A DNA stretch of 63,993 nucleotides, counting the filler. It is 9 parts of 9 records of this genome, joined end to end, with 100 filler letters (N's around TTAATTAATTAA, not from the genome) between each part and the next. Parts side by side here need not be neighbours in the genome. Positions count along the whole stretch, not along the records: positions 5,157 to 13,024 come from SRR31156797_19101; 8 more parts are not named here. One strand, 5' to 3'. Of the stretch, positions 1-63,993 are shown in pieces. A program made the translations under genes and the position numbers. How positions within the stretch are numbered: the stretch's first letter is position 1; every line of letters starts with the position of its first letter. The notes under the pieces are model-generated. The model saw nothing but the letters and a program-made list of their open reading frames with translations, was not told the origin of the DNA and searched no databases.

Positions 1-1382
1 CTGTCCGGATCGGCCTCCCCGGTTTCTACATTGAAGGTCTTGTACTCCTTTTGCAGCGGCAGCCAGGGGGAAACATCCGGAGGGCAGAACCCTCCATTCT
101 TCTCCGATGTCCAGGGCATGGGGGTCCGGCATTCATCCCGGTGAATGGCTGAGTGAAAGATGTTGTTTATTATCCGGAAGATTGGCGACGGGAGTTTCTT
201 AAAGGGAGCACAAATGGCATCCTGAGAGTTTTTGTGGGGGATCTGAGCCTGGGCCAGACCGATCTCCTCCCCGTAGTAGAAGCAGGGGATTCCACCGGCC
301 GTAGCCTGAAAAAGCAGGCTCATTCTGTAGAGAGCCTTGTTATTGTTGAGAGCCGATATTCGGCGAATCCGGTCGTGATTTGAAAAGGCCATGGTCGGTA
401 GGAACGGGGCGGGGAAGACCTTTTTCGTCTCCTGCATCATGCGCTTCAGGGGCGCCGCTCTGAACCTTGTCTCTGCTGTTTTAAAAAGAAAAACCGAATG
501 GAGGCCGTCGGGCTTCTCTTCTCCGCAGAATTTGCGAATCACTCCGGGTTCTCCGAAAACCTCTCCGATAAGCATTCGGGGAGAGTCTGTATAGGAGTCG
601 GTCAGTCTCCGAAGGTCCCGGGCCAGGGTGAAGTTGTCGGGGTGGTTGTTGGTGTGGATATTGGTCTGAAAGAGCATGGATCGGCCGTCTCGGGAGGGAA
701 AGAAGTGTGGCGAAAAGGGGTTGTTCCGGAATTCGGGATCCTCATAAACCGAGCCGAGGATGTCCAGCCGGAAGCCGTCTACTCCCCGGTCAAGCCAGAA
801 CCGCAAGTTCCCGAACATCTCTTCCCTGACCTCCGGGTTCTGCCAGTTCAGATCCGGCTGGAAGGGGAGAAAGGAGGCCCAGTACCATTGGTTTGTTGTT
901 TCATCCTTATGCCAGCCGGAGCCTGAGACCTGTGACCTCCAATTGTTCGGTGGTCTCCGGCCTCCGGGATTTCTATTGGTCCGGATCCTGCCGTCCCTCC
1001 ATATATACCAGTTTCTCCTGGGATTATCCCTGCTGGAGGCTGATTCCAGGAACCAGGGGTGTTCCCTGCTGGTGTGGTTCAGGACCATATCCATGAGAAG
1101 CTTCATTTTGCGGTTATGGATGGAATCAAGGAGTTCATCAAACTCTTTCAGGGTGCCATACTCCGGAGCAATCCCCCGGTAGTCGGTGATATCATACCCG
1201 AAGTCCGCCTGGGGGGAGGGGTAAACAGGGGAGAGCCACAGGGTTTCTATACCCAGGTCTTGAAGGTAATCCAGTTTATTGATGATTCCCCTCAGGTTCC
1301 CCGTTGAGCCGCCGGTTCCGGCGAAGGAGCGGGGATAGATTTGGTAAATCGTTGTTCCCTGCCGCCAGTTTTTTTGAATCAT
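1..1382 (-). CDS. GH13 alpha-glucosidase/oligo-1,6-glucosidase (3' end runs off window; absent from ORF track)
   Basis: Manual minus-strand translation from ATG 1382: MIQKNWRQGTTIYQIYPRSF...GYDITDY...DMVLNHTS...QPDLNW...GVDGFRLD...IGEV...SNHD...YYGEEIG, i.e. the GH13 conserved regions. Confidence 0.93.
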   Translation of the reverse strand, partial: MIQKNWRQGTTIYQIYPRSFAGTGGSTGNLRGIINKLDYLQDLGIETLWLSPVYPSPQADFGYDITDYRGIAPEYGTLKEFDELLDSIHNRKMKLLMDMVLNHTSREHPWFLESASSRDNPRRNWYIWRDGRIRTNRNPGGRRPPNNWRSQVSGSGWHKDETTNQWYWASFLPFQPDLNWQNPEVREEMFGNLRFWLDRGVDGFRLDILGSVYEDPEFRNNPFSPHFFPSRDGRSMLFQTNIHTNNHPDNFTLARDLRRLTDSYTDSPRMLIGEVFGEPGVIRKFCGEEKPDGLHSVFLFKTAETRFRAAPLKRMMQETKKVFPAPFLPTMAFSNHDRIRRISALNNNKALYRMSLLFQATAGGIPCFYYGEEIGLAQAQIPHKNSQDAICAPFKKLPSPIFRIINNIFHSAIHRDECRTPMPWTSEKNGGFCPPDVSPWLPLQKEYKTFNVETGEADPD

Positions 1383-1458
1383 AATCGCATTATACCATTT
1401 TTTTTCGGGATCAGAATGATTCTAATTATCATTTAACATTGATAGTTGAAAATTGCCC

Positions 1459-2742
1459 ATGGCATTTTTTCTTATCACCCTCCCTGTTCTTGTTGTTTTT
1501 TCTTTAATCTTTTTCTTCTCCTATAAGAAGTTGAAAGGCTTTCAGGAGCTGAAGGAGGCGGAAACCAGACTTTTAAGGCTGGAGCTTGAATTGAAACTTG
1601 AGATGGAGGAGGAGGAGGAAGATGTTCAACTGAAGGAGTATTACAACCACCTGCTGTCCGGTCTGAAGGAAAACTTTGGGGTGGATGAAGCGGGGGTTCT
1701 TGTTTTCAGCGGAGAAGGTCTCCCGGGAGCGGAGTTGTCCATGATCCCTTCGTCACCGGTTTTCAAGCCCTACCTCGATATGAGCGGAGAAACGGTGAAA
1801 ACCCTTCGGGAAAACGGCGGACCCCTGCGATATGAGGTTGATTCCTCCTTTTATATCTATTTCCACCCGCTGATCGTGGGAAAGGTCATGGCTGGAATCC
1901 TTTTTTTCTCTTTCTCCGGGAAGGGATTGCAGAACTTTTTTACCGATGACACCTTCGGCAGGTTTACAGCAAAGCAGGCCCGGCGGCTGGGCCGCTATCT
2001 GGAACAGCAGGGACTGCGCCGACGGAACAGGGGCGGGAACAGCGGTCGTTCCCTTATTGATGTGATGAAGGAGCAGAAGATTCCGGATTTGAAGGATACT
2101 CCCATTGCAACCAGCATCCGGCCCCTTCCCTACATCAGTTCGGACCTCTGTTTTTTCAGTCCTTCGTCGGCGGGAAGTCTCTATTTCTGCCTGGGGGAGT
2201 CGGCAGCCGACGGAGAGCATGCCTCAGAAGTCCATGTTCTTTTCCGGACCCTTTGGCGGTTGAAAACAAGAGAGGCTGATACGCTGGATACGCTGGCGGC
2301 TGCCATAAACACGGAGTTGTGCCGTGATACGGCCGAAGCGTTTTTCTCCGGTTCTTTCTGCCACTATCGAAAAGAGCAGAAAACCCTTGAAATTTTGACA
2401 GTCGGTCAGGGAGAGGCCCTGCTCTTCAGAAACAGAAGTTCAAAAGTTCAGGAAATCCTCTCCGAGGTTCCCCCTCTGGGGACGGCGGAGACTATCAGCT
2501 ATCGGCCTTCCTCTCTTTCCATCTTCCCCGGGGATATTCTCTGCCTTTACAGCGACGGTGTCGTCGAGTCTCCCGGCCCTGACGGCCTCTTCGGACGCCA
2601 ACGTTTGATCGAATTGATGGAAGAAAATTATACCCAACCTGTGAATATCATAAAAAAAGAGATCCTCAAAGAACTAAAAAGTTTTAAAAACCAGGGCGGC
2701 CAGGCGGATGATGAAAGCCTGCTGCTCGTGAAATTCAAGTGA
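1459..2742 (+). CDS. Membrane-anchored SpoIIE/PP2C (RsbU-like) phosphatase-family protein
   Basis: N-terminal TM helix and coiled coil; C-terminal PP2C motifs LYSDGVVE and ADDES; next to STAS and anti-sigma genes. Confidence 0.8.
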   Translation: MAFFLITLPVLVVFSLIFFFSYKKLKGFQELKEAETRLLRLELELKLEMEEEEEDVQLKEYYNHLLSGLKENFGVDEAGVLVFSGEGLPGAELSMIPSSPVFKPYLDMSGETVKTLRENGGPLRYEVDSSFYIYFHPLIVGKVMAGILFFSFSGKGLQNFFTDDTFGRFTAKQARRLGRYLEQQGLRRRNRGGNSGRSLIDVMKEQKIPDLKDTPIATSIRPLPYISSDLCFFSPSSAGSLYFCLGESAADGEHASEVHVLFRTLWRLKTREADTLDTLAAAINTELCRDTAEAFFSGSFCHYRKEQKTLEILTVGQGEALLFRNRSSKVQEILSEVPPLGTAETISYRPSSLSIFPGDILCLYSDGVVESPGPDGLFGRQRLIELMEENYTQPVNIIKKEILKELKSFKNQGGQADDESLLLVKFK

Positions 2743-2750
2743 GGTAAACA

Positions 2751-3101
2751 ATGGATATCAAGTATCGCAAGTATAAAGACATCATCATCATCGACCTGGC
2801 CGGAGAGCTGGATCTCTACAATGCTCCGGAACTCCTTAAATCTTTTCAAGCTTTGAGAGACAAGGGGGTTGGCAAGTTCGTCATCAGTATGGGAGACCTG
2901 ACCTATATCGATTCAAGCGGGGTCGGGGCTCTTATACAGATACAGGCTCAGGTCCGGGAATCCTCCCTTCCTCTGATCCTTGCCGGTATTCGGGGAACGG
3001 TGGAAAAGGTTCTGAGCCTAAGCCGGATGGACAATTTTTTTGCCAGAACAGAAACACCCGAAGAGGCGGTGAAATCGATCCTGGAGGGCGGGCAGGTATG
3101 A
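2751..3101 (+). CDS. STAS-domain anti-sigma factor antagonist (RsbV/SpoIIAA-like)
   Basis: LAGELDLYNA and YIDSSGVGAL phosphoserine motif; 116 aa. Confidence 0.93.
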   Translation: MDIKYRKYKDIIIIDLAGELDLYNAPELLKSFQALRDKGVGKFVISMGDLTYIDSSGVGALIQIQAQVRESSLPLILAGIRGTVEKVLSLSRMDNFFARTETPEEAVKSILEGGQV

Positions 3102-3652
3102 AAGGAAGTAAAAAGATACAGATTCAGGAAACACACCCCCTCTTCAACACCGAGGGAATGATGTATAAGGAATTTCCTTCAGATTTCCGGCAGATCCGCT
3201 ATTTCACCCTCTTGGTTGTTCAGAAGTCTCCGGTCAGAATCCGGGAAATAAATCTTTTGGAACAGCAGATATCCGAGCTTATAAAAAATGCGGTCAAGCA
3301 TGGAAACGATTTGGATCCCCGGAAAAAAGTGAAGGTCTGGTATTCGTTTTCAGGGGATGAAGCCCACTTGATTGTCGAAGATGAGGGAGACGGTTTTAAA
3401 GAGATCGAAAAGTGGAACGACTTCTATCAGAACCGTACAAAGATCATTGAAAGAGAAGATTCCGATGTGATGGATGTCGTTAAATATATTTCCTACAGAA
3501 CCCGGAAAAGTGATGATAACGATGGAGGTGTGGCTCTGTTCGCCTCTCTGGAGTACTGGAATCAGGGGATGGTATTCTCGGACAAGAGAAACAAAGTCGC
3601 CGTTAGCCGAAAGTTGGGAGAGCCGAACTGGGGCATCCCTCTGGAGGCTTAG
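3098..3652 (+). CDS. Anti-sigma factor/serine kinase (RsbW-like HATPase_c)
   Basis: N-box ELIKNAVKHGN and G1 box VEDEGDGF; 4-nt overlap with the STAS gene. Confidence 0.82.
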   Translation: MKGSKKIQIQETHPLFNTEGMMYKEFPSDFRQIRYFTLLVVQKSPVRIREINLLEQQISELIKNAVKHGNDLDPRKKVKVWYSFSGDEAHLIVEDEGDGFKEIEKWNDFYQNRTKIIEREDSDVMDVVKYISYRTRKSDDNDGGVALFASLEYWNQGMVFSDKRNKVAVSRKLGEPNWGIPLEA

Positions 3653-5056
3653 ATGAGTTCAATTTTAGCCCTAGAGGAGGTCTCCCTTTCAGACCTGGGA
3701 CTGGATCTTCCAGGCCCTCGGGAACCTGCTCCCCATACGGAAGATCTTGAATCTCACGGGAGGGTCCTGCGCCGAACGACTCCTCCGACAATTACCGGTG
3801 AGAAGATTGGGAAAATAGCTTCGCTCTACTACTTCGTTTCCAGTGATGCGCTTATCGTTGATCTGGGGGATGATTTTACGGATAAGCCGGAATTACATGC
3901 CGTCGGTGTAGTTTCTGCCGGAGGCGAGGTTCTCGGAATCATTCGCAGGGAGTCTCTTTTCAGCCTGCTTGGCCGTTCCTTCGGCCGGGAGGTTCTCCGC
4001 AAGAGGGATGTATCCCGGCTTATTGAAAAGACAACCGTATTCCCCTGCGAAGAAAATATTTTTACTGTCAGCGATCAGATCTCCAGGGAGATCAAGGAAG
4101 AGGACCGGCAGTATTATCTCTTGATTGGCAAGGGGGATAATTTCAAGGGGATATTTTCAGGACGGGATATGCTGGTTTATCTTTCGGAGATTACCCGGCA
4201 GGATATGCTTCTGGCCCGGAAGATACAAACCCGTATCGTCAAGGAAAATGATGTCGTACATGGCATGAACTTTTCTTCCGCCTCGGCGTCCCTTATGGCG
4301 AAGGGAGTTGGCGGTGATTTTTATATGATGAAGGAGATCCGGAACGGGACATGGTTCGGCTGCCTCTGTGATGTTTCCGGTAAGGGAATGGCGGCCTCTC
4401 TGTTGACTTCGGTTCTCTCCGGTTTTATCAACACCTACGACTACCGGAAAGGGCTTAAAACCTTCGCCCTGGACCTGAATGCCCACCTCTATTCCAGCTT
4501 TCAGGGGGAGAAATTCGTTACCGGTGTTTTTTTCATCCTCAACGAACGATCGGGGGTCGTTGAATTCATTGATCTGGGACATGCTCTCTGTTATATCTTC
4601 AAGGAGGTTGATTTCTGTCAGGATGAGGCTCACCAAACCTGCCGGCCTCTGGGGGTGAGTTCGGAGGTAGATGCCGAACCTTTCTCCCTGGTCCTTCAAC
4701 CCGGAGAAAAGCTTCTGATTATGACCGACGGATTGATCGAACAGAATGATCCCGGGGGACAGCTTTTCTCTCTGGAGCGTATAGGCTCGCTTTTCAGGGA
4801 TAATCGGGAGGATAATGCCGAAAGTCTCAAGGTAAAGCTGCTGGAGGATTTTCACAGCTTTAAATCGAACGTTTCCCAGCACGATGATTGTACCTTTATG
4901 ATTCTGGATTATTCCGGGAACTCTGTTCCTGTATCACAGGGCACTGAATTACTGAACGACAAAGTTGAACAGTCGATTCGAAACGGAAAGCCTGTCAGGG
5001 TAACAACCTATAGATATTCGACCAGGATGCGCAATTATATTGACTCGCTTCTGGAT
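3653..5056 (+). CDS. CBS-pair + SpoIIE/PP2C phosphatase with an extra C-terminal domain (truncated at contig end)
   Basis: CBS-like VLGIIRRE; intact PP2C motifs GGDFY, CDVSGKG, MTDGL, HDDCT; the frame stays open past the PP2C domain. Confidence 0.85.
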
Positions 5057-5156
5057 NNNNNNNNNNNNNNNNNNNNNNNNNNNNNNNNNNNNNNNNNNNN
5101 TTAATTAATTAANNNNNNNNNNNNNNNNNNNNNNNNNNNNNNNNNNNNNNNNNNNN
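5057..5156. other. Artificial contig spacer
   Basis: 44 N + TTAATTAATTAA (stops in all frames) + 44 N. Confidence 0.99.
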
Positions 5157-5157
5157 G

Positions 5158-5973
5158 GGCACGGGATTCATTGCGGAAACCATGGAGCTTCTGTGCAGGT
5201 TTGGATTCGCCCACAAGCTGAAATTCGATGACGGTCACCCTCCCCGGTTCGAGCACCGTCACCTGGGACTTCACCACGATCACATGGTCTGCACCAAGTG
5301 CGGAACCATCATCGAATTCAGGGACGAAGCCCTGGAACGGCAACAGGTGGATCTTGCCGCGGCCTATGGCTTTCACATGCTCCAGCATAAGATGGAGATC
5401 TACGGCATCTGTGGCGACTGCCTGAAAAAGCGGTCCATGGTGATGCCGCTTTCCAGGACAAAGCAGGGAGAGTTTTTGGTTATCAAGGGATTTGAAGGCG
5501 GGAAAAAGGCCCAGATGCGCCTCACCTCCATGGGGCTCAGGGTGGGAGACACCATTGAAGTGGTGTCCACCCAGGCCGGGGGACAGCTTGTCATCGCCCT
5601 TGGCGATAATCGGTTTGTCATGGGACAAGGGCTTGCCCGGAAGGTGAGGGTGGAGCATGTCTGCCACCATCCCCAGGCGGTTTTCCCGGAACCCCGGGAG
5701 TTGAAGACGCTCCGGGAACCCGGAGGAACCATTCCCCTGAGCCAGATGAAGGAGGGCCAGGAGGGTGTCATTGCCCGGGTGGCCGGCGAGCCCCGGTTGC
5801 GCAGGCGGATACTTGAGATGGGCATCAACCGCGGTGCCACCGTCTATGTGGAAAAATATGCGCCCCTGAAGGATCCCATCGAGCTGATCGTCAAGGGGTA
5901 CCACGTCTCCATGCGTGTTGAGGAGGCGGCCCACATCAATGTCGAAGGGGTGAGGACGGTGAACAAACGATGA
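5158..5973 (+). CDS. Fur-family repressor fused to two FeoA domains (5' truncated)
   Basis: Fur C-terminus HHDHMVCTKCG...YGICGDC, then two FeoA repeats (RLTSMGLRVG; RRILEMGINRG...APLKDPI); frame open to the contig edge. Confidence 0.88.
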   Translation, partial: GTGFIAETMELLCRFGFAHKLKFDDGHPPRFEHRHLGLHHDHMVCTKCGTIIEFRDEALERQQVDLAAAYGFHMLQHKMEIYGICGDCLKKRSMVMPLSRTKQGEFLVIKGFEGGKKAQMRLTSMGLRVGDTIEVVSTQAGGQLVIALGDNRFVMGQGLARKVRVEHVCHHPQAVFPEPRELKTLREPGGTIPLSQMKEGQEGVIARVAGEPRLRRRILEMGINRGATVYVEKYAPLKDPIELIVKGYHVSMRVEEAAHINVEGVRTVNKR

Positions 5974-8147
5974 AGCGCCTGACAATCGCCCTGGCGGGGA
6001 ATCCCAACTGCGGCAAGACCACCATTTTCAATAATCTCACCGGCGCCCGGCAGAAGGTCGGCAACTGGCCCGGGGTAACGGTTGAGAAAAAAGAGGGGAC
6101 GATCAAACGGAACGGGTATGAGCTGAATGTGGTGGACCTGCCCGGTACCTACAGTCTTACCCCCTTTTCCATCGAGGAGATAGCGGCCAGGGACTTTATC
6201 CTGAACGAAAAACCCGATGTGGTCGTCAACATCATCGATGCCGCCAACCTGGAGCGGAGCCTCTACCTTGCCATGCAGATCATGGAGCTCGACCGCCCCG
6301 TGGTCTTTGTTCTCAACATGGCCGATCTCGCAAAATCCAAGGGTATCACCATTGACGCTGAAAAGCTGTCAACCTTGTTGAACCTGCCCGTCATCTTTAC
6401 CGTGGGGAACCGGGGCCAGGGCACGGACCTTCTTGTGGAGACGGCCATAAAGGAAGCCCTTGCCGGGCCAAAGGGCAAGGAGGGACGCAGGGTTATCTAT
6501 AACCGGGAGATCGAAGCCCTTATCAAAGAGATCGAGGTCTCCATCGACGAGACCGGCCTGAAACTGGACGCCTGGCCCAGGCGCTGGACGGCCATCAAGC
6601 TACTGGAAGACGACCAGGTGGTGGAGGAGAACCTTGCCGCCATGGAGGAGAGCCGGGTCGACGAGGTCCTGGCCGTGGCCGAACGCTCCCGTTCCCGCAT
6701 GGAGGAGTTTTTCCAGGATGATCCCGATATCGTCCTGACCGACGAGCGTTACGGATTCATTGCCGGGATTGTCAGGGAGGCGGTGACCGTGTCTGCCAGG
6801 AAGCGGGCGGACATCTCCAGGAATATCGACCTGGTTCTGACCAACCGGTTCCTCGGGTTTCCTATTTTCATCTTCTTTATATGGGCCATGTTCCAGCTCA
6901 CGTTCACCCTGGGGACCTACCCCATGGAGTGGATCGATACCGGCGTGACCCTGTTATCGTCTTTTCTTGATTCCCTGCTGCCCCAGGGGATGTTCAAGGA
7001 CCTTCTTTTGAACGGTATTGTCGCGGGTATCGGCAGTGTCATCATTTTTCTGCCCAATATCCTGATCCTGTTTTTCTGCATCGCCCTGTTCGAGGATACC
7101 GGGTACATGGCAAGGACCGCCTTTCTCATGGACCGGATCATGCACACGGTGGGGCTCCACGGCAAATCGTTCATTCCCATGCTCATGGGGTTTGGGTGCA
7201 GTGTGCCCGCCATCATGGCAACCCGGGCCCTCGAGAACCGGAAGGATAGGATCCTGACCATCCTGATCACCCCCTTCATGTCCTGTTCCGCAAGGCTGCC
7301 GGTGTATATCGTCCTGGCCGGGTCCTTTTTTGCCGAACGGGCCGGCACCGTCATCTTCGGCCTCTATGCCACGGGTATTGTCATTGCCATCCTCTCCGGA
7401 AGGCTGTTTCGCTCCACCCTGCTCAAGGGGGAGGACGCCCCCTTTGTCATGGAGCTTCCCCCCTACCGGGTGCCCATGTTCAAGAGCCTTATGATTCACA
7501 TGTGGGACCGCAGCAAGATGTTTCTGAGAAAGATGGGCGGCGTGATCCTGGTGGGGTCCATCATCATCTGGGCACTCTCCACTTTTCCAAGGGATCCCGG
7601 CGTTTCCGACCGCTATGCCGACAATATTGCCAGGGTGACCGGCGAGTATGCCCAGAAGCAGAAGATTGCCGAGGCGGATCCGGCCCTGGAAAAAGAGCTT
7701 GCCGCAGAGGTGGAGGCAAGGGTGGCCGCCCTGGAAAAAGAGAGGGACAAGGCCCTTGTGGAACGCTCCTTTATCGGACGGTTCGGCAGGGTGTTGGAAC
7801 CGGTGTTCGCGCCCGTCGGCATCGATTGGCGTGCCGGTGTGGCCCTGGTGACGGGGCTTGTGGCCAAGGAGGTGGTGGTCTCCAGCATGGGGGTGCTCTA
7901 CGGTGTGGGGGACGACGCGTCCGACGCCCTGAACCATGCCCTTCACCATGCCGGGATGACGCCCCTTTCGGCCCTTTCCATCATGGTGTTCGTGCTTCTT
8001 TATATTCCCTGCATCGCAACGGTTTCAACCATCTGGAAAGAAGCCTCCGGGAAATGGGCCTGGTTTAACCTTTTATATACGACAGCCGTTGCATGGAGTC
8101 TTTCTTTTCTGGTATATCAGGGTGGAAAACTTTTGGGATTCGGATAG
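5970..8147 (+). CDS. feoB: Ferrous iron transporter FeoB
   Basis: G1 GNPNCGKT, GNWPGVTVE, DLPGTYSL, NMAD; Gate and TM regions; LYIPCIAT. Confidence 0.97.
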   Translation: MKRLTIALAGNPNCGKTTIFNNLTGARQKVGNWPGVTVEKKEGTIKRNGYELNVVDLPGTYSLTPFSIEEIAARDFILNEKPDVVVNIIDAANLERSLYLAMQIMELDRPVVFVLNMADLAKSKGITIDAEKLSTLLNLPVIFTVGNRGQGTDLLVETAIKEALAGPKGKEGRRVIYNREIEALIKEIEVSIDETGLKLDAWPRRWTAIKLLEDDQVVEENLAAMEESRVDEVLAVAERSRSRMEEFFQDDPDIVLTDERYGFIAGIVREAVTVSARKRADISRNIDLVLTNRFLGFPIFIFFIWAMFQLTFTLGTYPMEWIDTGVTLLSSFLDSLLPQGMFKDLLLNGIVAGIGSVIIFLPNILILFFCIALFEDTGYMARTAFLMDRIMHTVGLHGKSFIPMLMGFGCSVPAIMATRALENRKDRILTILITPFMSCSARLPVYIVLAGSFFAERAGTVIFGLYATGIVIAILSGRLFRSTLLKGEDAPFVMELPPYRVPMFKSLMIHMWDRSKMFLRKMGGVILVGSIIIWALSTFPRDPGVSDRYADNIARVTGEYAQKQKIAEADPALEKELAAEVEARVAALEKERDKALVERSFIGRFGRVLEPVFAPVGIDWRAGVALVTGLVAKEVVVSSMGVLYGVGDDASDALNHALHHAGMTPLSALSIMVFVLLYIPCIATVSTIWKEASGKWAWFNLLYTTAVAWSLSFLVYQGGKLLGFG

Positions 8148-8165
8148 CGAACAGGGAGGTGTATT

Positions 8166-8651
8166 GTGGGTTTAATTTCGAGTTGGAGTAGATATACAAA
8201 GGGGAAGACAGGGGTGGCCCTGTGGTTTCTGGTCAGCTTTCTTTTCATGGCGACCCTGGTTTGCCAGGTTGCCTGGGCGGGAGAGCGCCTTTGCGTCACA
8301 TCCAAGATCGCCAATGTAAGATCCGGTCCCGGCACCGGCAATGAGACCCTTTGGCAGATCGAGACCTTTCATCCCATCATTGTGGTTGAAAAAAAAGGCA
8401 GCTGGTACAGATTTAAAGATTTTGAAGGGGACATGGGCTGGATCCACAAATCCCTGACCGGAAAGGTCCGTTCCGTTATTACGGTCAAGAATAATTGCAA
8501 TGTTCGTTCCGGTCCCGGACCCAAAAACGCCGTTGTTTTTACGGTGGAAAAGGGAGTCCCGTTCAAGGTGCTCAAGAAAAAGGGAAACTGGCTTCAGGTG
8601 GAACATGGTGACGGCGACGGGGGTTGGATTTATAAGACCCTTGTGTGGTAA
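8166..8651 (+). CDS. Secreted tandem bacterial SH3-domain protein
   Basis: Signal peptide plus two repeats ANVRSGPG...GWIH and CNVRSGPG...GWIY; start codon uncertain. Confidence 0.85.
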   Translation: MGLISSWSRYTKGKTGVALWFLVSFLFMATLVCQVAWAGERLCVTSKIANVRSGPGTGNETLWQIETFHPIIVVEKKGSWYRFKDFEGDMGWIHKSLTGKVRSVITVKNNCNVRSGPGPKNAVVFTVEKGVPFKVLKKKGNWLQVEHGDGDGGWIYKTLVW

Positions 8652-8688
8652 GCGTTTACAACTTATAATTATTTAGAGAGAGGAAAAA

Positions 8689-9366
8689 ATGGTCGATAAA
8701 ATATCAAATGCGCGTAAAAAAGAGCTTGAACAGCCGGATCCGTTTCTGGAGGCATTGCAGGGGTATGCGGATGCTTCCCAGAAATACAGGAAACAGATCA
8801 TCTGGGCCTTGTGTGCCGTGGTTGCTGTTGTTTCCATTTTTTCGGGAACGGTTTACAGTATCAAGCGTTCCGAGGAGAAAGCCGCCGGGTTTCTCGCCCA
8901 GACCCTCTCACGATACAACGATGCCGACCCGGTAAAGGGGTATGAAACGGTGAAGGATGATGTTGTCGAGTTCCTCGAGTCCTATCCCAACACGGTTGCA
9001 GCCACCCAGGCCAGGGTCCGGTTTGCCGAGATCGCATTCAAGGCGTCGAAATATGAGGAAGCCCATCGGATGTACCTTGCCGCCCTGGACGATTTCAAGG
9101 GGGACGCCTCCATGGAAAATCTCCTGCTGGCCGCCCTGGGACGCACCTGTCAGGCCCTGGAGCGCCATGATGAGGCGGAAACCTGGTTCAGGAAAATCTC
9201 CGGTGGCAAGAGTCCCCTCCTGAAGGGGGAGGCCCTGTTCAACCTGGGCGTGCTTCTGGCCGACAAGGGGGACACGGCCGAAAGCCAGAAGCTGTTCAAA
9301 ACCCTTGTTTCCGATCATGAAGGGTCCTTCTACAAGCCCATGGTGGAAGCCCGGCTCAACGATTGA
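8689..9366 (+). CDS. Membrane-anchored TPR protein (YfgM-like)
   Basis: One N-terminal TM helix followed by TPR-like helical repeats. Confidence 0.75.
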   Translation: MVDKISNARKKELEQPDPFLEALQGYADASQKYRKQIIWALCAVVAVVSIFSGTVYSIKRSEEKAAGFLAQTLSRYNDADPVKGYETVKDDVVEFLESYPNTVAATQARVRFAEIAFKASKYEEAHRMYLAALDDFKGDASMENLLLAALGRTCQALERHDEAETWFRKISGGKSPLLKGEALFNLGVLLADKGDTAESQKLFKTLVSDHEGSFYKPMVEARLND

Positions 9367-9390
9367 TCCTCTGACAACGTGTTGTTAAAA

Positions 9391-9433
9391 CTTAAAAAGG
9401 CTGCCTGAAATTGTTTCAGGCAGCCTTTTTAAG
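9391..9433. terminator. Bidirectional rho-independent terminator
   Basis: Perfect 20-bp inverted repeat CTTAAAAAGGCTGCCTGAAA-ttg-TTTCAGGCAGCCTTTTTAAG with a U-tract on either strand. Confidence 0.9.
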
Positions 9434-9475
9434 AAAAGGAGAAAAAAGATGAATAGCTAAACTCGTTTAGCATGA
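9392..9475 (-). ncRNA. Candidate sigma-54-dependent small RNA (~85 nt) with CU-rich anti-RBS seed
   Basis: Lies between a -24/-12 promoter and the terminator; 5' hairpin GCUAAA-CGAG-UUUAGC, single-stranded UAUUCAUCUUUUUUCUCCUUUUCU, then terminator. Confidence 0.65.
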
Positions 9476-9485
9476 AAATTATTAA

Positions 9486-9501
9486 TGCAAAGAGCTTGCC
9501 A
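9486..9501 (-). promoter_or_regulatory. Sigma-54 (-24/-12) promoter
   Basis: Minus strand TGGCAAGCTCTTTGCA, exact GG-N10-GC spacing. Confidence 0.8.
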
Positions 9502-9630
9502 ACTTTAAAATCTTACCCTTCCTATTTTTTTGTTCCGGTCAAAAGCCCTGTTGTTACAGGCTTTGTCTTCCCTATTTAAATTGTTATCTGTTTTTGAGCC
9601 TGGTATTGCCATGGCGGCATGTCAACAAAA

Positions 9631-9812
9631 GTTCAAAATTTTGAACCGGTGCAGAGCGTTTTTTGTCACTCTGTGTCTCCAATGGTTGACAATTCGGGGA
9701 TGTTGAAAGGGGTGCCCCGGGGTTCAAAAAAATGAATTTCTCCATGGGCCCGGGAACCGCAGATGATTACAGCCCGGTTTTTCAACCCTGGTGCCTGTTC
9801 ACAATTTTGAAC
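9631..9812. promoter_or_regulatory. Three palindromic candidate enhancer (UAS) sites GTTCA-N6-TGAA(C/T)
   Basis: GTTCAAAATTTTGAAC 9631-9646, GTTCAAAAAAATGAAT 9722-9737, GTTCACAATTTTGAAC 9797-9812; also TGTC-N10-GACA at 9674-9691. Confidence 0.6.
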
Positions 9813-9815
9813 TTT

Positions 9816-11180
9816 TTACAATTTGTATTTTTTGAGTTTCTGGTTCAGGCCGCTTTTGCCGATGCCCAAGAGTTTGGCCGCCCGGGTCTGGACATTGCCG
9901 GTGAGCATCATGGCCCGCTGGATCATTCGTTTCTCAACGGCGGCAAGGGTTTCGGACAGGCCTGCATTTTCGGGAATGCCGTCCAGCTGAAGCGGGGCTG
10001 AAATGGTTTGCCGCATCTTCAGGGGAAGGTCGGCCGGGGTGATGCGGTCGCTTGACGAGAGGATCACGGCCCGCTCGATGGTATTTTCAAGCTCCCTCAC
10101 ATTTCCGGGCCAGGCGTGGTCGAAAAAGAGCTGTGCCGCCTCCTGGCTCACCCCGGAAACGGGTTCCGCAGCTTTGCGTTCATTGGAGTATTTTTCGATA
10201 AAGTGGTTGATCAGCAGGGGAATGTCCTCCTGGCGGTCCCGGAGGGGCGGGATCACGGCCTTGACCACATTGAGCCGGTAGTAGAGATCTTCCCGGAAGT
10301 TGCCCTTTTCCACCTCCTGCTCAAGGTTTTTATTGGTTGCCGCGATCAGGCGGAAGTCCACGGTAAGCGGGGTGGTGCCCCCGACCCGCTCAAAGGTTTT
10401 CTCCTGGATCACCCTCAATAATTTCACCTGGAGGCTCATGGGAAGCTCCCCTATCTCGTCGAGAAACAGGGTGCCCTGGTGGGCTGTCTCAAACCGTCCC
10501 TTTCGCGTGGCTACTGCTCCTGTAAAAGAGCCTTTTTCATGGCCGAACAGCTCGCTCTCAAGCATGGATTCGGCAAAGGCCGAACAGTTGACGGCCACCA
10601 GGGGCTTGGCTTTTCTGGGACTGTTAAAGTGGATGGATCGCGCCACCAGCTCTTTTCCGGTTCCGCTCTCTCCCTCGATCAGGATGCTGGCGTTGGTGGG
10701 GGCTACCTTTTTTATGGTCTCATAGAGCTCCTGCATGGGTTTGCTCTTTCCGATGATGTTGCCAAAGTTGTAGGCCGCGCTCACGGCGTCCCGCAGCATG
10801 GTGTTCTCCTGCACGATTCCCTGGATCGAGATCGCCTTTGAAATGTGGGCCACCAGGGTTTCGTTTTCAAAGGGCTTGAGAATATAGGTGTAGGCGCCCT
10901 TGTGCATGGCCTCCACCGCCTTTTCAACGCTTCCGTAGGCGGTCATGACGATGACGGGCATGTCCGGAGTGATCTCCTTGATTTTTTTCATCAGTTCGAT
11001 CCCGTCCATTCCCGGCATGTTCACGTCGGTGAGCACAAGGTCAATGTGCTGCTCATTGAGAATGTCCAGGGCCATGAGGCTGCTTGATGCCGTGACCGGT
11101 GAAAACCCCTCTTCCTTGAGGACTTCTCCCAGGATGGTGGGATAGTTTTTTTCATCGTCAACGATCAGGATCTTTTCCAT
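9816..11180 (-). CDS. NtrC-family sigma-54 response regulator (REC-AAA+-HTH)
   Basis: REC (VDDE, TDVNMP), GESGTGKE, GSFTGA variant of GAFTGA, LFLDEIGE, WPGNVRELEN, Fis-type HTH. Confidence 0.96.
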   Translation of the reverse strand: MEKILIVDDEKNYPTILGEVLKEEGFSPVTASSSLMALDILNEQHIDLVLTDVNMPGMDGIELMKKIKEITPDMPVIVMTAYGSVEKAVEAMHKGAYTYILKPFENETLVAHISKAISIQGIVQENTMLRDAVSAAYNFGNIIGKSKPMQELYETIKKVAPTNASILIEGESGTGKELVARSIHFNSPRKAKPLVAVNCSAFAESMLESELFGHEKGSFTGAVATRKGRFETAHQGTLFLDEIGELPMSLQVKLLRVIQEKTFERVGGTTPLTVDFRLIAATNKNLEQEVEKGNFREDLYYRLNVVKAVIPPLRDRQEDIPLLINHFIEKYSNERKAAEPVSGVSQEAAQLFFDHAWPGNVRELENTIERAVILSSSDRITPADLPLKMRQTISAPLQLDGIPENAGLSETLAAVEKRMIQRAMMLTGNVQTRAAKLLGIGKSGLNQKLKKYKL

Positions 11181-11184
11181 ATTG

Positions 11185-12600
11185 TTAACTCTCCTTTGCC
11201 GGCAGGATGATCTCCACCTGAACGCCGGTTGATTCCCTGTTTGAAAGCTCTATTTCACCGCCGTGGGACTCGATGATGTTTTTGACGATGCCAAGTCCCA
11301 GGCCCGTACCCATCTCTTTTGTGGTGAAAAAGGGGTTCCATATCTTCTTTAATTCCTCTTCGCCAATGCCTCTTCCCTGGTCTTCAAACAGGATGACCAC
11401 CTCGGTGTCGTCATAGAACAGGCTGATGATGATCCTGCCTTCATCGTCCATGGCCTGGAAGGAGTTGAGCAGGATGTTCAGAAACGCCTGGTAGAGCATG
11501 GAACTGTCGGCCAGGATTTCCGGGATGTTGTCGCTGAAGCGTTTCTCGATCTCAATCCCCTTTTCAAGGAGCTTTGGTTCCAGAAAGGAGATGTTTTTTT
11601 CGATGATGTTCTCGATTTTGCAGGGCCTCAGATCAGGCTTCATGGGGCGGGCAAAATCCAGGAAATCCTTGATGATGTTGTTGAGCCGGACAGACTCTTC
11701 AACGATGATATCGGGAATGGTGGTGGCGGTGTCGAGCTTTGCCATCTTTTTTTTCAACAGCTCGGCTGAGCTCTTGATGATTCCCAGGGGATTCCGGATC
11801 TCATGGGAGACCCCGGCCGTCATTTCCCCGATGGCGGAGAGATGTTCGGCTCGCCTGAGCTTCTCTTCCAGTTTCAGCTGCTCCTGGTTCCGCCGCTCGA
11901 TAATGTTCTCTCCCTGTTTGACCACAAATATGAGAACGATAAAGAGGGTGCCCATGACGATGCAGCAGGTGACCGTCACCATCACCTGGAGCCTGAAAAT
12001 TTTATGATAATCGCCGGAAACATCCTGGACGATCTCCACGACCCCGAGTACCGGGCCCGAGATGGAGGAGAGGGGCTTTTCCGCCCGAAGGGGGGCAAAG
12101 GTGACAATCTTGGTATGCCTGGGCACCCCTAAAAACAGCTCCAGGGAGGAGCCCTTTTGCACCAGGCGGGAGGTTGATTCGCTTTTTACGGCGTTTGCGT
12201 AGCCTGAACCGCCGGCATTTTTTGTGCCGATCCGGCTCTTGTCATAGCTGTAGGAGATGATGTTGTTCATGTCGTAGATGTTGACCGTTTCCACGTTAAA
12301 GCTGTGGAGGGTGGTCTTGACCACCCGGTCCATCCGTTTGAACTGGGCTTCTTCCCTCAGTTTGATCTGGCCGTATTTCAACACGACCGGGATGATAAAC
12401 TGGAGAAAGACCTGGTGGTTGAGATTCTCCACAAGAAGGTGGGCGTACTCTTCGCTCTTCTGCTGGAGGATGCTTCTAACCCAGTGGGTGTTGATGGCCG
12501 AGATGATGATGGTCGCGGCAAACATGACAACAAGGCTCGTAAAGGTAAAATATTTGACCAGCCTGAAAGGCCGTTTCTCCTTTATATCCTGCTGTTTCAT
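11185..12600 (-). CDS. Membrane sensor histidine kinase
   Basis: Two TM helices, H-box SHEIRNPL, N-box NILLNS, FEDQGRG, FFTTKEMGTGLGL. Confidence 0.95.
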   Translation of the reverse strand: MKQQDIKEKRPFRLVKYFTFTSLVVMFAATIIISAINTHWVRSILQQKSEEYAHLLVENLNHQVFLQFIIPVVLKYGQIKLREEAQFKRMDRVVKTTLHSFNVETVNIYDMNNIISYSYDKSRIGTKNAGGSGYANAVKSESTSRLVQKGSSLELFLGVPRHTKIVTFAPLRAEKPLSSISGPVLGVVEIVQDVSGDYHKIFRLQVMVTVTCCIVMGTLFIVLIFVVKQGENIIERRNQEQLKLEEKLRRAEHLSAIGEMTAGVSHEIRNPLGIIKSSAELLKKKMAKLDTATTIPDIIVEESVRLNNIIKDFLDFARPMKPDLRPCKIENIIEKNISFLEPKLLEKGIEIEKRFSDNIPEILADSSMLYQAFLNILLNSFQAMDDEGRIIISLFYDDTEVVILFEDQGRGIGEEELKKIWNPFFTTKEMGTGLGLGIVKNIIESHGGEIELSNRESTGVQVEIILPAKES

Positions 12601-12853
12601 TCTTTAATCTTGACCCCGTCCTTTTTTTCAAAAATAGCCGGCAGGGCCGTCTTTTTTGTCGGTAAAAATCGCTGTTTTTTTATCCAATCGATGATTGTTC
12701 TTGACTTAACACCAATATACGATACTTTAAGAACTGCAAGTATAGTAGTAATACCTCAGGTTATCAACCTAAAAAATATGGCGTGGCACGCTTTTGTTTT
12801 TCTGCGACGTCGATGTTACTTTAAGGGCTGTTTGGGCCGACAGGGTAGGTACT

Positions 12854-13024
12854 ATGCTTTTTCGAAAACGCGATCATCTTGTGGGACTGGACATTGGCTC
12901 TTCCTTGATAAAGGTTGCCGAGATCAAGGAGACCGCCAAGGGGCCTGCGCTGAAAAAGTTCGGCATAGCAAAGATTGCCCCGGGGGCCATCGTGGATGGA
13001 AATATCCAGGATGTCGAGGGGATT
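12854..13024 (+). CDS. pilM: Type IV pilus assembly protein PilM (N-terminus, truncated)
   Basis: MLFRKRDHLVGLDIGSSLIKVAEI...GAIVDGNI, typical of the PilM N-terminus. Confidence 0.85.
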
Positions 13025-13124
13025 NNNNNNNNNNNNNNNNNNNNNNNNNNNNNNNNNNNNNNNNNNNNTTAATTAATTAANNNNNNNNNNNNNNNNNNNN
13101 NNNNNNNNNNNNNNNNNNNNNNNN
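13025..13124. other. Artificial contig spacer
   Basis: N-run with TTAATTAATTAA. Confidence 0.99.
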
Positions 13125-13370
13125 ATGGGTACCTACAGTCTTGGTTACGCCAATCCCGAGTTGGATAAGGTCATTGAAAACGCGGTGAAGGTCATGGATC
13201 GAGAAAAACGGGAAAAAGCGCTCCAGGAAACCATGGCCCTGGCCGTGCAAGATTACGGCATCATCCCTTTATATACGCAGGTAACGGTGAACGCCATGAA
13301 AGATAATGTGAACTACATTCCGCGGGCAGACGAGTCATGCACGGCCATGAACGCATCGCCGGTAAAATAA
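13125..13370 (+). CDS. ABC peptide/nickel substrate-binding protein, C-terminal fragment
   Basis: GYANPELDKVIE...IIPLY, typical family 5 SBP C-terminus, upstream of dppBCDF-like genes. Confidence 0.8.
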   Translation: MGTYSLGYANPELDKVIENAVKVMDREKREKALQETMALAVQDYGIIPLYTQVTVNAMKDNVNYIPRADESCTAMNASPVK

Positions 13371-13394
13371 TGTCCCCATTACGGAGTTGATGCA

Positions 13395-14366
13395 GTGACG
13401 GTTTTCCTTGTCAGACGCGTAATCCAAAGTATTGTCGTGCTTGTGGCCATGTCCTTGATTGTCTTTGCGGCGATTTATGCCATCGGGGATCCGGTTACCT
13501 TGTTGATGGATCCAGAAGCATCACTCGCCGAGCGGGAAGCCATCACCCATAAGCTCGGGCTGGACCGGCCGTTATACGAGCAGTATTTTCGTTTTCTCGG
13601 TGGTCTGGCTCGAGGTGATCTGGGCGACTCTTATGTGTATAACATCCCGGCCCTTAAGCTGATTCTGCAAAGAATGCCGGCCACCCTCGAACTGGCCATT
13701 TTTTCCATGTTAATCGCGGTTGCGGCGGGTATCCCGCTGGGCGTTTGGGCCGGGATGAAGCCTGATTCGATCATTAGTAAAGGCATAATGTCGGGATCGA
13801 TTCTTGGCTTCAGCCTTCCCACGTTCTGGATTGGTCTTATGATGATTCTCGTCTTTTCCATCCAGTTGGGTTGGCTTCCGACCATTGGCCGCGGGGAAAC
13901 GGTGGACATTTTCGGGATCAGTGTAAGTTTTCTGACTTTAGATGGGATCAAACACCTCATTTTGCCGGCAGTCAACATGTCGTTGTATCCTTTATCGTTG
14001 ATAATCCGCTTAATCCGGGCAGGAATGCAAGAGACGCTGCCCCTGGATTTTGTCAAATTCGCCAGGGCCAAAGGACTGAGCAACTTTCGGGTGATTGTTG
14101 TTCACGTGTTGAAAAACATTTTGATTCCCGTGGTGACCATCGTCGGTGTCCAGTTCGGCATAATTTTGGCGTTTGCCGTGGTTACGGAAAGCGTCTTTGC
14201 CTGGCCGGGGATGGGCAAGTTGATTATCGATTCCATTAACCTGCTCGATAGGCCGGTGGTTGTTGCCTATTTGCTCATCACCGTGCTGATGTTCATGATG
14301 ATCAATCTGGTGGTCGACATCTTGTATTCGGTGCTGGATCCGAGGATTCGGTTGGGAGGCTCCTGA
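13395..14366 (+). CDS. Dpp/Opp ABC permease (DppB-like)
   Basis: GLDRPLYEQY, EAA loop FARAKGL, ESVFAWPGMG, LDPRI. Confidence 0.92.
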   Translation: MTVFLVRRVIQSIVVLVAMSLIVFAAIYAIGDPVTLLMDPEASLAEREAITHKLGLDRPLYEQYFRFLGGLARGDLGDSYVYNIPALKLILQRMPATLELAIFSMLIAVAAGIPLGVWAGMKPDSIISKGIMSGSILGFSLPTFWIGLMMILVFSIQLGWLPTIGRGETVDIFGISVSFLTLDGIKHLILPAVNMSLYPLSLIIRLIRAGMQETLPLDFVKFARAKGLSNFRVIVVHVLKNILIPVVTIVGVQFGIILAFAVVTESVFAWPGMGKLIIDSINLLDRPVVVAYLLITVLMFMMINLVVDILYSVLDPRIRLGGS

Positions 14367-14369
14367 AAG

Positions 14370-15296
14370 ATGAAAAAGTCCCAAACGGAAAAAGGTCGTC
14401 GAAAGCAGAAAGACAGGACGGCTGTCGAAAGCCCGTTTCAAAAACTCGTGTCAGACTATGCAGGCAGCAAATTGGCCGTGTGCGCGTTTGTAGTGGTGGT
14501 CTGCGTCGTATTGGCCGCCGTTTTTGCTCCCTGGATTTCGCCTCAAAATCCTTACGACCTGTCTCAATTTACGATTCTGGATAGTTGCCTGGCGCCGGGG
14601 GCGACGAGCATGGACGGCATGAGGTATTGGCTGGGAACCGATGACCAGGGGCGGGACATGTTGAGCGCTATTTTTTACGGCTTGCGAATCAGCCTGCTCG
14701 TCGGAATTGTGAGCGGGCTTCTATCAATGATCCTGGGAACGCTTCTCGGTATAATGGGTGCATACTACGGCGGGAAAACTGATGCATTCATCATGCGTGT
14801 CGTCGATCTTATTCTTGGCTTGCCGAGCATACTTATTGCCCTGATTTTGCTTGCGGTTCTTGGCCGTGGCGTGGATAAGGTGATCATCGCCCTGGTGGTT
14901 AGACAATGGGCCTACTTTGCACGGATTGCCCGCAGTTCGGCGTTGGTGGAGTTAAACAAGGAATATATCGAAGCCGCCAAATGCCTGGCATTGTCCAGTT
15001 CCCGGGTGGTCTTGCGTCATTTGCTACCCAACTGCCTGCCACCACTAATTGTCATTGTCACCGTCAATGTCGCCTTTGCTATCGGGCTTGAAGCAACGCT
15101 CTCTTTTCTCGGCGTTGGTTTGCCCATAACCGAACCTTCCCTGGGCCTGCTTATTTCCAACGGTTATCAATACATGTTGGGCGGTCGATACTGGATCAGT
15201 TTTTATCCGGGCATTGCCCTGCTTATTGCAGTGGGCAGCATCAACATCGTTGGGGACCGCCTAAGAGACGTACTTAACCCGAGATTGCAAAAATGA
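14370..15296 (+). CDS. Dpp/Opp ABC permease (DppC-like)
   Basis: LGTDDQGRD, EYIEAAKCLA, HLLPN, GDRLRDVLNPR. Confidence 0.92.
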   Translation: MKKSQTEKGRRKQKDRTAVESPFQKLVSDYAGSKLAVCAFVVVVCVVLAAVFAPWISPQNPYDLSQFTILDSCLAPGATSMDGMRYWLGTDDQGRDMLSAIFYGLRISLLVGIVSGLLSMILGTLLGIMGAYYGGKTDAFIMRVVDLILGLPSILIALILLAVLGRGVDKVIIALVVRQWAYFARIARSSALVELNKEYIEAAKCLALSSSRVVLRHLLPNCLPPLIVIVTVNVAFAIGLEATLSFLGVGLPITEPSLGLLISNGYQYMLGGRYWISFYPGIALLIAVGSINIVGDRLRDVLNPRLQK

Positions 15297-16267
15297 ATAC
15301 TGATACGCCAAAGTTATCCGTCGAAAGCCTCAAGACCTATTTTTTTACCAAGGCCGGTGTCGTCAAGGCTGTGGATGAGGTAAGCTTCAGCATTGGCGCC
15401 GGGAAAATACTTGGCCTTGTGGGAGAATCCGGTTCAGGCAAGTCGGTCACCGGTCTGTCGATTTTAGGGTTGATCGACGATCCCGGCCGGATCGTTTCCG
15501 GCCGGGTTCTTTTTAACGGCAACGATATCATCGAACTGTCGGAGAAGGAGAAACGTGGGCTGCGTGGCAACGGTATTTCCATGATATTCCAGGACGCGAT
15601 GATGACCCTCAACCCGGTATTGAGCATCGGATCCCAAATGACCGAGGCACTGCACGCGCATCGAAAAATCAGTCCTAAAGACGCTTTCGATTGTGCGAAA
15701 CAGGCCCTGGTCCAGGTCGGTATTCCTGCGCCTGGAGACCGATTGCGCGCCTATCCGCACCAGTTGTCCGGCGGTATGCGGCAGCGGGTTGCCATTGCAA
15801 CGGCAATGCTAAATGATCCGGAGGTCATCATTGCCGATGAACCCACAACCGCCCTGGATGTGACCATCCAGGCCCAAATTCTTTTTGAAACCCAGAAACT
15901 ATGCCGGGAAAAGGGAACCGCCCTCATCTGGATTACCCATGACTTGGCGGTTGTGGCCGGGTTGGTCGAAGAAGTGTGTGTCATGTATGCAGGAAAAATT
16001 GTGGAATATGGACCCGTGGATGACATCTTGGATCGGCCGCTTCATCCTTACACCAAAGGGCTGATCGGTTCGGTACCGAGCCATAACCGTCGTGGCCAGC
16101 CGCTTTACCAGATTCCGGGCATGACGCCGTCGTTATTGAACCTGCCGCCCGGCTGTGCTTTTCGCGAGCGCTGTTTGCGGGCTGACGAGATCTGCAAAAA
16201 GCCGCCTGAAATGTCGATGCCGCTTCCGGGTCATCGCGTACGTTGCTTTAACCCCCATATGAATTGA
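15293..16267 (+). CDS. Dpp/Opp ABC ATPase (DppD-like)
   Basis: GESGSGKS, LSGGMRQR, ADEPTTALD, C-terminal HPYT...GCAFRERC. Confidence 0.94.
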   Translation: MNTDTPKLSVESLKTYFFTKAGVVKAVDEVSFSIGAGKILGLVGESGSGKSVTGLSILGLIDDPGRIVSGRVLFNGNDIIELSEKEKRGLRGNGISMIFQDAMMTLNPVLSIGSQMTEALHAHRKISPKDAFDCAKQALVQVGIPAPGDRLRAYPHQLSGGMRQRVAIATAMLNDPEVIIADEPTTALDVTIQAQILFETQKLCREKGTALIWITHDLAVVAGLVEEVCVMYAGKIVEYGPVDDILDRPLHPYTKGLIGSVPSHNRRGQPLYQIPGMTPSLLNLPPGCAFRERCLRADEICKKPPEMSMPLPGHRVRCFNPHMN

Positions 16268-17277
16268 TGACAATGACGACAACGTTAAAGAAAACACCGC
16301 TTCTTGAACTAAAAAACATATCGAAATGCTTTACCAAGGAGCTGGATTTTGTCGCCAAGATGGTCCGTCGCATGGGAGCGGATATCCGGGAGGAACGGGT
16401 TCAGGCCATCGATGGCCTGAGCCTGAGTATTTTTGACGGTGAGGTGGTCGGCTTGGTTGGAGAATCGGGTTGCGGAAAGTCGACGCTTGGACGAATCGCT
16501 GCCGGCATTCTCGACCCCACTCAAGGGTCGGTTCTGTTTCGCGGCCGGGATATTGCCACGTTAAATTACAAAGAACGCAAAGATGCCTTGCTGAAAACCC
16601 AGATGATCTTCCAAGACCCCTTTGCCTCCCTCAATCCACGCATGCGCGTTCGCGACATCGTCGGTGAAGCGGCGTATGCGCATGGTCTGGTTAGCCGTGA
16701 TGAGTTGGATGATTATCTGGATAAATTGCTGTTACAGTGCGGCCTCGATCCCGATTTTAAAAAACGATATCCCCATCAATTTTCCGGCGGACAGCGCCAG
16801 AGAATCGCCATTGTCCGCAGCCTTGCCGTTCAGCCGGAATTCCTTGTCGCCGATGAAATTGTTTCCGCCCTGGACGTCTCCATTCAGTCCCAGATCCTGA
16901 ATCTTTTTATAACGCTTCAAAAAGAGTTGGCTTTGGGAAGCCTTTTCATCAGCCACAACATCAGCGTTGTGGAATACGTCTGCGACCGGGTGGTGATTAT
17001 GTACCTCGGCCGGGTGGTTGAGCAGGCAACAACGACAGATCTGTTCGTCGGGCCGCTGCACCCCTATACAAGAGCTCTTTTGGAAGAGGTGCCCGACCTG
17101 GCAAAGCGCCGCATCAGCTATTCGCCCATCCAAGGAGAAATACCATCACCGTTGGCCCCCCCTTCCGGATGCCACTTCCATCCAAGATGTCCGGTCGCGG
17201 TGGCGCAATGCCGCACCGAACAGCCTGAAACCAGGGAGATCGAAAACCAGCATTGGGTCGCCTGTCATTTATGTTGA
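16264..17277 (+). CDS. Dpp/Opp ABC ATPase (DppF-like)
   Basis: GESGCGKST, FSGGQRQR, GCHFHPRC, VACH. Confidence 0.94.
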   Translation: MMTMTTTLKKTPLLELKNISKCFTKELDFVAKMVRRMGADIREERVQAIDGLSLSIFDGEVVGLVGESGCGKSTLGRIAAGILDPTQGSVLFRGRDIATLNYKERKDALLKTQMIFQDPFASLNPRMRVRDIVGEAAYAHGLVSRDELDDYLDKLLLQCGLDPDFKKRYPHQFSGGQRQRIAIVRSLAVQPEFLVADEIVSALDVSIQSQILNLFITLQKELALGSLFISHNISVVEYVCDRVVIMYLGRVVEQATTTDLFVGPLHPYTRALLEEVPDLAKRRISYSPIQGEIPSPLAPPSGCHFHPRCPVAVAQCRTEQPETREIENQHWVACHLC

Positions 17278-17372
17278 TGTCTGCAAACTTGAACAATGCA
17301 CCTAAATTCGAACGGGAAAATTAGATCCATTAAATCAAAGGGCACTTAAGGCCCCTATCACTAACGTGGAGA

Positions 17373-19093
17373 TTGTTGATGTGCTTAAAATATGACCATC
17401 CAAACGGATGGTTGAAATTTCCGAATCAATATTTGAAGGAACATCCGTCGCAATTCAAACCCGGTTATCGTCGAACGTCCGAATATCTTGAAGTGAGGGA
17501 CGGAACGAAACTGGCAGTTGATATCCATCTTCCGAAGGGTTGCCCGGCAGATACCGCCCTGCCCACCTTGGTTATCTTCACACCCTATTGTCGCCGTTTT
17601 GCATTGCAGACGCCCCAGGCCAGCGGCGTCGAAGTGAGCCCGAACACCTGTGTTTATCGGGATTTATTTGTTCCTCGCGGTTATGCCCTTATCGTTGTCG
17701 ATGTGCGCGGCACCGGGGCCTCGTTTGGATTCAGGGACGGCTTCCGTTCTCCCGTCGAACGTGACGATTACTACGATGTGGTGGATTGGGCCGTGCGGCA
17801 GCCCTGGTGCAACGGGAATGTCGGTTCATTGGGAATCTCCTATCTCGGCGCGGCGGCGTGCTTTCTGGCCTCAACCGGCCATCGCGCGGTCAAGGCCGTT
17901 GCACCCATGTTTGCCGTATGGGATTCTTGGGCTGATTATTTCTATCCAGGCGGCCTTCTTCTTACCGGCGCGCTGAAGGCCTACAACGAATTGAAAACCG
18001 CGCTAGATCTTGATCAGCGGGATCAATTGAGAGCTTTCGATTATTATGCAGATCCCCGTTTGAATGGCCCTGCCCCCACAGACGACGATCCGGAGCGCCG
18101 GTTGATCGCTCAGGCCATCGAAGAGCACAAAGCCAACATGGATATGAATGACTTCTTCCGGGCCTTTGAGTTCAGGGACTCACATTTAAGCTACGACCCC
18201 GATTACACAAGTGCCTTGATCAGTCCTTACCATTACGCGCAAGAAATTCGGCCGGACGTTGCCTACTATTGCATTTCCGGATGGCTGGACGGCGGTGCGT
18301 ATCCAATCGGCATGGTACGGCGCTTCCTGTCGTTGAATAATACGAAGAAACACCTTCTTTTGGGTCCCTGGGATCATGGTGCGAGAACCAATGTCAGCCC
18401 CTTCAGAAGCCATGCCGGTGCCGAAGGGGATGTGTGTTGGGCGGAATGCGTACGCTTTTTCGACCATTACCTCAAAGGTGACGATACCGGGCTTGATCAA
18501 GAAGCGCCTGTGCACTATTTCACCATTGCCGAGGAGTCCTGGAGTGCATCTCCAACCTGGCCGGTTCCGCAAACCAAAGAGAAAACCTATTATTTGGGAC
18601 CGCAAGGAACATTGGTGTCCAATACTTCTGATGAAACCGATGCCTTCGATGAAGTGACGTCAAATATTGCCTTTGGTACGGGAGCCAATACCCGGTATGA
18701 ACGAATTTCGGCAAAGGTGGTGAACGAGTATTACCCGGATTGGAATGGCCGAGATAAAATGTTGCCTGTGTTTACCACTCAGCCACTGGAACAAGATTTG
18801 GAAGTCACCGGGCATCCGGTAGTGACCGTGTATTTGTCTTCAACGGAGAGAGACGGAGCCGTGATTGTCTATCTTGAAGATGTGGACGTGAACGGAAAGT
18901 GTTACTATGTGACCGAGGGCGTCTTACGTATTTTGCACCGCAAGGAATCTAAGCCCGGTCCGAACTACCGGGGGGTGGGGCCATATCATAGTTTTACAGG
19001 CGCTGACACCAAACTGATGGAACCGAATATTCCTGTAAAAGTTAAAATAGAATTGTTTCCTACATCATGGGTTTTTCGTAAAGGCCACCGCAT
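17373..19093 (+). CDS. CocE/NonD family (peptidase S15) serine hydrolase, 3' truncated
   Basis: VRDGTKLAVD, DVRGTGASFG, nucleophile GISYLG, GWLD, GPWDH, PepX_C-like C-terminus. Confidence 0.9.
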
Positions 19094-19193
19094 NNNNNNN
19101 NNNNNNNNNNNNNNNNNNNNNNNNNNNNNNNNNNNNNTTAATTAATTAANNNNNNNNNNNNNNNNNNNNNNNNNNNNNNNNNNNNNNNNNNNN
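19094..19193. other. Artificial contig spacer
   Basis: N-run with TTAATTAATTAA. Confidence 0.99.
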
Positions 19194-19534
19194 TCTTCGG
19201 CCACCAGGCCGCAGCCGCCGGCAACGCCTAGGAATTCATCTCCAAGATAAATGGGGACCACTATTTTGGAAAATCCGGCGTCGCATTCTTCCACCACCGT
19301 TGCCCGGGTCTTCTTGGCAATGGCATTCATGTTCATGTGGGCCACCGAGCAGATGTAGCTCTGGCCCTTTTCTGTGGATTTGATGGCGGGACAGAGGTCG
19401 TTGCTCCAGTTTTTTACCTCGGTGATCCGGATGCCGTCGGGGTTGAATACAGATCCCTGGAAGTTGAATTTTTCAAATATCTCGTTTTCCAGGGTTTCCC
19501 ATGCGGACAGGGGACAGATGTCGGTGAGTTCCAT
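19194..19534 (-). CDS. PocR ligand-binding domain protein (truncated)
   Basis: LCPAIKS...ICS...ECDAGFSKIVVPI...GGCG, the PocR cysteine pattern. Confidence 0.8.
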
Positions 19535-19620
19535 GTCTTTTCCTTTCTATCATTAAGGGTGGCGTGTTTTTACCACGGCCCTTGAAATACTGTCAACCCG
19601 GCAAAAGTCAGGGCAAGGGC

Positions 19621-19875
19621 TCAGAATGTCTTTCCGCAGCAGGAGCCGGGGCCGGCGCAGCCGGATTTTTCACCCGGGGCGGAACCGCAGCAGGCCGTGT
19701 CTCCGGGGCCGGGAAAAGCGGATCTGGCACTGCCCGACATGCTCGAATGGGCAGCCATGAGTTTTTCCAGGTTTTTACTTCCGCAATGGGTACAGACCGG
19801 ATCATCATCACTTGAAATCATGAGGATCTCGCAGGTCTCGCTGCAGTCCTTACATTTGAAATCATACAAGGGCAT
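19621..19875 (-). CDS. FmdB-family zinc-ribbon protein with Cys-rich tail
   Basis: MPLYDFKCKDC...CTHCGSKNLEKL; C-terminal CC...C...CC. Confidence 0.88.
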   Translation of the reverse strand: MPLYDFKCKDCSETCEILMISSDDDPVCTHCGSKNLEKLMAAHSSMSGSARSAFPGPGDTACCGSAPGEKSGCAGPGSCCGKTF

Positions 19876-19954
19876 AAGATATCTCCTAATCGGGTTGCTA
19901 TCGGGGTGTTATCCGCCTGGAGGCAAACTGGCCTCCAGGCACGGATAATAATAA

Positions 19955-20030
19955 AGCCCTGTGATGGCGACACCTTTTTTAATGAGACGGGGGTAAGATA
20001 GGGGTAAAAAGGTGCCGCCATTACAGGGCT
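19955..20030. repeat. 25-bp imperfect inverted repeat with 26-nt loop
   Basis: AGCCCTGTGATGGCGACACCTTTTT ... AAAAAGGTGCCGCCATTACAGGGCT, 23/25 complementary. Confidence 0.75.
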
Positions 20031-20052
20031 CTATGGGTACAGCTGAATATGC

Positions 20053-20412
20053 CTACCAGTGGCCGTCGGTATTGGCGTCCTCGGCATATTTAAATTTACC
20101 GGCCTTAAAGGCCTCAATGGCCTCCCGGACAGAGCCCTGGGCGTCGTTGGCCACCTTTACCCCGGCAGCATCCAGTGTTTTGAAGGCATTGGGGCCGCAG
20201 AATCCGGTGAGCAGAACCTCGGCGCCCTTGTCGGCAATGCTTGAGGCGGCCTGGATTCCCGCGCCCTTGAAGGCGTTTTTATTGGTTTCATTGTCAATAA
20301 CTTCAAATTCAAGGCTGTCCGTATCCGCAACAATGATGAAGGCGGCCCGGCCGAACCTGGGATCCACCTGGGCATCCAGGTCTTTTCCCGTTGATGTGAT
20401 GGCTAATTTCAT
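20053..20412 (-). CDS. MTH1175/NifB-NifX family protein (Orange protein-like)
   Basis: MKLAITSTG...DPRFGRA...GAGIQAA...TGFCGPNAF. Confidence 0.88.
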   Translation of the reverse strand: MKLAITSTGKDLDAQVDPRFGRAAFIIVADTDSLEFEVIDNETNKNAFKGAGIQAASSIADKGAEVLLTGFCGPNAFKTLDAAGVKVANDAQGSVREAIEAFKAGKFKYAEDANTDGHW

Positions 20413-20432
20413 TGTTTCTATCCTCGGATGAT

Positions 20433-20813
20433 TTATTGAGCGCCGCCGCCGCAGACCTGGTCATTGCGGATTTCCTGAAGCTTGCCTGCAATCAAATCCA
20501 TGACCACCGGTTCAATGTCAGGGCGCTGATCATCGTGGAAGACATCAATTCCCACCTGGCGGAAGCCCATGAGGGGGCGCATGCCGATGCCGCCGACGAT
20601 GAGGGCGTTGACCCGGTTTTCGGCCAGAAGATTAACAGGCACCATGCAGCCGCCCTGTACGTGTTCCTGGTTTGCCAGGGTGGTGACCTTTTCGATCTCT
20701 CCGTCTTTGACATCTACGAAGGTAAATACATCGCAATGTCCGAAATGGCCTGCGCGGGTTCCGTTAAGTCCTCCTTCTCCGTTGGAGGGGATTGCGATTC
20801 TGCCGTTTTCCAT
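20433..20813 (-). CDS. Second NifB/NifX-family protein (Cys/His-rich)
   Basis: RIAIPS...GHFGHC...HVQGGC...GGIGMRP...VCGGG. Confidence 0.85.
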   Translation of the reverse strand: MENGRIAIPSNGEGGLNGTRAGHFGHCDVFTFVDVKDGEIEKVTTLANQEHVQGGCMVPVNLLAENRVNALIVGGIGMRPLMGFRQVGIDVFHDDQRPDIEPVVMDLIAGKLQEIRNDQVCGGGAQ

Positions 20814-20861
20814 AATGATATAAACTCCTTATTTTGGGTGTTGTACCTAAATTTTTGTATG

Positions 20862-21755
20862 TTAACAGAGCCGGTCCAACCGCATGGCCGGATTGTTCAT
20901 GACCCTGGTCCAGATCTCTTTAATTGATTTTCCTGCACTGGAGTCTTCGTGGGTTTCCACAATGGACTTTCCCTGGATCATGGCTTCGGTGAAAGCCGGG
21001 TCAAAGGGGATTCTCCCAACCAGGTCCAGATGTTTCTCCTTGGCAATGGTTTCTATGGCCCGGGCCTGGTCGGGATTTAAATCATATTTATTGATGCAGA
21101 CCATGGCGTGGATTTTAAAATGGGCAGCCAGATCCGCCACCCGTTCCATATCGTGGATACCGGATACCGTGGGCTCGGTTACGATGAGAACTGCATTGGC
21201 ATGGCCGATGCTGGCAATGACGGGGCATCCGATGCCCGGAGGGCCGTCGGTGAGCAGCAGGTCCAGGTGTTCTTTCATCACCCGTTTTCTTGCCTCATCC
21301 CTGACCAGGGCCACCAGCCTTCCGGAATTTTCTTCGGCAATCCCTAAACGGGCGTGGATCATCTGGCCGAACCGGGTCTGGGACGCAAACCACTGGCCGC
21401 AGGTCTTGGGGGGAAAATCAATGGCCGATTCCGGGCAGAGGTCTACGCAGACCCCGCAGCCTTCGCAGTCAATGGGGTCTATTTTGAAAATATCATTGTC
21501 CGGTGTTACGGCGTCGAATCTGCACAATTCCATGCATTGGCCGCATCCCACACAATCGTCGGGCCTAATAGCCGCTTCATTGCCTCCGACAAAATCATGG
21601 GTTTCCTTTACATTAGGGGCCATGATCAGATGAAGGTCGGCTGCGTCCACATCCGCGTCGCAGAGCATATTGTTTTGGGCCAGGGAGGCAAACGCCGCTG
21701 TGATACTGGTTTTACCGGTGCCGCCCTTTCCGCTTAAAATTACAAGTTCTTTCAT
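20862..21755 (-). CDS. MinD/ParA-like P-loop ATPase with inserted 2x[4Fe-4S] ferredoxin domain (Orp3/Orp4-like)
   Basis: SGKGGTGKTS, CVGCGQC...C, CEGCGVC...CP, DGPPGIGCPV. Confidence 0.9.
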   Translation of the reverse strand: MKELVILSGKGGTGKTSITAAFASLAQNNMLCDADVDAADLHLIMAPNVKETHDFVGGNEAAIRPDDCVGCGQCMELCRFDAVTPDNDIFKIDPIDCEGCGVCVDLCPESAIDFPPKTCGQWFASQTRFGQMIHARLGIAEENSGRLVALVRDEARKRVMKEHLDLLLTDGPPGIGCPVIASIGHANAVLIVTEPTVSGIHDMERVADLAAHFKIHAMVCINKYDLNPDQARAIETIAKEKHLDLVGRIPFDPAFTEAMIQGKSIVETHEDSSAGKSIKEIWTRVMNNPAMRLDRLC

Positions 21756-22618
21756 CAGGCAGCCCTCCCTTCTTCTACCAACTTTTCTATTTTTGTATAG
21801 ATGGCTTTGAAAATGTCCCTGTATTCCGGCAGGGTTTTGACCAGAAGGTCCCCTTTGGAATAGGCCATGGCGATCCGCTTATCAAAGGGGATTTCCATGA
21901 GGATGGGCACATTTTCCCGGGCTGCATAATTTTTCACATCATCATTGCCCATGCCGGCACGGTTGATTACAAGTCCGTGGGGAATTTTCATGAGCTTTAC
22001 CGCTTCAACGGCCAGGGTCAGGTCGTGGAGACCGAAGGGGGTGGGCTCGGTGACCAGGATCACAAAGTCGGCCCCTTTCATGGAGGCGATCACGGGACAG
22101 GAAGTTCCCGGAGGGGCATCAATAATGGTCAGCCCTCCCTCTGGGGCTTCATGGGTGCGGACCTGCTTGATCACAGGGGGGGCCATGACCTGGCCGATGT
22201 CCAGAAGGCCGTGTCCGAAGGTGACCCCCGGGAGGGTGTCAATGGTGCCGGTTTCCACGACGCCGATGGCCCGTGGGACTTCCTTTATGCAGTTTTCCGG
22301 ACAGACAACGGCGCAGCCGCCGCAGGAATGGCAGAGTTCCGGAAAGGTGACCACCTTTTTTCCGGCCACTGCAATGGCGCCGAACCGGCAGATTTCCATA
22401 CATTTTTTACAATAGGTGCACTGGGCTTCATCCACCTGGGGGATGGGGGCGTCCACCAGGTCTCTTTTAGAAAATCCAGGTTTCAAAAACAGATGGGAGT
22501 TGGGCTCTTCCACATCACAGTCGAGAAGGGTGAGGTCCGTATCCAGGGCCGCGCAGAGATTCGTGGCAACCGTGGTTTTGCCCGTACCGCCTTTACCGCT
22601 GGCTATACTGATTATCAT
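21755..22618 (-). CDS. MinD/ParA-like P-loop ATPase with ferredoxin domain (Orp3/Orp4-like)
   Basis: SGKGGTGKTT, DCDVEEPN, CTYCKKC, CHSCGGC, DAPPGTSCP, EPTPFGLHDL. Confidence 0.9.
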   Translation of the reverse strand: MIISIASGKGGTGKTTVATNLCAALDTDLTLLDCDVEEPNSHLFLKPGFSKRDLVDAPIPQVDEAQCTYCKKCMEICRFGAIAVAGKKVVTFPELCHSCGGCAVVCPENCIKEVPRAIGVVETGTIDTLPGVTFGHGLLDIGQVMAPPVIKQVRTHEAPEGGLTIIDAPPGTSCPVIASMKGADFVILVTEPTPFGLHDLTLAVEAVKLMKIPHGLVINRAGMGNDDVKNYAARENVPILMEIPFDKRIAMAYSKGDLLVKTLPEYRDIFKAIYTKIEKLVEEGRAA

Positions 22619-22652
22619 GGGGCTGTTCTCCTTGGCAAAGATCTCATCAGCA

Positions 22653-23033
22653 TTAAAGTGCCCCGATTTTTTTTAAGGTGGTCTCAAGTGCCTGGGCATC
22701 GGCCGCAGTGGGTGCGGGGGAAAGCTGCATAAGCACCCCGTATCCTTCATAGGTATCGTGAAAGTCTTTTTTATCCATGGTACCGGCCACAACACTATTG
22801 GTCATGGGGCTTTGGGGAACGAATTCCTTGATCAGGGATACGGCGTCCGTATCCGGCAGGGTTTCTTCTATGACTACAAGATCAATCCATTCTCCTTCAG
22901 GGATATTCGAAAGCAGGGATAAAAGATCTTTACCGGTTCCGCTCCACTCAACATGCCGATTGTTCCGGGTCAGCATCCGCTCAAGTTCTGCAAATTGATC
23001 TTTTTCCCTGCTTACGAATACAACTGTTTTCAT
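22653..23033 (-). CDS. Stand-alone degenerate receiver-like domain protein
   Basis: REC-like pattern, with DLVVIEE where the phospho-Asp is expected; GGAG upstream of ATG 23033. Confidence 0.6.
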   Translation of the reverse strand: MKTVVFVSREKDQFAELERMLTRNNRHVEWSGTGKDLLSLLSNIPEGEWIDLVVIEETLPDTDAVSLIKEFVPQSPMTNSVVAGTMDKKDFHDTYEGYGVLMQLSPAPTAADAQALETTLKKIGAL

Positions 23034-23109
23034 TCTGATGAATCTCCGCATCATTATTGTGTCGTTTTTTTAAAATCCGGGTTGCTCCGGCTTTCGGGGA
23101 TACAAGTAG

Positions 23110-23125
23110 AGCAAGGCCTGTGCCA
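23110..23125 (-). promoter_or_regulatory. Sigma-54 promoter of the orp-like operon
   Basis: Minus strand TGGCACAGGCCTTGCT (GG-N10-GC). Confidence 0.85.
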
Positions 23126-23342
23126 TGGCGGAAGGAAATGAAAATAAAATTATAAGTATTCGAAAATAAAAACGATATTGGTATGGGCCCTTTGCCGGTG
23201 ATTCAGGGGGATGACCAAGGGAAATGCAAAAAAGCGACCAGGTATCGCAATTGCATTTGAATGGGTGCAATCCTGAGACTTTACCGGTCGCTTGATTTGA
23301 GGGACAGGGTATGGGATGATGAATTATTAAACCTAAGGACAG

Positions 23343-24731
23343 GTGACCATGTCGTATAAGAATCTGGATCTGATGGATCCAAAGGCCTTTGAGATCATTC
23401 TCGACAGTATCTCCGACGGGGTTTTTACCGTTGACCACCAATGGCGGATCATGACCTTTAACCGGGCGGCCGAAGCCATTACCGGCATTCCCCGGGCCCA
23501 GGCTGTCGGCAGGCCCTGCCATTCCGTATTCCGTTCCAATATGTGCCCGGAAAACTGCGCGTTGAAAAAGACCATGAAAGAGGGCCGCCCCTTTACCGTC
23601 CCCTCTGCCTATATCATCAGCGGGGATCAGAAAAAGATTCCCATCAGTCTGTCCACCTCCCTGCTCAGGGACAAGGAGGGGCAGGTGGTGGGCGGGGTGG
23701 AAATCTTCAGGGACCACAGCCAGATTGAAGCCTTGAGAAAGCATATTTATGAAGGATACCGCATGGGGGATATCATTGCCAACAGTGCGGCCATGGTCAA
23801 GATTTTCCAGCTTCTGCCCCAGATTTCCCGGAGCGAAAGCACGGTGCTCATCCACGGGGAGACCGGCACGGGTAAGGGGCTCATAGCCCGGGCCATCCAT
23901 AATCTAAGCGACCGCAGACAGGGCCCCTACTGGGCTATCAACTGCGGGGCCCTGCCCGATACCCTTCTGGAATCGGAACTCTTCGGGTATAAGGCCGGTG
24001 CCTTCACCAATGCGGTTAAGGATAAGCCCGGGTACTTTGCCCTGGCCCACAAGGGGACCATCCTTTTGGATGAAATAGGGGATACCTCCCCCGCCTTTCA
24101 GGTGAGGCTTCTCAAGGTCCTTGAAACCTCTGAGTTCCAGCCTTTGGGGGGCATACAAAAGGAACGATCCGATGTGAGGATCGTCGCCGCCACCAACAAG
24201 GACCTTTCCCGGCTCATCCAGGATGAAAAATTCAGGCAGGATCTTTTCTACCGGATTAATATAGTGGAGATCCATCTTCCGCCCCTTCGGCGGCGGATGG
24301 AAGACCTGCCTCTGCTGACGGATCATTTTATCGACAAGCTCAACCGGATCCGGGGCAAAGCCGTTGCAGGGATCAGCCGTGAAGCCCTGTCCGTCCTCAT
24401 GACCCATGATTTTCCGGGCAATGTAAGGGAATTGGAGAATATCATTGAACATGCCTTTGTCCTCTGTGACCAGGGGGAGATCCGGCCCCGGCACCTGCCG
24501 GCCCACCTGGTCCGCCATTCCCGGAAAGCTTTGGATCTTCTGGCATCAAAAGATCCCCTTAAGGCAGCTGAAACCGAGGTGATTCTGGCGGTGCTCCAGA
24601 AAAATCATTATGACCGCCAGGCCGCTGCCCGGGACCTGGGCATCCACAAGACCACCTTGTTCCGGAAAATAGAAAGGCTGGGTATCATTCTCCCTAAAAT
24701 CGACGGCCGCCACCGCCGGAAGCATTCCTGA
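23343..24731 (+). CDS. PAS-AAA+-HTH sigma-54 activator, OrpR-like
   Basis: PAS with C-X8-C-X3-C (CHSVFRSNMCPENC), GETGTGKG, GAFTNA, PGNVRELEN; divergent from the orp-like genes. Confidence 0.88.
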   Translation: MTMSYKNLDLMDPKAFEIILDSISDGVFTVDHQWRIMTFNRAAEAITGIPRAQAVGRPCHSVFRSNMCPENCALKKTMKEGRPFTVPSAYIISGDQKKIPISLSTSLLRDKEGQVVGGVEIFRDHSQIEALRKHIYEGYRMGDIIANSAAMVKIFQLLPQISRSESTVLIHGETGTGKGLIARAIHNLSDRRQGPYWAINCGALPDTLLESELFGYKAGAFTNAVKDKPGYFALAHKGTILLDEIGDTSPAFQVRLLKVLETSEFQPLGGIQKERSDVRIVAATNKDLSRLIQDEKFRQDLFYRINIVEIHLPPLRRRMEDLPLLTDHFIDKLNRIRGKAVAGISREALSVLMTHDFPGNVRELENIIEHAFVLCDQGEIRPRHLPAHLVRHSRKALDLLASKDPLKAAETEVILAVLQKNHYDRQAAARDLGIHKTTLFRKIERLGIILPKIDGRHRRKHS

Positions 24732-24754
24732 CCCCGCCGCCGTTGAGGTCGTTC

Positions 24755-24770
24755 TGGCATAATCTTTGCT
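24755..24770 (+). promoter_or_regulatory. Sigma-54 promoter of mrp
   Basis: TGGCATAATCTTTGCT, 47 nt upstream of ATG 24818. Confidence 0.82.
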
Positions 24771-24817
24771 ATGGCAATCCTTGGGATGGTGGTAAAAAGA
24801 TTTTTAAGGAGACAGAT

Positions 24818-25657
24818 ATGACGCCAAAAACCAAGGGGATAATGGGTAAAATGCCCAAAGAGGATCCCAATGCCCTGGTCAAAGAGACATTAAAGCATAT
24901 CACCCATAAATTTATGGTCATGAGTGGAAAAGGCGGGGTGGGAAAATCCAGCGTATCCGTTAACCTGGCCACGGCTCTGGCCACCATGGGCCATCGGGTG
25001 GGGCTGATGGATGTGGATATCCACGGGCCGGACATCCCGAGAATGCTCGGCATTAAAGGGGAGCTGAAGGTGAATGATGCTCGGAAGATCACCCCGGCCC
25101 AATACTCCCCCATCCTTTCGGTGGTTTCCATCGAATCCCTGATGGCGGACAAGGATGCGGCCATTATCTGGCGGGGACCGGCCAAACATGCGGCCATCCG
25201 CCAGTTTGTGGGGGATGTGGAGTGGGGAGACCTGGATTATCTCATCATTGACGCCCCTCCGGGCACAGGAGACGAGCCCCTCACCGTTGCCCAGCTCATC
25301 AAGGATGCCAAGGCCATAATCGTCACCACCCCCCAGGAGGTGGCCCTGGCCGATGTGAGAAAATCCATCCGGTTCTGCCGCCAGGTTAAGATGGATATCT
25401 TCGGACTGGTGGAGAATATGAGCGGATATACCTGCCCCTCCTGCGGCCAGGTCCTGGATATCTTCGGCAGCGGAGGGGGGGAGCGGACCGCCAGGGACCA
25501 GGGAATCCCCTTTTTGGGTAAAATTCCCCTGGACCCCGCCCTGGTGGCCTTTGGCGACTCGGGTCGCTCCATCCAGGTAGAGGTGCCTTCCTCCCCTGTC
25601 ACCCGGGCATTCCGGTCCCTGGCCAAACAGGTGGACAAACGGTCTGAGAAAGACTGA
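24818..25657 (+). CDS. Mrp/NBP35 Fe-S carrier ATPase
   Basis: SGKGGVGKSS, IWRGP, DAPPGTGD, TTPQ, ENMS, CPSC; RBS AAGGAG before ATG 24818. Confidence 0.93.
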   Translation: MTPKTKGIMGKMPKEDPNALVKETLKHITHKFMVMSGKGGVGKSSVSVNLATALATMGHRVGLMDVDIHGPDIPRMLGIKGELKVNDARKITPAQYSPILSVVSIESLMADKDAAIIWRGPAKHAAIRQFVGDVEWGDLDYLIIDAPPGTGDEPLTVAQLIKDAKAIIVTTPQEVALADVRKSIRFCRQVKMDIFGLVENMSGYTCPSCGQVLDIFGSGGGERTARDQGIPFLGKIPLDPALVAFGDSGRSIQVEVPSSPVTRAFRSLAKQVDKRSEKD

Positions 25658-25665
25658 TTTTAAAG

Positions 25666-25730
25666 CCCTTCGTGCCTTTGGTGCGCTTTTCAGTGAAACT
25701 GAATTGTCAAGAAACCAAGGGCACGAAGGG
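25666..25730. repeat. 17-bp inverted repeat after mrp
   Basis: CCCTTCGTGCCTTTGGT ... ACCAAGGGCACGAAGGG, 16/17 complementary. Confidence 0.6.
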
Positions 25731-25862
25731 GGGTATCTTAGCTGAATTGCAAATTTATAGTGTTGCAATTTTGCAAACCTATAAATTCCTTTGAGGCGCT
25801 TTTCTGCCTGCCTTTTCCCCCCTGCCGGGAGCCTGGGCGCTGCCGACCCCAAAAAAATAACC

Positions 25863-25878
25863 TGGCACAATGTTTGCT
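25863..25878 (+). promoter_or_regulatory. Sigma-54 promoter of the kinase-hdrA unit
   Basis: TGGCACAATGTTTGCT (GG-N10-GC); palindrome GTTGCAATTTTGCAAAC at 25762-25778 upstream. Confidence 0.82.
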
Positions 25879-25908
25879 CCGTATTAAAGATAAACCAAGG
25901 AGGTTCCC

Positions 25909-27558
25909 ATGCCCCAAGCCCTTGATTTATCGCCAGGTACTGATGCAGGTGCCGGCTGGAAAATCCTGCTCATAGACGATGAGCAGGACATCAGGGATGT
26001 CATGCTCCTGAGTCTTACCGACGCGGGGTATGAGGTTCTCTGTGCCGAAGACGGTATCCAGGGACTGGCACTTTTGGCCGCCCATTCCCCCCAGGTCCTT
26101 ATCACCGATATAAAAATGCCGGGTATCTCCGGCCTTGAGGTCCTTAAAAGAGCCAAGGCCCTCCATCCTGAAACCGAAGTCATCGTCACCACAGGGTTTG
26201 CAGACATTGAAAAGGCCACCATCGCCCTTCAGCAGGATGCCTCTGATTTTATCACCAAGCCCGTGGACGACGGACGGCTCCATTTGGCCCTGGACCGGGC
26301 CCTGAAGCGATTTCGGGATAAAAAAGCCCTTGCCGATTATACCCGCCTCCTTGAAAAAGAGAATCTGAAAACTTCTGCCGAACTCATCCAGAACGTTAAT
26401 TACCAGGGCCGGCTCATAGAGAGTTCCATGGACGGTATCCTGGGCTGCGACGGCAATGATAAGGTCATCACTTACAATAAGGCCATGGAAACCCTTTTAG
26501 GATACCCCAGGCACGAGGTCATCCATATTAAGGGGCTGAAGGATTTTTTTGATTCCAATGAGTTCATGGCCTTAAAGCAAAACCTGGTCCGCCGGGGCTA
26601 CGGGGGAAAGGACAGGCTGTTTCTCTATGACACCTTTATGAAGGGGCGGGACAGGGGCCGTCTGCCGGTTCAGGTGTCAGGCTCCCTGGTCATCCAGGAG
26701 GACCAGAGTCGGGGCCTGGTCCTTTTTATCAGGGATCTTCAGAAAATCCGGGAATTGGAACAGGCCATCCAGGGCCAGGAAAAAATTCTCCACCGGGAAA
26801 AAATGATGTCCCTGGGGCGGCTGGCCGCCAGCATTGTTCATGAGATCAACAATCCTTTGTCGGGCATTTTGAATTATATCCGGCTGATGATCCGGCTGAC
26901 GGACCAGGGGCGTATATCTTTGGAATACCAGGACCGGTTCATGGAATACCTTAGGGTGGTGGAACGGGAGACAGGCCGGTGTGCCAATCTCGTGTCCGGG
27001 CTGCTGAAATTTTCCCGGAAGGCCCCTCCGGCCTTTGCTCCGGTGGATGTGTCAGAACTTGTCCGGTACAGCCTCATGCTCTGCAACCATAAGCTGGAAT
27101 TGAGCAATATAAAAGTGACAACCTCCTGCAGTCCGGATCTCCCCAAGATTCACGGGGACTTTAACCAGCTTCAGCAATGTTTGATCAACCTGGTTTTCAA
27201 TGCGGCCGCTGCCATAGCCGGTGTTCAAGAGGACCCTGAGGCCCCCTCCGGCCATGTCTGGGTGGAGGCCCGGGCAGAACCTAGGTCCGGGCTGGTAATC
27301 CTCAGGGTACGGGATGACGGCAAGGGGATATCGCCCCTGGATCTGCCCTTTATATTTGAACCCTTTTTTACCACCAAACAGGAAGGGTGCGGGGTGGGCC
27401 TGGGACTGTCCACGGCTTACGGTATCCTGGAACGGCATAAAGGAACCATTCATGTGGAGAGCACACCGGGAAAGGGGACCTGCTTTACCATCAGGCTTCC
27501 GGTCCCGGATCTGTCGCAGGTGTCAAACGAGAATTCAAGGGAGGCGAACCATGGCTGA
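25909..27558 (+). CDS. Cytoplasmic REC-PAS-histidine kinase
   Basis: REC (IDDE, TDIKMP), PAS, H-box VHEINNPL, FFTTK...GLGL. Confidence 0.92.
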   Translation: MPQALDLSPGTDAGAGWKILLIDDEQDIRDVMLLSLTDAGYEVLCAEDGIQGLALLAAHSPQVLITDIKMPGISGLEVLKRAKALHPETEVIVTTGFADIEKATIALQQDASDFITKPVDDGRLHLALDRALKRFRDKKALADYTRLLEKENLKTSAELIQNVNYQGRLIESSMDGILGCDGNDKVITYNKAMETLLGYPRHEVIHIKGLKDFFDSNEFMALKQNLVRRGYGGKDRLFLYDTFMKGRDRGRLPVQVSGSLVIQEDQSRGLVLFIRDLQKIRELEQAIQGQEKILHREKMMSLGRLAASIVHEINNPLSGILNYIRLMIRLTDQGRISLEYQDRFMEYLRVVERETGRCANLVSGLLKFSRKAPPAFAPVDVSELVRYSLMLCNHKLELSNIKVTTSCSPDLPKIHGDFNQLQQCLINLVFNAAAAIAGVQEDPEAPSGHVWVEARAEPRSGLVILRVRDDGKGISPLDLPFIFEPFFTTKQEGCGVGLGLSTAYGILERHKGTIHVESTPGKGTCFTIRLPVPDLSQVSNENSREANHG

Positions 27559-29482
27559 GGGATTACGGATAGGGGTTTATATCTGCCATTGCGGGGTAAA
27601 TATTGCAGGGATGGTTGATGTGGAGGCTGTCCGGGACTATACCCTCACCCTTGACCAGGTGGCTGTGGCCAGGGATTATAAATTTATGTGTTCCGAACCG
27701 GGCCAGGCCATGATTGAAGCCGATATAAATGATCTGGGCCTCAACCGGGTGGTGGTGGCCTCCTGCTCTCCCAGGCTCCACGGAAATACCTTTATGGATG
27801 TCTGCCGCAGGTCGGGACTTAACCCCTATTATTTTCAGATGGCATCGGTCCGTGAGCAGGTCTCCTGGGTGACCCGGGACAAAACCTGCGCCACTGCCAA
27901 GGCCAAGTATCTGGTGACGGCGGCCGTCCACCGGGTGAAGTTTCATACCCCCCTCATTGCGGGGATGTCAAAAGTTCACCCGGAGATGGCCGTGATCGGC
28001 GGGGGCATCGCCGGGATGCAGGCTGCCATTGATATGGGCAATGCAGGCTACCATGTTTATCTCATCGAAAAGGATACCACCATCGGCGGCCACATGCTCC
28101 AGTTTGACAAAACCTTTCCCACCCTGGACTGCGCTGCCTGTATCGGCACCCCAAAGATGGTGGAGGTGGCCCAGAATCCCAACATCGAGTTGCTTTCTTA
28201 TTCACAGGTAACACAGGTGTCGGGCTTTGTGGGAAATTTCACCCTGGATATCCTCAGGTTCCCCAGGTATGTGGACGAGTCCCTTTGCACGGGCTGCGGG
28301 GAGTGCGCCAAGGTCTGTCCTGTTTCCATTCCAAACGCCTGGGACATGGGCATGGCCGACCGGAAGGCCATTGGCCGGTCCTTTCCCCAGGCCATCCCCA
28401 TTACCTATAATATTGAAAAGGCAGACCGGGCTCCCTGTGTCGGGGCCTGTCCCGCCGGCATCAACGTCCAGGGCTATATCCAACTCATCGGGCAGAAAAA
28501 ATACGACAAAGCCCTTGAATTGATAATGGAAAGGGCGCCCCTGCCCGGGGTTCTGGGACGGGTCTGCCCCCATCCCTGCGAAGGGGTCTGCCGGCGCCAT
28601 GACAAGGACAGCCCTTTGGCCATCCGTCAGCTCAAGCGATTTGCCGCCGATACGGCAGGGCCTTTGCCTGTTCGAAATATTGAGGATAGGGATGAAAAGG
28701 TCGCCGTCATAGGGGCGGGTCCGGCAGGCCTTAGTGCGGCGTATTATCTCCGCCTTTATGGATATGGGGTCACCCTTTTTGATTCAGCCCGAAAGCCCGG
28801 CGGCATGCTCAGGACCGGGATTCCCGATTACAGGCTTCCCCCGGATATCCTGGACGAGGAGATCGGCCATATTCTGGCCCATGGGGTTGAGTTTGTTCCC
28901 AACACCCGGCTGGGCAGGGATATTGATCTTGACACCCTGATGTCCAAGGAATTTAAGGCTGTTTTCCTGGGCCTGGGTGCCCAGGCACCCCTTCGGCTCA
29001 ATATAGAAGGTGAAGAGAGGCTTGAGGGGGCCATGGATGCCTTGGGTTTTCTGGCGGATGTCAATTTGGGAGAAGAGACCCTCTGCCGAAAAAACGTGGT
29101 GGTGGTGGGCGGGGGGAATGTGGCCCTTGATGCGGCCCGGTGCGCCCGGCGCATACCCGGATGCACCGTGACCCTGGTCTACAGGCGGACCCAAAATGAG
29201 ATGCCGGCCTATGCGGATGAGATTGCCCATGCCCTGGAAGAGGGGATCGGCTTTGAATGCCTTACCAATCCGGTGAAATTGGAAGAAAAAGAGGGCCGGG
29301 TCTCGGGTCTGGTCTGTTCGAAAAATGAGCTGGGAATTCTTGACGATTCAGGACGTCCCCGGCCCGTGGAGATTCCCGGAAGCGAGTTTACCCTGGCCTG
29401 CGATACCTTTATCTCGGCCATCGGCCAATACCCTGATGTTGACGGCCTGGACGGCAGGGGGCTGGACATTGATTCTAAAAAT
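27551..29482 (+). CDS. HdrA/HdrL-like heterodisulfide reductase flavoprotein with an inserted GltD-like NAD(P)H module (truncated)
   Basis: GVYICHCG, ASCSPRLH, GGGIAG, KTFPTLDCAAC, CTGCGEC; then APCVGACP...GRVCPHPCEGVCRR, GAGPAG, GGGNVALD, YRR. Confidence 0.88.
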
Positions 29483-29582
29483 NNNNNNNNNNNNNNNNNN
29501 NNNNNNNNNNNNNNNNNNNNNNNNNNTTAATTAATTAANNNNNNNNNNNNNNNNNNNNNNNNNNNNNNNNNNNNNNNNNNNN
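29483..29582. other. Artificial contig spacer
   Basis: N-run with TTAATTAATTAA. Confidence 0.99.
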
Positions 29583-29583
29583 C

Positions 29584-30957
29584 ACCGGCAAGTATCCGGC
29601 CAAGGACAAGATCACCTCCAGCTCGGTAGACCTCCTGGGGGAGGAGTCTATCCAGCGTCTCCTTCATATCTCGGACACCAACAATCCCTACCGTTTCGAC
29701 CTCAGGCGGGGGGCCCTGGCCCGTGTGGCCGGCGGCGGCATCCATTTCAGCGACGAGATCTTCAAGAACAAGCGGGACCTGGTGCAGATCTATCTGGGGG
29801 TGATCCAGAACAGGACCATAGAGTTAGACGGCTTCAAGTGGCCCATAGACACCCTGGTCATCGCCACCAGCAACAACGCCGAGTTCAGCAAGTTCCTGGC
29901 CGAGCGGGAGGAGGCCCCCATCGTGGACCGATGCCGGCTGTGCTACGTGAGCCACAACACGGACTACAAGCTCCAGTCCGACCTGACCCGCTACGCCCTG
30001 GGGGGCTGGGAGAAATCCACCTTCAGCAAGTCCAGCCTCCACATCGATCCCAACTTCAACTACGCCTCCTCCGTGGCGGTGGCCCTGAGCCGTCTGCCCC
30101 GATCGGACAAGCTCACCCCCATCGAGATGATGAAGCTGGCCGCCGGCGAGGTGGCGGGGGAGAAGAGCATCAAGACCCTTCGGGAGATCATCGACGACCT
30201 CCAGTCGGAGGCGGATATCACCAAGCGATTCGGCCAGAAGGGGCTGGGGCAGAGGAATCTGGGCCGGGCCATACAGCTTGTCCTGGAGAGCTCGGAGACC
30301 AACGAGGGGGAGTGCATGTTCGCCCGGGACATCTTCAGGGCCCTCAAGACCATCGTCCTGGACTATATCCAGGAGCCGGCTGACCGGGCCAAATACCTGG
30401 AGGACCTGAAGACCGCCCAGGGGCTCTACAAGGAGAAGATCAAGGTGGAGATCTTCGACGCCTACATGGACGAGCCCAAGGCCATCGAGAAGAGCGTCAT
30501 GAACTATGTGAACATGATCGTGGGGATAGACGCGGAAACCCTGGGCTCCGACAAGATGTGGAAGTATCCCGATCCCCAGACCGGAGAGCTGACGGCCATC
30601 AAGATCGACGAGCGCTATATCGAGAGCGTGGAGGAGAGGATGGGCCTGAAGACAAAGGAGCAGCGGGAGTCCTTCCGCACCACCATCCGCAAGTTATACG
30701 GACAGAAGATCGCCACCGAGAAGAACTACAACTTCATGGACAATCTGGAGCTGGTGAAGGCGGTGACCGAGGTGAGGCTGAACTCGGATATCGGCAGCGC
30801 CGGAAGCCTGGTGGGGGCCCTGGCCAATCGAACCGACGAGGAGAACCAGAAGCTCTACAACCGCCTGATGGAGACCATGATCGGCAAGCTGGGCTACTGC
30901 CGCACCTGCGCCGAGAAGACCCTGGAGTATTATACCACCCTGGAGGACGAATCCTGA
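29584..30957 (+). CDS. PrkA/YeaG-family AAA+ serine kinase (5' truncated)
   Basis: Frame open from the contig edge; GIHFSDEIFK, IATSN; C-terminal LGYCRTCAEKTLEY; upstream of YeaH and SpoVR. Confidence 0.85.
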   Translation, partial: TGKYPAKDKITSSSVDLLGEESIQRLLHISDTNNPYRFDLRRGALARVAGGGIHFSDEIFKNKRDLVQIYLGVIQNRTIELDGFKWPIDTLVIATSNNAEFSKFLAEREEAPIVDRCRLCYVSHNTDYKLQSDLTRYALGGWEKSTFSKSSLHIDPNFNYASSVAVALSRLPRSDKLTPIEMMKLAAGEVAGEKSIKTLREIIDDLQSEADITKRFGQKGLGQRNLGRAIQLVLESSETNEGECMFARDIFRALKTIVLDYIQEPADRAKYLEDLKTAQGLYKEKIKVEIFDAYMDEPKAIEKSVMNYVNMIVGIDAETLGSDKMWKYPDPQTGELTAIKIDERYIESVEERMGLKTKEQRESFRTTIRKLYGQKIATEKNYNFMDNLELVKAVTEVRLNSDIGSAGSLVGALANRTDEENQKLYNRLMETMIGKLGYCRTCAEKTLEYYTTLEDES

Positions 30958-31101
30958 TGGAGCAGCTGCAAGAGTCCCCTTTGGCCCTGATACTGGGTTA
31001 CAGTTCTGCGCGGGCTGCTCATGTACGCGAGCCACATTCCGCTGCCGGTTCGAATTGCGCCCTGTCTCAGAACCAAATCACAGCTTTTGCAACGACCCCA
31101 T
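30957..31101. mobile_element. Candidate MITE-like intergenic element
   Basis: Imperfect terminal inverted repeats (ATGGAGCAGCTGCAAGAG / CTTTTGCAACGACCCCAT) around a non-coding core GCTCATGTAC...CATTCCGCT. Confidence 0.45.
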
Positions 31102-31119
31102 TGATAACGGGGAGCGGTC

Positions 31120-32316
31120 ATGGGGGATAGGGAGCCCAAAGGGTATTACCATAAGGGGCTGAAGTCGATCGACGACCTTCTGGAACGGGACAAGCAGAGG
31201 GAGAAGGACGGATTCCCCCGCAAGGTGAGGCTGGGACGGATCTTCCGGCCCGGGAAGGCGGGAAAGGACAATATCATCATCGTTCCCACGGTGGATGAGG
31301 AGAAGTTCTACCACGATACCATCCGCTTCAAGGACGGCGGCTCCCCCGACGAGGCCACCGGGGGGAGTGGAGAGGGAGAAGAGGGCGAGGTTCTGGGGGA
31401 GGTCCCCATCCATCAGGAGGGCGAGGAAGGGGGAACCGCGGGGCAGGGCGGCGGAGAGGAACACGAGGTAGCCTCCAGCGCCTATGACCTGGGAAAGATC
31501 CTGACCGAGCAGTTCAAGCTGCCCAATCTCCAGGACAAGGGCAAGAAGAAGACCTTCACCCGCTACAGGTACGAGATGACCGACAAGAACAGGGGATTCG
31601 GCCAGTTCCTGGACAAGAAGGCCACCCTGAAACGGATCGTCCGGACCAACCAGGCCCTGGGACGGCTCCCCGATGTCTCGGATATAGATTCGACTGGGTT
31701 TCTTGTGGATCCCCGCGACAAGGTCTACCGCATCCTCAGCAAGGAGAAGGACTACGAGGCCCAGGCCCTTGTCTTCTTCCTCCGGGACTACTCGGGCTCC
31801 ATGTACGGCAAGCCGACCCAGATCGTCACAAGCCAGCATCTCATGATCTACAGCTGGCTGAGCTACCAGTACGAGAAGCAGGTGGAGACCCGATTCATCC
31901 TCCACGACGACAAGGCCCGGGAGGTGGAGGACTTCTATACCTACTACAACCTCTCCATCGCCGGGGGAACCTTCATCGCCTCGGCCTACAAGCTGGTAAA
32001 CGAGATCGTGGAGAAGGAGGCTCTGGCCCGGGACTACAACATCTACGTGTTCCACGGGACCGACGGAGACGATCTGGATCAGGAGGGCGCGGACGCCGTG
32101 AAAGAGCTGAAGGCCATGATGGTCTACGCCAGCAGGGTGGGGATCACCGTCGTGAGCTCTCCCCACAGGGCCAAAGGGCAGACCGCCGTGGAGCGGTACG
32201 TGGGTAAATCGGATCTGCTGGCCGCCAAAAAAGAGCTGATCCGCCTCTCCTCTGTGAAGGAGAACGCCGACGAGGGACAGATCATCGACAGTATAAAGGA
32301 GCTGATAGAAGAATGA
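31120..32316 (+). CDS. YeaH/YhbH (DUF444) vWA-like protein
   Basis: Gly/Glu-rich linker, MIDAS-like RDYSGSM, GGT, YNIYVFHGTDGD. Confidence 0.9.
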   Translation: MGDREPKGYYHKGLKSIDDLLERDKQREKDGFPRKVRLGRIFRPGKAGKDNIIIVPTVDEEKFYHDTIRFKDGGSPDEATGGSGEGEEGEVLGEVPIHQEGEEGGTAGQGGGEEHEVASSAYDLGKILTEQFKLPNLQDKGKKKTFTRYRYEMTDKNRGFGQFLDKKATLKRIVRTNQALGRLPDVSDIDSTGFLVDPRDKVYRILSKEKDYEAQALVFFLRDYSGSMYGKPTQIVTSQHLMIYSWLSYQYEKQVETRFILHDDKAREVEDFYTYYNLSIAGGTFIASAYKLVNEIVEKEALARDYNIYVFHGTDGDDLDQEGADAVKELKAMMVYASRVGITVVSSPHRAKGQTAVERYVGKSDLLAAKKELIRLSSVKENADEGQIIDSIKELIEE

Positions 32317-33914
32317 CCCTGATCAGCCAGCATGTCAAAAGTATCATGGAGGAGTGCAAGCTCCGGGCCCGGGACGCCGGTCTCCGCTTCGACCACGAGA
32401 CCCTGGAGTACATCGTCACCAACCAGGATATACTGGAGCTGGCGCCCAGGATGATGATCCCCACCATCTACGACTACTGGGTCCATGACGTGAAGGTCCT
32501 GCAGGAGAAGGGCAAGTACAAGCTCTATCCCTCGAACCCCTACGAGACGGTGATCAATACCCGCCCGGCCGTCTCCTTCTACAACGACAACAATCCGGAC
32601 TGGCTGAACGTGATGATCTTCTACCATGTGCTGGGGCATATAGACTTCTTTCAGAACAACACCTTCTTCAAGCACACCTGGGGGGACGACTTCCTGGGCC
32701 GGGCCAGGGCGGACAAGCGGCTGATCGCCAGGCTCCGGTCGGAGTACGGAAGATGGGTGGACTATGTGATCGAATTCGCCCGGGGGATAGACAATGTGCT
32801 GGGCTATTACAGGGTGCTTTCGGAGCTGAATGTCAAAGGGTCGGGCGGATTCAGCCTGCAGATGAACTTCTACTTCGACCACTTCCTGCAGAACATCAAG
32901 AAGGTCAGCCACGGGGAGTACCTGAAGAGCCTGAAGCGCTACAACGAGCTGAAAAAGCAGTCCCCTCCCACGGGGGAATCCCTCTTTTTCGCGGAGGTGA
33001 AGACCCTCTATCCCGAGTTCGATTCTCTGCTGGAGAAGTACGAACCCGGGAAGGCGGGCTCCTGCCGGGACGTGATGGAGTACATCCTGGCCCGCTCTCC
33101 CTTCCTGGCCAGAGAGGAGAACGCCTGGATGAAGTCGGTGATCCATGTGGTGAGGGATACGGCCCTCTACTTCGATCCCCAGCGGCGGGATCATATCTTC
33201 AATGAGGGATGGGCCAGCTACTGGCATGAGAGGCTCTTCCTGCAGGATCCCCGGATCAAGGGGCACGAGGTGGACTTCGCCCGGGTGCACGCCATGGTCA
33301 CCTCCCTGTCCCGGGTGGGCCTCAATCCCTATGCCATCGGCATGCGTTTATTGGAGTATATCGCCGATCTGGCCCAGACGGGGCGCATCAGTTACGAGTA
33401 CGAGCGGCTTCGGAAGATCGAGGAGAGGAAGGCCTGGAACAAGGGCGGAACCGATCCCGACGCCTTTCTTTTCAAGCTGCGGGAGGAGTACTGCGACTTC
33501 ACCCTGATTAACCAGTTCGCGGATCAGGATTTTGTGAACCGCTATAAGCTCTTTACTGTGGAGAAGGTGCTCAATGAACAGCGCCAGACCTGGCAGTACA
33601 TCGTAAAAAGCCGCAGCGCCGAAGACTACAGGCAGATGCTCCTGGAGAGCCTCTGGCATCCCCCCAACATCAGGGCGGATGAGGAGAGAAGCGACGAGGG
33701 CACGCTTTTTCTGGTTCACCGGGACGAGGGGAAGCCGCTTGTGAAGGAGTACATTCCCAATACCATGATAGGACTGGAATACCTCTGGGGAGGAGTGGTG
33801 AAGCTGGAGACGACCGAGATGTACTACGAGAAGAGGGCGGACGAAACGGCGCTGCATAAGAAGAGGGTCTGCTACACCATGAAAGACCGCAAGATCAGCC
33901 GGAAGGAGATATAA
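32313..33914 (+). CDS. SpoVR/YcgB family protein
   Basis: YETVINTRP, HVLGHIDFFQNN, NEGWASYWH, NPYAIG, YLWG. Confidence 0.93.
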   Translation: MTLISQHVKSIMEECKLRARDAGLRFDHETLEYIVTNQDILELAPRMMIPTIYDYWVHDVKVLQEKGKYKLYPSNPYETVINTRPAVSFYNDNNPDWLNVMIFYHVLGHIDFFQNNTFFKHTWGDDFLGRARADKRLIARLRSEYGRWVDYVIEFARGIDNVLGYYRVLSELNVKGSGGFSLQMNFYFDHFLQNIKKVSHGEYLKSLKRYNELKKQSPPTGESLFFAEVKTLYPEFDSLLEKYEPGKAGSCRDVMEYILARSPFLAREENAWMKSVIHVVRDTALYFDPQRRDHIFNEGWASYWHERLFLQDPRIKGHEVDFARVHAMVTSLSRVGLNPYAIGMRLLEYIADLAQTGRISYEYERLRKIEERKAWNKGGTDPDAFLFKLREEYCDFTLINQFADQDFVNRYKLFTVEKVLNEQRQTWQYIVKSRSAEDYRQMLLESLWHPPNIRADEERSDEGTLFLVHRDEGKPLVKEYIPNTMIGLEYLWGGVVKLETTEMYYEKRADETALHKKRVCYTMKDRKISRKEI

Positions 33915-35101
33915 TGGCGGGCATAGAAGATCTGATGGATGATCTGGGGAATCGCCTGAACGCGGAAAAGCATCTGGTCAGGCTCAGCTTCGCCGGCTAT
34001 CTGGGCAAGCTGCGCGTGAATCCCAGACCCCTGCTGCGGGATATCTTCCAGCTGGTCCATGATATGGTGGCCTATTACGTCCCCCCGGGGGTGGACGAGT
34101 TTCCCGACGATCCCGAATCGGTGGGCTACAGGGCCTGGGACTTTACCAGCCTGTTTATCCGTGAGAGCGAGTCTCCCTATTTCGCCGACCGCCTTTTCGG
34201 CAACCGCTTCATGAGCCTCATCTCTTCCTTCGACCAGGTGGTGGACAGAAACAAGATCTACATCTTCGAAGGGCCTCCGGGCAGCGGAAAAAGCACCTTC
34301 CTCAAGAACTTCCTGGAAAAGTTCGAGATCTACATGCTCACAGACGAAGGGGAGATCTACGATACGACCTGGCGGATCGACAGCTCTCTCTTCCCCGAGC
34401 GGATGCAGCTTCTCAAGGAGATAGGGGAGAGCAGCGGTACGGTCATGCCCTCCCTGTTCTCTCACGAGGCTCTTATCCTGAACTGCCCCAACCACGATCC
34501 CCCGGTCCTGCAGATCCCCCGGGAGCAGAGAAAGGAGTTTCTCTATGATCTGATCCAGGATGAGGATTTCAAGGTGAAGCTCTTCACCGAGAAGAAGTAC
34601 AAATGGATCTTCAAAGACGAGCCCTGCACCATCTGCACCTCCCTCTACAAAGCCCTTCTGGACCATACCGGCTCTCCCCGGAAGGTTCTGGATATGGTCC
34701 AGCCCCGGAGGATGCACTACAGCCGGAGACTGGGGGAGGGGATCTCCGTCTTCAATCCGGGGGACGTGATCCTGAACAAACCGGTTCTGAATCCGGCGGC
34801 CCAGCAGGCCCTGGACGAGCTGTTCGGCGACTCTAATCTGGTGAGGGTCATCCACTCCGAGCACGCCAGGACCAACAACGGCATCTATGTGGTGATGGAT
34901 GTGAAACAGCATAACAAGAACCGGCTCCTCGACCTCCACGGTATCGTCAGCGACGGCATCCACAAGGTGGAATCCATAGAGGAGAACATCAAAACCCTCT
35001 ATATGGGACTGATCAATCCTGAGGATAAGAAATTCATCGAAGACAATCAGGCCCTCCGGGACAGGATCAATTACATCAAGATGCCCTATGTGCTGGACTA
35101 C
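33914..35101 (+). CDS. Second PrkA-like AAA+ protein (3' truncated)
   Basis: Walker A GPPGSGKST, CPNHD...CTIC, SRRLGEGISVFNPGD, LRDRI...PYVLDY. Confidence 0.82.
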
Positions 35102-35201
35102 NNNNNNNNNNNNNNNNNNNNNNNNNNNNNNNNNNNNNNNNNNNNTTAATTAATTAANNNNNNNNNNNNNNNNNNNNNNNNNNNNNNNNNNNNNNNNNNN
35201 N
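35102..35201. other. Artificial contig spacer
   Basis: N-run with TTAATTAATTAA. Confidence 0.99.
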
Positions 35202-35456
35202 ATTGAATATGTGAAGAAACACCCGGTGGATATAATCGTCCTGGATATGGTCATGCCCAAAGGGATCAATGGTCGTGAAACCTATGAGCGGATCGTGCAA
35301 GTTCGTCCAGGGCAGAAGGCGATTATCGCCAGTGGATATGCCAAGACGAAAGAGGTTGATACGGCCCAGGAATCCGGGGCGGGCAAGTACATAAAGAAGC
35401 CTTATACCCTGGAAACGATCGGGATTGCCGTTAAGGAAGAATTGGAAAAACAATGA
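35202..35456 (+). CDS. C-terminal receiver domain (fragment, probably of a hybrid kinase)
   Basis: DIIVLDMVMPKGING...IIASGY...KKPY. Confidence 0.8.
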   Translation: MEYVKKHPVDIIVLDMVMPKGINGRETYERIVQVRPGQKAIIASGYAKTKEVDTAQESGAGKYIKKPYTLETIGIAVKEELEKQ

Positions 35457-35614
35457 TTTTTCGAAGTTCCGGCCTCCCTGCTCTGAGGTTCTGCCGCTCA
35501 TGGGCGCCGGGATGGCGTAAACGGGCGTGGGGTCGGAAGCAAACGTCAATTCCGGGGTGTCCCCGTTGGGGGATATATCCAGTGATGCCGGCCCATTGAG
35601 GAGGAGATTGGACC

Positions 35615-36532
35615 ATGCGCGTTTTTATGACCGGCGGTACCGGTTTCGTGGGTTCCGCGCTAACGGAAAATCTCACGAAGCAGGGCCATGCCGTAACCCT
35701 GTTGACGCGGAAGATTGGAAAAAACCGGTCCGTGCCTTCCGGCGTTTTAACGCTTGAAGGGGATCCCGCCAACCCCGGATCCTGGCAGGATGAGGTGGCG
35801 GATCACGAGATTATCATCAATCTGGCGGGATCTTCCATTTACAGGCGTTGGACCGATGCGGAAAAGCGCCTCATTCATGACAGTCGCATTCTAACCACCC
35901 TGAATTTGGTGAATGCCCTCGAGGGTCGGAAAGGGATGAAAACGACCTTCTTAAGTACTTCCGCGGTGGGCTACTACGGTTTTCGCGGGGATGAGACCCT
36001 GAACGAGAGCAGCCCCCCCGGAAAGGATTTTCTGGCTTCCGTAGCCGGAAAATGGGAGGCGGCGGCTTTAAGAGCCGCGGCAGTGGGCGCCCGGGTGGTA
36101 TTGTGTCGGTTCGGCATTGTTCTGGGATCGAAGGGTGGCGCCCTGGGTGAAATGATCCCCATCTTCAATAAAGGCCTGGGCAGTCAGCTGGGCGATGGAA
36201 GGCAATGGTTCTCCTGGGTTCACCGGATGGATTTGGTGCGGATTTTTTTATTCCTTATGGAACGGGAAGATCTTTCGGGGCCGTTCAATTGTACTGCGCC
36301 TCAACCGGTTCGAAATAAAGACCTGACGGAAGCTCTGGGAAAAGTTTTGGGAAGACCCACTTTCATGCCGCCGGTGCCGGGATTCGTGATCCGCATGATC
36401 AAAGGGGAATTCGGTAACGTGTTGCTCAAAGGCCAGAGGGTACTCCCCGAAAAGCTATTGAGAATGGGCTTTCAATTTCAATACCCCGATCTTTTAAGTA
36501 CACTGCGGGATCTTTTGGGGGAAGGGGATTAG
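35615..36532 (+). CDS. TIGR01777/YfcH-family NAD-dependent epimerase
   Basis: TGGTGFVG, INLAG, SAVGYYG, GDGRQWFSWVH, GQRVLP. Confidence 0.92.
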   Translation: MRVFMTGGTGFVGSALTENLTKQGHAVTLLTRKIGKNRSVPSGVLTLEGDPANPGSWQDEVADHEIIINLAGSSIYRRWTDAEKRLIHDSRILTTLNLVNALEGRKGMKTTFLSTSAVGYYGFRGDETLNESSPPGKDFLASVAGKWEAAALRAAAVGARVVLCRFGIVLGSKGGALGEMIPIFNKGLGSQLGDGRQWFSWVHRMDLVRIFLFLMEREDLSGPFNCTAPQPVRNKDLTEALGKVLGRPTFMPPVPGFVIRMIKGEFGNVLLKGQRVLPEKLLRMGFQFQYPDLLSTLRDLLGEGD

Positions 36533-36711
36533 AAAATTCCCATTGGTCCATTGCCTAAAACCATGCCGGACAGGTGCCCACGGTGGTTCAGCTTGATCAG
36601 GCACGGGCCTGATTTTCCATTGACACACAACCGTTGCTTTCCTAAAATCCCGAAATGACCCAGGCCGTTCGTCACGATCCCTAGGCCGAGGCACTCTTGA
36701 CAGGATAACCC

Positions 36712-39700
36712 ATGGGGGAACAAAAAAGAGTTTTCATGCTCATCGGTCTGATGATCCTGGCCTCCGGGATCGTGGGGACCACCGTATTTACTTTCCTTTA
36801 TGGGGCGGCAATGACCGAGGAACGGGGCCGGTTGACCGAGACGGTCAAGAGCCAGGCCCGGCTGATCGAGGCCATTGCACGCCACGACATGGCCCACGAA
36901 CCGCACCAACCCGGGGGGGCCATGCGGGCCACCTTGGACCTGATCGCGGATGCTCACGAAAATTATAGGGGCTTTGGGAAGACGGGGACCTTTACCCTGG
37001 CCCGCCGAGAGGGTGATCATATCGTATTTTTGCTGGTGCATTGCGGCGAAAAAATGGTCGAACCGCTCTCCGTGCCCTGGCATTCAAACCTTGCCCAACC
37101 CATGCGGCATGCCCTCTCGGACAGGTCCGGAACCATGATCGGGTTGGACTATGGCGGCAAAGAGGTGCTGGCCGCCTATGAACCGGTGGCCTTCCTGGAT
37201 CTGGGCATCGTGGCCAAAATGGATGTTTCGGAAATCCGGGCGCCCTTTATAAGGGCGGGGCTTCTGGCGGGGTTGGTCATGGTGATGGTCTCATTTGTCG
37301 CTGCATTTCTTTTTGTCCGCATTACCCGACCCATGATACGGCGGATTGAAGACCACGCCCGCGATCTGGAAAAAACCGTGGGGGAACTGGCCAGGAGCGA
37401 AGAGCGTTCCCGTCGAATGATCGACCGCAACCCGGATGCCATTCTCATCCTGGACCGGGGGGGAGAGATCCTCTTTGCCAACCCGGCGTCCCGGAGCTTG
37501 TTCGGGCATGATCCGGAAGCGTTGGTGGGGGCGGATCTCGGCTTGCCCTCCATCGAAGATGAATTTAGCGAAATCAACATTGCGGGGCCGGACGGCCATG
37601 GAAAATCCGTTGAAATGCGTTCCCAATCCATCCGATGGGCCCATACGGAAGCATTCATTGTTTCCCTCAGGGATGTGAGTGAGCAAAAGAAAGCCGCCGA
37701 CCGCATTCAGCGGCTCAATGAGGCCCTGCGCGCCATTCGGGATGTGAACCTGTTGATCACACGGGAAAAGAACCCGGATCTCCTGATCGAGGCGGCATGC
37801 CGTATCCTCACATCCTCCGGGCGGTTTAAGGGTGCCTGGATTGCCCTCCTGGATGAAAACCAAAAATTTGCGGGGCTTTCCCGGGCGGGCATCCATGGCG
37901 GGTTTAATGAATTATCCCAACTTTTCAGCCGGGGGGAATTGCCGAACTGCGTGAAAAATGCCCTTTCCCGAACGGATGCGGTTGCCGTGGGGAAGGGTCC
38001 GGAAGTTTGCGGGGATTGTCCCGTGAGTAAATGTTGTGCCAATGATAACGCTTGGGCCGTGCCGTTGATTCAGGACAACAGGCACTATGGCGTTCTGGTC
38101 ATATCCGCACCATCCGAAATGGTGGTTGATGAAGAGGACCGATCCCTTTTCAGGGAAGCGGGTGATGATATCGCCTTTGCCCTCAAAAGCATCGAGACCG
38201 CGGAGAAACAGCGGCGGTTTCAGGATGCCCTGCGTCAAAGCGAGGCCCGTTTTCGGCTACTGGTGGAAAATGCCCCGGTGGGCATTATTGCCGTGGACAA
38301 GGGGGGGATGATTCTCGATTTCAACGAAAAGGGGTTTGCCATTCTGAGCGTCATTTCACCCGGGATCTTCTCTTGGGGCAATCTCCTGACCTTTCCCTTG
38401 CTCATGGATGCGGGTATTTCGGAGGATGTTAAGCGGTGCCTGGAGACAGGTGTATCCGCAAGTCATGAACACCCTTGCAATACGGATGGCGGGGGGAGGG
38501 TCCATTTACGATATCATCTGGCTTCCATTGGGGATTCCGAAAATGCCGTTGTAGGGGTACAGGTGATTATGGAAGATATTTCCGCAACCCGAAACCTGGA
38601 AGGCCAACTGCGCCAGGCCCAGAAAATGGAGGCCATCGGAACCCTGGCCGGGGGCATCGCCCATGACTTCAATAATATCCTGGCGGCTATTTTGGGCTAT
38701 ACACAGCTTGTCATGGAGGAAATACCCCCAAATTCGTCCTTTTATCCTTATCTGAAACAGATCCTGAAAGCCGGCGAACGGGCCAGGGAACTGGTCAAAC
38801 AGATCCTGACCTTCAGCCGGCAGGCGGAAACCGAACCCATCCCCCTCAAGCCCCACCTGATCATCAAAGAGGCCGTCAAGCTTCTGCGAAGCACCATCCC
38901 CACCAGCATTGACATCCGGCAGCATGTGTTTCCGGATACGGGGATGATTGTGGCCGACCCCACCCAGATCCACCAGGTGATCATGAACCTTTGCACCAAT
39001 GCTTATCAGGCCATGGTTGAAAAGGGCGGGACACTGGAAATTTCGATTAAAAATGTTGAGATTTTAAATGAAGACCACGTTCTGAAGGTTTGTACGGACT
39101 TGAAACCGGGTCCGCACATTTGTTTAACCGTCAAGGATACGGGAAGCGGCATCCGCCCCCATGCGTTGGAGCATATCTTTGACCCTTATTTTACCACCAA
39201 GGAAAAAGGCCGGGGGACCGGTCTGGGACTCGCGGTGGTCCACGGTATCGTGGGGGACTGCCGGGGGGGCATTGTCGTTGAAAGTGAAGTGGGTAAAGGG
39301 ACCCGCTTTGATGTTTTCTTCCCCAGGCTGGTAAAGGCCACGGGGTCTCTAACGGAAAAGTCGGAAACACCCGTTCAGGGGGGGAGTGAACGGCTTCTGC
39401 TGGTGGATGATGAAGCGGCTATCGTTGATGTGGGGAAGCAGATGTTGGAGAAATTGGGGTATGGCGTGGAGACAAGCACCAGCAGCCTGGAAGCGCTGAA
39501 ACGGTTTTCCCATGCCCCTGATACATTTGATCTGTTGATTACGGACATGGCCATGCCGAATATGAGCGGCGAGAAGCTGGCGGCTGAAATCATCAAGATT
39601 CGACCCGATTTTCCGGTGATTATCTGTACGGGCTTCAGTGAAGTGATGGATGAAGAGATGGCGGCGGCCAGGGGGATTCGGGCTTTTCTCATGAAACCGC

Positions 39701-39750
39701 TGGACCGGGATGTCCTGTCCAGAACCGTCAGGACCGTTCTGGACGGTTGA
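36712..39750 (+). CDS. Hybrid sensor kinase (TM-Cache-like, PAS, GAF, PAS, HisKA, HATPase, REC)
   Basis: AHDFNNIL, FTTKEKGRGTGLGL, C-terminal REC (VDDE, TDMAMP, KP). Confidence 0.93.
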   Translation: MGEQKRVFMLIGLMILASGIVGTTVFTFLYGAAMTEERGRLTETVKSQARLIEAIARHDMAHEPHQPGGAMRATLDLIADAHENYRGFGKTGTFTLARREGDHIVFLLVHCGEKMVEPLSVPWHSNLAQPMRHALSDRSGTMIGLDYGGKEVLAAYEPVAFLDLGIVAKMDVSEIRAPFIRAGLLAGLVMVMVSFVAAFLFVRITRPMIRRIEDHARDLEKTVGELARSEERSRRMIDRNPDAILILDRGGEILFANPASRSLFGHDPEALVGADLGLPSIEDEFSEINIAGPDGHGKSVEMRSQSIRWAHTEAFIVSLRDVSEQKKAADRIQRLNEALRAIRDVNLLITREKNPDLLIEAACRILTSSGRFKGAWIALLDENQKFAGLSRAGIHGGFNELSQLFSRGELPNCVKNALSRTDAVAVGKGPEVCGDCPVSKCCANDNAWAVPLIQDNRHYGVLVISAPSEMVVDEEDRSLFREAGDDIAFALKSIETAEKQRRFQDALRQSEARFRLLVENAPVGIIAVDKGGMILDFNEKGFAILSVISPGIFSWGNLLTFPLLMDAGISEDVKRCLETGVSASHEHPCNTDGGGRVHLRYHLASIGDSENAVVGVQVIMEDISATRNLEGQLRQAQKMEAIGTLAGGIAHDFNNILAAILGYTQLVMEEIPPNSSFYPYLKQILKAGERARELVKQILTFSRQAETEPIPLKPHLIIKEAVKLLRSTIPTSIDIRQHVFPDTGMIVADPTQIHQVIMNLCTNAYQAMVEKGGTLEISIKNVEILNEDHVLKVCTDLKPGPHICLTVKDTGSGIRPHALEHIFDPYFTTKEKGRGTGLGLAVVHGIVGDCRGGIVVESEVGKGTRFDVFFPRLVKATGSLTEKSETPVQGGSERLLLVDDEAAIVDVGKQMLEKLGYGVETSTSSLEALKRFSHAPDTFDLLITDMAMPNMSGEKLAAEIIKIRPDFPVIICTGFSEVMDEEMAAARGIRAFLMKPLDRDVLSRTVRTVLDG

Positions 39751-39835
39751 TCAGGGTGTGGATTTTGTGGTATGGTAACGGAATATGGTTGAAGGGATGA
39801 TTTGCTGTTTCAAATCATGAAAGGAGGAATTAATA

Positions 39836-40219
39836 ATGAAAGGAAAATGGATGATTTTGGTGTTCATTGCGCTTTTGTGTGCCCCGGGATGGGCGGGTGC
39901 GGTGTCGGAGGACGATTTTGACCTGGACACTACGGGAGACCTGGTGGAAGTCTGTACCGTCCCCGTCAGTGATCCCCTCCATGGGGAAGCCGTCAGTTTC
40001 TGCATCGGTTTTCTGGTGGGCTCCTATCACTATCATATGGCGGAAAATGCGGGTCCCTCCGGAAGCCCCATGGTCTGCCCGCCCGATCCACCGCCACCGC
40101 GGTCCGAGGTCATGAAAATGTTCGTGAAGTGGGTTAAAAAACATCCCGAGTACACGAACGAAGAACCGGTTGAAACGTGGTTCAGGTTCCTCATCGACAA
40201 GTATCCCTGTAAACCTTAA
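39836..40219 (+). CDS. Secreted Rap1a/Tai4-like protein
   Basis: Signal peptide; TGDLVEVC...CIGFLVG...CPP...WVKKHPE...YPC four-Cys pattern. Confidence 0.7.
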   Translation: MKGKWMILVFIALLCAPGWAGAVSEDDFDLDTTGDLVEVCTVPVSDPLHGEAVSFCIGFLVGSYHYHMAENAGPSGSPMVCPPDPPPPRSEVMKMFVKWVKKHPEYTNEEPVETWFRFLIDKYPCKP

Positions 40220-40247
40220 ACCGGCCCTTATGAGAAAGGAGATTGAA

Positions 40248-40520
40248 ATGAACAAAACTGTAATTGCATTGATGATTGCGGCCTGCCTCCTGCTGGGTGG
40301 TTGTGCGGGAATGAGCGATACGGGCCAGAGGACCTTGAGCGGCGGCGCCATGGGTGCCGGCGCAGGCGCCATTGTGGGCGCCATTGCCGGAAATGCGGGT
40401 CTGGGCGCCGCCATCGGTGGTGCGGTGGGTGCCGGTGGGGGATATCTCTACGGTAAGCATAAGGAATCGGAGAAGAGTGCTTATGAACAGGGATATAAGG
40501 CGGGACGTCAGAGCCAATAG
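40248..40520 (+). CDS. Glycine-zipper lipoprotein
   Basis: Lipobox LGGC; GAMGAGAGAIVGAIAG...GAAIGGAVG; RBS AAGGAG. Confidence 0.85.
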   Translation: MNKTVIALMIAACLLLGGCAGMSDTGQRTLSGGAMGAGAGAIVGAIAGNAGLGAAIGGAVGAGGGYLYGKHKESEKSAYEQGYKAGRQSQ

Positions 40521-40590
40521 TTCTTTCCGTTTTCAGGGATGGTGGCAATTTTTACCGACAAAAACCGTTTTGAATAAGGAGATGCGCGTT

Positions 40591-41301
40591 ATGAAAGAAA
40601 GCGGAAGTTCGAAAACTGCATTGGGGATGGTGTTGAGCGTATGTTTGGTGGCTGTCTTTTTTCTGACAACGGTGCCGGCAACCGCACAGGAAGACTTGAA
40701 ACCTCAGATCCTGGTGGATCAGGCCCTGGCAACGCTGAATGATTTTGTTGCGGAGAAAGACATGGAGTGGTTCAAAAATAACCTGAAACATTCCAAGGGA
40801 ATCCTGATTGTTCCCCAGTTGTTGAAAGCGGGATTTATCTTTGGGGGCTCGGGCGGAAGAGGTGTTGTGTTGATTCGGGATCCCAAAACCGGTCAGTGGA
40901 GCCAACCGGGATTCTACAGCCTCGGTTCGGTGAGCTTCGGTCTGCAGATCGGCGCCGAATCGGCCTCGGTGATCATGCAGGTGCGGACCCAGCGGGGACT
41001 GGAATCCCTTTACGGCACCTCCTTTAAACTGGGCGGTGACTGTTCCGTGGCCGTGGGGCCGGTGGGGGTGGGTGCCTCCGGAAAAGGGGTGACGGGGGAC
41101 CTGGTCTCTTTCTCCCGTTCCCAGGGAGCCTATGCGGGCATTTCTTTCGATGGATCGATGGTTAAGGTGAACGGGGACTATGATAAGGACTACTACGGTA
41201 AGGCGGTGAGGCCGGTGGATATTTTCGTGAAAAAAGACGTGAGCAACCCGGGTTCCGCCAGATTGCGCAACGCCCTCAAAAAGGCGGAAAAGGGGAAATA
41301 G
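40591..41301 (+). CDS. SYLF/Ysc84 lipid-binding domain protein, secreted
   Basis: KAGFIFGGSGGRGV, SFGLQIG, GGDCSVAVGPVG, SRSQGAYAGIS, YYG. Confidence 0.88.
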   Translation: MKESGSSKTALGMVLSVCLVAVFFLTTVPATAQEDLKPQILVDQALATLNDFVAEKDMEWFKNNLKHSKGILIVPQLLKAGFIFGGSGGRGVVLIRDPKTGQWSQPGFYSLGSVSFGLQIGAESASVIMQVRTQRGLESLYGTSFKLGGDCSVAVGPVGVGASGKGVTGDLVSFSRSQGAYAGISFDGSMVKVNGDYDKDYYGKAVRPVDIFVKKDVSNPGSARLRNALKKAEKGK

Positions 41302-41356
41302 GACCGTAGAAAGTATCCCGTTGGAAATTGGAAATCCGTCTTGAGCAACCCAAATC

Positions 41357-41393
41357 AATCCCCGGAAGAGCGTACATCTTCCGGGGGTTTTTT
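41357..41393 (+). terminator. Rho-independent terminator
   Basis: CCCCGGAAGA-loop-TCTTCCGGGG followed by a T-run. Confidence 0.8.
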
Positions 41394-41442
41394 ATGTGAT
41401 CCGGAATGGGCCGGCAATCTTTCATACAATTCAGGGATTGAA

Positions 41443-42387
41443 ATGGAATTTGAGTACTGCAACGATCTTGTGGAAAATATAAACAGAGTGATGATCGGCA
41501 AAACCGAAGCCGTCGAACTACTTCTGGTTGCCCTCATCGGCGGGGGGCATGTGTTGATTGAGGACGTTCCCGGTGTGGGGAAAACACTGATCGCAAAATC
41601 CCTCGCCAGAAGTATGGGCGGGATGTTTAAACGGGTTCAGTTCACCCCCGATCTGCTTCCGGCGGATATCACCGGTTTTAATGTCTACAACCAACAGACG
41701 GCCTCATTCGCTTTCCAGTCGGGTCCCGTCATGACAAACATATTGTTGGCGGACGAAATCAATCGCACGGTCCCCAGAACCCAGGCCAGTCTCTTGGAAA
41801 GCATGGAGGAACACCAGGTGACGGTGGATGGAACCACCCTGAATCTTCCCGAACCGTTTTTCGTGATGGCCACCCAGAACCCCATTGAACTGGAGGGGAC
41901 GTTTCCATTGCCTGAAGCGCAGCTTGATCGTTTTTTGCTGAAAATTGACCTGGGATACCCCACTCCCGAGGAAGAGATCGGCATCATGGACCGGTTCAGG
42001 GATGACGATCCCCTCATGTCCCTCATGCCTGTCCTGCGGCCCACCGATATTGTGAGCATGCAGGAAAAAAGGAAGAAAATCAGAGTATCCCGGCCCATTA
42101 AAGAATATATTGCGGGTATTGTGGGGGCCACGCGACAAAACGGACATTTTCGGTTCGGTGCAAGTCCCCGCGGTTCCCTGGGGTTGATGCGTGCGGCCCA
42201 GGCCTTGTCGGCTGTTCGCGGCAGGGGCTATGTGATTCCCGATGACGTCAAATACCTGGCAATACCGGTCCTGGCCCATCGCCTGATTTTGAAGGACCGG
42301 GAGAAATTGAAGGGCGGTACCACAAGAGATTTCCTGAACAAAATTGTGGAAACCGTACCGGTACCGATCCATGAAAATCAGTCCTGA
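41443..42387 (+). CDS. MoxR-family AAA+ ATPase
   Basis: EDVPGVGKT, QFTPDLLPAD, LADEINR, ATQNPIE, LPEAQLDRF, SPR. Confidence 0.95.
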   Translation: MEFEYCNDLVENINRVMIGKTEAVELLLVALIGGGHVLIEDVPGVGKTLIAKSLARSMGGMFKRVQFTPDLLPADITGFNVYNQQTASFAFQSGPVMTNILLADEINRTVPRTQASLLESMEEHQVTVDGTTLNLPEPFFVMATQNPIELEGTFPLPEAQLDRFLLKIDLGYPTPEEEIGIMDRFRDDDPLMSLMPVLRPTDIVSMQEKRKKIRVSRPIKEYIAGIVGATRQNGHFRFGASPRGSLGLMRAAQALSAVRGRGYVIPDDVKYLAIPVLAHRLILKDREKLKGGTTRDFLNKIVETVPVPIHENQS

Positions 42388-43570
42388 GTGGGAACAAAAA
42401 CTGGACGTTTTGCCCCAGGGCATTTTTTTCACCTCTTTCGTATCGGCTTTTGTGGTGTTGGCCCTCTTTTTGGCATTGCTGTACAAGCAGATGGATCTGA
42501 CCCTGTTTGCCCTGATCATTATTATCATGACCGCCGGATTGAAATTCTGGAGCTCATTCAGCCCCAGGGCATTGAATTACCGGGTTAGTATTGACAAGCC
42601 GAAAGTATTTCCGGGGGAGAAGATCGATTTTAAGGTCGCCATTGAAAATCATAAATTCCTGCCGGTTCTGGCTGTCATCAGGTTATCGTTCCCCCAATCC
42701 CTGGTATCGGGTAACCGGGACGTGCGCTTCAGAGCACAAAGCGGCATCCTTTGGCATCAGAAGATATCCTTTCACCGGGAATTGTCTCCGGCCCGAAGAG
42801 GCTTGTACCGAACCGGTTCTCCTCGATTGATAACGGGGGATTTTTTCGGTTTTTTCCCCAGGCCGACCAAGGGAAAGCAGGGAGTGGATGTGCTGGTATT
42901 TCCCCGTATGGTACCCATTCAACCGTTTCCGGTCCTGAACCGGATCATGTTCGGGAAAAAAGCGGATGCGGGTCCCATCCACGATCCCATCCGTATCCTG
43001 GGGACCCGGGATTACCGGAGTTTCAGTTCGGCCAGAAATATCCACTGGAAAGCGAGTGCCCGCCATCACAAACTGCAGGAGAAGATATTCGAGGTAACGG
43101 AGCAGGAAAAGGTCCTCATGATCCTCGAAGCCGACGGATTTTTGGAGAATGCCCATGAGAAGGCCTTTGAGCGCACCATTGAAGTGATTGCGTCCCTATC
43201 CTTTGAAATGGATCTTAACAACTATGCGGTCGGGTTTCTCACCAATTGTTTCATGAACGGCACGGGACCCCAATTTTTAGGGCCGGCACGAAAACCCGGC
43301 CATCTTTCAAAGCTTTTTGAAATGATGGCAAGGATTGATTTTGAATTGACCCGTCCGATGAATGAATTTTTACAAAAAGCATCATACCCCTTGGCCGGAT
43401 CCGATTGCCTTTATTTTTCATATGAACCGGTGGATCATTCCTTTTCATGGATGCCGACAAGGGTGCCGGTGACCAATATCATTTCCCAGCCCCTTCATGC
43501 CATACCGAACAAGCCCTTCAATGACACGGTCCGGCACTGTTTTCTGGAAGAGATTTGCAGGGCCGCTTGA
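42371..43570 (+). CDS. DUF58 protein
   Basis: N-terminal TMs, RRG, GDFFG, RDY...RNIHWKASAR; follows MoxR. Confidence 0.88.
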   Translation: MKISPEWEQKLDVLPQGIFFTSFVSAFVVLALFLALLYKQMDLTLFALIIIIMTAGLKFWSSFSPRALNYRVSIDKPKVFPGEKIDFKVAIENHKFLPVLAVIRLSFPQSLVSGNRDVRFRAQSGILWHQKISFHRELSPARRGLYRTGSPRLITGDFFGFFPRPTKGKQGVDVLVFPRMVPIQPFPVLNRIMFGKKADAGPIHDPIRILGTRDYRSFSSARNIHWKASARHHKLQEKIFEVTEQEKVLMILEADGFLENAHEKAFERTIEVIASLSFEMDLNNYAVGFLTNCFMNGTGPQFLGPARKPGHLSKLFEMMARIDFELTRPMNEFLQKASYPLAGSDCLYFSYEPVDHSFSWMPTRVPVTNIISQPLHAIPNKPFNDTVRHCFLEEICRAA

Positions 43571-43571
43571 G

Positions 43572-44978
43572 ATGAAAAACGGGTCCGGAAACATCTTCAT
43601 ATCCCTTTCAGGCGCAGGAATGGCGTTATGTTGGTTGCAGGCCTGGGCCGCATTTATTTTTTATGCCCTTTTCAAGTATCACCTACCCTTGTTATTTACA
43701 CTTTTCATTTATGGTTGCGGCGTGATCACCAATTATTTCTGCTATTGCCGGGAACGGATGCGCATACAGGTCTTCGTGATAAAACTCATCCTGTTTCCCT
43801 CTACCCTTTTGACCGCCACCCATTTTTTTCTATTTCGATACAACGACAATGCGGCCCCGCTCCATTTGTCCCGATTGTTCACCTGCCAGAAAGCATTTGT
43901 GGATTGGGGCCTGCCCCTGACCATTGTACTGCTGGCAGGCATCATTTGGAAAAGAAGCACCATCCATGTGGTAAAACCCCTGAATCTGGAAAATGTCTAT
44001 GACCGGTTGGATTTGGGAATCGCGGCCCTATTCGGTTTGATGATTGTCAAGTTGTTGCTTTTTGCACGATTTGGGGTGACAATGGATCATCCGGATTTGA
44101 AATACCTTTTTCTCCCCTTCTTCCTTTTTGCCCTGTTGACCATCGGGTTGATGTTGGGCCTCGGAAAAAAGAACAAGGCATATACTTCCGGATTTCAGAA
44201 AATCGGGGTTGCCCTGAGCTTTGCCGTTGTGATGCTGTCCGGTGGACTGGGGCTGGTCTTTCTGTTTCACTCTCAACTGATTGCGTCCGCCGAAACCGTA
44301 TCCGGCGTTTTGAAAAAAGCGGGTCCCCCCCTGGAAGGCGCCGTCATATGGCTTGCGCGACTGTTATGGTCTCCCAGACGAAACCATGAATTGCCCCCTT
44401 CATCCGTGCCCGAGGATCAAAATTTCCAGCGCAACCTGACCGATGGCCCCATGGAAACCGGTTGGTTGATGGAGGCCGTCAAATGGGGAGCAACCGCCTT
44501 GATTGTATTGGGGCTTCTGGTTGCGCTCTATTATCTGATCCGGTATCTGATCAGGTTTCTGTTAACCAAAACCGGTTCGGTCCATTTGCAGAATTCAGGG
44601 CCGTTTAATTTTTTGGAATGGATAAACCGACTTAAATCATTCATTTCCCGATTATTTAACCGGATGGTCGTCCTGGCCAGAGGGATCGATTCGGCACACG
44701 CTTTATTCAAGGCGCTGGTGTCATGGGGCCGGAGAAGCGGTATCCCTTATAAAAAGAGCGACACCCCAAGGGAATATGGGGCCCGCCTGACGGCCTCTTT
44801 CCCCGATTTGGAAACTGAAATCGAAATAATCGTCCATCTCCTTTACCGGGCCGTTTACGGGGAAATGGCGCTCAATCCCCGTCAGATTGCCCAAGGAAGG
44901 AAAGCAAAAAGGAAAATGTCCCATCCCAAATTCTGGAAAGAGAGGATGAAAACCTGGGTGTTTTCTCCCGAAAATTGA
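43572..44978 (+). CDS. Polytopic membrane protein with DUF4129-like C-terminus
   Basis: Many TM helices; C-terminal SDTPREYG...YRAVYG. Confidence 0.75.
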   Translation: MKNGSGNIFISLSGAGMALCWLQAWAAFIFYALFKYHLPLLFTLFIYGCGVITNYFCYCRERMRIQVFVIKLILFPSTLLTATHFFLFRYNDNAAPLHLSRLFTCQKAFVDWGLPLTIVLLAGIIWKRSTIHVVKPLNLENVYDRLDLGIAALFGLMIVKLLLFARFGVTMDHPDLKYLFLPFFLFALLTIGLMLGLGKKNKAYTSGFQKIGVALSFAVVMLSGGLGLVFLFHSQLIASAETVSGVLKKAGPPLEGAVIWLARLLWSPRRNHELPPSSVPEDQNFQRNLTDGPMETGWLMEAVKWGATALIVLGLLVALYYLIRYLIRFLLTKTGSVHLQNSGPFNFLEWINRLKSFISRLFNRMVVLARGIDSAHALFKALVSWGRRSGIPYKKSDTPREYGARLTASFPDLETEIEIIVHLLYRAVYGEMALNPRQIAQGRKAKRKMSHPKFWKERMKTWVFSPEN

Positions 44979-45058
44979 GGATGTAAAACATGAAAAAACT
45001 CGGATCATCGCGGATTAACGGGAAAACGACCCCGGAGGGGTAAAGTCGTATAGCCGGT

Positions 45059-45158
45059 NNNNNNNNNNNNNNNNNNNNNNNNNNNNNNNNNNNNNNNNNN
45101 NNTTAATTAATTAANNNNNNNNNNNNNNNNNNNNNNNNNNNNNNNNNNNNNNNNNNNN
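45059..45158. other. Artificial contig spacer
   Basis: N-run with TTAATTAATTAA. Confidence 0.99.
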
Positions 45159-45270
45159 AGCAGAAGGATCATTCCTTTCTTTTTCATAGATAACTCCTCT
45201 TATTGTTTCCGGCGCCGTCTGGCAGTTCCGGTGATTAACATGCTCAGGATGCGCGAATGCACTTCCCCTG

Positions 45271-46401
45271 TCAGCCGGCTTTGTTAAAGCCGCCGTAGGC
45301 GGAAAGGAAGGCGTAAAGCGCCGCCCCCCTGGCAGTGCTGTCCTGTTTGTAGTCCTGGTAGATTAGTTTGTTGTTGTATAAAGAGCGTCTTCCGGATTTG
45401 CTGTACAGGTATTCCTCCAGTTTCTGGGAGAGGAAGGGATTGAGGGATGTGATCCTCCCCGTGAGTATGATGGCCTGCGGATCGAGAAGGGATATTATGG
45501 TCAGTATGGACTCGGCCAGATAGGACGCCGCGCCTGTGATCAGGTTCTGGACATCTTCGTTCCTGTCGTCAATGGCTCCTTTGAGGAATTCCATCAGGTC
45601 CATTCCCTTTTTCAGCTCATCCGTTTCGTTTATTTCCCTGAGAACGGAACTCAACGCATCCTCTGACGCTACGGTTTCCAGGCAGCCCTTTCGCCCGCAG
45701 CGGCACTCGATGTCCCTGTCGGTGATATGGATGTGTCCCAGATCGGAGGCGAAGCCGTTCTCTCCCATCAGCAGCTCACCCCTGTGAAAGAAGGCGGAGC
45801 CGATTCCCTTTCCCACGAAGATATAGACCAGGGAGTGAAAGGGATCGTACTGGAACTGACTGTCGTACATACCCATGGCTTCGACATTGTTGATCGTATG
45901 GATGGGTATGGAATAATCATCAGCCAGAAGCCGTTTCAGGTTCTCCTTGTCGTAGGGGTAATGGGGCAGGGCCAGTACGATGGACTGGATGCGGTTTGAG
46001 GGATCGGAGATAAAAGACCCAATGGCCGGCCTCAGTGTTTCGGCAACGGCTTTGCTGCTGAAATCATTGATCAGAACCGGCGTCTCTCCGCTGATCTTGA
46101 ACTCGAGATCAACCAGGGCGATGCTGCTGTTCTCGAAGGTCAGGTTGATCACCAGGATGCGGGCATGAGAGCCGTCTCGGGAGAAGAGGTCCGTCTTGCG
46201 TCCGGTTCCCGGGCTGTTGAGCTTGCCGCTCTTTCTGATAATCCCCTCATCCAGGATCTCGTTCATTATGGTGGATACGGTACTGGGGGCGAGGCCGGTG
46301 TTGTCGATGATCTCGTGTCGGGAGATCTGTTTCGCTCTCAGGATCTCCCTCATGATGGCTTCTCTGTTGTTCTGTCTTAGCTCGTTGGATCTGTTTATCA
46401 T
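45271..46401 (-). CDS. ROK-family transcriptional regulator
   Basis: N-terminal HTH, GKGIGSA, DLGH, CRCGRKGCLET. Confidence 0.93.
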   Translation of the reverse strand: MINRSNELRQNNREAIMREILRAKQISRHEIIDNTGLAPSTVSTIMNEILDEGIIRKSGKLNSPGTGRKTDLFSRDGSHARILVINLTFENSSIALVDLEFKISGETPVLINDFSSKAVAETLRPAIGSFISDPSNRIQSIVLALPHYPYDKENLKRLLADDYSIPIHTINNVEAMGMYDSQFQYDPFHSLVYIFVGKGIGSAFFHRGELLMGENGFASDLGHIHITDRDIECRCGRKGCLETVASEDALSSVLREINETDELKKGMDLMEFLKGAIDDRNEDVQNLITGAASYLAESILTIISLLDPQAIILTGRITSLNPFLSQKLEEYLYSKSGRRSLYNNKLIYQDYKQDSTARGAALYAFLSAYGGFNKAG

Positions 46402-46477
46402 TTAATTCACCATATGAAATAATATAAATCAATATATATTATGATTTAAATTTGAAGCTACGGCGATTTACTATTAT

Positions 46478-46500
46478 ATTAATTCGCCACTCGTATTAAT
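46478..46500. promoter_or_regulatory. Candidate ROK operator
   Basis: 23-bp palindrome ATTAATTCG-CCACT-CGTATTAAT in the AT-rich region upstream of the ROK gene. Confidence 0.5.
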
Positions 46501-46540
46501 AGTAAAGCATTGAAACAGATATCTGTCAAATGAAATCCAT

Positions 46541-46582
46541 AAAAAAGGGCTGTCGCCTATGTAAATGCGCAGCAGCCCCTTT
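46541..46582 (-). terminator. Probable terminator after the CynX-like gene
   Basis: GGGCTG...CAGCCC stem with an A-tract on + (U-tract on -). Confidence 0.6.
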
Positions 46583-46609
46583 GCCGTGTCAGGAGTTCCG
46601 GGTAATACC

Positions 46610-47788
46610 CTATGCCTCTATTATCCCTTCGCGCCCGGCCTTCCATCCGAAGACCAGAAGCATCAATAAGCAGGAGATGAGGATCCCGATGGACGCTGCC
46701 CAGGAGCCGCTGAGATCGAACACCCATCCCAGAAAAAAGGGTCCGACAGCTGCAAGAAGGTATCCTGCCGACTGGGACATCCCGGAGAGCTCCGCAGCCT
46801 TCCGGGCATGGGGAGAGCGGAGGGAGATAAACATGATTGCGAGGCTGATGCTTCCCCCCATGCCTATGCCTATGAGCGCAACGGCGAGTACCGTGGACAG
46901 GGCTGATTCTGTCAGGAACATCAGAATCATCCCTGTCAGATACACAAGAGAGGAGAGGGTCGTGATCATCCTCTGATCTTTGAATCGGTCGGCGATGATA
47001 GGCATCAGCAGGGTGGTCGGCAGTCCTATCATCTGGAAAAGCAGAGCCATCATCCCTGCGAACTCAATGTCCATTCCCTTAGACGCCACCATGGAGGGAA
47101 GCCAGGCAACCAGGCAGTAGAATAGCAGAGATTGGGTCCCCATGAAGAGGGTGACCCACCAGGCCAGAGGATAGCTCCAGACCGAGCCGGAGGGGGCCTT
47201 CTTTTTCATCTCCCCCTCTGTCGGGGGCGGCGAGGATTTTTCCAGTTGGGGAAGCCAGATGAACACAGTCGTCAGGGTCAGAACAGTCCATACCGCCAGG
47301 GCCTGTCTCCATCCCCAGCCCAGCCCCAGGGCAAGGGGGACGCTGACCCCCGCGCCCACTGCGGCGAAAACGCACATACAGGTCGTGTATACGCTTATCA
47401 TGATACCCACTTTCTTTCCAAAGCTGTGTTTGATGATACTGGGGATCAGGACGTTGCCGACGGCGATTCCCATTCCCAGTAGGATCGTTCCCAGAAAGAG
47501 CCCGGAGCTGTCGGTATAGGATCTGATCAGCTCACCGGCGATTATAAGAATCAATCCTCCCAGCATCGTCCTGCCGGAACCGAGTCGGGTGCTGATCTTC
47601 GGGACGAAGGGGGAAAAGAGGGCAAAGGCTATCAGGGGGAGGGTCGTTATGCCTCCCGCAAGGCTGTTGCTCAGGTCAAACTGGTCCTTGATCAGTTCGA
47701 TGATGGGACCCACAGAGGTTATGGGAGCCCTTAGGTTAAAGGAGATAAATACTATCCCTATAAGGAGGAGACCGTTCTTTTTCTTCAT
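46610..47788 (-). CDS. CynX/NimT-family MFS transporter
   Basis: NLRAPITSVGP, GNVLIPSIIK, LSGMSQSAGYLLAAVGP. Confidence 0.9.
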   Translation of the reverse strand: MKKKNGLLLIGIVFISFNLRAPITSVGPIIELIKDQFDLSNSLAGGITTLPLIAFALFSPFVPKISTRLGSGRTMLGGLILIIAGELIRSYTDSSGLFLGTILLGMGIAVGNVLIPSIIKHSFGKKVGIMISVYTTCMCVFAAVGAGVSVPLALGLGWGWRQALAVWTVLTLTTVFIWLPQLEKSSPPPTEGEMKKKAPSGSVWSYPLAWWVTLFMGTQSLLFYCLVAWLPSMVASKGMDIEFAGMMALLFQMIGLPTTLLMPIIADRFKDQRMITTLSSLVYLTGMILMFLTESALSTVLAVALIGIGMGGSISLAIMFISLRSPHARKAAELSGMSQSAGYLLAAVGPFFLGWVFDLSGSWAASIGILISCLLMLLVFGWKAGREGIIEA

Positions 47789-47805
47789 CAATTCACCTTT
47801 TTGCA

Positions 47806-48462
47806 TTAAATATTGAGTATCTCAAGAAGGGCTTTTTCCGCTTTCTCACAGTCCTGCTCCCGGATGGCTTCGAATAGGGTCTCATGAAGCATATCTACGG
47901 CCTCAACCTGAAGATCCGGCCGTTCCATCGTCTGCTGCACCGTCTTGGCAATGTATTGGGCCGTATGCATGTACAGATCGTAGAAAATCCTGTTATGACA
48001 GGCCTTGGCGATGACCCTGTGGAATTCGAGATCGGCCCTTGTATTCTCCCCGGGGCTCAGCTCCACCTCATTTCTTTTTTTCAGAGCAGTACGCATCGCC
48101 CCAATATCCGATTCGTCCCGTTTTCTGGCGGCCAGCCTCACGATCTCCCTCTCCAGGCAGCATCTGACTTCATATATTTCTGTCATATCCGAGTCAGTCA
48201 GGCGTCTGTACATATTGGCTTCGAAGGTTCCCGATGCCATGACATAGGTACCGTCTCCCTGTCGAGCCTCCAGTACGCCGGCATGGATCAGGGATTGAAT
48301 CGCCTCCCGGATGGTGTTTCGGCTGACATTGAATATTCTGATCAACTCCGGCTCAGGGGGGATCCTGCATCCGATTTTGAACTGACCATTGCGGATTTCT
48401 CTCTCAATCTCATCGGCAATCTGCCGGGGAAGGGAAAGGCGGACCGGTCTTGTTACGTTCAC
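47806..48462 (-). CDS. GntR/FadR-family regulator
   Basis: IPPEPEL...VSRNTIREA...QGDGTYV and FCD domain; GGAGG before GTG 48462. Confidence 0.9.
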   Translation of the reverse strand: MNVTRPVRLSLPRQIADEIEREIRNGQFKIGCRIPPEPELIRIFNVSRNTIREAIQSLIHAGVLEARQGDGTYVMASGTFEANMYRRLTDSDMTEIYEVRCCLEREIVRLAARKRDESDIGAMRTALKKRNEVELSPGENTRADLEFHRVIAKACHNRIFYDLYMHTAQYIAKTVQQTMERPDLQVEAVDMLHETLFEAIREQDCEKAEKALLEILNI

Positions 48463-48475
48463 TTGCAAACCTCCA

Positions 48476-48518
48476 ATCATCGGATGTTTAAAATAGGGGA
48501 ATGATCTCTCCGTGTCAA
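48476..48518 (-). promoter_or_regulatory. Sigma-70 promoter and candidate FadR operator
   Basis: TTGACA-17 nt-TATTTT, immediately followed by palindrome CATC-C-GATG (AAACATCCGATGAT). Confidence 0.65.
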
Positions 48519-48597
48519 TACGCTTCAAGGGGGGGATAGCCGGGTTGGAGGACGCAGATGGGCTGCAGCAAAGGCGCGGCTTCAGATCGATGAGAAA

Positions 48598-48654
48598 GAA
48601 AAAAATCCCCGATGATCTTTGGAGTGCCGTGACTCCGGTCGATAATCGGGGATT
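48598..48654 (-). terminator. Terminator after the permease
   Basis: AATCCCCGAT...ATCGGGGATT stem with a U-tract on the minus strand. Confidence 0.65.
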
Positions 48655-48703
48655 CAGATCAGATCATCAGGACGGTTCGGCCGTGATGACAGAGGCGGCG
48701 GGG

Positions 48704-50233
48704 TTACACGTAGTCAAATCCCTCGGGGACGGTGAAGTCCTTCTTGAATAAATTGAAACAGAAGCAGATGCCCGCCATGATCATGTATCCCCAGAAGAAG
48801 GGATTGAGACTGAAGGTCAGGCTGGGGGAGTGGATGAATCCCACCAGGGCCAGTGCGGCGGCGGCGAGGCTGACGAAGCCCGCCTTGTCCAGCCTCTTGT
48901 CGATGATAAAGGCGGTCACCGTCGCCCAGATCATGGCCGTGATGATGGCTCCGTACTTCAGAGCGGGAACGCCGGGCCACATAACCCCTTCGTTGATCAG
49001 GGCCTGGGTCACCTCGGGGGTGAACTCGTAGACGCCCTGGGTGTAGAGGGTCAGCTGGATCTCGGTGAAGGCGTAATCCGCCATATGGGGGACGAAGGCC
49101 ACGGCCACGGCCGCTCCGTGACGGAGGGGACGGGCTTCCCGGAAGGCCTGGACGATGATGGTCACCGAACACCAGATGAAGGTAATGGCGGCGATCACCG
49201 GGGGCATCAGGGAGTTGATAAAGGCGTAGGCTCCGAAGATTCCCGCTGCGCCCAGGATGACGCCGGAGATCCAGGAGTAGCCGGCGCCGGCGTGTCCTTT
49301 CTTGAGGCCGGGATGTCCCAGCCAGACGGTGTTGGGAACCACGCCGCCGAAGAGGGCGGAGAGCATGGTCATGGCGCCGTCCGCGATCTGGGCTTCCTTG
49401 ACGCTGTAGTTGTCTCCCGCCGCGTTGGCGGACTCGACGTTGTCCATGGTTTCGATAAAGTTGTAGATCTGGATGGGGATGATCACGACCAGATAGGGCA
49501 CGATCAGGGCCATACCCTTGACGATGGCCTGAATGCCCTTGACCGGGTTGGTCAGGGTGAAGCCGAAGCCGCTGAAATCGGGGGTGATCCGTCCCAGGAT
49601 TCCGGCGTACACGATACCGCCGATGACGGCGACCAGCAGAGCGGGGATCTTCTTGGGGAAGAGGTAGCCTCCGATCAGGCCGATGATGGCGATCAGCAGC
49701 ACGGGCATTCCCAGGATGGGGTCGGCGTATACGTCATAGAATCCCTTGTTGAACATCCATACCAGGGCGATGCCCCCGACCGTTCCCAGCAGGGCCGCCC
49801 GGGGCAGATACTTTTTCAGCCAGGGGCCGATGACGGAGCCCAGGGCCTCGATGACCCCTCCCAGGAAGGTGGCGGCGACGGCGGCCATCCATACCTTTTC
49901 GGGATCCCCGATGGCGTAGTGCAGGGGAGCGATAACACCCCAGAGGTAGACGAACATGGCCGGTGTGGAGACGCCGGAGGGGAGGGCGGTGACATCGCTG
50001 CGCCCCTCTTTCTTCGCCAGTCTGTGGGCCATCCAGGCGTAATAGATTCCCGAACCCATCAGTCCGATGGACATACCGGGGATCACCCGGCCGAAGACCA
50101 GTTCTCCGGGCCACTCGAACACGTAGAGCAGGACACCGATGACGATGATGTAGTTTACGATGTTTCCTGCCAGACTATAGGCCATTCCGCCTATGTCTCC
50201 GCTCCGGAATACCGGCAGCTTGGATTTTTCCAT
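48704..50233 (-). CDS. NCS2/AzgA-like (xanthine/uracil/vitamin C) permease
   Basis: Highly hydrophobic; DVTALPSG, PRAALLG, NVESANAAGD, GHPGLK; family recognised by eye. Confidence 0.7.
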   Translation of the reverse strand: MEKSKLPVFRSGDIGGMAYSLAGNIVNYIIVIGVLLYVFEWPGELVFGRVIPGMSIGLMGSGIYYAWMAHRLAKKEGRSDVTALPSGVSTPAMFVYLWGVIAPLHYAIGDPEKVWMAAVAATFLGGVIEALGSVIGPWLKKYLPRAALLGTVGGIALVWMFNKGFYDVYADPILGMPVLLIAIIGLIGGYLFPKKIPALLVAVIGGIVYAGILGRITPDFSGFGFTLTNPVKGIQAIVKGMALIVPYLVVIIPIQIYNFIETMDNVESANAAGDNYSVKEAQIADGAMTMLSALFGGVVPNTVWLGHPGLKKGHAGAGYSWISGVILGAAGIFGAYAFINSLMPPVIAAITFIWCSVTIIVQAFREARPLRHGAAVAVAFVPHMADYAFTEIQLTLYTQGVYEFTPEVTQALINEGVMWPGVPALKYGAIITAMIWATVTAFIIDKRLDKAGFVSLAAAALALVGFIHSPSLTFSLNPFFWGYMIMAGICFCFNLFKKDFTVPEGFDYV

Positions 50234-50370
50234 ATCTCTTGCTCCTATTCTTCTACTGAGGCTCCGCTTGGCGCCTCAGCGATTTGCTTGGATAGGGCCC
50301 GGGGGCCTGTTCTTCCATCGGGACCGGGGGACGGACCCGATGGGCTCGCTTTGCCGCGGACTGGAAAATC

Positions 50371-51372
50371 TTAGTGAATATCCAATCCCAGTTCCCTCAG
50401 CTCGTCCCGCACCTGGTCGTACATCTCCTGCCAGGCGGGAACGGGGCGGAGGGTTTTCAGGTCATAGGCCTTGTCTATGGGCTGTCCCTGATTGCCTCCT
50501 TCCCGGCTGAGCACGGGCTCGTATTTTTCCAGAAGGGCCAGGACGATCCTGTTGGCCTCTTCCAGGCTTATCTTCTGACGGGACGCCGCGTGCCCGACCT
50601 CCGCCATCATCCTGACCTCGAGTCCCGTTCCGTGGGGAACCGAGCCGTCAGCCGAACCGACGCCCTCCAGGTGTCCGCCGCTGACAGAGGCCGCCAGGGC
50701 GTTGGCCGCCACCTCGTAGAGGACCTCTTTGGTCATGGCGCCGCTCTTGGGGTAGATGTCGCAGACGATGACCCCGGGAGCGTTCCGGGAGATGGCCTGG
50801 CAGACCACGCTCTGAAGCCACATACAGCCTCTGGCCGAGGTGGCGACGTACTGAATATGGATGGGGTGGCAGAGATGGTAGTCCGCCAGGCAGACGATGT
50901 TGGCCGCCAGGAAGGAGGCTATCTGAAGGACCGCCGCGCCCGGGGCGTCGCCGCCCAGGCCTCCCACCATGACCGTGGCCAGCGAGGAGTTGACCATGCC
51001 GTAGAAAGAGGAGTTGGCCGCGCGGGTCATATTGCCGCCGTCGATCATAAGCTCGTTGAACATGGCCACCAGATGGGAGTCGCAGGGACGGAGCAGGTCG
51101 GGATGGGCGGCCGCCAGGTCGCCGATTTCGGTGACGCTGCTCTCGGCCGCCAGCATGCCCATGCCGGGCCGGCCGATCTCTTCGCGGACCTGTTTCAGGA
51201 TGCTCAGTTCCCGGCGGGAGGCGTAGAGCTCGCTGGCGTCGCCGGACTCCACTTCCACGCCGTCCACATCGATCAGGGAACCGCAGGTGATCATATCCAC
51301 CAGGGGCTCCTGGGCCCAGCTTTTGACCGAGGCCTTGTAGATGCGTTCGGGGGTGGGGCATCCGGGATTTCC
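50371..51372 (-). CDS. mtmB: Monomethylamine:corrinoid methyltransferase MtmB homologue lacking pyrrolysine (5' truncated)
   Basis: GRPGMGMLAAESS aligns with Methanosarcina GRPGMGV(O)GPETS; also NELMID, GGLGG, HPIH, LYEVAA, TGLEVRMMAEV, YDLKTLRP. Confidence 0.85.
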   Translation of the reverse strand, partial: GNPGCPTPERIYKASVKSWAQEPLVDMITCGSLIDVDGVEVESGDASELYASRRELSILKQVREEIGRPGMGMLAAESSVTEIGDLAAAHPDLLRPCDSHLVAMFNELMIDGGNMTRAANSSFYGMVNSSLATVMVGGLGGDAPGAAVLQIASFLAANIVCLADYHLCHPIHIQYVATSARGCMWLQSVVCQAISRNAPGVIVCDIYPKSGAMTKEVLYEVAANALAASVSGGHLEGVGSADGSVPHGTGLEVRMMAEVGHAASRQKISLEEANRIVLALLEKYEPVLSREGGNQGQPIDKAYDLKTLRPVPAWQEMYDQVRDELRELGLDIH

Positions 51373-51472
51373 NNNNNNNNNNNNNNNNNNNNNNNNNNNN
51401 NNNNNNNNNNNNNNNNTTAATTAATTAANNNNNNNNNNNNNNNNNNNNNNNNNNNNNNNNNNNNNNNNNNNN
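51373..51472. other. Artificial contig spacer
   Basis: N-run with TTAATTAATTAA. Confidence 0.99.
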
Positions 51473-51473
51473 G

Positions 51474-51545
51474 TACGGATTACAAATCCGCACCAGCTTG
51501 GGCTTTTTATTCAAAAGAGGCACGAGATGTAATCTCGCGTAAGCG
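51474..51545 (+). repeat. Two REP-like hairpin repeats
   Basis: TACGGATTACAAATCCGCACCAGC (51474-51497) and variant GGCACGAGATGTAATCTCGCGTAAGCG (51519-51545). Confidence 0.75.
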
Positions 51546-51623
51546 AGGTGTATACTTAATTGAATTAGGGAAAGTGTACATGCAACTGGCAATGGTTATA
51601 CCAAGCTATCATTGCAAATACTA

Positions 51624-52373
51624 CTATTTTACATATTTAATAATACCATTAAAAGCATAATGTAAAAAGAAATAAAAAGCTTTAAAAAAAGACAAATGTT
51701 CCTCCCTTCGCAAAACTTTAAAATGGTACTTTGCCGCCTTAAACTTATTACTGGACACTGAATCTGAACGAACTCTGTAATACGCTAATTCTTCGGTCAT
51801 TCCTTGACTTGAACCTATCTTTTTAAAAATTTTTAACCACAATCCGTAATCTTGCCTTTTCCTTATCTCTGGCATATAAATCTTACCTATCTTTTCTGTA
51901 TCGTAAATGGCAGTTAAGCACCCAATATTACAAGATTTTAAAAGGTCGGTATACGAAACAGATTCTGGGGCTTTTATAATTCCACCTGCCACTCCATTTT
52001 CATTAATTTTTTGATACGATGAATATGTAAAAGCTAATTCATTTTCGGATAAGAAACTTATTTGCTTTTCAAGCTTTTCAGGTAACCAAATATCATCACT
52101 ATCGCAAAAAGCAATGTATCTTCCCTTGGCATGTTTTATAGAATTATTCCGAGCTACACCACCACCTGAGTTTTTTTCTAACTTAAATACTTTTATTCTT
52201 GCATCTTCCTTTGCATAATTTTGAATTATCTCCAAGGTATTATCCGTTGAACAATCGTCGGTAATTAATAATTCCCAATTCTGATAAGTTTGGTTGAGTA
52301 TTGACTGGATGGTTTCATCTATAAATTGAAGAGAATTGTATGTTGGAGTTATTACTGAAATTGAGGGAGACAT
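51624..52373 (-). CDS. GT2 glycosyltransferase (TuaG-like)
   Basis: SVITPTYN, DDCSTD, ARN, FCDSDD, QDYGLW. Confidence 0.92.
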   Translation of the reverse strand: MSPSISVITPTYNSLQFIDETIQSILNQTYQNWELLITDDCSTDNTLEIIQNYAKEDARIKVFKLEKNSGGGVARNNSIKHAKGRYIAFCDSDDIWLPEKLEKQISFLSENELAFTYSSYQKINENGVAGGIIKAPESVSYTDLLKSCNIGCLTAIYDTEKIGKIYMPEIRKRQDYGLWLKIFKKIGSSQGMTEELAYYRVRSDSVSSNKFKAAKYHFKVLRREEHLSFFKAFYFFLHYAFNGIIKYVK

Positions 52374-52389
52374 ATATTTATAAATATTT

Positions 52390-53559
52390 TTAATAAAAGC
52401 TTATTATTTTTTCTGAAATATTGGGCCATGAATTCTTATTTGCCAATTCTTTAATATTTGAATCCATTAAACCTCTCTCTTCTTTTGTGAGATTGTCATA
52501 TTTCTTCAAAATTTTCTCTACTGTTATATCACCTTTGACAATCCAACCTATATTATCCTTTTCAACATATTCTAGCAAATCTGGTGGACCTGAAACAATG
52601 ACAGGTTTATTATATGTTCTGGCCAATTGAGCAGTTCCACTTTCATGTCTAATAAATGGCTTATATAAATTTATTATTATATCAGATGCCATAAAAAATA
52701 CTTCCTGATCTTTACTTTCTATAAATCCTTTAAAAAAATGAACCTGGGAATTCAACTTTAAACGGGTTAACATTTTTTGAATTTCATCATAAGAATAATC
52801 ACTCTCTGGTCCGGCTAAAATCCATTCCCAACTTTTTGTTTTTTGCAGAGCCTCTAAAATCGGCAAATATTCTTTATCTGCGCGTAAAGTGCCAAATGAT
52901 AATATATAATTTTTAGTTTTATTTAGAGATAGTTTATCTCGAGCACTATATTTTGTATAATTATATTTACTAATTGGATTTGGAGCTCCATATGGTATAT
53001 CAACGATTTTATTTTCAAATCTGACTCCCATTTGTTTAATGAGATTTTTCTTCATTTCTAAACCATGAACAAATACTTTTTGTGAATTCCTAATTATAAT
53101 GCGCGAAGGAATACGACTTGAAAACTTATAAACTCCTGCAATTAATGATGTTTGCTTAAAATCAAAATTTGTATCATGAAAGACACAGGTATATTTCCCT
53201 GATAATTTCTTTATTATTATTGATAAACTAAAATACTCAAACGTTTCAAATATCACGTATGGTTTTTCTTCAAATGAATTATAATATCGTAAGAATTCTT
53301 TTGAAATTTTCCCAAACTTTCTGATTCTGTAAAAACCCCATTTAATTTTTTGAAAAATTGATTTCTTAGTACCTAGAAACATAGAAGTTTTAATTCGAAC
53401 CTCATGCACAAATTCAGGAAAAATTAATGGCCCATCTTCACCAAATATATAAATAGTATAACCTAAATTATGCAGAGCTCCAGATAAACCTTTTGTATAA
53501 TCATAAGAATGACCAAATCTTTCAAATGCTCCTGGGCTAAATATTAGTATCTTTTTCAT
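52390..53559 (-). CDS. GT-B (GT4-like) glycosyltransferase
   Basis: FGTLRADK, ASD...HESG...PVIVS, NSW. Confidence 0.75.
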   Translation of the reverse strand: MKKILIFSPGAFERFGHSYDYTKGLSGALHNLGYTIYIFGEDGPLIFPEFVHEVRIKTSMFLGTKKSIFQKIKWGFYRIRKFGKISKEFLRYYNSFEEKPYVIFETFEYFSLSIIIKKLSGKYTCVFHDTNFDFKQTSLIAGVYKFSSRIPSRIIIRNSQKVFVHGLEMKKNLIKQMGVRFENKIVDIPYGAPNPISKYNYTKYSARDKLSLNKTKNYILSFGTLRADKEYLPILEALQKTKSWEWILAGPESDYSYDEIQKMLTRLKLNSQVHFFKGFIESKDQEVFFMASDIIINLYKPFIRHESGTAQLARTYNKPVIVSGPPDLLEYVEKDNIGWIVKGDITVEKILKKYDNLTKEERGLMDSNIKELANKNSWPNISEKIISFY

Positions 53560-53684
53560 AAGAAATTGAAAAGTATTTTGTTGCGATTTATAGAAATGTT
53601 CAACATTTTTTTAAAGACAATAAGTGTTCATATATTATATTCAATGATTTACGCATATATAAAATTGCACGTAGCTATAAATAA

Positions 53685-54806
53685 TTAATCTGATTTTTGA
53701 CTTGAAATAGATTGATTATATATATTTATAATTTCGGTTGAAGAAAAAGTCCAATTAAACTTTTGTGATTCAGAAATGCAATTTTTCGATATTTCAATAT
53801 AGTTATTTATTATTTTTTCAATATTTTCTGACCATTCACTAAAACTATTTGGATTTACAGAATAGCCGACTTTACCTTCCTCAAAAAAATTATCAATACC
53901 GGTATTTCTAGCATAGAGAATAGGTAATCCTTGACTCATAGCTTCAATGTATACTAATCCAAATGTCTCTGGATAACTAGGCATTATGAAAATATCGTTT
54001 TGCCTGTAAATAAATTTCAATTTTTCAATTTCATTAATTCTTCCAATATAATTTATACCCTCTCCTGAATTTCTTATTAAAAAATTAATTCTATTTTCAT
54101 AAGTTCCACCTCCACCGACAATTGTTAGATTATAGTTTTGCGAATTTCTATTTACAAATTCAATAAGTTTATGAATATTTTTAAGTTTATAAAATGCCCC
54201 AACATATATTAAATTAATTTTCCTTGAATTATTAATTTGTTTAAATCCTTTTATTGAGTCTGCAAAAAATTCATTTCTTATACCATTGGGAACTATTTGA
54301 ATTTTTGATTTTAACATATCAGAACTCCCTTGAAAAGCTTTTTCAATTTTGGTTTTTAATACTGGGGTTATACAAATAACTTTTGAAGCATTTTTTAAAA
54401 TTCTTAGTCCGTAAGGTTTTAACCAAGGTTTAAATTTTAAGAATTTAAGATCAGTTTGCCGAATACTTATAACATAAGGTATACCCTTTAATACATTAAT
54501 TTTATACGCTAACCCACCATCGCTAAAAAGGGTATGCGCATGAATTATATTTATTTTCGCCAGTTCAATATTCCTTCCAATCTCGAAATAACATTTTCGT
54601 ATTTTATAAAAATAAAAAATACGAGTAATGCTGTTTAAAATTTTTGGAGAATGTAAAATGATATTTTCAAAATTATCAGATTGTTTATTGTGAATATTAC
54701 GACGGGGATAAAAAACAGTCTGAATTATCGATTTTTCTCTGATATATTTAAATAAAACACTAAATAAAGGAGTACCATAATTCACACATAATTGTAATAC
54801 TTTCAT
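53685..54806 (-). CDS. GT4 glycosyltransferase
   Basis: IHAHTLFSDG, PNGI, ETFGLVYIEAMSQGLP. Confidence 0.92.
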   Translation of the reverse strand: MKVLQLCVNYGTPLFSVLFKYIREKSIIQTVFYPRRNIHNKQSDNFENIILHSPKILNSITRIFYFYKIRKCYFEIGRNIELAKINIIHAHTLFSDGGLAYKINVLKGIPYVISIRQTDLKFLKFKPWLKPYGLRILKNASKVICITPVLKTKIEKAFQGSSDMLKSKIQIVPNGIRNEFFADSIKGFKQINNSRKINLIYVGAFYKLKNIHKLIEFVNRNSQNYNLTIVGGGGTYENRINFLIRNSGEGINYIGRINEIEKLKFIYRQNDIFIMPSYPETFGLVYIEAMSQGLPILYARNTGIDNFFEEGKVGYSVNPNSFSEWSENIEKIINNYIEISKNCISESQKFNWTFSSTEIINIYNQSISSQKSD

Positions 54807-54847
54807 TTATAATAATATTATGTTTTGTATTTATATTAATAATTTAG

Positions 54848-56110
54848 TTAAGTGGTGGAAACTTTTTTCCTGAGAGTAAAATATGTAAAAACAACTAGAA
54901 ACAAAAATCCATGTGTAATAAAAAAAGTTCCTATAAAAGCAGTATTCGCATAATAAATAAAAACTACAAAAACGCCGTAAATTCTAATCGAAATATTCAT
55001 TAATTCTATGCTTTTAATAAAAAACCCAAAAATTAAGGAATGAATAATTACACCTAACCAGCCCAAGCTTATAAATCCATCAACGATTAAACCAACGTTA
55101 GCACTTAAATTTAAATCACCAGTAAATATATATCCCATTTCCCTCGAGATAGATAAATCTGATTCATTTCCTAATAAACTTTTTAAAAAAGAATGACTAT
55201 AAAAAGTTTTGTCATGTATAGTAAAATAATCATAATACAGATCTTCAAAATAAGGAGGCACAAAAAATATTCTTCTAATTGTAAGGTCGGTTAAAAAAGA
55301 GGTATTTAATAATTGGTATTCAACCAGTGCAACAATACAAATAATAACAAACGACCAAATAAAAATTTTGACTTTATCTATAAATTGCTTTCCTGCATAA
55401 AAAAATAATGCCACAAACATGCCAAAGAAAATGCTTTTCACAGCTCCACTTGCCAAAAAAAGATATCCTATTAAAACAACAATTAAAATACATATTCCCC
55501 ATCTTTTTTGTTCATATGCAATTATCAAAAGAATTGGATATATAACTCTTGCCAGAATTGAAATTAAATAAACCAACGCACTATTTCTTTCGATATCTCG
55601 AAATGCAGAACGCGTTTCATATATATTTAGTAATAATAAGTTTGAAAAATTAATTTGCGGTAAAAATGTAAAAAAAGGTATGGTTAAAAGAAGCGACAGA
55701 ATTAGAATAATATTAAAATTAGATTTTGAATTATCAATATTGAATTGAAATCCTTTGACTTTAAATAAATTAAATTTACTAAATATGAAAAGAATTATTA
55801 AAAGAATTAAATACGAAAGAACAGGTTTAAAATTTCCGGATGAAACAAAAAAATAAATTATTTGTGGGAAAAGTAGATAGTTAAAAATAATGTGCCAAAT
55901 ACTGGCAGTAAAATTATTTTTTAATCCCAAACCTAAAACTAATAATGTAAATAGTAAAAGTAAACTAAAACCAAAATTAACAATTGAAAAATTATTCTCA
56001 AATCCTTTATACCCCCAAAATGGTATAATTGCATATATATAACAAATTGTCAATATACTAAAAAACAATAATTCTAAAATTGCAAGTTTAACTGCACCAA
56101 TTTTAATCAT
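54848..56110 (-). CDS. Putative O-antigen polymerase Wzy
   Basis: Highly hydrophobic polytopic AT-rich protein between the flippase and the GTs. Confidence 0.65.
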   Translation of the reverse strand: MIKIGAVKLAILELLFFSILTICYIYAIIPFWGYKGFENNFSIVNFGFSLLLLFTLLVLGLGLKNNFTASIWHIIFNYLLFPQIIYFFVSSGNFKPVLSYLILLIILFIFSKFNLFKVKGFQFNIDNSKSNFNIILILSLLLTIPFFTFLPQINFSNLLLLNIYETRSAFRDIERNSALVYLISILARVIYPILLIIAYEQKRWGICILIVVLIGYLFLASGAVKSIFFGMFVALFFYAGKQFIDKVKIFIWSFVIICIVALVEYQLLNTSFLTDLTIRRIFFVPPYFEDLYYDYFTIHDKTFYSHSFLKSLLGNESDLSISREMGYIFTGDLNLSANVGLIVDGFISLGWLGVIIHSLIFGFFIKSIELMNISIRIYGVFVVFIYYANTAFIGTFFITHGFLFLVVFTYFTLRKKVSTT

Positions 56111-57459
56111 TTCCTAATTGATTTCGGTTTAATTCTCATATAATAAATGAAGAATATGTATAAAAAGATTATCGGTACTATCAAGAAATATGGCAACTTA
56201 AAGAATATTCCAAAAGTCAAAATTATACTTAAAATTAACACATCAATTAAGTCATTACTTATATTAAACTTATTTGATAACAGGACAAATAAAACTGCCT
56301 GGAATATATATGAAATGAGTGTTATAAAAACAGCTGCAAATATACCATATACAGGTATAAAAATAAAATTCAAGCCGATGTTTACAAAAGCACTTAATAT
56401 AGATACCAAAGCAATATTTAGTGATTTTTTCTCATATATCATTTTATAATTAGATTTAAGGTAGAAAGGAAGAATTAGTAGCGCCAATGAAATATACGGA
56501 ACATAATAAAATGCTGATTCATATTTGATACTATAAATTTGGGGTAAGACATAGATTGAAGCCAATGTGATAATTATATATGAAACAACCCCAAAGCAAA
56601 AAGTTAGAAATAAAAATTTATTTAATAAAATTTCTCTTTTTTTATCATCCTCTTCTTTATAAATTAATGGTTCCAAAAAAACCGAAATACCTATGTATGC
56701 AAAACTAATAGATGATCCAATTGAGTATGCCAATGTATATAAACCAACTTCGTTTAAAGACAAATACTTTTCCAAAATAAATTTATCTGCATTACCCAGT
56801 AAATTTATTGCGAGACCATGAAACATAAAAGGCCACGAAAATGAAAATAATGTAATAAAAGTTTTTTTATGAAAATATTTTTTAGCGCCATTCCCTTTTT
56901 TTATTCTAAAAAGAATATTTGCAGTAAAAGATGCAATTATAGCACCTACAATATATCCTAAATAATTTTTTGACAGATAAATACATGTGATGACAAATAT
57001 AAATTTACTAACTTGAATAAATAATCGCCCCTGAAAATATTTTTTATGATTTTCATTTACACGCATCATATTTAGCGAGATCAAGTTGGTACCCTGAAAA
57101 TATATGAGTAGTAGAATTAAGATAAGATCTGGAAAAACATTTAAACCAAAAAAGGTTTTAAATCCCAAAAAATAGAAAAGTGCTAATATTGAAATAATAA
57201 AAATATGTACCCATAAAACAGAAGAAAATACTGTTTTACTGAAACCCAAAAACTCCTTTTCCTGAGAATAAAACCGCAATACTGCACGCTCTAAACCTAA
57301 TAAAGTAACAACTGGTATTATTAACTCAATGGAAACCAATAAGCCTATTTTCCCATAGCTAATTGTATCAATGAATAAAGGAAGTGCTAAAATGGTTAAT
57401 TTATTCAGTCCTTTTGAAACTCCTTCTACAAATCCATATGAAAATATTTTTTTTAACAT
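56107..57459 (-). CDS. Polysaccharide flippase Wzx
   Basis: Polytopic; YG...LGL, FSWP, DKFIL...EVGLYTLA, LNFIFIPVYGIFAA. Confidence 0.88.
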   Translation of the reverse strand: MLKKIFSYGFVEGVSKGLNKLTILALPLFIDTISYGKIGLLVSIELIIPVVTLLGLERAVLRFYSQEKEFLGFSKTVFSSVLWVHIFIISILALFYFLGFKTFFGLNVFPDLILILLLIYFQGTNLISLNMMRVNENHKKYFQGRLFIQVSKFIFVITCIYLSKNYLGYIVGAIIASFTANILFRIKKGNGAKKYFHKKTFITLFSFSWPFMFHGLAINLLGNADKFILEKYLSLNEVGLYTLAYSIGSSISFAYIGISVFLEPLIYKEEDDKKREILLNKFLFLTFCFGVVSYIIITLASIYVLPQIYSIKYESAFYYVPYISLALLILPFYLKSNYKMIYEKKSLNIALVSILSAFVNIGLNFIFIPVYGIFAAVFITLISYIFQAVLFVLLSNKFNISNDLIDVLILSIILTFGIFFKLPYFLIVPIIFLYIFFIYYMRIKPKSIRK

Positions 57460-57722
57460 AAAAACACTTTCATTAAAAATTATAATTCAAATTCATATTT
57501 ATGAGAATTTTTAAAACTTGCTATGCTGAAAAATAAGAAAAGTTCGGAGTCAACATTTTATATAGCTCAGTTTTGTCTTGAAAATCTTTTATATATTTAT
57601 TTAAAATATCTAATCAATTTATTTAGTGCGACTGGTGCGGGGTTGCTTCGTTCGTTTTTTTTCTCTTAGAGCTTATCTACTAAAAATGATGGGGCAATCG
57701 CGGTCACTAAACTCCCTCCATC

Positions 57723-57853
57723 GCTGGCGCAGATTTACAATCTGTGCCTGGTTCTGAAGAAACAAACTAATATAATAGTGTAGTCTATTAATGTTTATAC
57801 TATTAAATTATCAGCCTAAGCGGCTGAGATACGGATTACAAATCCGCACCAGC
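57723..57853. repeat. REPIN-like inverted REP doublet
   Basis: GCTGGCGCAGATTTACAATCTGTGCC (57723-57748) inverted to TACGGATTACAAATCCGCACCAGC (57830-57853). Confidence 0.75.
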
Positions 57854-57877
57854 AGGGGAAATTTCAGGCATTCTTTA

Positions 57878-58840
57878 TTATTTAAACGGATGTTTCGCAA
57901 GTGCCAGTTTTGCCAGCGGGTGATAGTCTCCTTTTAATCCTACCGGTTTTATTTGCCGGATGTTGTGAACGGTTTGAATTGCTTTTTCGGCTTCGGAAAT
58001 CCGAAAACCTTCCCCCTTTAAAATATGCTCGTAACTTATGGTATGTAATTCGGTAAACCCACCGCTAAATTCAAAATCCTCGCCTTCGATGTTTAATGAG
58101 CGGAAAGTGCGCAAGTTTTTCTTTTTAATCTCTTCGGGAATGGTGTCGTAATTTATACTTAAAAACCACCGCACCCTTGCTTTTTCGAGTTGAAGAAAAC
58201 CTGCTGCGCGGTCGTGTTCGTGCAGATGCACAATGTTTTCTTTTATATCGCCAAAAATCCAGGATAACATATCGAAAAAATGGACTCCAATATTTGTTGC
58301 CACCCCACCCGATTTTGAGTTATCGCCTTTCCAACTGGTATAATACCAGTGTCCGCGTGATGTAATGTACGATAAATCGACGTCGTATATTTTACCGGGA
58401 TCGCCGTTATCAATTTTCTTTTTCAGCTCTATTACACTGGGATGTAAACGCAATTGTAAAATGTTATATATATTTTTTCCGGTCTCTTTTTCGATTTCTT
58501 TTAACGCCTCCACATTCCAGGGATTCAACACAATGGGTTTTTCACAAATTACATCGGCACCATTTCGTAATCCGAACCGAATGTGTGCATCGTGCAAAAA
58601 GTTGGGCGAACAAATGCTAACGTAATCGATATTTGTACCTTTTCTTTTGAGTCTATCCACATGCCTGTCGAACCGTTCGAATTCGGTAAAAAAATCGGTA
58701 TCAGGAAAATAGCTGTCCATTACCCCCACTCCATCGTAAGGATCGAGCGCTGCAATTAAGTTATTGTTTGTGTCTTTAATTGCTTTCATATGTCGTGGAG
58801 CAATGTAGCCTGCAGCTCCTATGAGGATGAAGTTTTTCAT
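57878..58840 (-). CDS. wbpB: Gfo/Idh/MocA oxidoreductase, UDP-GlcNAcA 3-dehydrogenase WbpB/WlbA-like
   Basis: MKNFILIGAAGYIAPRHMKAIKDT, FFTEFERFDRH, CEKP, SGGVATNIGVHFFDML. Confidence 0.88.
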   Translation of the reverse strand: MKNFILIGAAGYIAPRHMKAIKDTNNNLIAALDPYDGVGVMDSYFPDTDFFTEFERFDRHVDRLKRKGTNIDYVSICSPNFLHDAHIRFGLRNGADVICEKPIVLNPWNVEALKEIEKETGKNIYNILQLRLHPSVIELKKKIDNGDPGKIYDVDLSYITSRGHWYYTSWKGDNSKSGGVATNIGVHFFDMLSWIFGDIKENIVHLHEHDRAAGFLQLEKARVRWFLSINYDTIPEEIKKKNLRTFRSLNIEGEDFEFSGGFTELHTISYEHILKGEGFRISEAEKAIQTVHNIRQIKPVGLKGDYHPLAKLALAKHPFK

Positions 58841-58892
58841 TTTTGTTGTTTGTTTGTTAGGATTGTTAGCTTGTTATTGTTGTTAGCATGTT

Positions 58893-58992
58893 NNNNNNNN
58901 NNNNNNNNNNNNNNNNNNNNNNNNNNNNNNNNNNNNTTAATTAATTAANNNNNNNNNNNNNNNNNNNNNNNNNNNNNNNNNNNNNNNNNNNN
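58893..58992. other. Artificial contig spacer
   Basis: N-run with TTAATTAATTAA. Confidence 0.99.
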
Positions 58993-59204
58993 ATCCATTC
59001 CATTTTAGGTGACATTGATGAAAGCTCAACATTTGGATTTGCTAGTAATTGCTTGTAAACAGGTTTTTCACTACTTGTAGCGAAAAATAGTTTCTCACCA
59101 TCTGCATATATGAATTGAAATGGTCTTACTTTTGGTAAATCTCCCTCTACTGTTCCAAAAAATACAGTTGGATTACTTGTTAAAAAACTTAATACTTCTT
59201 TCAT
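58993..59204 (-). CDS. Pyridoxamine 5'-phosphate oxidase-family protein (truncated)
   Basis: FGTVEGDLPKVRPF...FATSSEKPVYKQLLANPNVE; RBS GGAGGT. Confidence 0.85.
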
Positions 59205-59267
59205 TTTCTTACCTCCGATTTTAGTTTAATTTTTCTTAATATTAGTTTTACACTTATAAACCTAAAT

Positions 59268-59404
59268 ATAATTGGATGTCCAACTATATTGTTAAAAAAA
59301 TTGTTTCGCTTATATTTAACGAAAGCTCAGTAGTACCTTAACTATTAAAATACATATAATTATTCAAAAATTGTAAATCCTAACATAGTTGGATGTCCAA
59401 CTAT
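59268..59404. promoter_or_regulatory. Two candidate MarR operators upstream of the PNPOx-like gene
   Basis: ATAATTGGATGTCCAACTAT 59268-59287 and ATAGTTGGATGTCCAACTAT 59385-59404. Confidence 0.8.
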
Positions 59405-59454
59405 ATTATCGAAAAAATTGCTCCGTTTAAAACGAACGAAGCATATTAAATACT

Positions 59455-59883
59455 TTAATGATTTAAATTTTGAAGTAATTTTTGAAGTACACATCTAAAT
59501 GCGTCCCATTCTTTCTCACTTATATCTTTTTTTGATATCTCAAAAAGTTCTCTTAAGACAATTTCAAAATCAGGATTTATACTTTTCCCCTTTTCTGAAA
59601 GAAAAACAAGTGTTGACCTACTATCAGCTTCATTCTTTCGAAGCTCTACATAACCATTTTTTTCTAATTTTGATATTAATGTTGTAATAGTAGACTTATC
59701 TTTTTTTATAGCTTCAGCAATTTTTGACATAGCTATACCGTCTCTTTGATTCAAAAAACATAGAACATCACCGTGAGACGATGAAATTCCTTTAATGTTT
59801 TTACTTTTCAAGCCTCTTTCGATATAAGAAGCTGATAGTTGTTTTATTTGGCTTATTAAATAAAAAGTATTATCAGTTTTCAT
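59455..59883 (-). CDS. MarR-family regulator
   Basis: SHGDVL, KDKSTITTLISKLEKNGYV, DSRS...LSEKG; start at ATG 59883. Confidence 0.92.
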   Translation of the reverse strand: MKTDNTFYLISQIKQLSASYIERGLKSKNIKGISSSHGDVLCFLNQRDGIAMSKIAEAIKKDKSTITTLISKLEKNGYVELRKNEADSRSTLVFLSEKGKSINPDFEIVLRELFEISKKDISEKEWDAFRCVLQKLLQNLNH

Positions 59884-59889
59884 GCTTAG

Positions 59890-59918
59890 ATTATAGTTGG
59901 ATATCAAACTATAGTCAA
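59890..59918 (-). promoter_or_regulatory. Sigma-70 promoter with overlapping MarR operator
   Basis: TTGACT-17 nt-TATAAT; palindrome TATAGTTGGATATCAAACTATA (59892-59913) fills the spacer. Confidence 0.85.
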
Positions 59919-60116
59919 GAGAAATTTTATATTCTTTTATAAATCAAGTACTATTAGAAATGCTTAACTACCTCCTTATTGTGAGTAGGTTCACTATACA
60001 GAGTCTTCAAATTTTCTCATACTCGATGGCTTAGCCCCTCACACTATATATCATACTATTTCAATATACAGATACCTTATAAATTGTAATAGTTACACAC
60101 AAAGCTACTGAAGAAA

Positions 60117-62153
60117 TTAGAAATCCACGTTTAGTGCATTTAAAAATTCTATAACAGGAATATAAATTTTATTCGCTTTTTCATAAGGAGTAATGGAGAA
60201 TTTGGGTGCTGAATCTAGATATTTGGCATCATTGTTTTTCCCTTTTTTTAAAACATCTGCATCTTCCTTGTAACGTTCCATATTTCGTCTATAAGTCCTA
60301 TTATTAAGATTAAAATTTATAGAGTTCCCCTTATAAACAGCTGTGTAATAATTAACAGTATCTTTTGCTGATTTGTTATAAGAAGAGATACTATAAGTTT
60401 TGAAATCACTCGCTAAGTAATTTTTTAATTCGCTTAAAGAAATTACAGAGTGATTATCTAAATTTTTTATATCCAAGTTTTTTATATCAAAATATTTTAT
60501 TATTTGTTTGCTTTTTTCATATTTTTCATCAAAAGTACTCTCAAAGAAATCAAACATAATAGGCAGAATAGATCCATAGGCATAAGAGTGACTCCCCTGT
60601 TCAACTGTAACATATAGAGCATTGTGTAGTTTTGGCATAATAGCTTTTACAATTGCTCCTTGTTTCTGTTTATTACCAATTTGTGTTTTAAATGAAGTGG
60701 TAGAATCAGCTGTACCCTGAGCTATAAAAGTTGGAATTGAACTTATATTTTTTAAATTATATTTAGTATCATCTATATTTATATATGTTTTTTTATCTCT
60801 GCTTCTATTTGTTATTTTCATAGCTGTTGGAGCTATGGCCTTAAACATTTCAGGCTTTCTCATAGCTATCTCTAGTGTGCCTTTCCCTCCCATAGAGTTT
60901 CCGGTTATGAAAATTTTATCTTCTAAAATTTTATACTTGTTAATAACTAAGTCAGCACTTTTATTAAATGAATAGAATGCCTGCCCTTCTCTCCACATTG
61001 GGTTTTGTGTCCAACCGTTAGGTGATACTAATATATAGTTATACTCTTCAAGATAGCTGTCAATAGGCATATCTCGCAGTAGTAATCTATATGTAGGAGT
61101 GTTTTCATTTCCAGTACCTCCATGAAGCATGAATAGAAGTTTTGTCTTCTTTTTATCATAATTCACAGGAACATAAATAGTATAAGGAACTATTCTATCA
61201 GCTTTTAGCTTAATTTTTATCCCATCTTTATCAACGAAATTTTCACCAGAGGGAATATAAAATGCCTTCCATAACCAACCTATTTTTCTCTTTCCACTAA
61301 TTACTTCATTCATATAATCTGCCCATTTATAATTATTATTAAAGTCATTTTTTTGTCCGCTATGCCAGAGATTAGCTGCATTTGGGATAATAGTTTTTGA
61401 TAAATTTATATCCAAATCATCTCTATTAACTTGAGCTGTTACGTCAGCTAGATCTTTAGTTTGAATATGCATATATCCTGCTGATTTGAATACCTCTTTT
61501 CCCATAAGTTTCATAATTTCATTTGCTGCAATATATAACTTTTTATTTTTAAGTTCTAAAACATCCTGCTTATAATTCATATGTTTTTTATTATATTTTT
61601 TTTCAATTTGATCAGTAAATTTAGGTTTTTTATTCCTACCTCCGATAGCAGCTTTATAGATAGTATGATTAATTATTACATGTTTTTTATTAGTTAAATC
61701 AATATTCAAATTCCATACTTTTTTAGTGTATTTTATAGTCGTAGAACGTCTCTTAAAACCTGAAATCAAAAACTTATCATAGAAAGTATGCTGAATTTTT
61801 ATTTTATTATCTTTTATTTCAAAATCAAAATAGGGAGCATAAAGTTTCCTTAATTCCTCTATATCTATCATTAATTGCATATTATCGTTGAAATAATAGA
61901 AATTATCCAGTTGGTACATTACTAAAGGATCATAGATTTCTGTTTTCACAGTAGGATCAAATGGTGAAAAAAAATCAAAAAAAACTGTATCATTAGTTTC
62001 GCTATTTAGTTTAAAAAAAAGCGTTGATCGATCTGTTGAAAAATCGATATATTCATGATTCCATGAATCATCTGCATTACTTATTACAAAACTTATAAAA
62101 AATAAAATTAAAAAAATGAGTTTAACTTGATTATTATAAAATATATTTAACAT
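60117..62153 (-). CDS. Secreted alpha/beta-hydrolase (esterase) with large flanking domains
   Basis: Signal peptide; LHGGTG, nucleophile GNSMGG, QGTAD, GSH. Confidence 0.75.
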   Translation of the reverse strand: MLNIFYNNQVKLIFLILFFISFVISNADDSWNHEYIDFSTDRSTLFFKLNSETNDTVFFDFFSPFDPTVKTEIYDPLVMYQLDNFYYFNDNMQLMIDIEELRKLYAPYFDFEIKDNKIKIQHTFYDKFLISGFKRRSTTIKYTKKVWNLNIDLTNKKHVIINHTIYKAAIGGRNKKPKFTDQIEKKYNKKHMNYKQDVLELKNKKLYIAANEIMKLMGKEVFKSAGYMHIQTKDLADVTAQVNRDDLDINLSKTIIPNAANLWHSGQKNDFNNNYKWADYMNEVISGKRKIGWLWKAFYIPSGENFVDKDGIKIKLKADRIVPYTIYVPVNYDKKKTKLLFMLHGGTGNENTPTYRLLLRDMPIDSYLEEYNYILVSPNGWTQNPMWREGQAFYSFNKSADLVINKYKILEDKIFITGNSMGGKGTLEIAMRKPEMFKAIAPTAMKITNRSRDKKTYINIDDTKYNLKNISSIPTFIAQGTADSTTSFKTQIGNKQKQGAIVKAIMPKLHNALYVTVEQGSHSYAYGSILPIMFDFFESTFDEKYEKSKQIIKYFDIKNLDIKNLDNHSVISLSELKNYLASDFKTYSISSYNKSAKDTVNYYTAVYKGNSINFNLNNRTYRRNMERYKEDADVLKKGKNNDAKYLDSAPKFSITPYEKANKIYIPVIEFLNALNVDF

Positions 62154-62219
62154 TTCCCCTCCAAATAAATAAGAAAGCTCTTTTAAACAAAAGTTTAGAA
62201 GAGCTAATCTATATAAGTT

Positions 62220-63113
62220 TTACATAAAATTTTTGATTTCATCCATGATTTCGCTAATACTATTAACTCCTCCACCGATTAGATACCAATTATCAAAATT
62301 AACGTAAATAATACTATTATTTTTATATGCATCTGTATTTTTGACAATATTATTATTCAGAGTTTCTTTTGCATTTGTATTTGATTTTGCAATATGTGAT
62401 CTGTCCAATACAAATATGTAATCAGGATTTTTATCTAATAGGTATTCAAAAGTAATCTTGTTTCCATGCTTAGAAACCGGAATATTTTTATCAGCTGGTT
62501 CAAATCCAAACTCTGAGTATAAATAATCAAATCTTGAGCCTTCTCCATATACACTTAGGCTAGTTCCATTTATAAGCAGGAATAAAGCTGTTTTTCCTGA
62601 ACTTTTGGCTTTTAGCATGTTCTGTTTATTTTCAACTTGAGCTAATTTTTCTTTTACTATTTTCTCTTTTTCAAATACATCACCAAGAGTTTCAACTCTG
62701 TTTTTTAAATCTTTAAAATAACTATATCCATTAGCTGGGAAGTAAAGAGTTGGAGCGATTTTTTTAAGCTGATTATAAACAGGTGCCTGTCTTCCACCAA
62801 TTAAGATAAGGTCTGGTTTTAATTTTATAATTGTTTCGTAATTTGGTTCAAATAATGATCCGATATTTGCATATTTTTCATCTTCATATTTAGATAAAGC
62901 AGCAGGAAGGTTTCCTTTTACAACACCGACAACGTTAATTCCCATCTCATTAGCAATATCAAGTAACCCGTAATCAAATACAACAACTCTTTGCGGGGTG
63001 TTTTTAATTTTAGCTGTACCTAGATCATGTTTGATAGTTTTGGCAGCAAACAAAAAGCTTGTACATGTGATAAATAACGTGAATAGTAAACCTAAAAATA
63101 ACTTGTTTTTCAT
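62220..63113 (-). CDS. Siderophore ABC substrate-binding protein (YclQ/CeuE-like)
   Basis: PQRVVVFDYG, GSLFEPNYE, GGRQ, GSRF, HGNKITFE, NPDYIFVLDR. Confidence 0.9.
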   Translation of the reverse strand: MKNKLFLGLLFTLFITCTSFLFAAKTIKHDLGTAKIKNTPQRVVVFDYGLLDIANEMGINVVGVVKGNLPAALSKYEDEKYANIGSLFEPNYETIIKLKPDLILIGGRQAPVYNQLKKIAPTLYFPANGYSYFKDLKNRVETLGDVFEKEKIVKEKLAQVENKQNMLKAKSSGKTALFLLINGTSLSVYGEGSRFDYLYSEFGFEPADKNIPVSKHGNKITFEYLLDKNPDYIFVLDRSHIAKSNTNAKETLNNNIVKNTDAYKNNSIIYVNFDNWYLIGGGVNSISEIMDEIKNFM

Positions 63114-63136
63114 ATTAATTTCTCCTTTTATTGTTT

Positions 63137-63892
63137 TTAATAATACATACATATTTTTTTATTCTTAAAATATTCGATATGAAACTCAATATCATAAATT
63201 TTATTCAAAACTTCATTATTAATAATTTTATCAATATCTCCATAATCAATAACTTCACCTTTTTTCATTGCAACAATGTGATCAGCAAATGTACTTGCTA
63301 TATTGATATCATGTACGACTAATATAATTGTTTTATTATCCTCTTTAACCAGTTTCTTCAATAGATGCATCACTTCTAGGATATGTTTGATATCTAGGTT
63401 GTTCAATGGTTCATCTAACAGTATATACTTTGTGTCCTGAGCAAGGGTCATCGCGATATACGCTCTCTGTCTCTGTCCACCAGAAAGTTCATCTAAATAC
63501 TTATCTTTGATTGGCATAAGTTCTGTATAATTCAATGCATTTTCGATTATTCTATGATCTTCAGATGTTAATCTGTCTTCTGAATATGGATATCTGCCGA
63601 ATGCGACTAAATCTCCAACTGTTAATCTCATGTTTAGATTATTCATCTGTTTCATGATACTTAAAGTTTGAGATAACTCTTTTTTATTCCACTTGAGGAT
63701 ATTTTGATCATTTAGATAAACCTCTCCGTGATCAGGCTTTAATAACCTAGATATTGCATTAAGAATTGTACTTTTTCCTGCCCCGTTTGGTCCAATTATA
63801 CATGTAAGTTTTCCCTCAGGAATAGTTAAATTTATATCGTTTAATACAACTTGATTTCCATATTTTTTAGCTATATTTTTTATTTTAAACAT
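63137..63892 (-). CDS. Iron-siderophore ABC ATPase (YclP/CeuD-like)
   Basis: GPNGAGKST, FGRYPYS, LSGGQRQRAYIAM, LLDEPLNNLD. Confidence 0.93.
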   Translation of the reverse strand: MFKIKNIAKKYGNQVVLNDINLTIPEGKLTCIIGPNGAGKSTILNAISRLLKPDHGEVYLNDQNILKWNKKELSQTLSIMKQMNNLNMRLTVGDLVAFGRYPYSEDRLTSEDHRIIENALNYTELMPIKDKYLDELSGGQRQRAYIAMTLAQDTKYILLDEPLNNLDIKHILEVMHLLKKLVKEDNKTIILVVHDINIASTFADHIVAMKKGEVIDYGDIDKIINNEVLNKIYDIEFHIEYFKNKKICMYY

Positions 63893-63992
63893 TCTTACTC
63901 TCCCTTTTCAAAATAACTATAAAGTATAATCCACTGAACGCTCCTATTAATACTCCTATTGGAACTGCCATATCAAATACTCTCTCTAATAA
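63885..63992 (-). CDS. FecCD-type permease C-terminus (runs off window)
   Basis: Manual translation LLERVFDMAVPIGVLIGAFSGLYFIVILKRESKNV*, overlapping the ATPase start. Confidence 0.65.
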   Translation of the reverse strand, partial: LLERVFDMAVPIGVLIGAFSGLYFIVILKRESKNV

Positions 63993-63993
63993 A

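Follow-up and report, generated by a model that had tools for sequence, protein, structure and literature searches.

Results

Organisation of the locus

The window (the whole stretch of DNA analysed, 63,993 nt long) carries on its minus strand a two-component gene pair followed by an intergenic region in which a short non-coding transcription unit is predicted. The first gene of the pair encodes a sensor histidine kinase of 471 amino acids (11185..12600), with two predicted membrane helices flanking an extracytoplasmic alpha/beta sensor domain, which is followed by HisKA and HATPase; the second encodes a sigma-54 activator of 454 amino acids (9816..11180) made of REC, an AAA+ domain with GSFTGA and a Fis-type HTH, which is probably a homologue of DVU3220 of D. 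vulgaris. Behind the activator lie three palindromes, all of them putative activator sites: a distal one (9797..9812, perfect GTTCA-N6-TGAAC, about -311 from the -24 element), a middle one (9722..9737, one mismatch, about -236) and a proximal one (9631..9646, perfect, about -145). They are followed on the minus strand by a weak IHF-like site (9574..9586, two mismatches to the consensus), an exact match to the sigma-54 -24/-12 promoter motif (9486..9501) and, judging from fold and conservation, a predicted sRNA of about 82 nt (9394..9475). The latter would consist of a 5′ hairpin (9456..9471; present in one clade and missing from the others), a 26-nt seed (9428..9453) complementary to the Shine-Dalgarno sequence (SD), spacer and AUG of a porin mRNA, and a symmetric intrinsic terminator of 20 bp (9391..9433, from folding), the foot of whose stem is overlapped by the 3′ end of the seed. 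The terminator is probably shared with a convergent gene for a TPR protein (8689..9366, plus strand, with a YfgM-like TPR_21 match), a neighbour that stands outside the sRNA unit.

Among the best 80 of 578 related loci the closest relative of this locus is from a Desulfobacterium sp. (L001), whose kinase is 95% identical. The start of pilM in the window (12854-13124) matches the same relative at 88% up to 13024, where a gap of N's begins (13025-13124); beyond the gap come ABC-transporter genes, as against pilMNOPQ in the relative, and the scaffold may be misjoined there. Elsewhere in the window (5182-8147) a Fur-like domain is fused to two FeoA domains and followed by feoB.

Promoter and upstream palindromes

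A reading of this DNA from the sequence alone had described the three palindromes, the promoter and a predicted transcription start near 9475, all of which were recovered. With up to one mismatch the palindrome occurs five times in the 64-kb window against 1.86 expected, and three of these five cluster upstream of the sRNA; the promoter is one of four exact matches in the window against 0.19 expected. The other three promoter matches are at 23110-23125 (minus), 24755-24770 (plus) and 25863-25878 (plus). Since the C of the -12 element is at 9487, transcription is predicted to start at about 9475, in agreement with the earlier reading.

The promoter is invariant in an alignment of 28 homologous units, the rows of which were picked by the promoter motif, and it is also present in covariance-model matches outside the training set. 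Of 29 promoter-bearing loci, 25 have palindromes with up to one mismatch on their upstream side, as compared with four of 41 others, two of which four carry the RNA; the positions kept among homologues are near -300, from -213 to -237 and from -131 to -167. The genome closest to the window (G001) has only two perfect copies of the 16-mer, each preceding an sRNA gene; two further single palindromes in this genome and four in another (G002) have no sigma-54 promoter within 500 nt. An IHF-like site (up to one mismatch to the consensus) is found in 16 of the 29 homologous promoter regions, as compared with 20% of shuffles. A conserved -24/-12 element directly before the RNA, together with conserved putative activator sites upstream, is what the sequence of a sigma-54- and enhancer-dependent sRNA, the kind represented by Qrr, GlmY, Pxr and Dv_sRNA2, should look like. 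In three loci with distant activators (L092, L100 and L102) the HTH is different and the site reads GTACA-N6-TGTAC, a possible case of protein-DNA co-variation.

RNA structure

The 5′ hairpin (9471-9456), unpaired tract and 20-bp terminator (9433-9391) of the earlier reading are all present in the folded RNA, whose predicted fold has a z of -8.15 and whose seed is 99% unpaired over 18 nt. Across the 28 sequences, 10 of 12 terminator pairs change on both sides and 91.8% of cells are paired; given that terminators covary in any case, this marks a kept structure and nothing special. The seed, unlike the terminator stem, is nearly invariant in the same alignment. The 5′ hairpin has six pairs (69-86% of cells paired, three pairs changed on both sides), and in homologues the open seed is flanked by one or two hairpins. 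As the sequence-only reading had supposed, no described family was matched: the best Rfam 15 match in window positions 8500-10800 scores 29.5 bits against a gathering cut-off of 76, the weak matches fall on the terminator, and seven homologous or target loci gave no Rfam match. Nor did we find a description of this RNA family in the open-access literature, to which the search was confined. One RNA run, in which 4% of words were present, gave contigs that cover the TPR gene and the activator of relatives in part and leave 9393-9819 uncovered; it is uninformative either way.

Conservation at kinase loci and elsewhere

Of 578 related loci reached with an alignment of the kinase, the best 80 were taken, most of them from Desulfobacterales; 70 sequences (the window included) have a complete activator, and 29 of these contain the unit by a strict promoter pattern. 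A covariance model that includes the promoter finds the unit, at E < 0.001, at 33 of the 80 kinase loci (27 training rows and six outside the training set). Promoter, palindromes, seed and terminator are thus kept together next to orthologous activators, as the earlier reading had proposed that they should be. Where no RNA was seen beside the kinase, the unit was found elsewhere in 31 of 37 genomes (2 of 2 and 29 of 35), a few of the matches being weak; five of these 37 kinase loci are cut short or have no activator, and ten further genomes were outside the search. Palindromes near -146, -224 or -299 accompany 29 of the 30 relocated matches inspected, the surrounding genes vary, and the cassette is often away from the TPR gene. 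It is also found duplicated: two sRNA copies are present in each of three genomes (G001, G003 and G005), and in seven of 12 genomes of one clade, two of which were already counted or have copies at contig ends. In L031 (8019-8424) promoter and RNA stand as two tandem copies behind a single activator.

Of 151 sampled genomes of the phylum, 19 have a match to the model and 46 have the kinase, which is present in 14 of the 19 matched genomes against 32 of the 132 others; the remaining five of the 19 have no promoter or no typical seed. Weak matches in four genomes (G049, G050, G135 and G148) were treated as due to chance, the promoter being absent; the match in G133 has the promoter and a different seed, and palindromes are absent at L264. 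Among 20 distant kinase regions the activator adjoins in 13, and four of these 13 have promoter, pyrimidine tract and hairpin right behind it. Conservation, relocation and recurring adjacency together argue for a trans-acting RNA under the adjacent activator. The proposal of the sequence-only reading, a trans-acting sRNA directed against ribosome-binding sites and controlled by the neighbouring kinase and activator, hence draws support from comparative data, the elements being kept and relocating as one cassette. In a genome without the kinase (L096:1501-1613, minus), a C/U-rich RNA-like unit with a sigma-54 promoter converges on a different activator and possibly belongs to another sRNA family.

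Kinase and activator

The sensor region of the kinase (model pLDDT 79.7) has one match per genome in 46 of the 151 genomes of the phylum; Pfam and fold searches named only the kinase core and placed the sensor domain in no named family. The activator is 47% identical to a 459-aa GSFTGA activator of L375, and both Desulfovibrio-like genomes concerned (L375/L376) have the homologous pair behind pgi. The row pgi-kinase-activator of L375 is like that of DVU3222-3221-3220 in D. vulgaris, where DVU3222 is glucose-6-phosphate isomerase (PMC10920352) and DVU3220 a protein of 459 aa with DVU3221 as its kinase (PMC3333781, supplement), listed with GSFTGA and with no motif (PMC4641369). Because the pgi order, the 459-aa length and GSFTGA are shared via L375/L376, kinase and activator would be homologous to DVU3221/DVU3220. 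The D. vulgaris pair was speculated to regulate nitrogen metabolism, with a gel shift at DVU1231 and neither a motif nor DAP-chip data (PMC3333781, PMC4641369).

The DNA-binding domain of L375 matches the row labelled DVU3305 in supplementary file 2 of PMC4641369 (40 of 42 positions by eye) and not that labelled DVU3220; DVU3305 being listed as GAFSGA, we suspect that the two rows are swapped. DVU3305 was dropped as the homologue in favour of DVU3220 on gene order, length and GSFTGA, and DVU0653 and DVU0679 were rejected as orthologues on binding motifs and DNA-binding domains, which differ by eye. Neither the sRNA nor an excess of palindromes was found in the two Desulfovibrio-like genomes with DVU3220-like homologues, so the RNA output may be lineage-specific. 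In two genomes (L429 and L430, from G140 and G078) a shared palindrome lies in the first codons of a glutamine synthetase-like ORF behind amtB- and glnB-like genes (by eye), a curious finding beside the gel shift at DVU1231 that is probably due to codon conservation. In L140 and L365 the activator after the kinase ends in an unrelated C-terminal domain and has no Fis-type HTH.

The predicted target

A 397-aa porin gene was found when G001 and G002 were searched with a degenerate form of the seed complement. The seed of the window is the perfect 26-nt complement of the porin start of G001 (L147:1670-1695), which is the closest genome and not the window's own; with the two RNA copies of G001 itself there is one mismatch and a co-folding gain of -28 to -33 kcal/mol, and apart from the two sRNA genes this start is the sole perfect seed match in that genome. 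The 'idealised' translation start, to which the earlier reading had found the tract complementary, therefore exists as the real start of porin genes, which supports the link to envelope genes suggested at the same time. The companion suggestion of a link to pilM fared worse: the best start among 68 ORFs of the window (a set that excludes its truncated pilM) reaches -21.6 kcal/mol against -28.6 for the porin; pilMNOPQ are conserved neighbours in 69 of 72 loci.

The encoded protein scores 93.7 bits against DESULF_POR1 (NF033939), for which 250 bits is the curated cut-off, and its model is a beta-barrel resembling AlgE and Campylobacter MOMP (pLDDT 73, TM about 0.6), which points to a distant relative of DESULF_POR1 and not to a filed member. 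Two porin-like genes, 3.4 kb apart in G001 (L147:1691-2884 and 5136-6776), both have starts that pair with the seed. An exact scan of metagenomes for the 26-mer gave two matches, both of them further sRNA copies, and no porin start. Taken with the co-variation described below, mRNAs of 18-stranded outer-membrane porins are a well-supported prediction for the target.

Hfq (PF17209) was found in none of five genomes of unstated completeness (control: 5 of 14), ProQ likewise in none of five, and RNase III in all of five. We infer that the long duplex could stand in for a chaperone.

Co-variation of seed and porin start

Porins were sought in the 42 RNA-bearing genomes with family and alignment queries, which found more than a single porin query (eight of 42 genomes only), and half of these genomes yielded one. 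In this first set of 21 (no porin was found in the other 21), each seed was paired with its genome's own best porin: the mean cognate duplex is -30.6 kcal/mol against -23.2±1.0 for permuted pairs, and none of 20000 permutations was as good. Ten of the 21 cognate pairs rank first, five have unbroken Watson-Crick runs of 23-27 nt, and for the 12 seeds tested between zero and two of 773 background starts (spurious ORFs included) pair as well. A second set comprised 22 further genomes (40 searched, 27 with and 13 without a porin match, 22 used), two of which (G186 and G198) were first found by the seed pattern; the cognate mean is -33.8 against -29.3±0.9 kcal/mol, again with 0 of 20000 permutations as good, the porin windows being 3 nt longer than the background and the seed of G177 cut short. 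In 14 of these genomes no background start pairs as well, only two of 22 rank first, and the 5′ part of the RNA pairs with porin codons 1-6 (Met-Lys-Lys-Leu-Leu). As the genomes are related, the permutation counts of both sets are not to be read as probabilities.

Rare variants of the seed are mirrored in the porin start: G173 and G077 have one G more, G175 has lost the C that adjoins CAU, and G041 has a CG. G077 and G204 each contain exactly two copies of a variant 26-mer, one in the sRNA and one at the porin start, and three other genomes have no match to it with up to three mismatches. This shows uniqueness and is not a blind test, since the pattern was taken from G077 and G204. Some genomes fit poorly: G182 (rank 16 of 21) and G163 (rank 8) in the first set, and in the second G194 (rank 22 of 22, with a doubtful start codon) as well as G183 and G219 (both rank 16). 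The fit of G217 is poor too.

Of 33 seed matches in 12 genomes of one clade, the 30 that were inspected prove to be 19 sRNA copies and 11 ORFs. All 11 have, by eye, a signal-peptide-like beginning, eight are porin-like, and the three perfect coding matches are all porins. In a second clade porins make up only two of the eight seed matches outside sRNA genes.

Discussion

The unit is conserved, is built as a cassette and carries a seed whose complementarity to porin starts follows the lineage, the beta-barrel fold of the target coming from a model. This is a real, conserved sRNA family of which we found no description, although the type of circuit is itself known, the covering of a ribosome-binding site by an sRNA being a textbook principle. 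As the exposed stretch mirrors the translation starts of porins, the sRNA probably turns porin production down. The membrane kinase would sense an extracytoplasmic signal and phosphorylate the adjacent NtrC-type activator, which would bind two or three GTTCA-N6-TGAAC sites and open the sigma-54 promoter. The pyrimidine seed of the resulting 82-nt RNA would then pair over 20-30 nt with the SD, spacer, AUG and first codons of the porin mRNA, blocking ribosome entry and probably creating a substrate for RNase III, without Hfq or ProQ. Firing of the kinase would in this way lead to less porin, and the mRNAs of a few other exported proteins may be minor targets. A chain running from two-component pair over sigma-54-dependent sRNA to repression of porin mRNA, of which transcription, activator binding, repression, the part of RNase III and the signal are what we infer, is the likely explanation of the data as a whole and the best that we can offer.

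The same sRNA and activator might instead serve as a broad repressor of mRNAs for exported proteins that share a strong SD and Met-Lys-Lys, porins being simply the members that match best. The signal-peptide-like beginning of all 11 coding matches speaks for it, as do the three non-porins among them (a solute-binding protein, a weak PEP-CTERM match and a 124-aa protein) and the matches of the second clade to an OmpA-family protein, a DUF4136 protein and a Ni-superoxide dismutase within one or two mismatches. Perfect matches and lineage-specific seed changes nevertheless follow the porins, and non-porin matches do not recur between genomes at the inspected loci, which makes so broad a role unlikely.

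We give a lower probability still to an sRNA that does pair with porin mRNA and owes its transcription to another enhancer-binding protein, or whose effect on its target is to stabilise or tune it instead of repressing it. A different driver would fit the many genomes in which the cassette is far from the kinase-activator pair, the absence of palindromes from three of 29 loci and from some distant matches, and the DVU3220-like homologues of the two Desulfovibrio-like genomes, which come without such an RNA or palindrome excess; it sits badly with the adjacency to the activator that recurs in distant lineages (four of 13 distant loci with an activator) and with the GTACA-N6-TGTAC variant appearing where the HTH of the activator differs. 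Tuning is countered by the pairing, which covers both SD and AUG, and known sRNAs that pair over these elements block initiation.

That the region does no more than terminate the TPR gene and the activator operon from both sides, its promoter-like motif being due to chance and no functional RNA being made, is suggested by the symmetry of the terminator and its place between convergent genes, and is very improbable when promoter, palindromes and seed are kept while spacers and stems change, and when the cassette duplicates and moves to unrelated gene contexts. It is hardly credible that the conserved element is the SD and AUG of a small peptide gene on the plus strand, which does read SD, spacer and ATG at 9434-9452, for the frame is 3 aa long in the window and 3-31 aa of unrelated sequence in homologues, starts right behind the terminator and has the promoter pointing the other way.

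Repression of porin synthesis by an sRNA has several precedents. With FoxI/FoxJ of Fusobacterium nucleatum the RNA shares a C/U-rich seed, an abundant porin mRNA as its (here predicted) target and a host without Hfq or ProQ; those RNAs, however, are sigma-E-dependent, while here a sigma-54 promoter with putative activator sites stands behind a two-component pair and the seed is 20-30 nt long, covering SD to codon 5-6 (compared with PMC11005410). In layout it is closer to Dv_sRNA2 (behind DVU0679) and the ncRNA behind DVU0653 of D. vulgaris, likewise ncRNA genes of a sulfate reducer directly downstream of a sigma-54 response regulator, from which it is set apart by binding motifs and DNA-binding domains (PMC3333781, PMC4641369). 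The likeness to DVU3221/DVU3220 lies in the kinase and activator, their homology being deduced via L375/L376, and in the order pgi-kinase-activator (PMC3333781, PMC4641369). Pxr of Myxococcus xanthus, behind nla19 (Mxan_1078), is also an sRNA that has a sigma-54 promoter to itself, lies downstream of a sigma-54 response regulator and has paralogous copies in some genera, but is described as a 108-nt RNA with three stem-loops that controls development (PMC5568312, PMC11928866). The Rfam matches, taken up to E = 10, did not include Pxr.

OmrA and OmrB have short and imperfect seeds. Like the present RNA as proposed, they lower the synthesis of outer-membrane proteins, are linked to a two-component system and occur in twin copies; unlike it they depend on Hfq and are tied to EnvZ/OmpR and RpoS (PMC12692685). 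MicF and MicC are likewise sRNAs that lower outer-membrane protein synthesis. Of the traits of porin-repressing sRNAs of the MicF, OmrA/B and FoxI type, the one found here is a seed that stays single-stranded and is complementary to the translation start of the porin. Sequence, motif or sigma factor sets the RNA apart from each of the systems compared: it would resemble FoxI/FoxJ and OmrA/B in its working and Pxr and Dv_sRNA2 in its layout, and appears to belong to none.

It is tempting to speculate further that a porin start, copied in inverted orientation, gave rise to the RNA, which would have kept its register with that start through much of the phylum, forming near-perfect duplexes of up to 28 bp free of Hfq and ProQ, within a mobile and duplicating enhancer-promoter-RNA cassette that became the dedicated output of a DVU3221/DVU3220-type system in these lineages. 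This is a tentative idea that we would rather doubt than defend; if true, it would provide the first motif and output for such a system, and a trans-encoded RNA behaving like a cis-antisense RNA.

Desulfobacterales are major sulfate reducers of sediments and, to our knowledge, little is known about RNA regulation in them. The present analysis adds an sRNA family that is widespread, has a promoter and a candidate activator motif, and comes with a specific predicted target. For homologues of DVU3220, which in two Desulfovibrio surveys is the most conserved regulator and still has no motif, it offers a candidate motif and output. The variants of seed and target, being natural compensatory pairs, lend themselves to the study of sRNA-target co-evolution. 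It also suggests that porin control by sRNA, known in enterobacteria and Fusobacterium, was reached again by way of sigma-54 and without Hfq.
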